Shown here: positions 1-17,299 of the stretch, piece by piece | How the letters are laid out: each line of letters starts with the position of its first letter | Numbering within the stretch: the first letter of the stretch is position 1 | Source: a virus | Taxonomy: Duplodnaviria; Heunggongvirae; Uroviricota; Caudoviricetes | IMG/VR virus record: IMGVR_UViG_2531839532_000008 | Span: 1-17,299 of that record | DNA length: 17,299 nt | Reading direction: 5' to 3' (one strand) | Made by a program: the position numbers and the translations under genes | Notes under the pieces: generated by a model | Seen by the model: the letters and a program-made list of their open reading frames with translations, nothing else | Databases searched by the model: none | What the model was told of the DNA's origin: nothing

Positions 1-1
1 A

Positions 2-568
2 TTAGCCTCTTATCTTGAATTCTGCTATAACTTTGCCGATGAATACAAGGTCATTAATGTTCATATCAACAATGATATTCCCATAGTTAATCTTAACTTT
101 ATTATCAGGAATTCTAATAACTTGTTTTATAGAATGCTTTCCATCAATGGAGATTAACCAATCACCATCAACTACATCTGTGAAATCCCTCTCAATAAAA
201 TAAGAGTTATTCCCGTTTGATATCACAGATGGTGATGATAAACCATCAGGAATGAACACCTTGTCAAACATTAGTGTTCCTGCATCCAATAGCACTCCAT
301 CAATCAATTTTATTTTTTGAATATTGATGATGTCAGAAGTTAAATATTCATGTTTAGGAGGTAAGCCTGTTACCAGCCACTTTATGTTTACTCCTGTTTC
401 GAGCGCGCACTGAATAACCCAATCAGAAGGGAATGAATCTCTCATGTAGCGTGTAGCAAGACTGCTTTTTGATATGCCTAGTTGTTCACATAACGCCTGT
501 CTTGTAGTGAACCCATAGGCTTCAACCATCCTTTCGATAGCTTTCTTTCCACCTTGACTAAAATCCAT
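2..568 (-). CDS. Phage immunity repressor, 186 CI-like (N-terminal HTH plus C-terminal domain)
   Basis: The ORF 2..673 translation contains MDFSQGGKKAIERMVEAYGFTTRQALCEQLGISKSSLATRYMRD...CALETGVNIKWLVTG, which resembles the N-terminal DNA-binding region of 186-type CI repressors. Start chosen at the ATG at 566-568, which has an AAGGTG ribosome-binding site just upstream; the 35 codons further upstream in the ORF are probably not translated. Divergent from a Cox/Apl-like gene. Confidence 0.78.
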   Translation of the reverse strand: MDFSQGGKKAIERMVEAYGFTTRQALCEQLGISKSSLATRYMRDSFPSDWVIQCALETGVNIKWLVTGLPPKHEYLTSDIINIQKIKLIDGVLLDAGTLMFDKVFIPDGLSSPSVISNGNNSYFIERDFTDVVDGDWLISIDGKHSIKQVIRIPDNKVKINYGNIIVDMNINDLVFIGKVIAEFKIRG

Positions 569-569
569 C

Positions 570-643
570 GATTTCACCTTGTGAACTTTATGGTTGACGA
601 TTTCAATTTGTGATCTTATAGTCGCATTGATTTCAAAATGTGA
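570..643. promoter_or_regulatory. Three direct repeats GATTTCA-N3-TGTGA (570-584, 599-613, 629-643) at 29-30 bp spacing; candidate operator set of the lysis-lysogeny switch
   Basis: Read directly: cGATTTCAcctTGTGAa, cGATTTCAattTGTGAt, tGATTTCAaaaTGTGAc. Copy 1 overlaps the repressor ribosome-binding site, copy 2 lies in the spacer of the candidate rightward promoter, copy 3 lies at its predicted transcription start. Confidence 0.55.
594..622 (+). promoter_or_regulatory. Candidate early lytic promoter (pR/Pe-like), TTGACG-17 bp-TATAGT
   Basis: Near-consensus sigma70 -35 (594-599) and -10 (617-622) hexamers with a 17 bp spacer, oriented toward the Cox/Apl-like gene that starts at 695. Confidence 0.55.
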
Positions 644-663
644 CTTACAACTGCTCGTCAATG

Positions 664-680
664 TTAAACACACTTAAACA
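664..680. promoter_or_regulatory. Tandem TTAAACA-cac-TTAAACA repeat in the early leader (cox-box-like)
   Basis: Direct repeat read in sequence between the candidate pR and the AGGAG ribosome-binding site of the Cox/Apl-like gene. Confidence 0.3.
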
Positions 681-694
681 GGAGATGTTGCCTT

Positions 695-916
695 ATGACT
701 CAGCACATTTCAATCACATTAGCTGTCCCATCCATTTCGGTTGAAAAGTACAGTGAACTCACAGGGTTATCTGTAGACACTATCAACAGTATGCTCGCAG
801 ATGGACGCCTTAAGCGGCATCGTCTTCGCAAGGATAAAAAACGTGAAAAGGTAATGATCAACATTGCAGCCATGACAGTGGATGCGCTTGCCGATTGCAA
901 TGTCGTAATCAATTGA
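695..916 (+). CDS. Cox/Apl-like small HTH protein (Cro-like switch regulator, possible excisionase)
   Basis: 73 aa ORF divergent from the repressor, with an AGGAG ribosome-binding site. Motif EKYSELTGLSVDTINSMLADGRL resembles the HTH of P2 Cox and 186 Apl. Position as first gene of the early operon matches those phages. Confidence 0.62.
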   Translation: MTQHISITLAVPSISVEKYSELTGLSVDTINSMLADGRLKRHRLRKDKKREKVMINIAAMTVDALADCNVVIN

Positions 917-948
917 TTCGATTTTGAAATAAAGGGAAGGGGCTGACT

Positions 949-975
949 ATGTTTGATTATCAAACCTCCAAACAT
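949..975. promoter_or_regulatory. Inverted repeat ATGTTTG-N13-CAAACAT (half-sites 20 bp centre to centre); candidate CII-type binding site
   Basis: Perfect 7 bp inverted half-sites at 949-955 and 969-975. I recall the 186 CII site at pE as ATGTTTG half-sites two helical turns apart, but that is from memory and not verified. Confidence 0.35.
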
Positions 976-1452
976 GCGCACTTTGATACGGCTTGCCGAG
1001 CATTTGCGATTGAGCACAACCTAGAAGATGTGGCCGCAGCCATTGGTATGAGACCACAGATCCTCCGCAACAAATTGAATCCAGCACAGCCGCACCGTTT
1101 AACCTGTGACGAGCTTTTAGCTATTACGGATTACACCGAAGATGCACGTTTACTGGATGGGATGCTGGGGCAGATTAACTGCCTTCCATCTGTACCGGTG
1201 AACAATGCCACAGAAGGCAACATGCAGTTGTGTGCACTAAGTGCCACAGCCAGTGTGGGAGCAATTGCTGGGGAAGCCGTATTAACTGGTCATATGCCCG
1301 CCGCCCGCCGTACACAAATTCTGGATCGCGCTCGCGATGCAATCCGTAGCTTATCCGTGCTGGCTTATACCGTTGAAAGCCGCATCCAGTCTGCGCCCGT
1401 TCTGGCCGCAGCGGTGGATCTGGTGACGGCTAACGCCACCGGCTTGATGTGA
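949..1452 (+). CDS. Phage CII-family regulatory protein (186 CII-like)
   Basis: 167 aa ORF immediately downstream of the Cox/Apl-like gene, with a GGGAAGGGG ribosome-binding region. Size and position match 186 CII (about 169 aa). Confidence 0.65.
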   Translation: MFDYQTSKHAHFDTACRAFAIEHNLEDVAAAIGMRPQILRNKLNPAQPHRLTCDELLAITDYTEDARLLDGMLGQINCLPSVPVNNATEGNMQLCALSATASVGAIAGEAVLTGHMPAARRTQILDRARDAIRSLSVLAYTVESRIQSAPVLAAAVDLVTANATGLM

Positions 1453-1461
1453 GGGAGCACC

Positions 1462-1635
1462 ATGAAAGCGTTTGTTACTTATCTCAAAAATGAATCACCA
1501 GCTATGCAGCTGCCAAGCGGTTCCACTGGTTGGATTGAATTGCCAAATGGCCAGCGCTGGAATCCTGGCTATATGTACAAATTCAATGGTCAGCAACCGC
1601 GCCGTCCGTGGTGGCGTCGCCTGATGGGGCTATAG
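1462..1635 (+). CDS. Small early-operon protein, 57 aa, unassigned
   Basis: Not in the supplied ORF track (below its length cutoff); read by hand as ATG 1462 to TAG 1633-1635 with a GAGGGAG ribosome-binding site 7 nt upstream. It fills the gap between the CII-like gene and the next ORF. Confidence 0.45.
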   Translation: MKAFVTYLKNESPAMQLPSGSTGWIELPNGQRWNPGYMYKFNGQQPRRPWWRRLMGL

Positions 1636-1644
1636 GGGGTTGTT

Positions 1645-2073
1645 ATGGCGATTAGTCAGGAACAGCAACAGCGCGGACTGGATCAGCTTAAAAAGATTCG
1701 CCGCAAATACTTCAATACCAGCAGTGAGGCTGCTGACTGGTGGGACAAATTAACACCGGAGTGGCGCGGGGTAGTTCTCCATGCCGCCGCTGTGAATTCT
1801 GGCTTGAGTGTCTTCAAAGCCCACTTAAGCAAATGCTGCTGGCGGGAACTGTTTGAACGTCTGGATTACCGGGCAATGATTCAGCTGCGTTGCGGCATTT
1901 CCCGCGCGCGTCTGACCATGAACGGATTCGGGTCATTGCGTGACAGTGATTTTTCTAAAAGTACCGCAAACCGTCCGATAAAGCGGGTTTATCCAATCAA
2001 TACCAATCGGGGGCCGCAAATGATTATCGCGCCTCACATCGTCCATAAGTTGCAAGAACAGGGGAATCTCTGA
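1645..2073 (+). CDS. Early-operon hypothetical protein, 142 aa
   Basis: ORF with an AGGGGG ribosome-binding site. Its stop overlaps the next start (TGATG), indicating translational coupling. No recognisable motif. Confidence 0.6.
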   Translation: MAISQEQQQRGLDQLKKIRRKYFNTSSEAADWWDKLTPEWRGVVLHAAAVNSGLSVFKAHLSKCCWRELFERLDYRAMIQLRCGISRARLTMNGFGSLRDSDFSKSTANRPIKRVYPINTNRGPQMIIAPHIVHKLQEQGNL

Positions 2074-2474
2074 TGACCATTATTTCTGTTGAAGGTAAAT
2101 CGTTAGGGGCTGAGCTGGCCGTGTGGGGAGTTCCGCATAATTACGCCGTGGCTTTTGCAGAGAAAAGCACCAGTAAAAATGGTCGTATTGCGTTACATCC
2201 GTTCTTCTTTAATGACACTGAGCACATGACTAATCCACGTCACTGGCTGGCGATCAATGCTGCTTTCTGGTGCTGCGTGTATCGCGAGGCCGAAAGCAAA
2301 GAAGCCCAGATTGAAGCGCTGGCCGGGATCCGCGCAATTTTCTATACGGCCGGGGCGCTGGGTGTTGGCGAGATTAAAGCACTGATTCAGGAGTGGTGGC
2401 GGACAACGTACGAGCTGCACCTTATTCCAGCACCGAACCATTCAGCCGTCACTGTACAACCCGCTTTTCACTAA
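2073..2474 (+). CDS. Early-operon hypothetical protein, 133 aa
   Basis: ORF whose start overlaps the stop of the upstream ORF by one base. Function unknown. Confidence 0.6.
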   Translation: MTIISVEGKSLGAELAVWGVPHNYAVAFAEKSTSKNGRIALHPFFFNDTEHMTNPRHWLAINAAFWCCVYREAESKEAQIEALAGIRAIFYTAGALGVGEIKALIQEWWRTTYELHLIPAPNHSAVTVQPAFH

Positions 2475-2493
2475 TTAACAACCTGAATTTTTT

Positions 2494-2512
2494 GGCCACA
2501 GCTTAGGTGGCC
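2494..2512 (+). other. Stem-loop GGCCAC-agcttag-GTGGCC followed by a short T-run
   Basis: 6 bp perfect stem with a 7 nt loop between two early ORFs; ttctttt lies a few nt downstream. Possible weak terminator or attenuator. Confidence 0.25.
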
Positions 2513-2541
2513 GGGGATTCTTTTGCCTTAAGGAAACCAAA

Positions 2542-2775
2542 ATGCACATGACACGTCAGGATTTACCCGCAACAAAATCAGGCACTGACCTGCTGGCCAT
2601 GCTCACTAAAGCCACGCAAGAAGGTAAAGCCGCAGTTGCTGATCTGTGTTCCACCCGCCTGGATAAGCTGGCCCCCCATGCAGCCAATGAAGGTTTAAGT
2701 GCAACGGAAATTGTTGAATTAATCCGCGAAGAAGCCGCAGCGATTTGCGGTAAAGGCGGTGCAGCATGGCAGTAA
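2542..2775 (+). CDS. Early-operon hypothetical protein, 77 aa
   Basis: ORF with an AAGGAAA ribosome-binding site. Its 3' end overlaps the start of the methyltransferase gene. Confidence 0.5.
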   Translation: MHMTRQDLPATKSGTDLLAMLTKATQEGKAAVADLCSTRLDKLAPHAANEGLSATEIVELIREEAAAICGKGGAAWQ

Positions 2776-3635
2776 AAACTCCGCTTAAGTGGGTGGGAAG
2801 CAAAGCCCGCCTTATGCCTCAGTTGCTTCCCCATCTGCCGGAAGGTAAGCGCCTGATTGAACCTTTCGCCGGTTCCTGCGCTGTCATGATGAATACGGAT
2901 TATGACGAGTATCTGATCGCTGATGTGAATCCTGATCTGGTCAATCTGTATAAGACGATGGCTTATCACACAGATGCGTTGCTTATTGAACTGGAGGCTT
3001 TGTTTTTTGCCGGTGCATTAGGCGATGAAGAAAACCGGGCAATTTTCTATTACGCAGTGCGTGATGCTTTCAACCAGTCCGGTAAATCCTTTGGTTCTGA
3101 ATCTGTGGAAGCTGCGGCGCGTTTTCTTTATCTGAACCGTCACTGCTTCAATGGTCTGTGCCGATACAATCGCCGTGGCCAGTTCAATGTTCCGTTTGGT
3201 AAGTACAAAAAAACGTACTTTCCTGCTGATGAAATACGCGCATTTGCTGAAAAAGCGAAACGCGCAACGTTCATTACTGCCCACTATTCAGAAACGCTTG
3301 ATTTGGTAAGGGACGGGCATGACGTTGTTTATTGTGATCCGCCTTACCTGACTGATACCGACAATTTCACCGCTTACCATGAGCGTGGTTTTTCGCACAT
3401 GGATCAGGGACGGCTGGCGCGTAAGTTGCGCCGCCTGGCTGAGCGTGGGATTAAGGTTGTCGCGTCAAACAGCGATCTGGAAATGGTACATTACCTGTAT
3501 GCAGGATTCGAAGCTGTACGGGTAAATGCACCGCGCAGTGTGGGTGCAGCAGCTGCAAGCCAGAAAGTTGCCGCAGAGCTGATTCTTAAGTCACCTGCAA
3601 ACCCGGCGATCGACGTTAGGGCGGTGGTGGCATGA
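2766..3635 (+). CDS. dam: DNA adenine methyltransferase, Dam family (GATC-type, D12 class N6-adenine MTase)
   Basis: Translation carries hallmark Dam motifs: LKWVGSK, EPFAGSCAV (AdoMet binding), FLYLNRHCFNGLCRYNRRGQFNVPFGKYKK and VVYCDPPY (catalytic DPPY). It aligns by eye along its length with E. coli Dam. Confidence 0.9.
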   Translation: MAVKTPLKWVGSKARLMPQLLPHLPEGKRLIEPFAGSCAVMMNTDYDEYLIADVNPDLVNLYKTMAYHTDALLIELEALFFAGALGDEENRAIFYYAVRDAFNQSGKSFGSESVEAAARFLYLNRHCFNGLCRYNRRGQFNVPFGKYKKTYFPADEIRAFAEKAKRATFITAHYSETLDLVRDGHDVVYCDPPYLTDTDNFTAYHERGFSHMDQGRLARKLRRLAERGIKVVASNSDLEMVHYLYAGFEAVRVNAPRSVGAAAASQKVAAELILKSPANPAIDVRAVVA

Positions 3636-3844
3636 TGGCGGAAATTATCACCGGCATTTATGCCTTGTTTGCCTGTTTTACTTTCGCCTTTCTCTTATGG
3701 GACGAATGTCAGGATGAATTTGATTACGATGCTGAGGATTTAGGGTTAATCACTCTGAGTGCGGTTCTCTGGCTACCGCTGGTAGCGGTCGTACTTGTGG
3801 CCTTCCTGATTGATTTCTGGGGCAAGTGGGTTAACCGTGGCTGA
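3632..3844 (+). CDS. Small hydrophobic protein, two predicted transmembrane segments, 70 aa
   Basis: The ORF overlaps the Dam stop (ATGATGG). The sequence is dominated by two hydrophobic stretches (IITGIYALFACFTFAFLLW and LITLSAVLWLPLVAVVLVAFLIDFW). Confidence 0.45.
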   Translation: MMAEIITGIYALFACFTFAFLLWDECQDEFDYDAEDLGLITLSAVLWLPLVAVVLVAFLIDFWGKWVNRG

Positions 3845-3845
3845 T

Positions 3846-5861
3846 ATGTTGGAGCCTGGCCAACACCACGCCGTCAATGCCTGGCGGCGTGAAACCTTTG
3901 CGCCTGGCACCCCGTCAGATGCGACGATCACAGAACGTCGCCTGTGGGCTGTTAACCCTCAGGATTACGAATGGCGTTCCCAGTACCTGCATGAGATACC
4001 CGACTGGTTAGCCGGGTATTTTGGCAACCGTTACGAAAAGCTGCTGTCTGGTCGTGACGGGCGTCGCCGTGCCAATACATTCCTGCGCAAGACTATCGGC
4101 GGGAATGTATTGCCACGTCTGCGCAAAGTGGCTGCACGTTACAAGCTGGCCGCTGATGCACTTGATCTTCCTTTCGGTAAGTCGCTGGAGCGACTGCCGT
4201 CACTTGACCGCCCGGACCTCAAAAAACTGGCTGGTCAGATATCTGGCTGGATTTCCCAGTCACTTTATGACTTCACCGATCAGTTTGTGGGCAGCACTGA
4301 CGATGCCGCAGAGCTGCGCCGCCGTACGCTGGAGTCTTACCGCCATTTATGCACATGTTCCCTGATGCTGAACAATCAACCGCCGTACTGGGCAGAGCAT
4401 GAAGCTAATGGCGGGCAACTGGAAACGCGTAAGGCTGAATCCGGGATTCTTCGCATGATGGCACCTGAATGGTGGTATCTGCGTCTTAAGCGAGCGCGTG
4501 ATATGCAGCGTGAGCATATGGCCATTGCCGTGGGGCAGGTACAGAAAGCCGCCAGTGCTTATGTGTCCCGTAAAACCCTGGGCGAATGGATAGACCAGAA
4601 AAAGCGGAACCTTGAGTTCTTCAAAAAGTTTGACCTCCTGAATGATGAAGGGCTGCGTATTGCGCTGGACAGCATGGTGCACCGCAGCGTTGCTAATCCG
4701 GCGATCCGTCGCTGTGAGCTAATGGTAAGAATGAGAGGATTTGAAGATATGGCCAATGAAGAAGGGCTGGCCGGTGAGTTTTACACCATCACTGCGCCAT
4801 CGCGATTCCATGCGGTACACAGCAAAGGGGGCTTTGTTTCACAGTGGGATGGCTGCACCCCGCAGGACACCCAGCGCTACTTATGCGGTGTATGGGCGAA
4901 AGCCCGCGCCGCTATTTCCCGGGCAGGTATCCATGTTTTTGGTTTTCGTGTGGTAGAGCCTCACCACGATGGCACACCGCACTGGCACATGCTGCTTTTT
5001 ATGCGTCCTGGTGACGTGGATACCGTGCGCGATATTCTTTGTTATCACGCCAGAATTACCGACTCCGAAGAACTGCAAACGCCAAACGCGCTAAAGGCAC
5101 GTTTCCATGTTGAAGCCATCGATCCCGCTAAAGGTTCGGCTACGGGTTATATCGCCAAATACATATCCAAAAATATTGATGGATTTGCGCTGGATGGTGA
5201 ACAGGACGACGAAACAGGGGAAAACCTGCGGGATATGGCCAAATCCGTTTCTGCATGGGCTTCACGGTGGCGCATTCGCCAGTTTCAGCAGATTGGTGGT
5301 GCGCCGGTGACTGTCTGGCGCGAGTTGCGCCGGTTGCGTGATCAGGTGCTGACTGACCGCCGAATGGATGCGGTTCTGGCTGCTGCTGATGTTGGGGACT
5401 GGGCTGCATACACCCAGGCGCAGGGTGGCGCACTGGTTGCCCGCCGTGATTTGGTTGTTCGTCTGGCTTATGAAATCACGGAACAGGGTAATGAATACGC
5501 AGAGGACGTGCAGCGTGTTCAGGGTGTCTATTCGCCATTGGTTCCAGATTCAGCGGTATGTACGCGCCTGGTGAAGTGGCAGAAGGTTGCGAAGTTGGCC
5601 GAAGCGCCAGCGGAGGCGGGTTTTTCTGGCGGCAACGCCGCCCCTTGGAGTTCTGTCAATAACTGTACGGAGGGGGGAACCCGCAGACGGTTAAAACTGG
5701 AATTACGCAGTCGGGGTTTTGATGGTTCCGATGAAGAAATAGCCATTCTCCTGCGGGGGAGTGGTTTGATATTTGGTCAGGGGGCACTGATTTACCGTAA
5801 CGGGCGGCTTAAAGAGACTCAAAACGAGCCATTGCAGGAGCTGTGGCCGGGGTGGTTGTAG
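3846..5861 (+). CDS. Replication initiation endonuclease, P2 gpA / 186 A family (HUH rolling-circle initiator)
   Basis: Contains the HUH metal-binding motif (GTPHWHMLLF) and a tyrosine motif (GYIAKYISKNIDG) typical of the P2 A family. Start placed at ATG 3846, one nt after the upstream stop; an in-frame ATG at 3810 and GTG at 3837 are alternatives. Confidence 0.88.
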   Translation: MLEPGQHHAVNAWRRETFAPGTPSDATITERRLWAVNPQDYEWRSQYLHEIPDWLAGYFGNRYEKLLSGRDGRRRANTFLRKTIGGNVLPRLRKVAARYKLAADALDLPFGKSLERLPSLDRPDLKKLAGQISGWISQSLYDFTDQFVGSTDDAAELRRRTLESYRHLCTCSLMLNNQPPYWAEHEANGGQLETRKAESGILRMMAPEWWYLRLKRARDMQREHMAIAVGQVQKAASAYVSRKTLGEWIDQKKRNLEFFKKFDLLNDEGLRIALDSMVHRSVANPAIRRCELMVRMRGFEDMANEEGLAGEFYTITAPSRFHAVHSKGGFVSQWDGCTPQDTQRYLCGVWAKARAAISRAGIHVFGFRVVEPHHDGTPHWHMLLFMRPGDVDTVRDILCYHARITDSEELQTPNALKARFHVEAIDPAKGSATGYIAKYISKNIDGFALDGEQDDETGENLRDMAKSVSAWASRWRIRQFQQIGGAPVTVWRELRRLRDQVLTDRRMDAVLAAADVGDWAAYTQAQGGALVARRDLVVRLAYEITEQGNEYAEDVQRVQGVYSPLVPDSAVCTRLVKWQKVAKLAEAPAEAGFSGGNAAPWSSVNNCTEGGTRRRLKLELRSRGFDGSDEEIAILLRGSGLIFGQGALIYRNGRLKETQNEPLQELWPGWL

Positions 5862-5939
5862 TGGTGTAAGTATGTGAAAGGCATTCATTTGTCAGTAGAT
5901 GGCAGGAAAAAGCACTTTCACATTTTGTGCTTAAATGTA

Positions 5940-5959
5940 TACTGTGTTTATATACAGTT
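5940..5959. promoter_or_regulatory. LexA (SOS) box TACTGTGTTTATATACAGTT
   Basis: Perfect CTGT-N8-ACAG palindrome with an AT-rich centre, matching the E. coli LexA consensus. It overlaps candidate promoter hexamers (TTGTGC ... TATATA) directed rightward. Confidence 0.75.
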
Positions 5960-5982
5960 ATTCTGTTTTTGGGAGGATGCTT

Positions 5983-6195
5983 GTGCAGGATTTGTTTTTG
6001 GAAACTATCGCATTGCAGCGGATTGCGTTGTTTACAAGGCTTATAGCTAAAAGTAATTGCACCGGCTGTGAGAAAGACATAGCACTTGCCTGGCTGAGTG
6101 AACTGACTTCAGATCTGGAAAGTAAGCTCGATGAGTATGAAAACAAAACCCCCAGTAATGGGGGCATTTCAGGCGGCGGGAGTCGTTTTCAGTAG
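5983..6195 (+). CDS. Small LexA-controlled ORF (about 70 aa); candidate SOS-inducible antirepressor by position (186 Tum locus analogue); function unknown
   Basis: ORF immediately downstream of the LexA box, with a GGGAGG ribosome-binding site 6 nt before the GTG at 5983 (in-frame ATG at 5977 is an alternative). The antisense ORF over the same DNA is a low-complexity S/L-rich frame. Its 3' end overlaps the convergent zinc-finger gene by 27 bp. Confidence 0.4.
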   Translation: MQDLFLETIALQRIALFTRLIAKSNCTGCEKDIALAWLSELTSDLESKLDEYENKTPSNGGISGGGSRFQ

Positions 6196-6492
6196 GTCTA
6201 ATGCCATCTGGCGCTGATCGGGTGAAAGTGCATTCAGTATTTTTTGCACCATCGCATCACCCGTTTTAGCGCTGGGGCTGAGAGTGTGGGAGAACGTCAG
6301 ATTCATAACAAACGTGTGGCCACACTCAACATCTGAACAGGCACAGTAAATATCGGCAATCTGCCGGTGCTTCCGGTTCGTTTTACGAATAACAGCCTTT
6401 GAGCCGCATTCCGGGCATTCGATTTTCAGAACTCGCATATTCCATGCTCCAGCTGTTAAATGATGCCTGGATTTTAGCCTGTTTCGCCTCAT
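6169..6492 (-). CDS. Ogr/Delta-family zinc-finger protein (candidate late-gene transcriptional activator)
   Basis: CPEC-x22-CSDVEC-GHTF matches the Ogr/Delta signature C-x2-C-x22-C-x4-C-x2-TF. The ATG at 6492 overlaps the portal stop (ATGA), suggesting translational coupling; an internal ATG at 6438 with a GGAG ribosome-binding site is an alternative start. Confidence 0.75.
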   Translation of the reverse strand: MRRNRLKSRHHLTAGAWNMRVLKIECPECGSKAVIRKTNRKHRQIADIYCACSDVECGHTFVMNLTFSHTLSPSAKTGDAMVQKILNALSPDQRQMALDLLKTTPAA

Positions 6493-7550
6493 GCCGCACC
6501 CTTATCCGTTGATTCTGTGTAACTTAAATCAAAGTTAAGGTGTAGCCTTTCCGGTATTTCGGGATCGTTGTTAACGGCCAGCATGAAACGGCGCTGGATG
6601 GGGGCAATTTCGCTTTTCTTGTAAATGCGTTCAGCCTTTTCAACATCCCCCAGTCCGGCAGTGTTCTGCGGGACAATGCCGGCGAGGCCAGCAGGGAAAC
6701 GGTGCGCGTTCAGAATGTCCTGGGCGCTGATGTTTTTGATGTTGGCAAATTCATCCTTCGCGGAAATATCCCCCATTTCAATGAATTTGATGGCGTCGCC
6801 GTCTCCACCGGGAATGTTTACAAGGATGGTGGAGAAGTTACCGATCCCTTTGCTGTCCCGCAGCTGCTGTTCAATTTCTTCCTCCATTTCGTCCGTCATG
6901 CTGGGATCGCGGGTATAAAGAATACCGCCAGTGTGCGCACCGTTGTGGTAATAGCGGCGTCGGAAAATGACCGCTTCACTGTTAAGTAACGCGGAATGCA
7001 CACCGCCGATGTAGTCCGGCAGTCCGTAGATATGCTGTTGCGGGTCATACATTTTGATGAAGATAATATCTTCTTCTGGCCATACCTGCGGTTCTCCTTC
7101 CTGTAACACCACGTAGTCACCGGGCTTATCCAGGGCGTTATCTCTGACTTTGCGGCGGCGAATATACAGACCGGGCAAGGGTTCAAGTGCGATCACGTCG
7201 CCCCAGCCGTTACGAATTTTGGCAATCGCAATATCCCCAAAGGTTATATAGTCAAACGCTGCCGCTTCCAGCTGATCGTGAATAAGCCCGCCCCCCTGGT
7301 AGTCTGAAACAATCATGTTTTTACGGGCGTGAATGATGCCGCCGTGCTGACCGTTAAGATTAATCAGTTGCGCGAGTGCCAGCCGGTCTATCGGCTGGGT
7401 GAAGTGATCGGCTGCATTGTCGTACCAAATATCACGGTAATCTGTGCCGGTAGTCAGAACCGGTTCAGGTTTGCCGAATGTGATAATGCTCATCTTTTTT
7501 GATTTGTCGCCGCGCTGGTCGCGCTTAACAAAGCGTTTCTTTTTACTCAT
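6489..7550 (-). CDS. Phage portal protein (P2 gpQ-like)
   Basis: 353 aa ORF directly downstream of, and translationally coupled to (ATGA overlap), the terminase ATPase gene. Size and position match P2 Q (about 344 aa). Confidence 0.8.
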   Translation of the reverse strand: MSKKKRFVKRDQRGDKSKKMSIITFGKPEPVLTTGTDYRDIWYDNAADHFTQPIDRLALAQLINLNGQHGGIIHARKNMIVSDYQGGGLIHDQLEAAAFDYITFGDIAIAKIRNGWGDVIALEPLPGLYIRRRKVRDNALDKPGDYVVLQEGEPQVWPEEDIIFIKMYDPQQHIYGLPDYIGGVHSALLNSEAVIFRRRYYHNGAHTGGILYTRDPSMTDEMEEEIEQQLRDSKGIGNFSTILVNIPGGDGDAIKFIEMGDISAKDEFANIKNISAQDILNAHRFPAGLAGIVPQNTAGLGDVEKAERIYKKSEIAPIQRRFMLAVNNDPEIPERLHLNFDLSYTESTDKGAA

Positions 7551-9322
7551 GCTGCCTCTTTCCTTACACCCCAGCGGGATTTAGGTTTGTTTTCATAGTT
7601 AAGGGGTTCGTTATGCAGACCGTGGGTAATTGCCCAGAATGCCTCTGCGTGGCCGGTATCCTGGCTGCGGTCAGCGACAAACGTCATGGCGTTGCCGCTT
7701 TGTGTGGTGGTTCTACGCACAGACATAAAGCTGGCCGCGATCTCTTTCAGGTTTTTATCCCACTCAATACGCTGGCTTTCCACCACGTCCACCGCTTTCA
7801 GTACCAGCTTATTTTTGGTGTTCAGGTCGTAACGAATAGGGACGGCCACGCGCATGGCAAAATGCTGAATGTTGTCAAAAACACCCTGGCCAATGCCGGT
7901 AACGTCCACCCCCAGATAAGTGAAGTTGTATTTTTTGAACAACTGCTCGATCTGTTTTGCCTGGTACCGGAAGTTCATGCCTTTCCAGTAAATCACCTTC
8001 AGAACGCGGAACTTCTCCACGGCGAGCATCGGTGGGGCGATGATGACAAAACAGGACAAATCCCCGCTGCGAGCCGGGTCAAAGCCGCCCCACACTGGCC
8101 TGTCACCGAATGGCCGCGCTGCATCCGGGTTGTGATCCTGCCAGGTGTCGATTTCAACGCCGCAGGCTTCCAGGTCGGAAAAGCTGAAAACGGAATCTTT
8201 GCTGTCAACGAACACGCACATATAGAGCATGTTAAAAGTGGCGTCGTTGTAGCGGTTGCGAAGTTTCTCGATGTTCGCCAGGTTGAAACCGCCTGCAATG
8301 GCATCTTCCATCGTAATGACGTAGCGCCATTGCCCATCCGGGCAGAGTCGTCCCCCGTCACGCATTTCGTTAAAGGAAGGAAACTTAATGGCCGCACGTT
8401 TTTTACTGCCCTGTTTCCACTCATCGCCCGTCCAGAACGGGTACGCCTGGTGCGTTTTTGCCGATGGCGTTGAAAAATAGGGGGTACGCCACTTGTCATG
8501 CGTGGCCATTGCGCTGGCCACTTCGTTAAGTTTTGCAAAGTTTGGCACCCAGAAATATTCGTCACAGTACAGGTGGCCACTGTAGGACTGTGCGGTGTTT
8601 TTGTTGGTGGAGAGAAAACGCAGTTCTGCGCCGTTGCTTAAGCGGATCGGGTTGCCGGTCAGCGTAATACCGAAATACTGCTCTGCAATATTCACGATGT
8701 AAGACCGGAACACTTCAGCCTGAGCCTTTGACGCTGACAGAAAGATTTGCGGATCTCCGGTCATCACCGCGTTTTCAAACGCTTCAAACGCAAAATACCA
8801 GGTCGCACCGATCTGGCGGCTTTTCAGGATGTTCCTGACAAGCTGGCCAATGTTATTGCGCAGGTGTTTCTGATATTCAAAAAGATGTTCCTCAGCCCAT
8901 GCGTCAAAGTCCTCCTGCGTCAGCGAGGTAATATCGTTTTTCTTGTACTTCCGTTTGCTGCGCGGTTCGTCGTCATTGTTGTCCCGCGCAGCTGCTTGCC
9001 CGAAACTCTGACCGCTGGCCATTTTCTCTTTGTGTTTATTACTCTGCGCACGCAGTTTCGTGGCATGAGCAATGAGCATGTCCATTTCTTTCAGGTCGAG
9101 ATCGGTTTTATTATCGCGGCTGGCCAGCAGCTGGTAACGGCGTTCAATTGCTTCCTCTGTGCTTTCAAAACTGAGCAAATCCGCCCAGCTGTATTTCTCC
9201 GCCCAGTAGTAAACGATCCGCGCATTCGGCAGATTTAATTCAGATGCGATTTCCTTTGGCGTATAGCGGCGCAGATAAAGTGCGCGAACAACGCCTTTTA
9301 ATTCTTCAGAGTATTTAGCCAT
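7547..9322 (-). CDS. Terminase large (ATPase) subunit, P2 gpP-like
   Basis: 591 aa ORF (P2 P is about 590 aa), divergent from the scaffold/capsid operon as in P2. The ORFs on the opposite strand inside it are shadow frames. Confidence 0.85.
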   Translation of the reverse strand: MAKYSEELKGVVRALYLRRYTPKEIASELNLPNARIVYYWAEKYSWADLLSFESTEEAIERRYQLLASRDNKTDLDLKEMDMLIAHATKLRAQSNKHKEKMASGQSFGQAAARDNNDDEPRSKRKYKKNDITSLTQEDFDAWAEEHLFEYQKHLRNNIGQLVRNILKSRQIGATWYFAFEAFENAVMTGDPQIFLSASKAQAEVFRSYIVNIAEQYFGITLTGNPIRLSNGAELRFLSTNKNTAQSYSGHLYCDEYFWVPNFAKLNEVASAMATHDKWRTPYFSTPSAKTHQAYPFWTGDEWKQGSKKRAAIKFPSFNEMRDGGRLCPDGQWRYVITMEDAIAGGFNLANIEKLRNRYNDATFNMLYMCVFVDSKDSVFSFSDLEACGVEIDTWQDHNPDAARPFGDRPVWGGFDPARSGDLSCFVIIAPPMLAVEKFRVLKVIYWKGMNFRYQAKQIEQLFKKYNFTYLGVDVTGIGQGVFDNIQHFAMRVAVPIRYDLNTKNKLVLKAVDVVESQRIEWDKNLKEIAASFMSVRRTTTQSGNAMTFVADRSQDTGHAEAFWAITHGLHNEPLNYENKPKSRWGVRKEAA

Positions 9323-9376
9323 GCGGATAATTATGCCGTGGCTGTGATGAAAAAACGGTGGGGTTAATTCGTCTCT

Positions 9377-9401
9377 GTTCGGTAAAGCGTTATAACCGAA
9401 C
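9377..9401. promoter_or_regulatory. Dyad GTTCGGT-N11-ACCGAAC in the divergent P/O intergenic region; candidate late-promoter activator site
   Basis: Perfect 7 bp inverted repeat read in sequence, centred about 95 bp upstream of the scaffold start and about 65 bp upstream of the terminase start. Confidence 0.35.
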
Positions 9402-9484
9402 TGTTCAGAATAAAGCGTAATGCAGCGGCGGTTTTATTTGGCAATAATTGAGTTCGCAGGGTCAGTGAATAAATCAGGGGGGAT

Positions 9485-10285
9485 ATGTCGCATTTAAAAA
9501 CTGACTGGCTGTGTGTTGCCACAGAAGGCGATACGGTTGATGGCAGGGTCATGGAACGGCAATGGATTATTGACATGGGGGAAACCTATGATGTCACCCA
9601 TTACGCCGCACTAATCTGGCCTGAACATGAACGATATGCCGGTAATTTTGGCGAAGTGCTAAAGGCGATGTGGCAGGACGGGGAAGATGGGCTGGCACGA
9701 TTATATGTGAGCCTGTGTCCTAACAAGCGCCTGTTGTATGCCAATGATGAAGGGCAGTTGCTTTATTTCTCTGTTGAGCCAGAACTTAACTGGCGCGGAG
9801 GTGAGCGAACGTATCTGGGCGGACTGGCCGTAACGGACAATCCCGCCAGTGTGGGCACTACACGGTTGCGCTTTAGTCGGCGCAGACTATCAAAACAGGG
9901 ATATTACAGTTGCGTAATTTCCCGTGACGGAAAAATTAAGCAGGAAGAACTGATGAAAAAAACCTGGCACCATTTATTTGGCATTAAGCCAAAGTTTGAA
10001 AGCGAAGGTCAGCAGGATGATACGCAGCAGGGTGATGATAAATTGCAGGCGCTTGCGAATGCTGTTAACGATCTGGAAGCACGAGGGGGGGCAATTGAAA
10101 AACAACTGAGCACGGTTCAGGAAGATGTGGATACTATTGTTGAAGTTGTGGACACGGAAGAGTTTGCGACCATTCGCGATAATGCGAAAGAAATCGTAAC
10201 ACGCTTTAACGATCTGGGTAATAAGAATACCCGCTCACCGGGGCGTAAAATTTCAGAAAAAGCCGGGAAATATAATTTTCTGTAA
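9485..10285 (+). CDS. Capsid scaffolding protein (P2 gpO-like)
   Basis: 266 aa ORF, first gene of the rightward head operon, with an AGGGGGG ribosome-binding site. Acidic, coiled-coil-like C-terminal half. Position and size match P2 O. Confidence 0.78.
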   Translation: MSHLKTDWLCVATEGDTVDGRVMERQWIIDMGETYDVTHYAALIWPEHERYAGNFGEVLKAMWQDGEDGLARLYVSLCPNKRLLYANDEGQLLYFSVEPELNWRGGERTYLGGLAVTDNPASVGTTRLRFSRRRLSKQGYYSCVISRDGKIKQEELMKKTWHHLFGIKPKFESEGQQDDTQQGDDKLQALANAVNDLEARGGAIEKQLSTVQEDVDTIVEVVDTEEFATIRDNAKEIVTRFNDLGNKNTRSPGRKISEKAGKYNFL

Positions 10286-10348
10286 TTCGCTTTAACGCTG
10301 ATTAGCCCAGAATAAATTTTATATATCGCTTAATTGCGAGGGAGTTTT

Positions 10349-11371
10349 ATGCACCTTAATAATCGTGCGCGGGATTTACTGGATAAATATTCGGCGGGGA
10401 TGGCGCAGCATTTTGGCGCACGTGATACCAGTCGTTATTTTTCCCTGAATGACCCGCAGGAAAATGCGCTGCGTCTTGCGTTGCTGGAGTCCGTCGAGTT
10501 CCTGAACATGATCACCTGTCTGGATGTTGACCAACTGAGTGGCCAGGGGATCTCTGTCGGTTCTTCCGTGCTGCATACCGGCCGCAGCGAAAATGGCCGT
10601 TTTATTCGTCGTGTGGGTGTTGACGGTAATGACTATTCGCTGGTTGAGACAGACAGCTGCGCCGCGTTGCGCTGGGATCTGCTTTCGGTCTGGGCAAATG
10701 CGGGTAAGGACGAAAACGAGTTTTTCAACCTTGTCCAGGCATTCACCACGCAGGCTTTTGCACTGGATATGCTGCGTATTGGTTTTAACGGTAAAAGCCG
10801 TGCAAAAACCACTGATCCCGAAGCTAACCCGAACGGCGAAGATGTGAACGTCGGCTGGCATGAGCGAATGAAAACGCTGCTGGGTGGCAATCAGATTATG
10901 ACCGATCCCGTGGTGCTCGATGAGGCCGGGGATTACAAGTCACTGGATGCAATGGCGTCCGATCTGATTAACGCCAAAATCCCGGCGCAGTTCCGCAATG
11001 ACCCGCGTCTGGTTGTCCTGGTCGGTGCCGATCTGGTCGCTGCTGAACAGTACCGACTGTATCAGGCAGCAGACCGTCCGACTGAAAAAATTGCTGCGCA
11101 GATGCTGGGAAGCACCATTGCTGGTCGTCAGGCCATTATCCCGCCGTTTATGCCGGGTAAACGCATGGTGGTTACGCCGCTTTCTAACCTGCACATCTAC
11201 ACCCAGCGCAATACCCGTATGCGTAAGGCGGAGTTTGTTGAAGATCGTAAGCAGTTCGAAAACAAATATCTGCGCAATGAAGGTTACGCGGTGGAAGTGC
11301 CGGAGCTGTATGCGGCCATTGATGAATCTGCTGTGACAATCGGCAAAGTCTCCGAACCGGTGGAGGGCTGA
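10349..11371 (+). CDS. Major capsid protein (P2 gpN family)
   Basis: Motifs GFNGKSRAKTTDPEANPNGEDVNVGW and GDYKSLDAMASD align by eye with conserved blocks of P2 N. Start placed at ATG 10349, which follows a GAGGGAG ribosome-binding site. Confidence 0.85.
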   Translation: MHLNNRARDLLDKYSAGMAQHFGARDTSRYFSLNDPQENALRLALLESVEFLNMITCLDVDQLSGQGISVGSSVLHTGRSENGRFIRRVGVDGNDYSLVETDSCAALRWDLLSVWANAGKDENEFFNLVQAFTTQAFALDMLRIGFNGKSRAKTTDPEANPNGEDVNVGWHERMKTLLGGNQIMTDPVVLDEAGDYKSLDAMASDLINAKIPAQFRNDPRLVVLVGADLVAAEQYRLYQAADRPTEKIAAQMLGSTIAGRQAIIPPFMPGKRMVVTPLSNLHIYTQRNTRMRKAEFVEDRKQFENKYLRNEGYAVEVPELYAAIDESAVTIGKVSEPVEG

Positions 11372-11374
11372 TAA

Positions 11375-11890
11375 ATGGCACTTTCCCCCGCGCAGCGTCA
11401 CAGCCAGCGTATTGCAATGGAACAAAAGCTGAAGCGCAGCCAGGCACTGGAAACCACAGAAAGTATGCATCTGCTGATCAGGGCGCTGGAAAAGGATGTG
11501 GAACACGTTCGAAGTCTGCCTACCATCGCCGATCGCGTCGAATATAAACGCGATGTGCTGTTGCCGCGCTGGGTTCCTACTGTGGAAGGGACTACCACGT
11601 CAGCACCGGCTAATGCCTGGCAAAAATGGAATGGTAAGGCGTGGGTGGATGATGCGGAGGCCATGCGAACTGCATTGGTCAGCGAGGCAGACGCCGAAAA
11701 GAAAAGCCTGCTTAAACAGGCCAATGATGCCATTGCCACATTGCAGGATGCCGTTGATTTAGACATGGCGACCGAAGAAGAAGCACTCCTGCTTATCGCA
11801 TGGAAAAAATACCGCGTTTTACTGAATCGTATTCAACCGGAAGATGCGCCGGAAATTGTGTGGCCGGAGGTGCCTGGAAATGTGGCGTGA
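11375..11890 (+). CDS. Terminase small (endonuclease) subunit, P2 gpM-like
   Basis: N-terminus MALSPAQRHSQRIA parallels the P2 M N-terminus (SPAQRH motif). It immediately follows the capsid gene, as in P2. Confidence 0.75.
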   Translation: MALSPAQRHSQRIAMEQKLKRSQALETTESMHLLIRALEKDVEHVRSLPTIADRVEYKRDVLLPRWVPTVEGTTTSAPANAWQKWNGKAWVDDAEAMRTALVSEADAEKKSLLKQANDAIATLQDAVDLDMATEEEALLLIAWKKYRVLLNRIQPEDAPEIVWPEVPGNVA

Positions 11891-12605
11891 AGCACGTCTG
11901 GCCTTCACGGATTCTGTTGCTGCGCTGAACTGTTCGATCGTCCCTGCGCATCCGTGGATTTATGGGCTGGGACAGCAGACAGCGAACGGGGCATATCTCA
12001 GCCCGGTTAATGCCGTTCGCTATCTTGCTGAACGCCTGGCCGGAACAGGTGGGAATGTGGACGTGGTGATTATGATGGTCACCGGACAGACGCAGGAAAA
12101 CTTTATGGCCAGTCTGAATAACCTGGTCGGGATTTTCCCCGCCCCGGCATTCACACAGGTCAAACGGCTGGCGCAATCCGCCGCAGCGTTGGCTATTGAA
12201 AAGATGCAGATCCCGGCGAAAGCCGCCGCAGCGTTACCTGCGTCCATTCCGCTGTCTGTACCAACCAGCAGGGCAGCTTTATCTGCTGCGGCAATCAGCC
12301 AGGCACAAAAGGCGGCGGGTGCCGGGTTTGATATCGAAGGGCTGAAAAAACAGCTGGGCGAGTTCACGCAGCTGCGTGACCAGCTTATCAGTGATGTGGC
12401 CAGCGGCCTGAATGATTTACAGGGGAAAAGTGCCAGAGCGTGGGTTTTTACTGCCAGCGGAGACACCGGTACCACGTTACTGGAACTGGTGAAGGACATT
12501 CCGCAGCAGTCTGCCGTTTACACCGCAGCCATGATGCTGGTTGGCGATAATCTTGATGGAATAAAGGGAATGATTCATGACTTCGATCCCGACACTGGCG
12601 CTTAA
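11880..12605 (+). CDS. Late-operon hypothetical protein, 241 aa, Ala-rich central region (occupies the position of head completion gene L)
   Basis: Start placed at ATG 11880 with a GGAGGTG ribosome-binding site; it overlaps the upstream stop (ATGTGGCGTGA). No recognisable motif. Confidence 0.55.
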   Translation: MWREARLAFTDSVAALNCSIVPAHPWIYGLGQQTANGAYLSPVNAVRYLAERLAGTGGNVDVVIMMVTGQTQENFMASLNNLVGIFPAPAFTQVKRLAQSAAALAIEKMQIPAKAAAALPASIPLSVPTSRAALSAAAISQAQKAAGAGFDIEGLKKQLGEFTQLRDQLISDVASGLNDLQGKSARAWVFTASGDTGTTLLELVKDIPQQSAVYTAAMMLVGDNLDGIKGMIHDFDPDTGA

Positions 12606-13122
12606 TGGCGAGGCCATCCAGCTGAAAAACATGCGGGTGACTGTTTCACAGCAGTTTCAGGATAAAGATCAGTCCGGCCAGACCAGCGCCACAACAAAAT
12701 CAGAGCAGGGGGCAAAGGGAAAGGAACTGCGGATCAGCGGTGAAATCCCTTTTAAACAGCCTGAAATACTGAAGCGTATTTTTGAGCTGGCCAGTGCTAC
12801 CGATGCCAGTGGTAATCGTCAGAAGTACCGCGTGGCGCATGAAGTTGCCCGTGCTGTTAATTTTCGTGAAGCAACGTTTAGCGGAATGCTGGATGCACCA
12901 CAGCAGGACGGAAAAATGTCCTGGCTGGTGACATTCACACTGGCGGAACATATCAGCGTGCAGGAAAAGCGAGAGGCAAGGGCAACAGGTAAGACGACCG
13001 CAAAAAAACAGACTGCCAGTAGTGCGGGACAGTCCGGTGGTCAGTCTGCCGGAGAAGATGAAGAAAAACTGACGTGGTTTGAACGCAAGGTGCTGAAGCC
13101 CGTCAATGATGCTTTGGGTTAA
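12577..13122 (+). CDS. Late-operon hypothetical protein, 181 aa
   Basis: ORF with an AAGGGA ribosome-binding site; it overlaps the upstream gene by 29 nt. Gly/Ser/Gln-rich acidic C-terminus. Unassigned. Confidence 0.55.
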   Translation: MTSIPTLALNGEAIQLKNMRVTVSQQFQDKDQSGQTSATTKSEQGAKGKELRISGEIPFKQPEILKRIFELASATDASGNRQKYRVAHEVARAVNFREATFSGMLDAPQQDGKMSWLVTFTLAEHISVQEKREARATGKTTAKKQTASSAGQSGGQSAGEDEEKLTWFERKVLKPVNDALG

Positions 13123-14090
13123 TGATGAAACCAGTAAAACGCCTTTACCTTTCAACGGATGAAGTTCACCTGGTGGATGCCAGCCTGGTACTGGAGCTGA
13201 ACAGCTGCGGCCGGGGCTTCATCACCGCAGAGACAACAACCGATTACACCGGAAAACTGGTGCGGCTGGATGTGGGGTATACCGATCTGCTTTTGCGCTG
13301 GTTTACGGGGTATGCGGAGCGATCGCAGCCCGCTGAAAACGGTTTTCAGCGTCTGTTCATTCGTGAACTGGTTGGTGTGTTTGAAAGGATGTGGCCATGT
13401 TCGTTTCAACACCCGACTTTGCGTGAAATTGCGGGCTGGCTGGAAGAAAACAGCGGGATCACGGTCAGTGTGCCTGACACACAGTACAGCGATACCCCCA
13501 TCCCACATTTTACCCATAACGGTACTGGTTATCAGTTGCTGAACAATCTGGGCAGGTCGTTCAGTATCCAGGATTACATCTGGTACCAGTTGCCTGATGG
13601 TTCGCTTTACGTCGGCGGCGCAGAAAAGTCATTGTTTGCCGGTCGTCCCGTAGAAATCCCGTCAGAGTTCAGCCAGGGTGCTGCTGGCGGTAACTCTGTG
13701 ACATTACCAGTGATCCAGACTATGCGGCCAGGGGTGGAGATGAACGGTGAACGCGTGACTAAAGTTCACCTGACTAATGACACGATGGCGATCACATGGA
13801 CGCCGAGAAACCGCGCAACGGGTAAACCTTTGCAGAAAACACCGGCGCAACGGCAGATTGAAAGCCATTACCCGGAACTGGCATCCGGGCTTCATTTGCC
13901 AAAGATGGCCAGAGTCGTGGCGCATTCAGAGCCGGTAAAAAGCGGTAACTTTGCCGATCCCTTCCGGCCACGTTACGCCGTGGACGTGCAGCTGCTTGAC
14001 GCAGACGGAAACCCTATGGTGATGCCTTGCTTCAGGTCGGCGAAATCACCAATCACGCAATTGTCAGTAATAACAATACCGTTCAGATGA
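13122..14090 (+). CDS. Late-operon hypothetical protein, 322 aa; its C-terminus probably derives from read-through across the element junction
   Basis: TAATG overlap with the upstream gene. The last roughly 24-40 codons are antisense to a conserved hexapeptide acetyltransferase segment, so the native C-terminus may have been lost. Confidence 0.5.
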   Translation: MMKPVKRLYLSTDEVHLVDASLVLELNSCGRGFITAETTTDYTGKLVRLDVGYTDLLLRWFTGYAERSQPAENGFQRLFIRELVGVFERMWPCSFQHPTLREIAGWLEENSGITVSVPDTQYSDTPIPHFTHNGTGYQLLNNLGRSFSIQDYIWYQLPDGSLYVGGAEKSLFAGRPVEIPSEFSQGAAGGNSVTLPVIQTMRPGVEMNGERVTKVHLTNDTMAITWTPRNRATGKPLQKTPAQRQIESHYPELASGLHLPKMARVVAHSEPVKSGNFADPFRPRYAVDVQLLDADGNPMVMPCFRSAKSPITQLSVITIPFR

Positions 14091-14356
14091 GCAATGTTTA
14101 AACCCTTGCCAATTTTGCATGACAGAGAAATATCAACGCTGTGCCGGTACTTGAGGCGGTTTTCAATCCTGCGGGCAATGCGCTTTTTGAACTTGCTATT
14201 CTGACCATAGAGCCATGAAGCAATACGCCACCAGAACAGGAAGTGCTTCTTCTGGTTGCGTCGGGTACGAAGTAACGCTTTACGCCATGAAAAGGATTTG
14301 TCATGGCCAATGACTTCAAGGCGGATACATTCTTTAAGTTGGTCGTAGGAAGTCAT
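13973..14356 (-). pseudogene. Truncated hexapeptide-repeat acetyltransferase (WcaB/CysE-like), N-terminal fragment
   Basis: Translation shows left-handed beta-helix hexapeptide repeats (ISLSCKIGKGLNIAHLNGIVITDNCVIGDFADLKQGITIG). Similarity stops abruptly near 14018 and the frame ends in a non-homologous tail, where a full-length enzyme would continue with further repeats. Confidence 0.6.
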
Positions 14357-14679
14357 GATTAGTCATCCTGACAAGAAAAAAAGGGATTTTAAATCAATAC
14401 GATTTTTAGACAATGGTTTTCGTTGTGGGAAGGAGGGACTTTAGTTGTGTCGCCACTTTGTCGCCAAGCATGGGAAATGGTTGGTGTAATCTATTGATTT
14501 CATGGGTTGAAAAATTCAGGCAACAAAAAACCCATCAACCTTGAACCGAAATGGCGGGGGTGATGGGCTCCACAAAATGGGGACATCAAAGAAAAGCAGT
14601 GGCACTAATTAAGACTGATGCCCTGCGGAAAAGTTCTGCGGTTGTGCAAAAAAATTTCATTTTCAGGGCAACTTCAGTT

Positions 14680-16365
14680 TTATCCTAATCCTGGCCATAC
14701 CATGACGATGATTGTCCCTGCCAGCGTCAGCAGGACGTTGGCGATTGCATAGGTGCCCGCATAGCCCAGCGCCGGGATGTTACTGCGAGCTGTATCACTG
14801 ATGATCTCCATTGCCGGCGCGCAGGTACGTGCGCCCATCATTGCGCCGAACAACAGCGCGCGGTTCATTCGCAATACATAAGCACCGAACAAGAAACAGA
14901 TAACCACGGGCACCAGACTGACAATCAATCCGGCAATCAACATCTGACCGCCAATCGCGCCCAGGCCGTTATTAATACCGCTACCGGCGCTCAGACCAAC
15001 CCCTGCCATAAACACCATCAAGCCGAACTCTTTCACCATGCTTAATGCACCCTGCGGAATGTAACCGAAGGTCGGGTGGTTAGCACGCATAAAGCCCAGC
15101 ATAATTCCGGCGAATAACAACCCGGCAGCGTTCCCCATGCCGAAACTGAATGTGCTGAACTGGAAGGTGATCATCCCGATCATCAGCCCAATAACAAAGA
15201 AGGCGCAGAATGCCAGCAGGTCAGTGACCTGGCTGTGAATCGAGATAAAGCCGATGCGATCGGCGATGGTTTTTACGCGGCGGGCATCGCCGCTGACTTG
15301 TAAAACGTCACCTTTGTTAAGCACGACGTTGTCATCTATCGGCATCTCAATCTGGCTACGAATGACGCGGTTAAGGAAGCAACCGTGATCGGTCAACTTC
15401 AGTTGTGCGAGACGTTTACCTACAGCGTTATGGTTTTTAACGACCACTTCTTCAGTGACGATACGCATGTCGAGAAGGTCACGATCGAAAACTTCTTTAC
15501 CGTTACGGAAGCTGGGATCGAGTCGGGCATGGGCGTCGGGATAGCCTACCAACGCTATTTCATCGCCCATTTGTAGCACGGCATCACCGTCTGGATTTGC
15601 CAGAATCCCGTTACGTCGAATACGTTCAATGTAGCAGCCGGTTTGTCGATAAATACCCAGTTCACGCAGATTTTTGCCGTCGGTCCAGGCCACCAGTTCC
15701 GGGCCGACGCGATAGGCACGGATCACCGGTAAATAAACCTTACGGTTGGCATCAGTGTCCAGGCCACGTTCGCGGGCGATTTGCTGGGCGCTGGTCTGTA
15801 AGTCCTGATGCTGCAATTTCGGCAAGTAACGCGCACCAACAATCAAACTCACCAGACCGATTAAATAGGTTAAGGCATACCCGAGGCTCAGATTATCCAG
15901 TGCCAGTGAGAGCTGCCTGCTTTCCATGCCGGAATGACGCAGTGTATCGCCAGCACCGACCAGAACCGGTGTCGACGTCATAGAGCCTGCTAACATACCG
16001 GCCGTCAGGCCAATATCCCAGCCAAACAGCTTACCTAACCCTAAGGCGATCACCAGCGCACTGCCAACCATCACCAGTGCTAACATTAGGTAATTTTTCC
16101 CATCGCGAAAAAAAATGGAAAAAAAGTTCGGTCCGGCTTCGACCCCGACGCAGAAAATAAACAGCATAAAGCCAAGATTAAGCGCATCGGTGTTAATGCT
16201 GAAATGTTGTTGGCCTAATAACAGCGATACGACTAAAACGCCAATGGAATTACCCAGTTGGATCGAACCAAGTCGTAACTTTCCGAGACATAGCCCAAGC
16301 GCGAGGACCACAAATAATAACAGAATGTAATTCCCATTTAACAATTCGGCGACGTTTATATTCAC
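14680..16365 (-). CDS. ybjL: Putative transport protein YbjL (two transporter domains with central TrkA-C-like domains)
   Basis: 561 aa translation matches E. coli YbjL as I recall it ([30 protein letters not shown]...). Its neighbours are ybjM and grxA, as in E. coli K-12. The start appears to be GTG at 16363-16365. Confidence 0.88.
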
Positions 16366-16634
16366 GGAGGCTAACTTCTTGTTTACTAGTAAGCTGTTGA
16401 AAGAAATGGTAATTTACGATAATGTTTTTTACCAGAATTCAGGGCGCAGATTCATTCAGCGCACCTAAACGATAGTAAAGTAACAATATATTTTACTAGT
16501 GTAATCACATTAGGTATCAACGGCTATATGAATTGCGTTGGCCTATATTAGCATGGAATGCGAAGCGGCTTTATCTTACTGAACGCCACACTGGCGAAAA
16601 ATGTGTTCGATAGACGCAGTGTCAGGAGGAACGA

Positions 16635-17012
16635 GTGAAACATAAACAACGTTGGGCGGGGGCAATCTGCTGTTTTGTCCTCTTCATTGTGGTGTGCCTT
16701 TTTCTGGCGACGCACATGAAAGGCGCTTTTCGGGCTGCCGGGCATCCTGAAATCGGCTTGCTATTTTTCATTCTTCCTGGAGCAGTCGCCAGCTTCTTTT
16801 CACAGCGTAGAGAAGTCCTGAAACCTCTGTTTGGCGCAATGCTGGCGGCACCCTGTTCGATGCTCATTATGCGGCTGTTTTTTTCACCGACGCGCTCATT
16901 CTGGCAAGAGCTGGCATGGTTACTAAGCGCGGTGTTCTGGTGTGCGCTGGGGGCACTGTGTTTCTTATTTATCAGTAGTTTGTTTAAACCACAGCACAGA
17001 AAAAATCAGTAA
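16635..17012 (+). CDS. ybjM: Inner membrane protein YbjM
   Basis: 125 aa hydrophobic protein with a GTG start preceded by AGGAGG, lying between ybjL and grxA as in E. coli K-12. Confidence 0.82.
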   Translation: MKHKQRWAGAICCFVLFIVVCLFLATHMKGAFRAAGHPEIGLLFFILPGAVASFFSQRREVLKPLFGAMLAAPCSMLIMRLFFSPTRSFWQELAWLLSAVFWCALGALCFLFISSLFKPQHRKNQ

Positions 17013-17031
17013 AGCCCTCAACGCGAGGGCT
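17013..17031. terminator. Bidirectional stem-loop AGCCCTC-aacgc-GAGGGCT between convergent ybjM and grxA
   Basis: 7 bp perfect stem with a 5 nt loop immediately after the ybjM stop and before the grxA stop, with flanking A/T residues. Confidence 0.5.
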
Positions 17032-17041
17032 TGTCAGACGA

Positions 17042-17299
17042 TCAGGCGTCCAGATTTTCTTTCACCCATGCAGCAAAATCGGTATAGCCGCCGATATGTT
17101 GCTGATCGACAAAAATCTGCGGCACGGTTTCTACGGGTTTACCTGCCTTTTGTTGTAGATCTTCTTTAGTGATCCCTTCCGCACGAATATCTACATACTG
17201 ATACTGAAAATCATCGCGTTCATTGCTCAATTTCTCAGCCAGATCTTTTGCACGCACACAGTAAGGGCAACCCGAACGACCAAAAATAACGGTTTGCAT
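17042..17299 (-). CDS. grxA: Glutaredoxin 1
   Basis: 85 aa translation with the CPYC active site (MQTVIFGRSGCPYCVRAKDLAEKL...) matches E. coli GrxA. The start codon is the last three bases of the window. Confidence 0.93.
   Translation of the reverse strand: MQTVIFGRSGCPYCVRAKDLAEKLSNERDDFQYQYVDIRAEGITKEDLQQKAGKPVETVPQIFVDQQHIGGYTDFAAWVKENLDA

Follow-up and report, generated by a model that had tools for sequence, protein, structure and literature searches.

Three repeated sequences that lie between the repressor gene cI and the early lytic genes of an Escherichia coli prophage are interpreted here as the predicted operators O1, O2 and O3 of the prophage's own 186-type CI repressor at its early lytic promoter pR, a reading to which a probability of roughly 80% can be given. 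The layout of these sites is most likely a widespread variant of the 186/HP1 switch family, in which the operators stand about one DNA turn further apart than in 186. Judged from sequence comparison, the switch is very probably an uncharacterised but common member of this family. The 17.3-kb stretch of DNA that was analysed as a whole, called the window below, is 100% identical to E. coli strain 300709 and was found in 17 of 5426 complete E. coli genomes.

Position and spacing of the repeats

The first-pass annotation had described three phased repeats around the early promoter, and these repeats are real. A pattern search of the window yielded exact matches to GATTTCANNNTGTGA at 570-584, 599-613 and 629-643, all on the + strand. 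No other exact copy of GATTTCA-N3-TGTGA was found in the 17.3 kb, and the count in dinucleotide-preserving shuffles was 0 of 200. When up to two mismatches were allowed, a single extra match was obtained, at 14496, and it is unrelated. A repeat search showed that the similarity of the copies reaches 19-20 nt and that their starts are 29 and 30 bp apart; 12 identical positions are common to the three copies, which all have one orientation. The elements of the switch region and of the adjoining genes are the following (window coordinates, strand, description).

5..568, - strand: cI, 188-aa 186-type immunity repressor (ATG 568..566, stop codon 2-4; PF07022, PF16452, PDB 2FJR)
570..586, + strand: site 1 (predicted O1), GATTTCACCTTGTGAAC; copy 1 of the first-pass annotation is 570-584; overlaps the cI Shine-Dalgarno; a homologous site occurs in all relatives
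574..580, - strand: cI Shine-Dalgarno AAGGTGA, inside site 1 and 6 nt before the ATG, read from the sequence
594..622, + strand: pR, early lytic promoter, TTGACG (594-599)-17-TATAGT (617-622); 10/12 sigma-70 matches; hexamers kept in relatives
599..615, + strand: site 2 (predicted O2), GATTTCAATTTGTGATC; 17-bp pseudo-palindrome in the pR -35/-10 spacer
612..615, no strand assigned: GATC (Dam target); makes up the outer end of site 2, one base upstream of the -10
629..645, + strand: site 3 (predicted O3), GATTTCAAAATGTGACT; at the predicted pR start site
685..713, - strand: candidate pL, TTGAAA (713..708)-17-CAACAT (690..685), facing pR; putative, with 8/12 matches, below the scanner threshold
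695..916, + strand: Cox/Apl-like excisionase and repressor gene, 73 aa (phrog_575, E=1.3e-26)
949..1452, + strand: cII, 186-type (PF06892, E=6e-46)
1462-1635, + strand: fil (PF10893)
2766-3635: DNA adenine methylase (Dam-type) gene, downstream of pR and in the pR operon

The pair TTGACG-17-TATAGT is the best sigma-70 match between positions 300 and 1100 and the only strong one there. Of its 17 spacer bases, 14 belong to copy 2, which also overlaps the last base of the -35 hexamer; about 7 nt separate the -10 hexamer from copy 3, which begins at the expected start site, and copy 1 includes the Shine-Dalgarno of cI, the GGTG of which is kept in most relatives. The placement of the copies on the cI ribosome-binding site, in the spacer and at the start site, as given on first reading, is thus borne out. 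The same reading had placed all three copies on one DNA face, three full turns apart. The periodicity of 29-30 bp stands, and the phasing is only approximate: at 10.5 bp per turn this distance amounts to 2.76-2.86 turns, which leaves a phase difference of about 50-85 degrees between neighbouring sites and, on straight B-DNA, of about 135 degrees between the two outer ones, 59 bp or 5.6 turns apart. A spacing that is not an integral number of helical turns is a point against the interpretation of the repeats as CI operators.

The identification of the repressor as a two-domain protein of the 186 CI type was confirmed by its Pfam matches (PF07022, E=1e-28; PF16452, E=1.7e-26) and by an alignment over the full length with the 186 CI structure (PDB 2FJR, E=4e-24, residues 10-184). 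The prophage resembles 186 in this homologous repressor and in its gene order, with cI leftward and then cox-apl-like, cII and fil rightward. It differs from 186 in that the two repressors are only about 30% identical, with a very divergent C-terminal domain (about 25-30% identity). Relative to the cox ATG, the candidate pL has the same offsets as the annotated pL of 186 relative to its apl ATG, so pR and this candidate would stand face to face, with predicted start sites about 49 bp apart. The hexamer TTTCAA, the candidate pL -35, falls on synonymous codon positions within the cox-like gene and is retained by all relatives.

A layout shared by relatives, with changing site sequence

Searches with back-translated sequences detected 6 genome loci and at least 583 viral-contig (IMG/VR) loci encoding relatives. 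About 110 of these loci were examined and yielded 52 distinct informative switch regions. All the informative relatives contain three sites at matching positions, 28-30 bp apart, with the departure of L083, where one gap is 25 bp. The common plan reads, in order, cI start, site 1, T-rich stretch, TTGAC, site 2, -10 and site 3. The successive centre-to-centre distances are 29/30 bp in the window and in L081 (the largest group), 28/30 in L005 and 29/25 in L083. The sequence of the sites varies between groups, and all three positions change in concert; GATTCCAAAAGCRAWC, for example, is present three times in L005 and in L007. The site types observed are listed below.

Window, L035, L002, L004, L011, L022: GATTTCA..GTGA
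L005, L007, L046, L048, L052, L053: GATTCCAAAAGC
L006: TCACAC-C-GTGTGA
L042: GTCCAC-N5-GTGGAC
L047, L083: TCTCGAAAAGTGAA
L050: TTCCCAATTGGGAA

A concerted change of this kind is what the operators of heteroimmune phages show. Among relatives of the same type as the window, the TTTCA and GTGA blocks and the -35 and -10 hexamers are conserved, and no block of the switch is more conserved than site 3; variation is seen in the 3-4 bases at the middle of the sites, in the DNA between sites and in the DNA between 645 and 680.

A finer view of this variation was provided by 35 near-identical loci of the L081 type (e.g. L081 and L097), where, within 700 nt, three or four alleles occur only at the two bases in the middle of site 2 (positions 40-41 when numbered from the C of the cI CAT). 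Such polymorphism would be expected for bases that the repressor does not contact; either these bases are unconstrained or selection is tuning pR/O2.

Symmetry and orientation of the sites

Site 1 holds a perfect inverted repeat, TTCAC-N3-GTGAA (573-585). Site 2 presents 6 of 8 complementary pairs about T607, its ninth base, and site 3 fewer. Dyad symmetry in the window alone is weak, with about 3-5 complementary pairs per site (6/8 for site 2) in copies that are not independent of one another, and two registers, centred at position 9 or at position 10, fit about equally. The choice between direct and inverted recognition was therefore made by comparison of the family, window symmetry alone being too weak to decide. 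In 28 distinct family sites, complementarity peaks at positions 9 and 10 (52% and 46%, against 12-34% at other centres). Perfect palindromes can be observed among the homologous sites, in L006 (TCACAC-C-GTGTGA), L042 (GTCCAC-N5-GTGGAC) and L081 (TCAC-N5-GTGA), and also in L050. Site 1 of L081, GGTCAC-TCCAA-GTGAAC, reproduces the layout of the 186 A-type site in a 17-bp frame.

Orientation is variable within the unchanged layout. In L048 (GATTCCGAAAGC, at +70 on the minus strand), L052 and L053, site 3 points in the opposite direction to site 2; in L047 and L083 it is site 2 that runs against sites 1 and 3. In L081 the canonical half GTTCAC is the left half of site 3 and the right half of site 1. 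The inversion of one site in several relatives implies that the same-direction orientation is not a functional requirement. This variability fits symmetric dimers that would bind operators made of one strong and one variant half.

These observations bear directly on the possibility of true direct-repeat recognition, as by the C repressors of P2 and W-phi, in which each site would be one asymmetric element and a same orientation would be needed for head-to-tail cooperative assembly. The first-pass annotation had suggested a P2-like or hybrid mechanism. It would account for the 12 positions identical in all three copies, in one orientation, and for the maintenance of the asymmetry, GATTTCA on the left and TGTGA on the right, at sites 1 and 3 of L035, L002, L004, L011 and L022 at a CI identity of 50-63%; L005 and L007 also have three same-direction copies, and the half-sites of W-phi C flank the -10 at three turns, a similar geometry (PMC2995052). 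The repressor is nevertheless not of the P2 C type, being a 188-aa member of the 186 CI family as against about 99 aa, and 186 CI is reported to recognise inverted repeats (PMC1904268). When added to the partial dyad symmetry, to the palindromic sites of L006, L042, L050 and L081 (site 1), to the sites inverted in L048, L052/L053 and L047/L083 and to a geometry like that of HP2 (described below), these facts make direct-repeat recognition improbable, and the mechanism initially suggested is not supported.

Operators read by symmetric CI dimers leave one feature aside. The GATTTCA half is kept, with the same polarity, at sites 1 and 3 throughout the subclade of the window despite a CI identity of 50-63%, and on these sequences this conserved polarity is unexplained by a purely symmetric reader. 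The helix-turn-helix of 186 CI was reported to recognise two types of inverted repeat (PMC1904268); by analogy, a dual-specificity reading of GATTTCA and TGTGA is possible. As a lead in this direction, GATTTCA seems to resemble the half-site of the central 186 pR palindrome (TCTCAA). The sites of L047 and L083 combine TCTCG with GTGAA, which points the same way as this likeness.

Correspondence between the sites and CI

Across relatives, the N-terminal domain of CI is about 85-90% identical and the C-terminal domain 35-50% (window cI against L002-L030). This pattern, with a conserved N-terminal domain and a divergent C-terminal one, is the reverse of usual heteroimmunity, and possible causes of the C-terminal divergence are oligomers that are incompatible with one another or an escape from antirepressors. 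The substitutions that do occur in the N-terminal domain sort with the site type. I45 (in RDIFP) is present in all four GATTCC groups, three of which have the common 73-aa Cox and one (L005/L007) a different, 81-aa Cox; N39 (in ANRY) accompanies GTATAC, GTCTAC or GTCCAC halves. The common Cox (type A) is found with at least six site types and the 81-aa Cox (type B) with two unrelated ones (L005 and L050). Site type thus sorts with CI substitutions and not with Cox type, which indicates that the sites follow CI. The recognition helix is nearly identical across relatives with differing sites, so that the determinants of specificity must sit at a few other CI positions. Part of this covariation may be due to linkage, the coding region of the N-terminal domain adjoining the operators.

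The same comparison serves to judge two readings in which CI is not the protein that binds. In one of them the repeats would be sites of the Cox/Apl-like protein, which would repress pR or bend the DNA of the switch. Indeed, the Apl protein of 186 acts as a repressor at both pR and pL and has direct repeats of the switch region as its binding sites, and L005 and L007 differ from the window in both the Cox-like protein and the repeat sequence. The sites bound by recombination directionality factors are, however, short direct repeats one helical turn apart, present also at att (PMC7498355), and not elements separated by 29-30 bp. The association of Cox type A with at least six site sequences, and of type B with two, is equally difficult to reconcile with this reading; moreover, no more copies of the repeat were found within 3 kb leftward, up to and just past int, and in 186 the Apl sites occupy the interval from pR to pL and do not cover the pR -35 region or the cI start. 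The Cox/Apl-like protein, which had been put forward initially as a possible second reader, is consequently a very improbable one. In the other reading the repeats would be sites for a host factor, such as half-sites for CRP (AAATGTGATCT), or else a non-functional local triplication. Read from the sequence, TGTGA, and TGTGATCT in copy 2, do match one CRP half-site; the second half-site (TCACA) is nevertheless lacking 6 nt downstream in every copy, and CRP sites were rejected on the ground that only half-sites are present. Site sequences also differ among relatives in the same hosts while the layout stays, and their concerted change at fixed positions excludes a host factor of fixed specificity. 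The restriction of conservation to two blocks around a variable centre argues for selection and not for neutral duplication. Host-factor sites or a chance triplication can therefore be considered extremely improbable.

Comparison with known switches

In the GenBank annotation of 186, from which the site sequences of that phage were taken, three CI sites occupy 57 bp (23011-23067), from the cI start (23011) across pR. The prophage shares with 186 this set of three sites from the cI start across pR, the second of them inside the -35/-10 spacer, as well as a convergent pL candidate at identical offsets. It also shares the half-site of the distal operators FL and FR, which read CTTCACTTAATGTGAAT and ATTCACTTTATGTGAAT in the annotation (ATTCAC-N5-GTGAAT): these sequences identify TGTGAA, which also forms the right half of the present repeats, as the A-type half-site of 186. 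The differences concern first of all the spacing. The pR operators of 186 are two DNA turns apart (Wang et al. 2013, PMC3675496), against 29-30 bp, or about 2.8 turns, in the prophage, and on this point the layout is unlike that of 186, as had been proposed. In the prophage the -35 and -10 hexamers lie between the sites, and in 186 under them; the sites of the window all point the same way and are not symmetric; and about 49 bp separate the start sites predicted for pR and pL, where 186 has 62 bp. Within 186 pR (L001 712-726 and 754-768), the outer parts of the CI region are alike as direct repeats 42 bp apart, TTTCGATAAAACCTA and TTTTGGCTAAACCCA, that flank the central palindrome; this suggests, at the level of sequence, that same-direction and weakly symmetric sites also occur in 186.

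A wider spacing has a precedent in 186. At pB, 186 CI binds with high affinity an A-type pair separated by 32 bp centre to centre, in a configuration that strongly distorts the intervening DNA and was described as not favoured (PMC3675496). This binding shows that a spacing of roughly three turns is within the reach of a 186-type CI. The arrangement differs from that of pB in that 28-30 bp is here the conserved and main one.

A matching geometry can be observed in HP2, which has one copy of the palindrome GGGTCAAATGACCC in the spacer of pR2 and a second copy 28 bp further downstream, just past the -10. HP1 CI reportedly binds these operator-like elements. The prophage resembles these phages in its 186-type CI (29% identical), in the positions of sites 2 and 3, which correspond to the HP2 geometry, and in a third element, partial in HP1/HP2, about 27 bp upstream. 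It is unlike HP2 in that the latter has clear 14-bp palindromes (GGGTCAAATGACCC) of unrelated sequence and two tandem lytic promoters.

The C repressors of the P2 type use two direct repeats placed around either the -10 or the -35, with a separation of two turns in P2 and of three in W-phi (PMC2995052). The prophage has in common with P2, P2 Hy dis and W-phi that repeats of one direction lie on both sides of the early-promoter -10. The likeness does not extend to the repressor, which in these phages is an unrelated protein of 99 aa, nor to the operator, made there of two repeats of about 8 bp without cII in the switch, in contrast with the three 17-bp sites found here. Furthermore, unlike in the P2 C family, the orientation of the repeats is not conserved among the present relatives.

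Proposed mode of repression

On the basis of these comparisons, each operator would be a 17-bp pseudo-palindrome, the right half of which, TGTGA(A/T/C)C, would be equivalent to the 186 A-type half-site and the left half a conserved variant, GATTTCA. We infer that one CI dimer binds each site through the helix-turn-helix N-terminal domains and that the C-terminal domains would then join the three dimers cooperatively. A spacing of 29-30 bp, about 2.8 turns and not two, causes the -35 and -10 hexamers to fall in the gaps between operators. RNA polymerase would be kept off pR by O2, in the -35/-10 spacer, and by O3, on the start site. O1, which sits in the leader of the predicted cI transcript from the convergent pL, would supply cooperativity. 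The silencing of pR would in turn relieve interference on pL, as in 186.

Distal sites and neighbouring elements

A further difference from 186 concerns the distal operators. A weight-matrix scan of the window and of the 3 kb that extend further left in E. coli 300709 detected no convincing sites of the FL/FR type. The best matches near +/-300 bp, at 304 and 914, reach 8-10 bits where the three sites reach 26-28, and the weak match at 304-323 has 3 mismatches in 12 positions. Inspection by eye towards pL, at the expected centres near 666 and 696, found no recognisable further phased site. L005 contains a fourth copy of its operator motif, GATTGCAAAAGC, with one mismatch, 286 nt inside cI from the ATG, at a place homologous to that of 186 FL; distal sites therefore exist in part of the family.

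The element at 914-933, TTCGATTTTGAAAT, is located past the cox stop and is conserved in relatives whatever their operator type. It was considered as a CI-specific site and rejected: it is conserved across unrelated site types and coincides with the location of the 186 pE -10. A conserved inverted repeat, ATGTTTG...CAAACAT (949-975), occupies the opening 27 nt of cII and has its counterpart in the annotated CII site of 186. The two elements probably make up a CII-activated pE promoter.

GATC, Dam and the assembly of CI

The GATC at the outer end of site 2 is found at the identical spacer position in 49 of the 52 distinct family switch regions, whatever the sequence of the site. Together with the DNA adenine methylase encoded by the phage, it suggests that pR, or the binding of CI at O2, may be sensitive to Dam methylation. 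Such a sensitivity, if true, would add a layer of commitment or of epigenetic control to the switch.

Textbooks present the 186 CI wheel, seven dimers (a 14-mer) around which DNA is wrapped, as an alternative to the lambda switch, on a model in which the operators are spaced by two turns. Wang et al. 2013 (PMC3675496) remarked that a three-turn spacing would agree better with their wrapping lengths, yet judged it disfavoured. With three asymmetric operators that have a single polarity and a constant spacing of 2.8 turns, an open or helical oligomer or a larger ring would be easier to reconcile than a planar two-turn 14-mer wheel. The broader proposal that this CI subfamily assembles unlike 186 in one of these ways, with a helix-turn-helix reading two half-sites and with GATC and the phage Dam making CI binding or pR methylation-sensitive, is nonetheless speculative, and we consider it unlikely as a whole.

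A natural subfamily of at least 583 IMG/VR relatives with a spacing of 28-30 bp offers material for testing how spacing, polarity and C-terminal divergence matter in cooperative repression. The site types help to define immunity groups among P2/186-like prophages, and the annotation of the prophage gains candidate operators and a promoter for its switch. Directly to the left of the window, positions 1-3000 of L112 (E. coli 300709) contain the genes of an AAA-family ATPase and of a DUF4276 protein between int and cI. This pair looks like accessory cargo, possibly anti-phage, at the int-cI junction of a P2/186-like prophage.

Follow-up and report, generated by a model that had tools for sequence, protein, structure and literature searches.

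A probable CII operator of the coliphage 186 type on the cII start codon of a P2/186-like prophage

The cII-like gene of the prophage described here opens with two inverted half-sites, which we read, at a probability of about 0.9, as the operator through which the prophage's own CII would activate, from upstream, a leftward promoter that depends on it and corresponds to pE of coliphage 186 (Eganvirus). The repeat lies in a 17,299-bp stretch of viral DNA, called the window below, whose features are collected in Table 1. The element is real and non-random and almost certainly functional; it is of a kind that is already understood, carried here by a new 186-type prophage.

Table 1. Features of the switch region, in window coordinates
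Feature	Position	Strand	Remarks
cI, CI immunity repressor gene, predicted target of pE	2..568	-	Pfam Phage_CI_repr and Phage_CI_C; leftward as in 186
Rightward early lytic, pR-like promoter, TTGACG-17-TATAGT	594..622	+	10/12 consensus; position equivalent to 186 pR
Cox/Apl-like excisionase-repressor gene	695..916	+	PHROG 575 'Cox-like excisionase and repressor', E 1e-26; same place as apl in 186
Predicted pE start	913..914	-	952 minus 38, +/-1; beside or on the Cox/Apl-like stop TGA (914-916); transferred from 186
Predicted pE -10, CAAAAT	921..926 (read 926->921)	-	Ends 23 nt before the ATG
Weak -35-like hexamer, TAGTCA	944..949 (read 949->944)	-	Candidate read from the sequence; 4/6; 17 bp from the -10; abuts the proximal half-site
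CII operator (probable), two inverted 7-bp half-sites	949..975		Half-sites, spacing and position identical to the annotated 186 CII binding site
Promoter-proximal half-site, ATGTTTG	949..955		cII codons 1-2 and base 1 of codon 3; by homology centred at about -38 of pE
Promoter-distal half-site, CAAACAT	969..975		Base 3 of codon 7 and codons 8-9; by homology centred at about -58 of pE
cII-like gene, 167 aa	949..1452	+	HTH recognition segment RPQILRN at residues 35-41; Pfam, PHROG and structure matches
Fil-like gene	1462..1635	+	Part of the order cI(-)/cox-apl(+)/cII(+)/fil(+)

Results

A rare inverted repeat inside the cII coding sequence

The repeat reads ATGTTTG-ATTATCAAACCTC-CAAACAT; its two 7-mers are perfect reverse complements, and their centres, at 952 and 972, are 20 bp apart with 13 bp between the half-sites. 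It starts at the cII ATG, 32 nt past the stop of the Cox/Apl-like gene, so that the left half-site is formed by the opening codons of the CII-like ORF (ATG TTT G), and all 14 half-site bases are inside the cII coding sequence. An earlier note on this DNA had pointed out just such a perfect inverted pair on the CII start, 20 bp centre to centre, and our reading of the sequence confirms it. On both strands of the 17,299 bp, this site is the sole match to the ATGTTTG-N13-CAAACAT pattern at up to one mismatch; dinucleotide shuffles of the window gave a mean of 0.01 matches, with any match at all in 2 of 200 shuffles. Allowing three mismatches added two further matches in the window, which is within chance. 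Since the lone 7-mer ATGTTTG is not over-represented in the window (3 seen, 4.1 expected), what is special about the repeat is the pairing of its half-sites and their position.

Two other palindromes in this stretch are probably due to chance. The tighter one, TTTGATTATCAAA (TTTGAT-T-ATCAAA, 951-963), is in the operator itself; it depends on the synonymous choices TAT CAA and is missing from most relatives. The other, a perfect 12-bp palindrome, AATCAATTGATT, spans 907-918, covering the Cox/Apl stop and the predicted pE start; about 4 such palindromes are expected per window, and it is not conserved in the same cluster of upstream sequences.

The switch region and its CII

The repeat is set among the genes of a lysis-lysogeny switch, that of a P2/186-like prophage of the Peduoviridae (Table 1). 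The CII-like ORF matches Pfam PF06892 (Phage_CP76/CII; E 6e-46), PHROG 101 ('CII-like transcriptional activator'; E 3e-43) and the solved structures of 186 CII (6VLI/6VPE/6VMH; E 5.6e-37). It is 43% identical to 186 CII, and alignment of the two proteins displays the invariant A29/G33/L39 pattern, on which, together with the published V36E/Q37S allele of 186, the assignment of the HTH is based. Among deposited phages the nearest are Salmonella phage S.Kent 1-2-1, whose CII is 95% identical, and the Escherichia ESSI2_ev phages; among species-representative genomes the nearest by CII is that of Raoultella terrigena, also at 95% CII identity. The genome_contigs set gave no exact match to 61 nt of the window's junction.

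At the other end of the switch, three direct repeats with the consensus (C/T)GATTTCA-N4-TGTGA, spaced 29-30 bp apart, occupy positions 566-643. Their span takes in the start of cI and both hexamers (-35 and -10) of the rightward promoter, and CI probably uses them as its operators at pR.

An annotated counterpart in coliphage 186

GenBank U32222 records 'protein_bind, CII, activate pE' at 23435..23462 of 186, that is, over the first 28 nt of cII, along with the promoter pE (23400..23462, complementary strand), activated by CII and giving the lysogeny-establishment transcript, and the CI site FR over 23404..23420. The 186 sequence at the annotated CII site is ATGTTTGATTTTCAGGTTTCCAAACAT, or ATGTTTG-ATTTTCAGGTTTC-CAAACAT. 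In PMC6593788, which summarises Neufing et al. 1996, Shearwin & Egan 2000 and Murchland et al. 2014 on 186 pE and CII, the half-sites are described as two helical turns apart and centred at -38 and -58 of pE, and the promoter as having negligible basal activity (~5 LacZ units) that reaches ~1140 with CII. The geometry agrees with the annotation: the centre of the proximal half-site, 23438, minus 38 gives 23400, the end of the annotated pE feature. From the annotated start and the -38/-58 statement we deduced a 186 pE -10 of TAAAGT, which ends 22 nt before the ATG. The earlier note had likened the repeat to the 186 CII/pE geometry, and the annotation of U32222 and the geometry given in PMC6593788 prove it right.

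The window and 186 share both half-sites, the length of the 13-bp spacer, the register on the cII start codon and the gene order cI(-)/apl-cox(+)/cII(+)/fil(+). They also share the CII recognition residues Q-x-L-R-N (RPQILRN in the window, NVQTLRN in 186) and a -10-like hexamer at an equal distance from the operator to within 1 bp, that of the window being 1 bp further away. They differ in the sequence of the spacer, in the intergenic region, in the Cox/Apl-like gene and CI, which are of a different immunity type, and in the promoter hexamers, the window having CAAAAT where 186 has TAAAGT and a -35-like TAGTCA with 4/6 matches against 2/6 in 186. Every defining feature of the 186 pE/CII operator that sequence can test is thus present in the window and, judged by sequence, the repeat at 949-975 is the orthologue of the annotated and well-characterised 186 operator.

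The predicted leftward promoter

By homology with 186, the pE start of the window should fall at about 913-914, just outside the 920-940 range given in the earlier note. The proposed -10 matches the consensus at 4 of 6 positions and the -35 is weak, so that pE cannot be called from the sequence of the window alone; indeed a consensus scan called no minus-strand sigma-70 promoter at the predicted pE, as expected for a promoter that depends on an activator. When the 60 nt upstream of the cII ATG are aligned on that ATG, they fall into 43 unrelated sequence clusters, made up of mosaic Cox/Apl genes and intergenic regions, and a minus-strand NANNNT hexamer ends 22-23 nt before the ATG in 41 of the 43. 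The background is far lower, other adjacent pairs of offsets averaging 5 of 43 and reaching 18 at most. The hexamers found at 22-23 nt include TAAAGT (186), CATAAT, CAAAAT, TAGGAT, AATAAT and TAACAT. The earlier note had seen no convincing -10 or -35 here; a leftward -10 can be recognised, CAAAAT, at the position kept across the upstream clusters.

The layout of the genes permits a transcript from this predicted promoter to run antisense through the cox/apl-like gene into cI, and a consensus scan of positions 520-1100 found no terminator-like site between the predicted pE start and cI. In the opposite direction, a plus-strand candidate, TTGAAA-18-TATGTT at 924-953, has 9/12 consensus matches and was set aside, 1.2 such matches being expected by chance in the region.

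Two further observations concern the DNA just upstream of cII. Conservation covers cII with its first 27 nt, and the DNA before them belongs to the 43 unrelated clusters; since these are common to different CII classes, a recombination junction lies no more than ~20-50 nt from the cII start. In the window, ATTTTGAAATAAA at 921-933 is a 12/13 inverted copy of 627-639, within the third of the pR-region repeats, and it overlaps the predicted pE -10. It recalls FR of 186, where CI represses pE; it matches one half of the putative CI operator consensus, so that an FR-like flanking operator for the window CI over the pE -10 is only hinted at.

Constraint on the operator DNA among relatives

Relatives were gathered by searching for cII loci with the CII of the window and those of 186, a Klebsiella prophage, PsP3 and ESSI-2 as queries, and 16 annotated phages were added. 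After removal of duplicates this gave 317 distinct sequences, and 19 further genome loci were examined separately. Synonymous variation was analysed in 234 distinct cII genes of the MF..KH classes, over 63 conserved degenerate codon columns. The codons of the operator are nearly frozen: F2 is TTT in 234/234, its synonym TTC being absent, K8 is AAA in 232/232, D3 is GAT in 232/234 and H9 is CAT in 226/233. In order of lowest codon diversity F2, K8, D3 and H9 rank 1, 2, 3 and 5 of the 63 columns; the naive probability of such ranks, 5/C(63,4) or ~8e-6, overstates independence, the sequences being phylogenetically related. Neighbouring codons vary freely, S7 in the spacer being TCC in 169 and TCT in 64 sequences and H11, beyond the operator, CAC in 165 and CAT in 65, and among the window's close relatives Y4 (TAT/TAC), Q5 (CAA/CAG) and T6 (ACC/ACT) alternate. 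The peptide can change as well: Yersinia prophages begin MFANGTDKH, with unrelated intervening residues, yet keep ATGTTTG-N13-CAAACAC.

The comparison of the 317 relatives supports selection on the DNA itself. A bias of start-proximal codons towards endings in A or T, serving translation, may contribute to the preference for TTT, AAA, GAT and CAT; the codons between the half-sites do not show that constraint. In effect the operator sets the first residues of CII (M-F ... K-H), and the overlap with the start codon is inherited within the phage family. The window has the perfect version of the repeat, whereas most of its own clade has TAAACAT in the distal half-site; the innermost base alternates between C and T and is therefore not critical. 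Position 9 of the site, which is the wobble T of codon D3 (GAT, 955-957) and lies two bases inward from the proximal half-site, varies as little (232/234) as the half-site positions do. Since it is not complementary to its symmetric partner at position 19, the constraint extends asymmetrically, on the promoter-proximal side.

Recognition helices and half-site classes

Other Peduoviridae (ESSI-2/Seongnamvirus, PsP3, Felsduovirus, P2-like prophages of Klebsiella and Yersinia, and K139/kappa) carry a two-part ATGTnnn-N13-nnnACAn at the same 27 nt, mostly with a -10-like hexamer 22-23 nt upstream. Sorted by the recognition helix of CII, the sequences fall into classes, for each of which we give the two half-sites. 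The largest has the helix xxQxLRN with ATGTTTG and (A/G)TGTTT(G/A), and its ~230 distinct sequences include the window (RPQILRN) and 186 (NVQTLRN). The PsP3 type, xPHTL(Y/W)N, has ATGTTAG and ATGTGA(C/G) in ~50 distinct sequences. The ESSI-2 type, xPATLRH, has ATGTACG and nnGTACn in ~19, and xPATLRC has ATGTACG and nTGTATG in ~6. A Q-x-L-R-N helix always pairs with ATGTTTG, the canonical class to which the window belongs. The ESSI-2 and PsP3 types differ from it in their cores (GTAC and TnA, respectively) and in the residues of the helix, the changes being Q37A with N41H/C in the first (loci L082 and L314-L335 in our numbering) and Q37H with R40Y/W in the second (L089 and L257-L313). These altered cores (ATGTACG..nGTACnn; ATGTTAG..(G/C)TCACAT) always occur with altered helix residues and an altered CII N-terminus, the N-terminal classes MF..KH, MY..VR/IH and ML..SH tracking the operator. 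When the helix changes, both half-sites change at the identical positions, 5 and 6, as a symmetric protein-DNA interface predicts. The cII- allele of 186, V36E/Q37S, falls in the HTH, and residue 37 is one of the co-varying positions.

Two sets of relatives depart from this scheme. Erwinia phage ENT90 (1001-1027) keeps ATGTTTG and a QTLRN helix, and its distal half-site now reads CACCCAA (MFDFQITTQ); either pE activation has been lost or weakened in this phage, or the site has moved. Four Vibrio phages (983-1027), kappa/K139 among them, have their cII start annotated 18 nt before the ATG that aligns with that of the window, which would place ATGTnnG-N13-CAAACAn at codons 7-15 and not at the start codon.

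Discussion

The arrangement suggests how the prophage would establish lysogeny. After infection, the rightward promoter would express the Cox/Apl-like protein and CII, and CII, through its HTH, would bind both half-sites, which share one face of the helix and are centred at about -38 and -58 from the predicted start. There it would bring RNA polymerase to a promoter whose -10 is recognisable and whose -35 is poor. Leftward transcription from pE would cross the Cox/Apl-like gene, in antisense, and the pR/pL region before entering cI, and cI driven from pE would supply the first burst of repressor for the establishment of lysogeny. The pR-like promoter, which serves cox/apl and cII, would converge with pE.

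An operator that physically overlaps the start codon of its own activator also invites a reading in which CII, bound there, represses its own expression, as a roadblock to rightward polymerases, at the level of translation, or both; the earlier note had proposed a combined transcriptional and translational autoregulation of this sort. We consider such self-repression unlikely, and the proposal gained no support. CII is an HTH protein that binds DNA, and it is not known to bind RNA. With its predicted start ~20 nt upstream of the cII Shine-Dalgarno sequence (~933-941), the pE RNA would not be antisense to the initiation region of cII and could not pair with it. In 186, according to PMC6593788, pR is unaffected by the concentration of CII when pE is inactivated, and its authors state that bound CII is no roadblock; the one feedback measured there is indirect, active pE cutting pR ~2.3-fold by transcriptional interference and thereby exerting a negative effect on cII transcription. 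In the published view of the network, the autoregulated component is CI, not CII.

The same bases could act in the mRNA, where a 7-bp hairpin would sequester the AUG and throttle translation of CII, conservation then reflecting RNA pairing; this seems to us very unlikely. The isolated 27-mer does fold in this way (-3.5 kcal/mol, z -2.2), the hairpin is present in the minimum free energy (MFE) structure of a 61-nt context, and the common C->T at position 21 retains a G-U pair. The hairpin is nevertheless marginal in energy: with 96 nt of context it is gone from the MFE structure, the region having less structure there than its shuffles (z +1.6), and it does not appear in that of the 186 equivalent. 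Across 66 unique sites, mismatches of the G-U type, which RNA tolerates, are no commoner (19) than those of the A-C type (22), and the half-site sequence itself is fixed within each class, the changes between classes matching those of the recognition helix, which a hairpin does not predict. The remaining alternative makes the repeat a by-product of coding M-F-D...S-K-H, with no function of its own. All 14 bases are indeed coding and the N-terminal peptide is conserved, but 0.01 such repeats are expected per window, the synonymous positions of the half-sites are frozen while their neighbours vary, the peptide between the half-sites is fully replaceable while the half-sites stay, and binding and activation at identical half-sites in 186 are annotated in U32222 and described in PMC6593788. 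Mere coincidence is effectively refuted.

The reading that we prefer, an operator for activation of pE by CII, has a parallel in lambda. Lambda CII sites are TTGC-N6-TTGC direct repeats, 10 bp apart, that flank the -35. In the window the repeats are inverted, 20 bp apart across a 13-bp spacer, and upstream of the -35, and the protein belongs to PF06892, so that the site does not belong with those of the lambda type. What is alike is the logic found at pRE, pI and paQ, where the early lytic transcript yields an unstable activator, and this in turn switches on a leftward promoter that converges with the lytic promoter and gives the first repressor; the site likewise overlaps the -35 region and is inside or next to the activator's own gene. 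The abstract of PMC7708051 describes 186 CII and lambda CII as unrelated.

For annotation, the operator places pE, and it indicates that this prophage has a complete 186-type switch of CI, Cox/Apl, CII and pE. The geometry from pE operator to -10, studied in one coliphage, is conserved in several hundred prophage sequences from Enterobacteriaceae, Yersinia, Aeromonas and Vibrio despite their mosaic immunity, and the operator constrains the coding sequence of its own activator's N-terminus. We lean, with considerable reserve, to the broader view that operator and activator form a co-evolving overlapping code, of which the P2/186-like prophages would hold at least three or four classes, possibly as orthogonal pairs. 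As the operator occupies cII codons 1-3 and 7-9, CII could change its DNA specificity only if the helix (residues 37, 40 and 41), both half-sites and its own N-terminus changed together, three simultaneous changes; this would account for cII moving jointly with its first 27 nt across mosaic immunity regions. The classes of helix and half-site are natural specificity variants and might serve as orthogonal activator-promoter parts. Such a code concerns the family rather than the window, which is an ordinary member of the canonical class.

Further along the window, between the early genes and the replication gene (3810-5861), a 289-aa ORF at 2766-3635 (+) carries a DPPY motif and, by its translation, has the look of a Dam-type DNA adenine methyltransferase.

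Follow-up and report, generated by a model that had tools for sequence, protein, structure and literature searches.

A short open reading frame (ORF) preceded by a LexA (SOS) box, located downstream of the replication gene of a P2/186-like prophage, raises the question of what its product would do upon DNA damage: disarm the immunity repressor of the element, as Tum does in phage 186, or act as an SOS effector of another kind. We addressed this question in a 17,299-nt stretch of DNA, hereafter the window, which comprises the right-hand two thirds of a P2/186-like (Peduoviridae) prophage and flanking E. coli genes. Taken together, the evidence argues that this region serves a 186-like (Peduoviridae) prophage as its SOS-induction module, with a TumA-type antirepressor gene under LexA, a reading to which we assign a probability of roughly 0.85.

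The prophage genes in the window are arranged rightwards in the order CI, apl/cox (695–916), cII (949–1452), DNA methylase, gene A (gpA, 3810–5861; Pfam Phage_GPA, E 9e-104), the small ORF, ogr, portal Q, terminase P, O and N, with Q and P on the minus strand. The ORF lies 121 nt past gene A. Its other neighbor is the ogr/delta-type zinc-finger late-gene activator (6169–6492, minus strand; Pfam Ogr_Delta, E 9e-20; phrog_603), which adjoins Q and belongs to the surroundings of the SOS module, not to the module itself. The original prediction, made from the letters alone, had placed the ORF between the replication gene and the packaging operon; the first neighbor is correct, but the ORF is not directly adjacent to the packaging genes because ogr intervenes. 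The 334 bases around the module are 100% identical to E. coli 300709 (NZ_CP025903.1), where they lie between rcdA and ybjL, and 98.8–99.7% identical to the Escherichia phages ESSI2_ev129, ev040 and ev015 (genus Quadragintavirus), in whose records the homologous ORF is labeled "hypothetical protein". The DuoHS prophage of E. coli HS sits at the same rcdA–ybjL locus. On its right side, the prophage borders directly on the small RNA gene rybB (14522–14600, minus strand; Rfam RF00110, 100 bits); as phage homology stops at 14535, the 3′ end of rybB and the attachment site appear to overlap. In E. coli 300709, the region immediately to the left of the window (L088 12406–14139) has genes for an AAA-family ATPase and a DUF4276 protein between the integrase and CI, a position that often holds anti-phage defense cargo in P2-like phages; both are absent from ESSI2_ev129.

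The LexA box, TACTGTGTTTATATACAGTT, occupies positions 5940–5959 and was assigned to neither strand; the call relies on its excess over chance and on the conservation of its arms among clade representatives. It agrees at 17 of 20 positions (hand count) with the textbook E. coli consensus, TACTGTATATATATACAGTA, and shares with E. coli LexA operators the palindrome, the AT-rich spacer and the location over promoter elements. Whereas shuffled sequences predict 0.15 CTGT-N8-ACAG matches for the window, two are present, and the extended form TACTGT-N8-ACAGT occurs once in the window and in none of the 200 shuffled sequences. The second of the two matches, CTGTGTGTTGCCACAG at 9509–9524, near the start of the scaffold gene O (gpO), is probably a chance occurrence because its spacer is GC-rich and the TA/T flanks are missing.

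Upstream of the box, the hexamer TTCACA (5917–5922, plus strand) is identical to the annotated −35 element of the 186 promoter p95. The predicted −10 region (5938–5945, plus strand), read by eye and compared with the 186 annotation, can be drawn either as TATACT (5938–5943), 15 nt from the −35 element, or as TACTGT (5940–5945), with a 17-nt spacer, the latter being the assignment made for p95; both options overlap the LexA box. A generic sigma-70 promoter scan called no promoter. Eighteen distinct upstream sequences nevertheless retain TTCACA or TTTACA as the −35 element, 17–18 nt 5′ of the box. Downstream, a Shine-Dalgarno (SD) element, GGGAGG (5971–5976, plus strand), is positioned 6 nt before a GTG codon at 5983, and a purine-rich SD is conserved across the homologous loci; an Rfam search detected no known RNA family in the intergenic region. 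The perfect SOS box, the rightward promoter overlapping it (predicted here as TTCACA-17 nt-TACTGT) and the ribosome-binding site followed by an ORF of about 70 codons, all parts of the original prediction, are thus borne out. From this arrangement, we infer that LexA binds the 5940–5959 box and that transcription from it is SOS-dependent.

The gene itself, tumA-like (5983–6195, plus strand), encodes 70 residues and was identified by a match to PHROG family phrog_698 (E 7e-18), by its coding signal and by homology to 186 Tum. The frame is open from ATG 5935, which would give 86 residues, and the conserved start is GTG 5983, which lines up with the first residue of every homologue. The codon at 5935 is just 5′ of the box and therefore 5′ of the likely transcription start, and the 72-residue form from ATG 5977, chosen by PGAP, has zero SD spacing and an ATG that is out of frame in two related loci (L016 and L017). 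Given that both upstream codons are implausible and that the alignment favors GTG 5983, we take the product to be the 70-residue form. Another rejected candidate, an antisense ORF of 69 codons (5958–6167), has no family match and gains stop codons in diverged homologues. Relative to the homologue at locus L008, substitutions are concentrated at third codon positions (5/2/19 by position), and 15 codon changes are synonymous and 6 non-synonymous; by this pattern, the plus-strand frame is a gene under purifying selection at the protein level.

A phmmer search of 1.84 billion representative proteins retrieved 54 clusters, almost all of 47–123 residues, which defines a small family of stand-alone proteins; fused 146-residue Tum proteins were not reached in this whole-library search with a single-sequence query. 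The AlphaFold model, based on a 38-sequence alignment, is a two-helix hairpin (helices 5–23 and 28–55; pLDDT 83.9, and above 90 for residues 11–50), in which residues 1–55 form the conserved core and residues 56–70 a glycine-rich, low-confidence tail that is disordered in the model. Searches for known domains and structures were uninformative: Pfam returned sub-threshold noise only (zf_C2HC_14, 15 bits against a 25-bit cut-off), NCBIfam and a PDB sequence search gave no match, and every Foldseek match in the PDB was a generic helical hairpin with E above 1.

By direct BLASTP, the ORF aligns with neither 186 Tum nor PSP3 TumA, which accounts for the impression, on first inspection of the sequence, that the product has no similarity to Tum; the evidence for homology consequently comes from profiles and intermediate sequences. 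A family HMM built from 24 distinct members, with Tum left out, recovered the 186 tum ORF at E 1.2e-7 among 14,689 ORFs, the next non-family match being at E 0.63. In hhalign, the 38-member alignment matched 186 Tum with 95.7% probability (E 8.7e-9) over residues 4–46 of both proteins, and PSP3 TumA appeared weakly related (39%). An unannotated homologue in Yersinia phage vB_YenM_324 bridges the two: it shares 36% identity with the window ORF (tblastn E 2e-6) and aligns with the first 61 residues of 186 Tum at 44% identity (BLASTP E 2e-13). Finally, the N-terminus of Tum matches phrog_698, phrog_8554 and phrog_1993, the last being the family of PSP3 TumA. Thus, as judged from these four lines of sequence comparison, the ORF is homologous to the N-terminal, antirepressor half of 186 Tum and stands alone as a gene ("TumA").

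The DinI-like C-terminal half of Tum has no counterpart here, and this is why the ORF is shorter than Tum. None of three DinI/TumB queries gave a tblastn match in the window, the whole prophage (L088) or the whole ESSI2_ev129 genome, and the positive control, DuoHS, was detected at E 4e-20. The ORF itself has no DinI match in Pfam, NCBIfam or PHROGs, and its predicted fold is the two-helix hairpin. At the 22 ogr-adjacent loci, DinI-like sequence is missing throughout, in contrast to the majority of Fels-2-type loci, where it follows 10 nt downstream. The original prediction therefore described correctly a product much shorter than Tum (70 versus 146 residues) and unlike DinI. Its view that the product lacks recognizable similarity to Tum, and its suggestion of a distinct SOS-triggered effector, give way to the homology with the N-terminal half of Tum; the profile search and structure prediction that it had proposed supplied that homology and the helical hairpin. 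The other option that it had named, an antirepressor, is the best reading by homology to Tum and to the tum gene of DuoHS.

The presumed target of such an antirepressor is encoded at the left edge of the window, where, as had been supposed, the element has a CI-like repressor: a 186-type CI immunity repressor (2–568, minus strand; Phage_CI_repr, PF07022, and Phage_CI_C, PF16452) annotated by PGAP as a 188-aa CDS. It is 30% identical to 186 CI (176 residues) and 47% identical to DuoHS CI. Pfam detects no S24 peptidase domain (Peptidase_S24) in it, and induction would need an antirepressor because 186-type CI has no domain for self-cleavage. That TumA acts on this 186-type CI is suggested by analogy with phage 186.

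We compared TumA and CI types across loci. At two loci (L050 and L060), a CI 100% identical to that of the window is accompanied by a Fels-2-type TumA with 51% identity; conversely, locus L007 has the same TumA core as the window and a CI that is 54% identical in the N-terminal domain and 29% in the C-terminal domain. An identical TumA core is found with CI N-terminal domains that are 53–71% identical, and the similarities of TumA and of the CI N-terminal domain are uncorrelated (Spearman rho −0.14). By these comparisons, TumA and CI types assort independently, which favors broad specificity or a conserved-surface target over tight one-to-one pairing. Specifically, TumA might recognize a conserved surface of 186-type CI and so not be tied to one immunity type, a proposal that we advance tentatively and consider rather improbable as it stands. 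Were it true, a cell entering SOS could have its heteroimmune 186-like prophages induced by the TumA of a single resident element, even if that element were defective, as in the window. Broad, trans-acting antirepression has been shown for Gifsy phages (PMC3121763).

The lack of co-variation with CI type also leaves room for a target other than CI, and the protein could be an SOS effector with a different job, such as modulation of RecA or LexA, inhibition of cell division or exclusion of other phages. No curated family names the protein, and its PHROG families are all of "unknown function". However, the homology covers the region of Tum on which antirepression depends, inhibition of CI binding is annotated in the 186 record for full-length Tum only, and the 51% identity to DuoHS tum links the ORF to a gene required for induction. 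Furthermore, the protein shows no similarity to DinI, and its fold is a plain helical hairpin without an informative structural match. We therefore regard a different function as improbable.

The layout at the 3′ end of the gene suggests a further possibility. The tumA-like gene and ogr are convergent and overlap by 27 nt, which are the last 27 nt of the ORF, and the intrinsic terminator of ogr (6138–6165, minus strand; identified by a terminator scan, with the stem at 6148–6165 followed by a U-run) lies inside the tumA frame. Its fold energy is −13.3 kcal/mol (z −2.7), and the hairpin is present in all ogr-adjacent homologues, including a compensatory CCTCC/GGAGG version at locus L022. Residues 56–70 of the protein are encoded across this terminator and the 3′ end of ogr, and the conserved "NP..GG" motif of the tail arises because the hairpin lies in frame; the tail of TumA has thus probably been shaped by the DNA of the opposite strand and not by protein function. 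On the plus strand, the hairpin is not followed by a U-run and so makes no good terminator past the ORF; the scan of this strand found no clear terminator until a weak candidate at 6363–6377, within ogr. The SOS transcript may consequently run antisense into ogr.

The main output of the promoter could then be the RNA, transcribed head-on into ogr and the Q–P late genes and acting by antisense or interference, with the peptide secondary. The transcript must overlap the 3′ end and the terminator of ogr (6138–6195), it meets no good terminator directly past the ORF, and the convergent layout is kept throughout the ogr-adjacent clade. Nonetheless, the frame is clearly under protein-level selection, and the same protein family is found in Fels-2-type phages that lack a convergent ogr. 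Antisense effects could add to those of the protein, but nothing requires them, and we consider RNA as the main output quite unlikely. In the ogr-adjacent clade, the LexA-driven transcript might also interfere with the convergent late activator.

For the TumA-type reading, conservation of the operator is a further line of evidence. The locus set consisted of 80 IMG/VR loci encoding relatives and of phage-record loci carrying a homologue; the alignment that included PSP3 TumA and 186 Tum (A1) was too diverse for the locus search, and alignment A2 was used. Across 85 related loci, with the window itself left out, the box is found 38–64 nt 5′ of the start codon as a perfect CTGT-N8-ACAG in 80 and with one mismatch in three, and the two loci without it are one truncated and one rearranged locus. 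The perfect boxes comprise 19 distinct sequences. Among the eight representatives of the ogr-adjacent clade, 11 box-arm positions are 100% conserved, and the box spacer has a mean column identity of 75%, compared with about 52–55% for the remaining intergenic DNA. The box thus leaves a clear phylogenetic footprint, which points to an operator under selection. Fels-2/DuoHS-type loci contain an imperfect box-like element about 15 nt past the LexA box, for example GTGGTTATACATACAGTA (L087 9556–9600). This second element is conserved across many such loci and may be an additional LexA site; the window has no equivalent.

By comparison with intact ESSI2_ev129, the window prophage is a defective deletion remnant, as seen at 11375–14535. 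About 11.5 kb, encoding head completion, tail sheath and tube, lysis, tape measure, baseplate and tail fiber functions, is missing, and the deletion joins the first ~76 residues of gpM (small terminase) to a tail-fiber-assembly protein, forming a chimeric ORF (11375–11890). The 'baseplate protein' ORF (13122–14090) has been cut short by another deletion, of about 1.7 kb. With some 13 kb of tail, lysis and baseplate genes lost, the palindrome and the ORF might be chance features or a decayed, functionless relic, but this is very improbable, since the module differs from that of intact ESSI2_ev129 by 1 base in 334 nt, the sole change in the ORF is synonymous, and the box, unexpected by chance, is conserved at 83 of 85 loci.

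The antirepressor reading leads to the following scheme, in which the binding steps, including the interaction of the protein with CI, are proposed by analogy. In an undamaged cell, host LexA would occupy the 5940–5959 box, overlapping the −10 element of the p95-type promoter, and keep the promoter shut. DNA damage would activate RecA, LexA would cleave itself, and the promoter would fire, allowing the 70-residue, two-helix TumA to be made from GTG 5983. TumA would then bind the non-self-cleaving 186-type CI, which would come off its operators and stop holding the lytic promoter. In the window prophage, induction cannot yield virions because the prophage is a deletion remnant.

The module is an ordinary, previously unannotated, short and DinI-less member of the known Tum system and brings no new mechanism. 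RefSeq, PGAP and PHROGs (phrog_698, 8554 and 1993) label the gene and its relatives "hypothetical protein" or "unknown function"; they can be named as Tum-type SOS antirepressors, and this naming predicts that DNA damage induces the many P2/186-like prophages with such a gene in Escherichia, Salmonella, Klebsiella, Cronobacter and Yersinia. The DinI half appears dispensable in a whole clade. The independent assortment of TumA and CI bears on the cross-induction of co-resident prophages and, alone among the observations, would allow for a novel feature, namely, broad antirepression acting in trans.

In the Gifsy phages (GfoA and GftA) and in N15 (AntC), a non-cleavable repressor is inactivated by the small product of a LexA-repressed gene (PMC3121763), as proposed for the window. 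We found no sequence relationship between these proteins and the window ORF, and GfoA, GftA and AntC act on other repressor families in lambdoid or N15-type phages.

The closest parallels are in the 186 group, where a tum-type gene directly 3′ of gene A is common to the window, 186, Fels-2, PSP3 and DuoHS. The correspondence with the LexA-controlled tum locus of 186, drawn already in the original prediction, rests on this shared position, on the p95-like promoter and on the homologous product. Both loci have a TTCACA −35 element, a LexA box over the −10 element, GGAGG and a GTG start, and both phages have a 186-type CI as repressor class. In p95, the spacer is 18 nt and the −10 element, TACTGT, is formed by the first six bases of the LexA box, compared with a 17-nt spacer in the window. 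As reported for 186 by Shearwin et al. 1998 (cited in PMC3121763), Tum binds CI and prevents operator binding, and its gene is required for SOS induction. Tum of 186 has 146 residues, its C-terminal half is DinI-like, and DinI-like products are made from internal starts, whereas the window protein has 70 residues and no DinI part; according to the 186 record, full-length Tum inhibits DNA binding by CI, and the shorter DinI-like internal products modulate SOS induction. Furthermore, tum is followed by orf97 in 186, whereas the window has no orf97 and its gene converges on ogr.

The split-tum phages PSP3 (TumA/TumB), Fels-2 and DuoHS resemble the window in that they encode stand-alone homologues of the N-terminal part of Tum, 60–62 residues long, behind a LexA box. 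Lemire et al. (PMC3121763) describe tum of Fels-2 and PSP3 as split by a stop codon, with the upstream gene of PSP3 carrying the antirepressor activity. These loci differ from the window in having a DinI-like tumB 10 nt downstream, of which the window has none, and in the distance from the box to the start codon (58–64 nt before ATG, compared with 41 nt before GTG); the window protein has, in addition, a glycine-rich tail. Fels-2 STM2728 (62 residues) is 51% identical to the window ORF over 53 residues. The same identity over 53 residues is found for ECHS_RS04495 of E. coli HS, which lies behind the same kind of LexA box, encodes 62 residues, is followed by a DinI-like gene and goes by the name tum in the Phollow study; like the window ORF, the Fels-2 and DuoHS proteins belong to phrog_698. 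DuoHS is no longer induced by mitomycin C when tum is deleted in frame or in the presence of a lexA(Ind-) allele (PMC12055606).

Follow-up and report, generated by a model that had tools for sequence, protein, structure and literature searches.

Among the P2-family phages, the late activators with which the present locus is most readily compared are Ogr of P2 and B of 186. Both are 72 aa proteins with a single four-cysteine domain of C-x2-C-x22-C-x4-C spacing, and each is the only gene of its type in its phage. In the sequence records, ogr and B lie after the tail gene D, adjoining att, as the last gene of a late unit, and the terminator that follows is annotated as serving the activator's own transcript as well as the late tail operon. 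One common activator site is found between the divergent promoters of the terminase and scaffold genes; in P2, three activator sites and four promoters are annotated, with TGT-N12-ACA near position -55. The satellite P4 encodes Delta, a 166 aa tandem duplication belonging to the same zinc-finger family, and NucC of Serratia is an Ogr homologue from a cryptic prophage, which controls host genes and activates P2-type promoters.

The DNA analysed here (17,299 nucleotides, referred to throughout as the window) holds a deleted, defective P2-family prophage of E. coli, of the HP1/K139 type. The window is 100% identical to E. coli 300709 (NZ_CP025903), and its region is carried by only 29 of 5,426 complete E. 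coli genomes. Positions 5800-7600 are 98.6% identical to three Peduoviridae phages of the genus Quadragintavirus, ESSI2_ev040, ev015 and ev129. It contains a zinc-finger gene that we consider probably to be the late-gene transcription activator of an HP1/K139-type phage, acting through a dyad between the terminase and scaffold genes and expressed both from its own promoter and by read-through. The gene family, the annotation and, for the HP1/K139 branch, the place behind the portal gene can all be found in existing public records, and neither the position nor the idea of feedback is novel; the analysis is most useful for the layout of operator and promoters that it infers for these phages. The genes concerned are as follows.

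6169 to 6492, minus strand: Ogr/Delta-like zinc-finger gene (Pfam), longest open reading frame, 107 aa, its ATG overlapping the portal TGA as ATGA
6489 to 7550, minus strand: portal gene, directly upstream of the zinc-finger gene (Pfam Phage_portal, E=1e-17)
7547 to 9322, minus strand: large terminase gene, first of the leftward late operon (Pfam Terminase_6N, Terminase_6C and Terminase_5)
9485 to 10285: scaffold gene, divergent from the terminase gene

The P2-type capsid gene is likewise divergent from the terminase-portal unit, and replication gene A is found on the opposite side. The stop/start overlap between the portal and zinc-finger genes, described in the sequence-only reading, is real: with the portal gene at 6489-7550, the ATG at 6492-6490 shares its TG with the portal TGA, giving an overlap of 4 nt.

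The identity of the zinc-finger gene is clear from profile searches. Pfam Ogr_Delta (PF04606) matches the 107 aa reading frame with E=9.2e-20 and a score of 70.8 bits, relative to a cut-off of 26.3 bits, residues 25-71 accounting for the whole of the model (1-47 of 47), and in PHROGs the protein belongs to phrog_603, labelled 'transcriptional regulator' (E=2.6e-40), the family of the HP1/K139-type post-portal genes. By comparison, Pfam matches to Lar and other zinc ribbons (PF14354, PF03119, PF01396 and PF14690, including those of ligase and topoisomerase) all fell below their cut-offs, the Lar profile scoring 20.2 bits where 28.6 are required. The cysteine and TF signature had been reported as intact, and it is present as C26-x2-C29-x22-C52-x4-C57-GH-TF. 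When the protein is aligned with the known activators, these four cysteines coincide gap-free with C4, C7, C30 and C35 of P2 Ogr, and equally with those of 186 B and of both halves of P4 Delta; an additional residue, Cys50, aligns with a histidine in Ogr. Identity to Ogr and B is 26-28%, over the zinc finger only. Judged on these profile and alignment matches, the resemblance to Ogr_Delta is not a chance one, and 6169-6492 is a genuine gene of this family, the assignment being secure. Unlike Delta, the window gene is phage-encoded and has a single domain.

Structure prediction was too poor to be informative. AlphaFold2, run on a 23-sequence alignment, gave a mean pLDDT of 54, with only two C-terminal helices (residues 73-88 and 91-102) modelled with moderate confidence; this predicted helical tail is unrelated to that of Ogr or B. 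A sequence search of solved structures with the zinc-finger protein returned nothing relevant, a scan of positions 5600-6800 against Rfam found no RNA family, and a literature search, outside which the K139 and HP1/HP2 genome papers fell, yielded no experimental evidence for this subfamily.

The complete relative ESSI2_ev040 allows the full gene complement of such a phage to be surveyed. Searching it by tblastn with Ogr, B, Delta, K139 Orf13 and the window protein identified the gene behind the portal as its sole Ogr-like locus. Since this gene belongs to the Ogr/Delta family and is the only one of its kind in that phage, as ogr and B are in theirs, it is the obvious candidate for the late activator. 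A weak tblastn match of Ogr at 17129-17269 of the window, considered as a second activator, was rejected, as it corresponds to the host glutaredoxin gene grxA.

The sequence-only reading took the position of the gene to be non-canonical, the late activator of P2 and 186 lying beyond the tail genes, next to att. The records bear out the latter statement, and relative to these two phages the position is indeed different; within the HP1/K139 branch, however, it is not. A set of 81 related loci was assembled, comprising 80 loci from genomes, retrieved along with the protein alignment, and the complete phage ESSI2_ev040, and the order terminase, portal, zinc-finger gene was observed in 49 of them, spanning Escherichia, Enterobacter, Kluyvera, Erwinia, Pectobacterium, Brenneria, Serratia, Xenorhabdus, Photorhabdus, Providencia, Morganella and others. 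In phage records, tblastn detected homologues in K139 (orf13, annotated 'zinc-finger protein'), Kappa (kp19), phiO18P, F108 and phages of Yersinia and Salmonella, as well as an unannotated homologous reading frame in HP2, flanked by the portal gene and terminator T14. The window protein shares 57-58% identity with K139 Orf13 and 37% with the HP2 reading frame. In K139, Kappa and HP2 the homologue is on the same strand, downstream of the portal gene, and has a convergent neighbour whose terminator region overlaps its 3' end, K139 differing in that a further small gene, orf14, separates orf13 from the portal gene. Judging from gene order, the post-portal position is hence the norm for this branch. 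The site would be left free because cos in HP1-type phages is reported to adjoin attP, rather than lying downstream of the portal gene (PMC2771037). A search for a P2-like cos adjoining the zinc-finger gene found only a weak resemblance, at approximately 5901-5918.

The sequence-only reading also placed the gene at the 3' end of the terminase-portal operon, and the discovery of an intrinsic terminator immediately after its stop codon agrees with this.

6139 to 6165, minus strand: GCCCCCATTACTGGGGGT and then TTTTGTTTT, the intrinsic terminator that closes the terminase-portal-activator unit, with no T-run in the plus direction

A comparable hairpin and T-run follow the stop codon in most of the related loci. 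The zinc-finger gene is the last of the terminase-portal transcription unit, as ogr and B are of theirs. As no terminator-like site was found on the minus strand between 9322 and 6492, transcripts of the late operon would be expected to read through into the activator gene, probably adding positive feedback of the kind seen in P2 and 186. The feedback proposed earlier is therefore plausible, given that the gene is last in its unit, but it is not new, the P2 and 186 records being annotated in the same way.

Whether the gene depends entirely upon this read-through turns on where it starts. Three further features lie close to, or within, the beginning of the long reading frame.

6169 to 6438, minus strand: short form of the zinc-finger gene, starting at M19, 89 aa (RefSeq 'transcriptional regulator' in ESSI2_ev040, ev015 and ev129)
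6447 to 6450, minus strand: GGAG ribosome-binding site, 8 nt 5' of the M19 ATG, conserved across the portal-linked loci
6471 to 6476, minus strand: TAAAAT hexamer, candidate -10, 32 nt 5' of the M19 ATG, inside the 18-codon extension, present in 48 of 49 portal-linked loci

The protein had been credited with a C-terminal extension of roughly 40 residues beyond the Ogr core. Alignment with Ogr and B does not bear this out: the long reading frame has around 22 extra residues at the N terminus and only around 13 at the C terminus, where the tail is conserved within the subfamily. Eighteen of the N-terminal residues precede a second start, M19 (ATG at 6438-6436), from which the protein would be 89 aa long, compared to 72 aa for Ogr. 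An ATG or GTG is found seven codons before the first cysteine in nearly all of the 78 loci with a locatable zinc-finger motif, also where no portal gene lies upstream and the equivalent of M19 is the sole start.

The hexamer shows a similar pattern of retention. TAAAAT has been kept in the portal-linked loci whilst the sequence flanking it has diverged, and the amino acids encoded by the codons that span it change in ways that preserve the DNA sequence. TAAAAT or TATAAT is also found 5' of the homologues in Xenorhabdus, Proteus, Vibrio and HP2, again including ones that lack a portal gene. The K139 record has a putative promoter, P13, annotated at the equivalent place, and HP2 has the promoter-like sequence TGATATAAT there. 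There is no recognisable -35 partner to TAAAAT. These observations suggest that the gene has its own promoter, with TAAAAT as the candidate -10 element. With a promoter and a start (M19) that are probably its own, the gene need not depend upon the operon that it activates.

One alternative is that there is no such promoter, and that only the 107 aa protein is made, translationally coupled to the portal gene on the late transcript, such that activation is a pure positive feedback loop primed by basal transcription. This would fit with an upstream ATG overlapping the portal stop codon, as ATGA or TAATG, in approximately 45 of the 49 portal-linked loci, and with the 107 aa protein annotated by NCBI in E. 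coli 300709, under the name 'ogr/Delta-like zinc finger family protein'. It would also account for the nearly constant spacing between the portal stop codon and the first cysteine, seven of the eight exceptions differing from it by multiples of three (the other, locus L046, by 4), and for the behaviour of the 54 nt extension, which in frame 0 is free of stop codons in all 48 unique loci, while frame 2 contains a stop in 19 of the 48. However, the codon positions of the extension vary almost equally, with entropies of 1.06, 1.00 and 1.24, in contrast to 0.46, 0.20 and 1.25 in the core, and the peptide thus appears to be barely constrained. In two loci (L003 and L035) the upstream ATG is gone but M19 remains. 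The near-universal M19 start with its ribosome-binding site, its sole use in homologues without a portal gene, and the invariance of TAAAAT at the level of DNA all run counter to a coupled 107 aa protein being the only product, and a loop of this kind would lack a trigger. We therefore regard exclusive dependence on the late transcript as unlikely. The absence of stop codons from the 18 codons in 48 of 48 loci nevertheless argues for their translation, as it would be needless were they to serve merely as promoter and leader; most simply, then, both starts would be in use, with the extension peptide under weak constraint only.

Downstream, the zinc-finger gene meets a small gene on the opposite strand.

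5977 to 6195, plus strand: small convergent gene, encoding 72 aa if read from ATG 5977 and 70 aa if read from GTG 5983 (phrog_698, function unknown)
5940 to 5959, plus strand: LexA box TACTGTGTTTATATACAGTT, CTGT-N8-ACAG, 5' of the convergent small gene

The overlap of 27 bp with a LexA-controlled reading frame, previously pointed out, is found at 6169-6195, where the frame running from 5935 to 6195 on the plus strand meets the end of the zinc-finger gene, and the terminator hairpin sits inside this convergent frame. As the LexA box overlaps the ATG at 5935, the start of the small gene is more likely to be ATG 5977, as in the NCBI annotation, or GTG 5983. Its match to phrog_698 covers only residues 3-57 of 72, hence the part of the small protein encoded in the overlap does not belong to its conserved core. 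It was considered as a possible homologue of 186 Tum, but this was rejected as there is no similarity. Among the 49 portal-linked loci, CTGT-N8-ACAG occurs 190-230 nt beyond the activator stop codon in 31, and a convergent small reading frame overlaps by 15-30 nt in 28. The arrangement is unlike that of K139, in which the LexA box is in the promoter of orf13 itself rather than in that of the convergent gene. Given that the hairpin has no T-run in the plus direction, it is plausible that SOS-driven transcripts could run antisense into the zinc-finger gene.

A more elaborate scheme can be built from these elements. The gene would have two conserved modes, the 89 aa form being produced from a promoter at the portal stop codon and the 107 aa form, with a basic N-terminal extension, being made by ATGA coupling on the late transcript alone, and antisense transcription from the LexA-controlled gene would pass through the one-way terminator. 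Were this the case, SOS induction would hold back the late activator whilst a putative antirepressor acts, and the overlapping convergent transcription would constitute a conserved timing circuit. We view this combination as distinctly doubtful.

It is highly improbable that the principal role of the gene is in the lysis-lysogeny or SOS circuit, for instance through overlapping transcription with the LexA-regulated small gene, and that late activation is secondary. The frequency of the LexA box and of the overlap, the one-directional terminator and the LexA box in the homologue's own promoter in Vibrio relatives are all in keeping with such a role, but the box is absent from 18 of the 49 loci and the overlap from many, the shared nucleotides encode the part of the small protein outside its family profile, and neither the dyad described below nor any other common operator is found near the small gene. 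The evidence from the late promoters is also much stronger.

The candidate late promoters are located between the divergent terminase and scaffold genes (9323-9484), which is where the P2 and 186 records have their common activator site.

9378 to 9400, no strand assigned: dyad TTCGGTAAAGCGTTATAACCGAA, flanked by the divergent terminase and scaffold genes and proposed to be bound by the activator
9367 to 9370, no strand assigned: terminase-side outer half-site ATTC, which on the opposite strand is the consensus GAAT, separated from the dyad by 7 nt
9408 to 9411, no strand assigned: scaffold-side outer half-site GAAT, separated from the dyad by 7 nt
9330 to 9335, minus strand: CATAAT, 42 bp from the edge of the dyad, the -10-like hexamer of the late promoter that faces left, towards the terminase gene
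9443 to 9448, plus strand: AATAAT, 42 bp from the edge of the dyad, the -10-like hexamer of the late promoter that faces right, towards the scaffold gene

The dyad TTCGGTAAAGCGTTATAACCGAA is the single perfect one in this intergenic region, and is unique both in the window and in the full phage. In related terminase/scaffold intergenic regions, TTCGG-N13/14-CCGAA is perfect in 34 of 48 and has one mismatch in a further 10 (44 of 48 in total). Perfect copies number 42 in 963 kb of loci, where approximately 1.8 would be expected by chance, an enrichment of around 23-fold. K139, Kappa and HP2 also have a TTCGG...CCGAA dyad between their terminase and scaffold genes, the half-sites of HP2 being one helical turn further apart and falling inside a repeat that, according to the record, 'most likely contains promoters for late genes'.

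Anchoring 44 unique regions on the dyad reveals the fixed geometry of the surrounding elements. On the scaffold side, AATAAT, AATACT or GATACT is found exactly 42 bp from the dyad edge in 37 of the 44 unique loci; on the terminase side, CATAAT is at exactly this distance in 32, and is shifted by one base in another six. At positions 8-11 from each edge the consensus is GAAT, resulting in an operator with the layout GAAT-N7-TTCGG-N13/14-CCGAA-N7-ATTC. From these distances we infer that the centre of the dyad is near -66 of two divergent promoters, neither of which has a -35 element. The dyad is likely to be the target of the zinc-finger protein. One such site appears to serve the whole phage, in contrast to the three annotated in P2; it would suffice because, in both K139 and ESSI2_ev040, the late genes consist of a single long array and the divergent terminase-portal unit.

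The exact pattern TGT-N12-ACA has no match in 9323-9484, although P2 and 186's own sites fail this exact pattern too, which makes it a weak test, and its matches in the window and the full phage are at chance level. A full-text literature search for the dyad sequence found nothing relevant. An operator common to the immunity switch region (556-705) and the sequence upstream of the zinc-finger gene was also sought; the only candidate, the 10-mer CTAAAATCCA, overlaps the repressor start codon and was judged to have arisen by chance.

The dyad is found together with homologues of the gene outside complete phages. In Xenorhabdus, headless tail clusters consist of a host gene, the homologue, the dyad with its GAAT half-sites and AATAAT, and then tail genes encoding tail completion, sheath, tube and tape-measure proteins, with no head genes; a hexamer of the AATAAT type again occurs at the 42 bp offset before these tail genes. 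The Proteus homologues are orphans situated between host genes, a setting that resembles that of Serratia NucC, as another Ogr-family regulator kept in a decayed prophage. The Xenorhabdus arrangement argues for control of late gene transcription, and against a role in packaging. That the protein is instead a zinc-ribbon DNA-binding factor for head assembly or DNA packaging is scarcely credible: the gene directly follows terminase and portal in the same orientation in 49 loci, and has sub-threshold Pfam matches to the zinc ribbons of Lar, ligase and topoisomerase, but its close homologues head clusters that have no head genes or stand between host genes, Ogr_Delta scores far above threshold where the other ribbons do not, and the conserved dyad is at promoters rather than at a packaging site, cos adjoining attP in the HP1 type (PMC2771037).

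The comparisons establish the family of the gene, the gene order and the conservation of the sequence elements, whereas binding to DNA, activation and the sites at which transcripts begin belong to the proposal. With the gene taken as the late activator, the following sequence of events can be proposed. The protein would first be expressed from its own weak promoter of the sigma-70 type, with the -10 element TAAAAT at 6476-6471, translation from M19 yielding the 89 aa form. It would then bind the dyad TTCGG-N13-CCGAA at 9378-9400 and the outer GAAT half-sites, midway between the terminase and scaffold genes, and so turn on the two promoters lacking a -35 element, CATAAT to the left and AATAAT to the right, each 42 bp from the dyad edge. 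Once these late promoters fire, read-through of the terminase-portal unit would add further activator, with transcription extending as far as the terminator at 6165-6139, and the read-through RNA may also give rise to the 107 aa form through translational coupling at ATGA. Transcripts would accordingly be predicted to begin close to 9455 (plus strand), 9323 (minus strand, in which case the terminase mRNA would be leaderless) and 6464 (minus strand), with that of the convergent small gene beginning at about 5950-5960 (plus strand). The geometry of activation may differ from that of P2, as the sequence and spacing of the dyad are unlike TGT-N12-ACA and its likely centre is at approximately -66 rather than -55.

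If correct, this provides a regulatory map for a widespread and unstudied branch of P2-like phages, and for phage-tail clusters, in the Enterobacterales and Vibrionaceae, in which there would be one activator, one four-part operator and two divergent promoters of fixed geometry. Since the operator differs from the consensus of P2, 186 and P4, cross-talk with P4-type satellites would not be expected for these phages. The motif may also be usable as a means of finding late operons, and those tail-gene clusters that are under the control of orphan homologues.

The prophage in the window is internally deleted, as seen at 11375-14400. Homology with its complete phage relative ESSI2_ev040 ends around 11588, within the small terminase gene. 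From 11584 onwards the window corresponds instead to the end of ESSI2_ev239 that carries the tail-fibre-assembly and baseplate genes. No head completion, lysis, sheath, tube or tape-measure genes remain, and the remnant is followed by the host genes ybjL, then ybjM and grxA. The relevant features are:

11375..11890, chimeric ORF produced by the junction of ESSI2_ev040-like and ESSI2_ev239-like sequence
14680..16365, ybjL, a host gene beyond the prophage remnant

Three direct repeats of the form GATTTCA-N4-TGTGA (569-650) lie between the genes for the CI-like repressor and the Cox-like protein, where they overlap a TTGACG-17-TATAGT promoter; these are probably the immunity operators. The sequence GGCAGGAAAAAGCAC at 5901-5918 is similar to a portion of GGCGGGGAAAGCAC, the cohesive-end sequence of P2, 186 and P4; as cos is reported to adjoin attP in HP1-type phages (PMC2771037), this similarity is probably due to chance. 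At the proposed leftward late promoter of the terminase gene (9320-9336), the conserved -10-like hexamer CATAAT is separated from the ATG by only 7 nt, a gap seen across the Escherichia and Enterobacter group, in which the flank is 54-55 nt long. With so short a gap, the terminase mRNA of this group would be leaderless or nearly so, whereas the leader in the Xenorhabdus relatives is around 38 nt.

Homologues of the activator gene, the Ogr/Delta-type zinc-finger ORF 3' of the portal gene, were found in several other contexts. In Haemophilus phage HP2, an unannotated Ogr-like ORF at 5001-5264, with the portal gene on one side and terminator T14 on the other, shares 37% identity with the query protein across 99% of its length (E=1e-13), and is preceded by an extended -10 element, TGATATAAT. 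All Proteus species sampled (L057-L073, around 6001) have an 86 aa orphan homologue; in the one locus checked, L073, it is flanked by a major-facilitator transporter gene and dihydroxyacetone kinase genes. Given the TATAAT upstream and the lack of phage genes nearby, this may be a domesticated regulator. The homologue at around 6030 in Enterobacter sp. EA-1 is apparently disrupted: its truncated ORF is 61 aa long, matches only residues 10-59 of the query, and lies at a shifted distance from the portal stop codon.

Within the activator coding region, and antisense to it, is a + strand terminator-like hairpin at 6363-6377, consisting of GCCGGTGCTTCCGGT followed by TCGTTTTACG. This could be an end point for SOS-driven read-through transcripts. 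The hairpin falls on the conserved NRKHR codons, and hence may be fortuitous.

The Ogr-like gene of the Vibrio and Aliivibrio relatives has a LexA box within its own promoter, adjoining a TATAAT motif:

5930-5960, Vibrio phage K139, LexA box CTGTACAAAAACACAG
upstream of 6001, L078, LexA box
upstream of 103, L079, LexA box

Whilst the LexA box of the window serves the small convergent gene, those of K139 and the other Vibrio and Aliivibrio relatives serve the Ogr-like gene, such that the late activator may be under direct SOS control in these relatives.

Follow-up and report, generated by a model that had tools for sequence, protein, structure and literature searches.

The virus record IMGVR_UViG_2531839532_000008, whose 17,299 nucleotides make up the window analysed here, carries a head-gene module of a P2-like phage, behind which an open reading frame runs antisense into a truncated acetyltransferase gene. 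Is this place the boundary of a compact, tail-less element that depends on a helper phage, or a deletion scar in a decaying prophage? Both had been proposed in a sequence-only reading of the window. The reading frames themselves are as that reading had described them: a 322-aa ORF (13122..14090, +) ends at 14090 and overlaps convergently with a minus-strand ORF (13973..14356, 127 aa), the first 114 codons of which encode the N-terminal part of a hexapeptide acetyltransferase of 208 aa. Here we show that the locus is very probably a Quadragintavirus-like Peduoviridae prophage in rybB that has been crippled by deletions and is decaying, and not a satellite.

Bounds of the prophage and its attachment sites

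The window was 100% identical to GCA_000356145.2 (E. coli) and 99.94% identical to strain 300709. A 14-bp att core is present at both ends of the prophage. The attR core lies in the window (Table 1) and the attL core at positions 1094967-1094980 of NZ_CP025903.1, 18.1 kb upstream, with an att-to-att span of 18,124 bp. In K-12 the core is present only once, within rybB, between rcdA and ybjL. It forms the last 14 nt of rybB, which is regenerated at attR, where it matched all 79 positions of the Rfam model RF00110 with 100.3 bits (gathering score 40). A tyrosine integrase gene adjoins the att repeats and the prophage interrupts an otherwise conserved host locus. Host DNA begins at 14536, directly after the attR core; the element had been thought to end at the acetyltransferase gene, but its true end is about 500 bases further on, in rybB. 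The first protein-coding host gene to the right of the prophage is ybjL.

The right arm of the attachment site contains the promoter region of the acetyltransferase gene as well as a tandem TGTCGCCA motif at 14448-14455 and 14459-14466. The attL arm carries this motif too, as does the attR arm of a further prophage at rybB, and the motif may represent a putative integrase arm site. The part from 14448 to 14521 had an 82% match in a P2-type prophage of rybB, within the attR arm of the latter. This gene is a hotspot for P2-like (Felsduovirus) prophages, and those integrated there are carriers of defence systems (PMC10121019).

Table 1. Positions of features at the right end of the prophage, numbered from the first letter of the window
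Feature	Position	Strand	Evidence or family
Chimeric 171-aa ORF	11375..11890	+	Pfam, PHROG, junction alignment, tblastn
Junction of deletion 1	11584..11588	.	blastn coordinates and three-way alignment
241-aa tail-module gene, intact	11880..12605	+	phrog_1677, unknown function
HP1 ORF34-type baseplate complex protein, 181 aa, intact	12577..13122	+	Pfam PF25759, E=5e-54
Truncated baseplate hub/spike gene	13122..14014	+	phrog_2258, tblastn, PGAP
Junction of deletion 2	14010..14014	.	blastn coordinates and three-way alignment
Read-through tail of 322-aa ORF, 24 codons and stop	14015..14090	+	alignment, ORF translation
Remnant of phage-borne hexapeptide-repeat acetyltransferase	14015..14356	-	phrog_2154, Pfam, tblastn
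Right attP-derived arm of attachment site	14357..14521	.	no K-12 match
attR core AACAAAAAACCCAT	14522..14535	.	same as attL core and single K-12 copy
rybB sRNA gene, full length	14522..14600	-	Rfam RF00110 and K-12 annotation
ybjL, aspartate:alanine antiporter	14680..16365	-	annotation; 99.95% identity to K-12

Two deletions relative to intact relatives

The nearest classified relative was Escherichia phage ESSI2_ev015 (NC_049395.1; 30,584 bp; Peduoviridae, Quadragintavirus). The window was compared with two intact prophages, L002 and L003, the second of which showed 95.8% identity to ESSI2_ev015 across 99% of its length. But for two gaps, the window was collinear with both at 91-97% DNA identity, and the comparison mapped the gaps as two clean deletions. 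The BLAST and HMM similarities used, with E-values between 0 and 1e-31, are far too strong to be due to chance.

Deletion 1 amounts to 11,426 bp as compared to L003, with window positions 11588/11584 corresponding to L003 positions 7663/19085. The 5-bp microhomology GGAAG is present at both breakpoints in L003 (7659-7663 and 19085-19089), a single copy of which was kept in the window, with no inserted DNA. The lost segment starts at codon 72 of the small terminase gene and ends at codon 94 of that for tail-fibre assembly; with it went the genes for head-tail adaptor, tail terminator, sheath, tube, tape measure, baseplate and fibre, as well as the lysis genes for holin, endolysin and spanin. 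When ESSI2_ev015 was searched gene by gene using tblastn, an unbroken run of 16 genes, tail fibre through L33, remained unmatched in the window. The sequence-only reading had noticed this lack of a tail or lysis module, correctly as far as these 16 genes are concerned, but had overlooked that three successive ORFs, the last of which is the 322-aa one, are tail (baseplate) genes. They make up the tail module's distal end, and the element is, therefore, not free of tail genes.

The junction of deletion 1 falls in a 171-aa ORF, in which codons 1-71 of the small terminase gpM are joined in frame to residues 95-195 of the tail fibre assembly protein Tfa. Both halves were recognised by Pfam (PF05944, Phage_term_smal, residues 37-75; PF02413, Caudo_TAP, residues 67-167) and by PHROG (74, terminase small subunit, residues 3-76; 105, tail fibre assembly, residues 69-169). 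Of gpM, 71 of 234 codons are kept (Pfam positions 3-40 of 130); the tblastn match reached residue 87 with low identity past residue 71, true homology being limited to residues 1-71. The protein is named 'tail fiber assembly protein' in RefSeq (WP_001737016.1), but is a terminase::Tfa chimera made by the deletion. What had been taken for a small terminase gene about 2 kb upstream of the acetyltransferase is this 71-codon stub, to which the C-terminal part of Tfa is attached.

Deletion 2 measures 1,640 bp as compared to L003 and 2,071 bp as compared to L002, window positions 14014/14010 corresponding to L003 positions 21515/23151. Here the 5-bp microhomology is AACCC, present at both breakpoints of the intact relatives and again kept as a single copy with no inserted DNA. 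The ends of this deletion lie at codon 298 of the baseplate hub gene and at codon 115 of the convergent, phage-borne acetyltransferase gene. Since two convergent genes were joined mid-gene, each truncated ORF runs antisense to a chance stop, at 14090 on the plus strand and at 13973 on the minus strand. Thus, the read-through tail of the 322-aa ORF crosses the acetyltransferase remnant, while the 127-aa ORF continues for 13 codons and a stop in the hub gene. The similarity to acetyltransferase does stop abruptly, as had been noticed, though at 14010-14014 and not near 14018.

The hub gene retains codons 1-297 of 567 (tblastn query 1-298) and its product matched positions 1-313 of 544 of the 'baseplate protein' family phrog_2258 (E=3e-161), all of which is covered by the homologue in L002; PGAP flags the gene as 'missing C-terminus'. 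The part lost is the gpV/gp5-like OB and beta-helix region (aa 309-489 of the full protein), the matches of the full-length hub to PF04717 and PF22178 being weak and below threshold. The acetyltransferase gene retains codons 1-114 of 208 (tblastn 1-116), with residues 4-117 matching phrog_2154. Its hexapeptide region (aa 125-158) is gone; in the full-length protein these residues scored 26.9 bits with PF00132, the cut-off being 27.

Host-type sequence had been thought to begin with the acetyltransferase. The gene is, however, gp40 of ESSI2_ev015 (96.6% amino acid identity; annotated 'serine O-acetyltransferase'), and it is found in the phage genomes of ESSI2_ev015 and ev129, inside prophages relative to K-12, and in relatives at a different chromosomal site. 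Its DNA was matched in only 4 of 5,426 genomes. The acetyltransferase is phage cargo and not a disrupted host gene; a backbone serine acetyltransferase of the host cysE type was considered and ruled out, as the gene belongs to the phage family phrog_2154 and lies within prophages and phages. A PADLOC scan of the acetyltransferase gave no match to defence families. Being of the hexapeptide-transferase family and carried as cargo, it probably serves O-acetylation in lysogenic conversion.

Both junctions show a short repeat with one copy left and neither filler nor mobile-element DNA. Estimated by hand under the usual expectation for random junctions, the chance of at least 5 bp at one such junction is about 0.005, and for both junctions about 2e-5. 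Of the two origins proposed for this place, the deletion scar of a decaying prophage is borne out, with two microhomology-flanked deletions resolved to the base against intact relatives. The deletions may have arisen by replication slippage or by microhomology-mediated end joining, and we found nothing that contradicts the deletion reading. Recombination between prophages at mntR and rybB, which are 35 kb apart, was also considered as the source of the deletions and rejected, the intervening host genes all being present in strain 300709.

Genes left in the element

Every head and replication gene still present is intact. The portal, large terminase, scaffold and capsid proteins are full length, with 98.8-100% amino acid identity to those of ESSI2_ev015 by tblastn; the capsid belongs to PF05125 (Phage_cap_P2) and the scaffold to PF05929 (GPO). 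Between the two junctions, the 241-aa protein showed 98.8% amino acid identity over its full length to gp03 of ESSI2_ev015, its gene following the tail-fibre assembly gene just as in L002 and L003, and the 181-aa baseplate protein showed 98.3% identity to gp02. CI and integrase are intact. Adjoining the integrase is a HEC-01-type defence pair (AAA ATPase and DUF4276), the members of which matched HEC-01A/B in PADLOC with E=2e-154 and 6e-63. No match to a 19-nt P2 cos query was found in the window with up to 3 mismatches. The intactness of the remaining genes fits a very recent deletion, but would also fit retained function. Judged by its gene content, the remnant is predicted to be incapable of lysis, of making tails and of cutting or packaging DNA.

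Relatives and parentage

The element has the gene order of ESSI2_ev015 and of its relatives at the mntR locus (NZ_CP169309.1, NZ_OZ547246.1), with 91-97% DNA identity from the replication gene to the capsid, in the last three and a half tail genes and in the acetyltransferase cargo, but lacks 11.4 kb and about 1.6-2.1 kb that they possess. Its integrase/CI/att module is different (47% and 39% amino acid identity to ESSI2_ev015 for integrase and CI, respectively), and it resides in rybB whereas the ESSI2_ev015-type relatives lie beside mntR. The P2-like (Felsduovirus-type) prophages of rybB, which is defence hotspot #29 of Hochhauser et al. 2023 (PMC10121019), such as that in NZ_CP046259.1, share with the element the att core, the rybB-regenerating insertion and an attL-integrase-DUF4276-AAA-ATPase-CI segment of 92.5-99.9% identity. 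In contrast, they carry complete P2-type replication, head and tail genes in about 37 kb, while those of the element are of Quadragintavirus type and mostly deleted.

Among complete genomes, no intact Quadragintavirus-type prophage was found to carry this integrase module of rybB, and genomes with the same integrase (n=17) showed zero overlap with those having the Quadragintavirus tail module (n=57). We therefore infer the exact parent from relatives of 96-97% identity at another locus. A literature search on ESSI2_ev015 found no paper. The parent would have combined morphogenesis genes of the Quadragintavirus/ESSI2_ev015 type with an integrase-immunity module of the type used by rybB-integrating P2-like prophages. 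We propose that it integrated first and then suffered two illegitimate deletions, each between 5-bp direct repeats, one of which removed 11.4 kb from the small terminase gene to the tail-fibre assembly gene and the other about 1.6-2.1 kb from the hub gene to the acetyltransferase gene. Thereafter, the remnant would have passed by vertical descent within a single lineage of E. coli.

Decay of this kind is seen elsewhere in the same phage group. The relative L006 has deletions from rep to portal and from portal to acetyltransferase, and L014, a P2-type prophage at rybB, has a sheath::tape-measure fusion; both are cases of independent decay. Internally deleted cryptic prophages likewise lose late genes by deletions ending inside ORFs, keep att sites, integrase and immunity, and are inherited vertically. 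The element is the same in kind, and a young example, because its remaining proteins are still 98-100% identical to those of a classified phage.

Distribution

Each junction was present in 1 of 5,426 complete E. coli genomes (NZ_CP025903.1, strain 300709), and each of the three junction ORFs was found on 14 contigs in a collection of about 15 billion proteins. All 21 contigs that were read had an identical context beside ybjL with 99.9-100% identity, which points to one clonal lineage. No intermediate with only one of the deletions was found among complete E. coli genomes or the contigs of the protein collection. The deleted 11.35 kb, sought elsewhere in the closed genome of strain 300709, had no match anywhere in it, and that strain was absent among all 57 records in which this DNA was matched.

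Alternative explanations

It is possible, though we hold it doubtful, that the decayed prophage is actively retained (domesticated) for the benefit of its host, a reading which extends the deletion reading and does not compete with it. Superinfection immunity by CI and the HEC-01-type pair are suggested as benefits, with deletion of the lysis genes removing the cost, and this suggestion is equally tentative. In its favour, the HEC-01A/B matches stand beside intact CI and integrase genes, the lysis cassette falls within deletion 1, and P2-like prophages of rybB are reported as carriers of defence systems (PMC10121019). However, substitutions in the clonal lineage are too few to measure constraint, and recent deletions explain the intactness of the remaining genes equally well. 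Within the deletion reading itself, the remnant may have persisted since the lethal lysis genes were lost while immunity and the HEC-01 pair were kept.

Very unlikely, in our view, is that the remnant is a satellite at its birth, which is excised, replicated and packaged upon superinfection by a phage of the ESSI2_ev015 type. The att sites, integrase, replication genes, ogr and the full procapsid set would all be still working, and the helper would give small terminase, adaptor, tails and lysis, an arrangement no less unlikely. If true, it would be a live example of helper-dependent elements born from prophages by deletion.

That the element evolved as a compact, capsid-encoding, tail-less satellite of the cf-PICI kind, with heads of its own and the tails and lysis of a helper, is most improbable. 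Tail-less capsid-forming satellites are known (bioRxiv 10.1101/2025.02.11.637232), and as the element has genes for capsid, portal and large terminase but lacks most of those for the tail, it bears a superficial likeness to cf-PICIs. Its integrase, repressor, replication genes, ogr, portal, large terminase, scaffold and major capsid genes are intact, as are its att sites, while nearly all tail and lysis genes are missing. However, cf-PICIs do their own DNA packaging, possess genes for adaptor and connector, have an HK97-type operon and recur across species (bioRxiv 10.1101/2025.02.11.637232). The element possesses neither a complete packaging set nor an HK97-type operon, its capsid being of P2 type, and does not recur in unrelated strains or species, its architecture being confined to one clonal lineage and one locus. 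Since its small terminase is a stub (71 of 234 codons) and its head-tail adaptor/head completion gene is gone, self-packaging and tail docking, the abilities that define cf-PICIs, are lost. Tail genes are still present, three intact and two truncated, and the missing DNA is bounded within ORFs on both sides, at the 5-bp microhomologies. As for a resident helper, the host genome holds no other Peduoviridae portal/terminase locus. These results do not support the idea of a boundary of a tail-less helper-dependent element, the site being internal to the prophage.

There is next to no likelihood that the junctions are an assembly artefact of collapsed or mis-joined contigs, with an intact prophage in the real genome: although the window derives from a 2013 draft assembly (GCA_000356145.2) with 10 private transversions, both junctions are present in the closed chromosome NZ_CP025903.1 and in independent assemblies from other runs (ERR1192788, ERR2789512, SRR29378964), the deleted segment is missing from the whole closed genome of strain 300709, and the breakpoints have only 5 bp in common, which is too short for assembly collapse.

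Significance

The consequence of the deletion reading goes little beyond annotation. The locus should be labelled as a defective Quadragintavirus-like prophage in rybB, and the 322-aa and 127-aa ORFs as truncated genes with nonsense read-through tails. Where capsid genes are found without tail genes, the small terminase, the adaptor and recurrence should be checked before an element is called a cf-PICI-like satellite. The locus provides a clean, base-resolved case of a prophage grounded through microhomology-mediated deletion.

Source and gene order of the locus

The window matched one contig of the E. coli draft assembly GCA_000356145.2 at 100% identity and the closed E. coli strain 300709 chromosome (NZ_CP025903.1) at 99.94%. 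The gene order in strain 300709 is rcdA, attL, a small hypothetical gene, phage integrase, DUF4276 protein, AAA ATPase, CI, CII, Fil, Dam methylase, replication endonuclease, ogr, portal, large terminase, GPO scaffold, P2-family capsid, a "tail fiber assembly protein", two hypothetical proteins, a pseudogene "missing C-terminus" and ybjL. The AAA ATPase/DUF4276 pair between integrase and CI, just left of the window (L001, the strain 300709 locus, 1768-3501; NZ_CP025903.1 1096836-1098569), matches HEC-01, a candidate defence system in PADLOC (E=2e-154 for HEC-01A and 6e-63 for HEC-01B), and occupies a typical P2-type defence hotspot position.

GCA_000356145.2 was unlike all other same-lineage assemblies covering ten sites (window 1297, 2674, 2798, 8482, 9362, 10086, 10101, 10548, 14560 and 15001). 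All ten private changes were transversions, seven of them A:T to C:G, and six of the eight coding changes were nonsynonymous (e.g. TerL T281P, capsid V67G), a pattern that would fit a mutT-type mutator isolate or, alternatively, a sequencing artefact of the draft. The change at 14560 lies in rybB, where the Rfam alignment shows a C-U mismatch in place of an A-U pair in the terminator stem of RybB; the paired base is present in K-12 and in strain 300709.

Two deletions relative to intact prophages

Related prophages were found in about 35-57 complete E. coli genomes, and two of these, L002 and L003, are intact and integrated beside mntR. Among classified phages, ESSI2_ev015 of Escherichia (30,584 bp; Peduoviridae, Quadragintavirus) comes closest, with 95.8% identity across 99% of L003. 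Following the capsid gene, L002 and L003 carry a 705-bp gpM small terminase gene, a head completion/adaptor gene, tail terminator, sheath (DUF2586) and tube, the lysis genes (holin, M15 endolysin and spanin), then chaperone, tape measure, DUF2590 protein, baseplate J, tail fibre, a 588-bp tail-fibre assembly (Tfa) gene, a 726-bp gene, a 546-bp HP1-ORF34-type baseplate gene, a 1,704-bp baseplate gene and a small ORF, followed on the opposite strand by a 627-bp "serine O-acetyltransferase" (gp40 in ESSI2_ev015) and an AAA ATPase.

Blastn alignment of the window with L003 gave three collinear blocks meeting at two junctions. For junction 1, the parental sequence on the left is ...ACTGTGGAAG up to the breakpoint and CCTATC beyond it, that on the right is ...CCCGGAAG and then GGACAA, and the window has ...ACTGTGGAAGGGACTA; GGAAG is present at both parental breakpoints, and a single copy was retained upon loss of 11,426 bp. 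For junction 2, the left-hand parental sequence is ...GACGGAAACCC followed by GGACAA, the right-hand one is ...GCGTAACCC followed by TATGG, and the window has ...GACGGAAACCCTATGG, with AACCC common to both flanks; this deletion measures 1,640 bp against L003 and 2,071 bp against L002. Alignment with both parental flanks revealed no foreign DNA at either junction. Both junctions show 5 bp of microhomology. A length of 5 bp or more is expected by chance at about 0.5% of junctions, as estimated by hand from the standard expectation for random junctions, and its presence at both indicates that the deletions probably arose by slippage or microhomology-mediated joining.

Features of the window associated with the deletions and the right prophage end
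Feature	Window position	Strand	Description
rybB-type module and att arm	1-1197; 14373-14535		P2-like; 92-99.9% identity to L007
gpM::Tfa fusion ORF	11375..11890		171 aa; Phage_term_smal residues 37-75 + Caudo_TAP residues 67-167
Junction 1	11584-11588		GGAAG
322-aa ORF	13122..14090	plus	Truncated baseplate gene; 297 real codons + 25 across/beyond junction
127-aa ORF	13973..14356	minus	Truncated acetyltransferase; 114 real codons + 13 meaningless
Junction 2	14010-14014		AACCC
Right att arm	14357-14521
Tandem TGTCGCCA motif	14448-14466		Spacing 11 bp
Complete RybB gene	14522-14600	minus	Rfam, 100.3 bits vs gathering score 40

Effects on the genes

Deletion 1 joins gpM codons 1-71 in frame to Tfa residues 95-195, and the resulting ORF also matches PHROG 74 and PHROG 105. 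That the fusion is in frame is happenstance. RefSeq WP_001737016.1 is this deletion-generated chimera, named "tail fiber assembly protein" like a normal gene. Deletion 2 leaves codons 1-297 of 567 in the baseplate gene (phrog_2258) and codons 1-114 of 208 in the hexapeptide acetyltransferase (phrog_2154). The parts lost include baseplate residues 309-489, where the full-length protein has gpV/gp5-type OB and beta-helix matches that are weak and below threshold, and the acetyltransferase hexapeptide region (residues 125-158). Convergence of the two genes means that each truncated frame continues antisense through the other as far as a chance stop, and the two ORFs overlap by 118 bp. The convergent geometry noticed in the sequence-only reading is real, and deletion 2 explains it fully.

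When ESSI2_ev015 proteins were searched gene by gene (tblastn) against the whole prophage in the strain 300709 sequence, portal, large terminase, scaffold and capsid were full length with 98.8-100% amino acid identity; a block of 16 consecutive genes (tail fibre through L33) had no match.

Prophage ends and mosaic make-up

The sequence-only reading had the element ending abruptly at 13900-14400 and took the acetyltransferase for host-type sequence. The right att arm in fact extends beyond that region, and right-side host homology to K-12 starts with the att core at 14522; on the left it stops at NZ_CP025903.1 position 1094980. The acetyltransferase of the mntR-locus prophages sits within DNA inserted relative to K-12, and it is found in two classified phage genomes. 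The proposed search for att direct repeats succeeded: the 14-bp AACAAAAAACCCAT is present at both prophage ends and in single copy in K-12. With the host homology limits, it therefore defines a prophage of 18,124 bp. The core forms the final 14 nt of rybB, and insertion regenerates the sRNA gene at attR. Besides the attR arm, the attL arm and the attR arm of a further prophage at rybB also contain the TGTCGCCA motif (L005 35084-35095; L007, NZ_CP046259.1, 37170-37184), and such motifs are candidate integrase arm-binding sites. rybB is an integration hotspot for P2-like (Felsduovirus) prophages with defence systems (PMC10121019). The mntR-locus Quadragintavirus-type prophages stop right next to the rybA/mntS sRNA gene, at its 5' end (L002 25937; L003 25519; K-12 locus L012 7068); small-RNA genes (rybA, rybB) thus abut both integration sites that these relatives use.

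The integrase and attL are common to 17 complete genomes (98.6-100% identity), and L007, the one examined among them, is a complete P2-type prophage. The attL/integrase/CI/cox-position module and att arms are of this P2-like rybB type; the replication, head and tail genes are of Quadragintavirus type. The element is thus a mosaic of a rybB-type integrase/immunity module and a Quadragintavirus-type body. Of 5,426 complete E. coli genomes, none yielded an intact phage combining the two.

Distribution and alternative explanations

Each junction occurred in one of the 5,426 complete genomes, and each of the three junction-specific ORFs in 14 contigs of a collection of ~15 billion proteins. All 21 inspected contigs with the fusion ORF had identical neighbours, including ybjL where the contig extended far enough, and fetched loci were 99.9-100% identical to the window. 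This distribution points to vertical inheritance within a single lineage and against a mobile architecture that recurs.

A superinfecting helper phage of the ESSI2_ev015 type is highly unlikely to mobilise the remnant. A tail-less capsid element, as the sequence-only reading had offered, does not hold: cf-PICIs are characterised by self-packaging, adaptor and connector genes, an HK97-type operon and recurrence across species (bioRxiv 10.1101/2025.02.11.637232), and the element shows none of the defining features testable computationally here. A resident helper is ruled out in strain 300709, where the only Peduoviridae-type portal/terminase locus is that of the element. A tail module displaced elsewhere is likewise ruled out by this single locus and by the deleted 11.35 kb, which had no match anywhere in that genome. 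Assembly artefact is excluded, as independent assemblies share the junctions.

The mntR relative L006 (NZ_AP031375.1) has lost the DNA between the replication and portal genes and all DNA from portal to acetyltransferase, and L014, a P2-type prophage at rybB, carries a sheath::tape-measure fusion pseudogene; these relatives decay in the same manner. At 4035-7810 of L006, a portal fragment directly adjoins the replication gene and the acetyltransferase is full length, an independent decay; a reverse-transcriptase gene (retron/DRT-like PADLOC matches) replaces the AAA ATPase of other relatives. The decaying-prophage alternative was right: mapped to the base against intact relatives, the element is a defective prophage, and the finding is an ordinary one.
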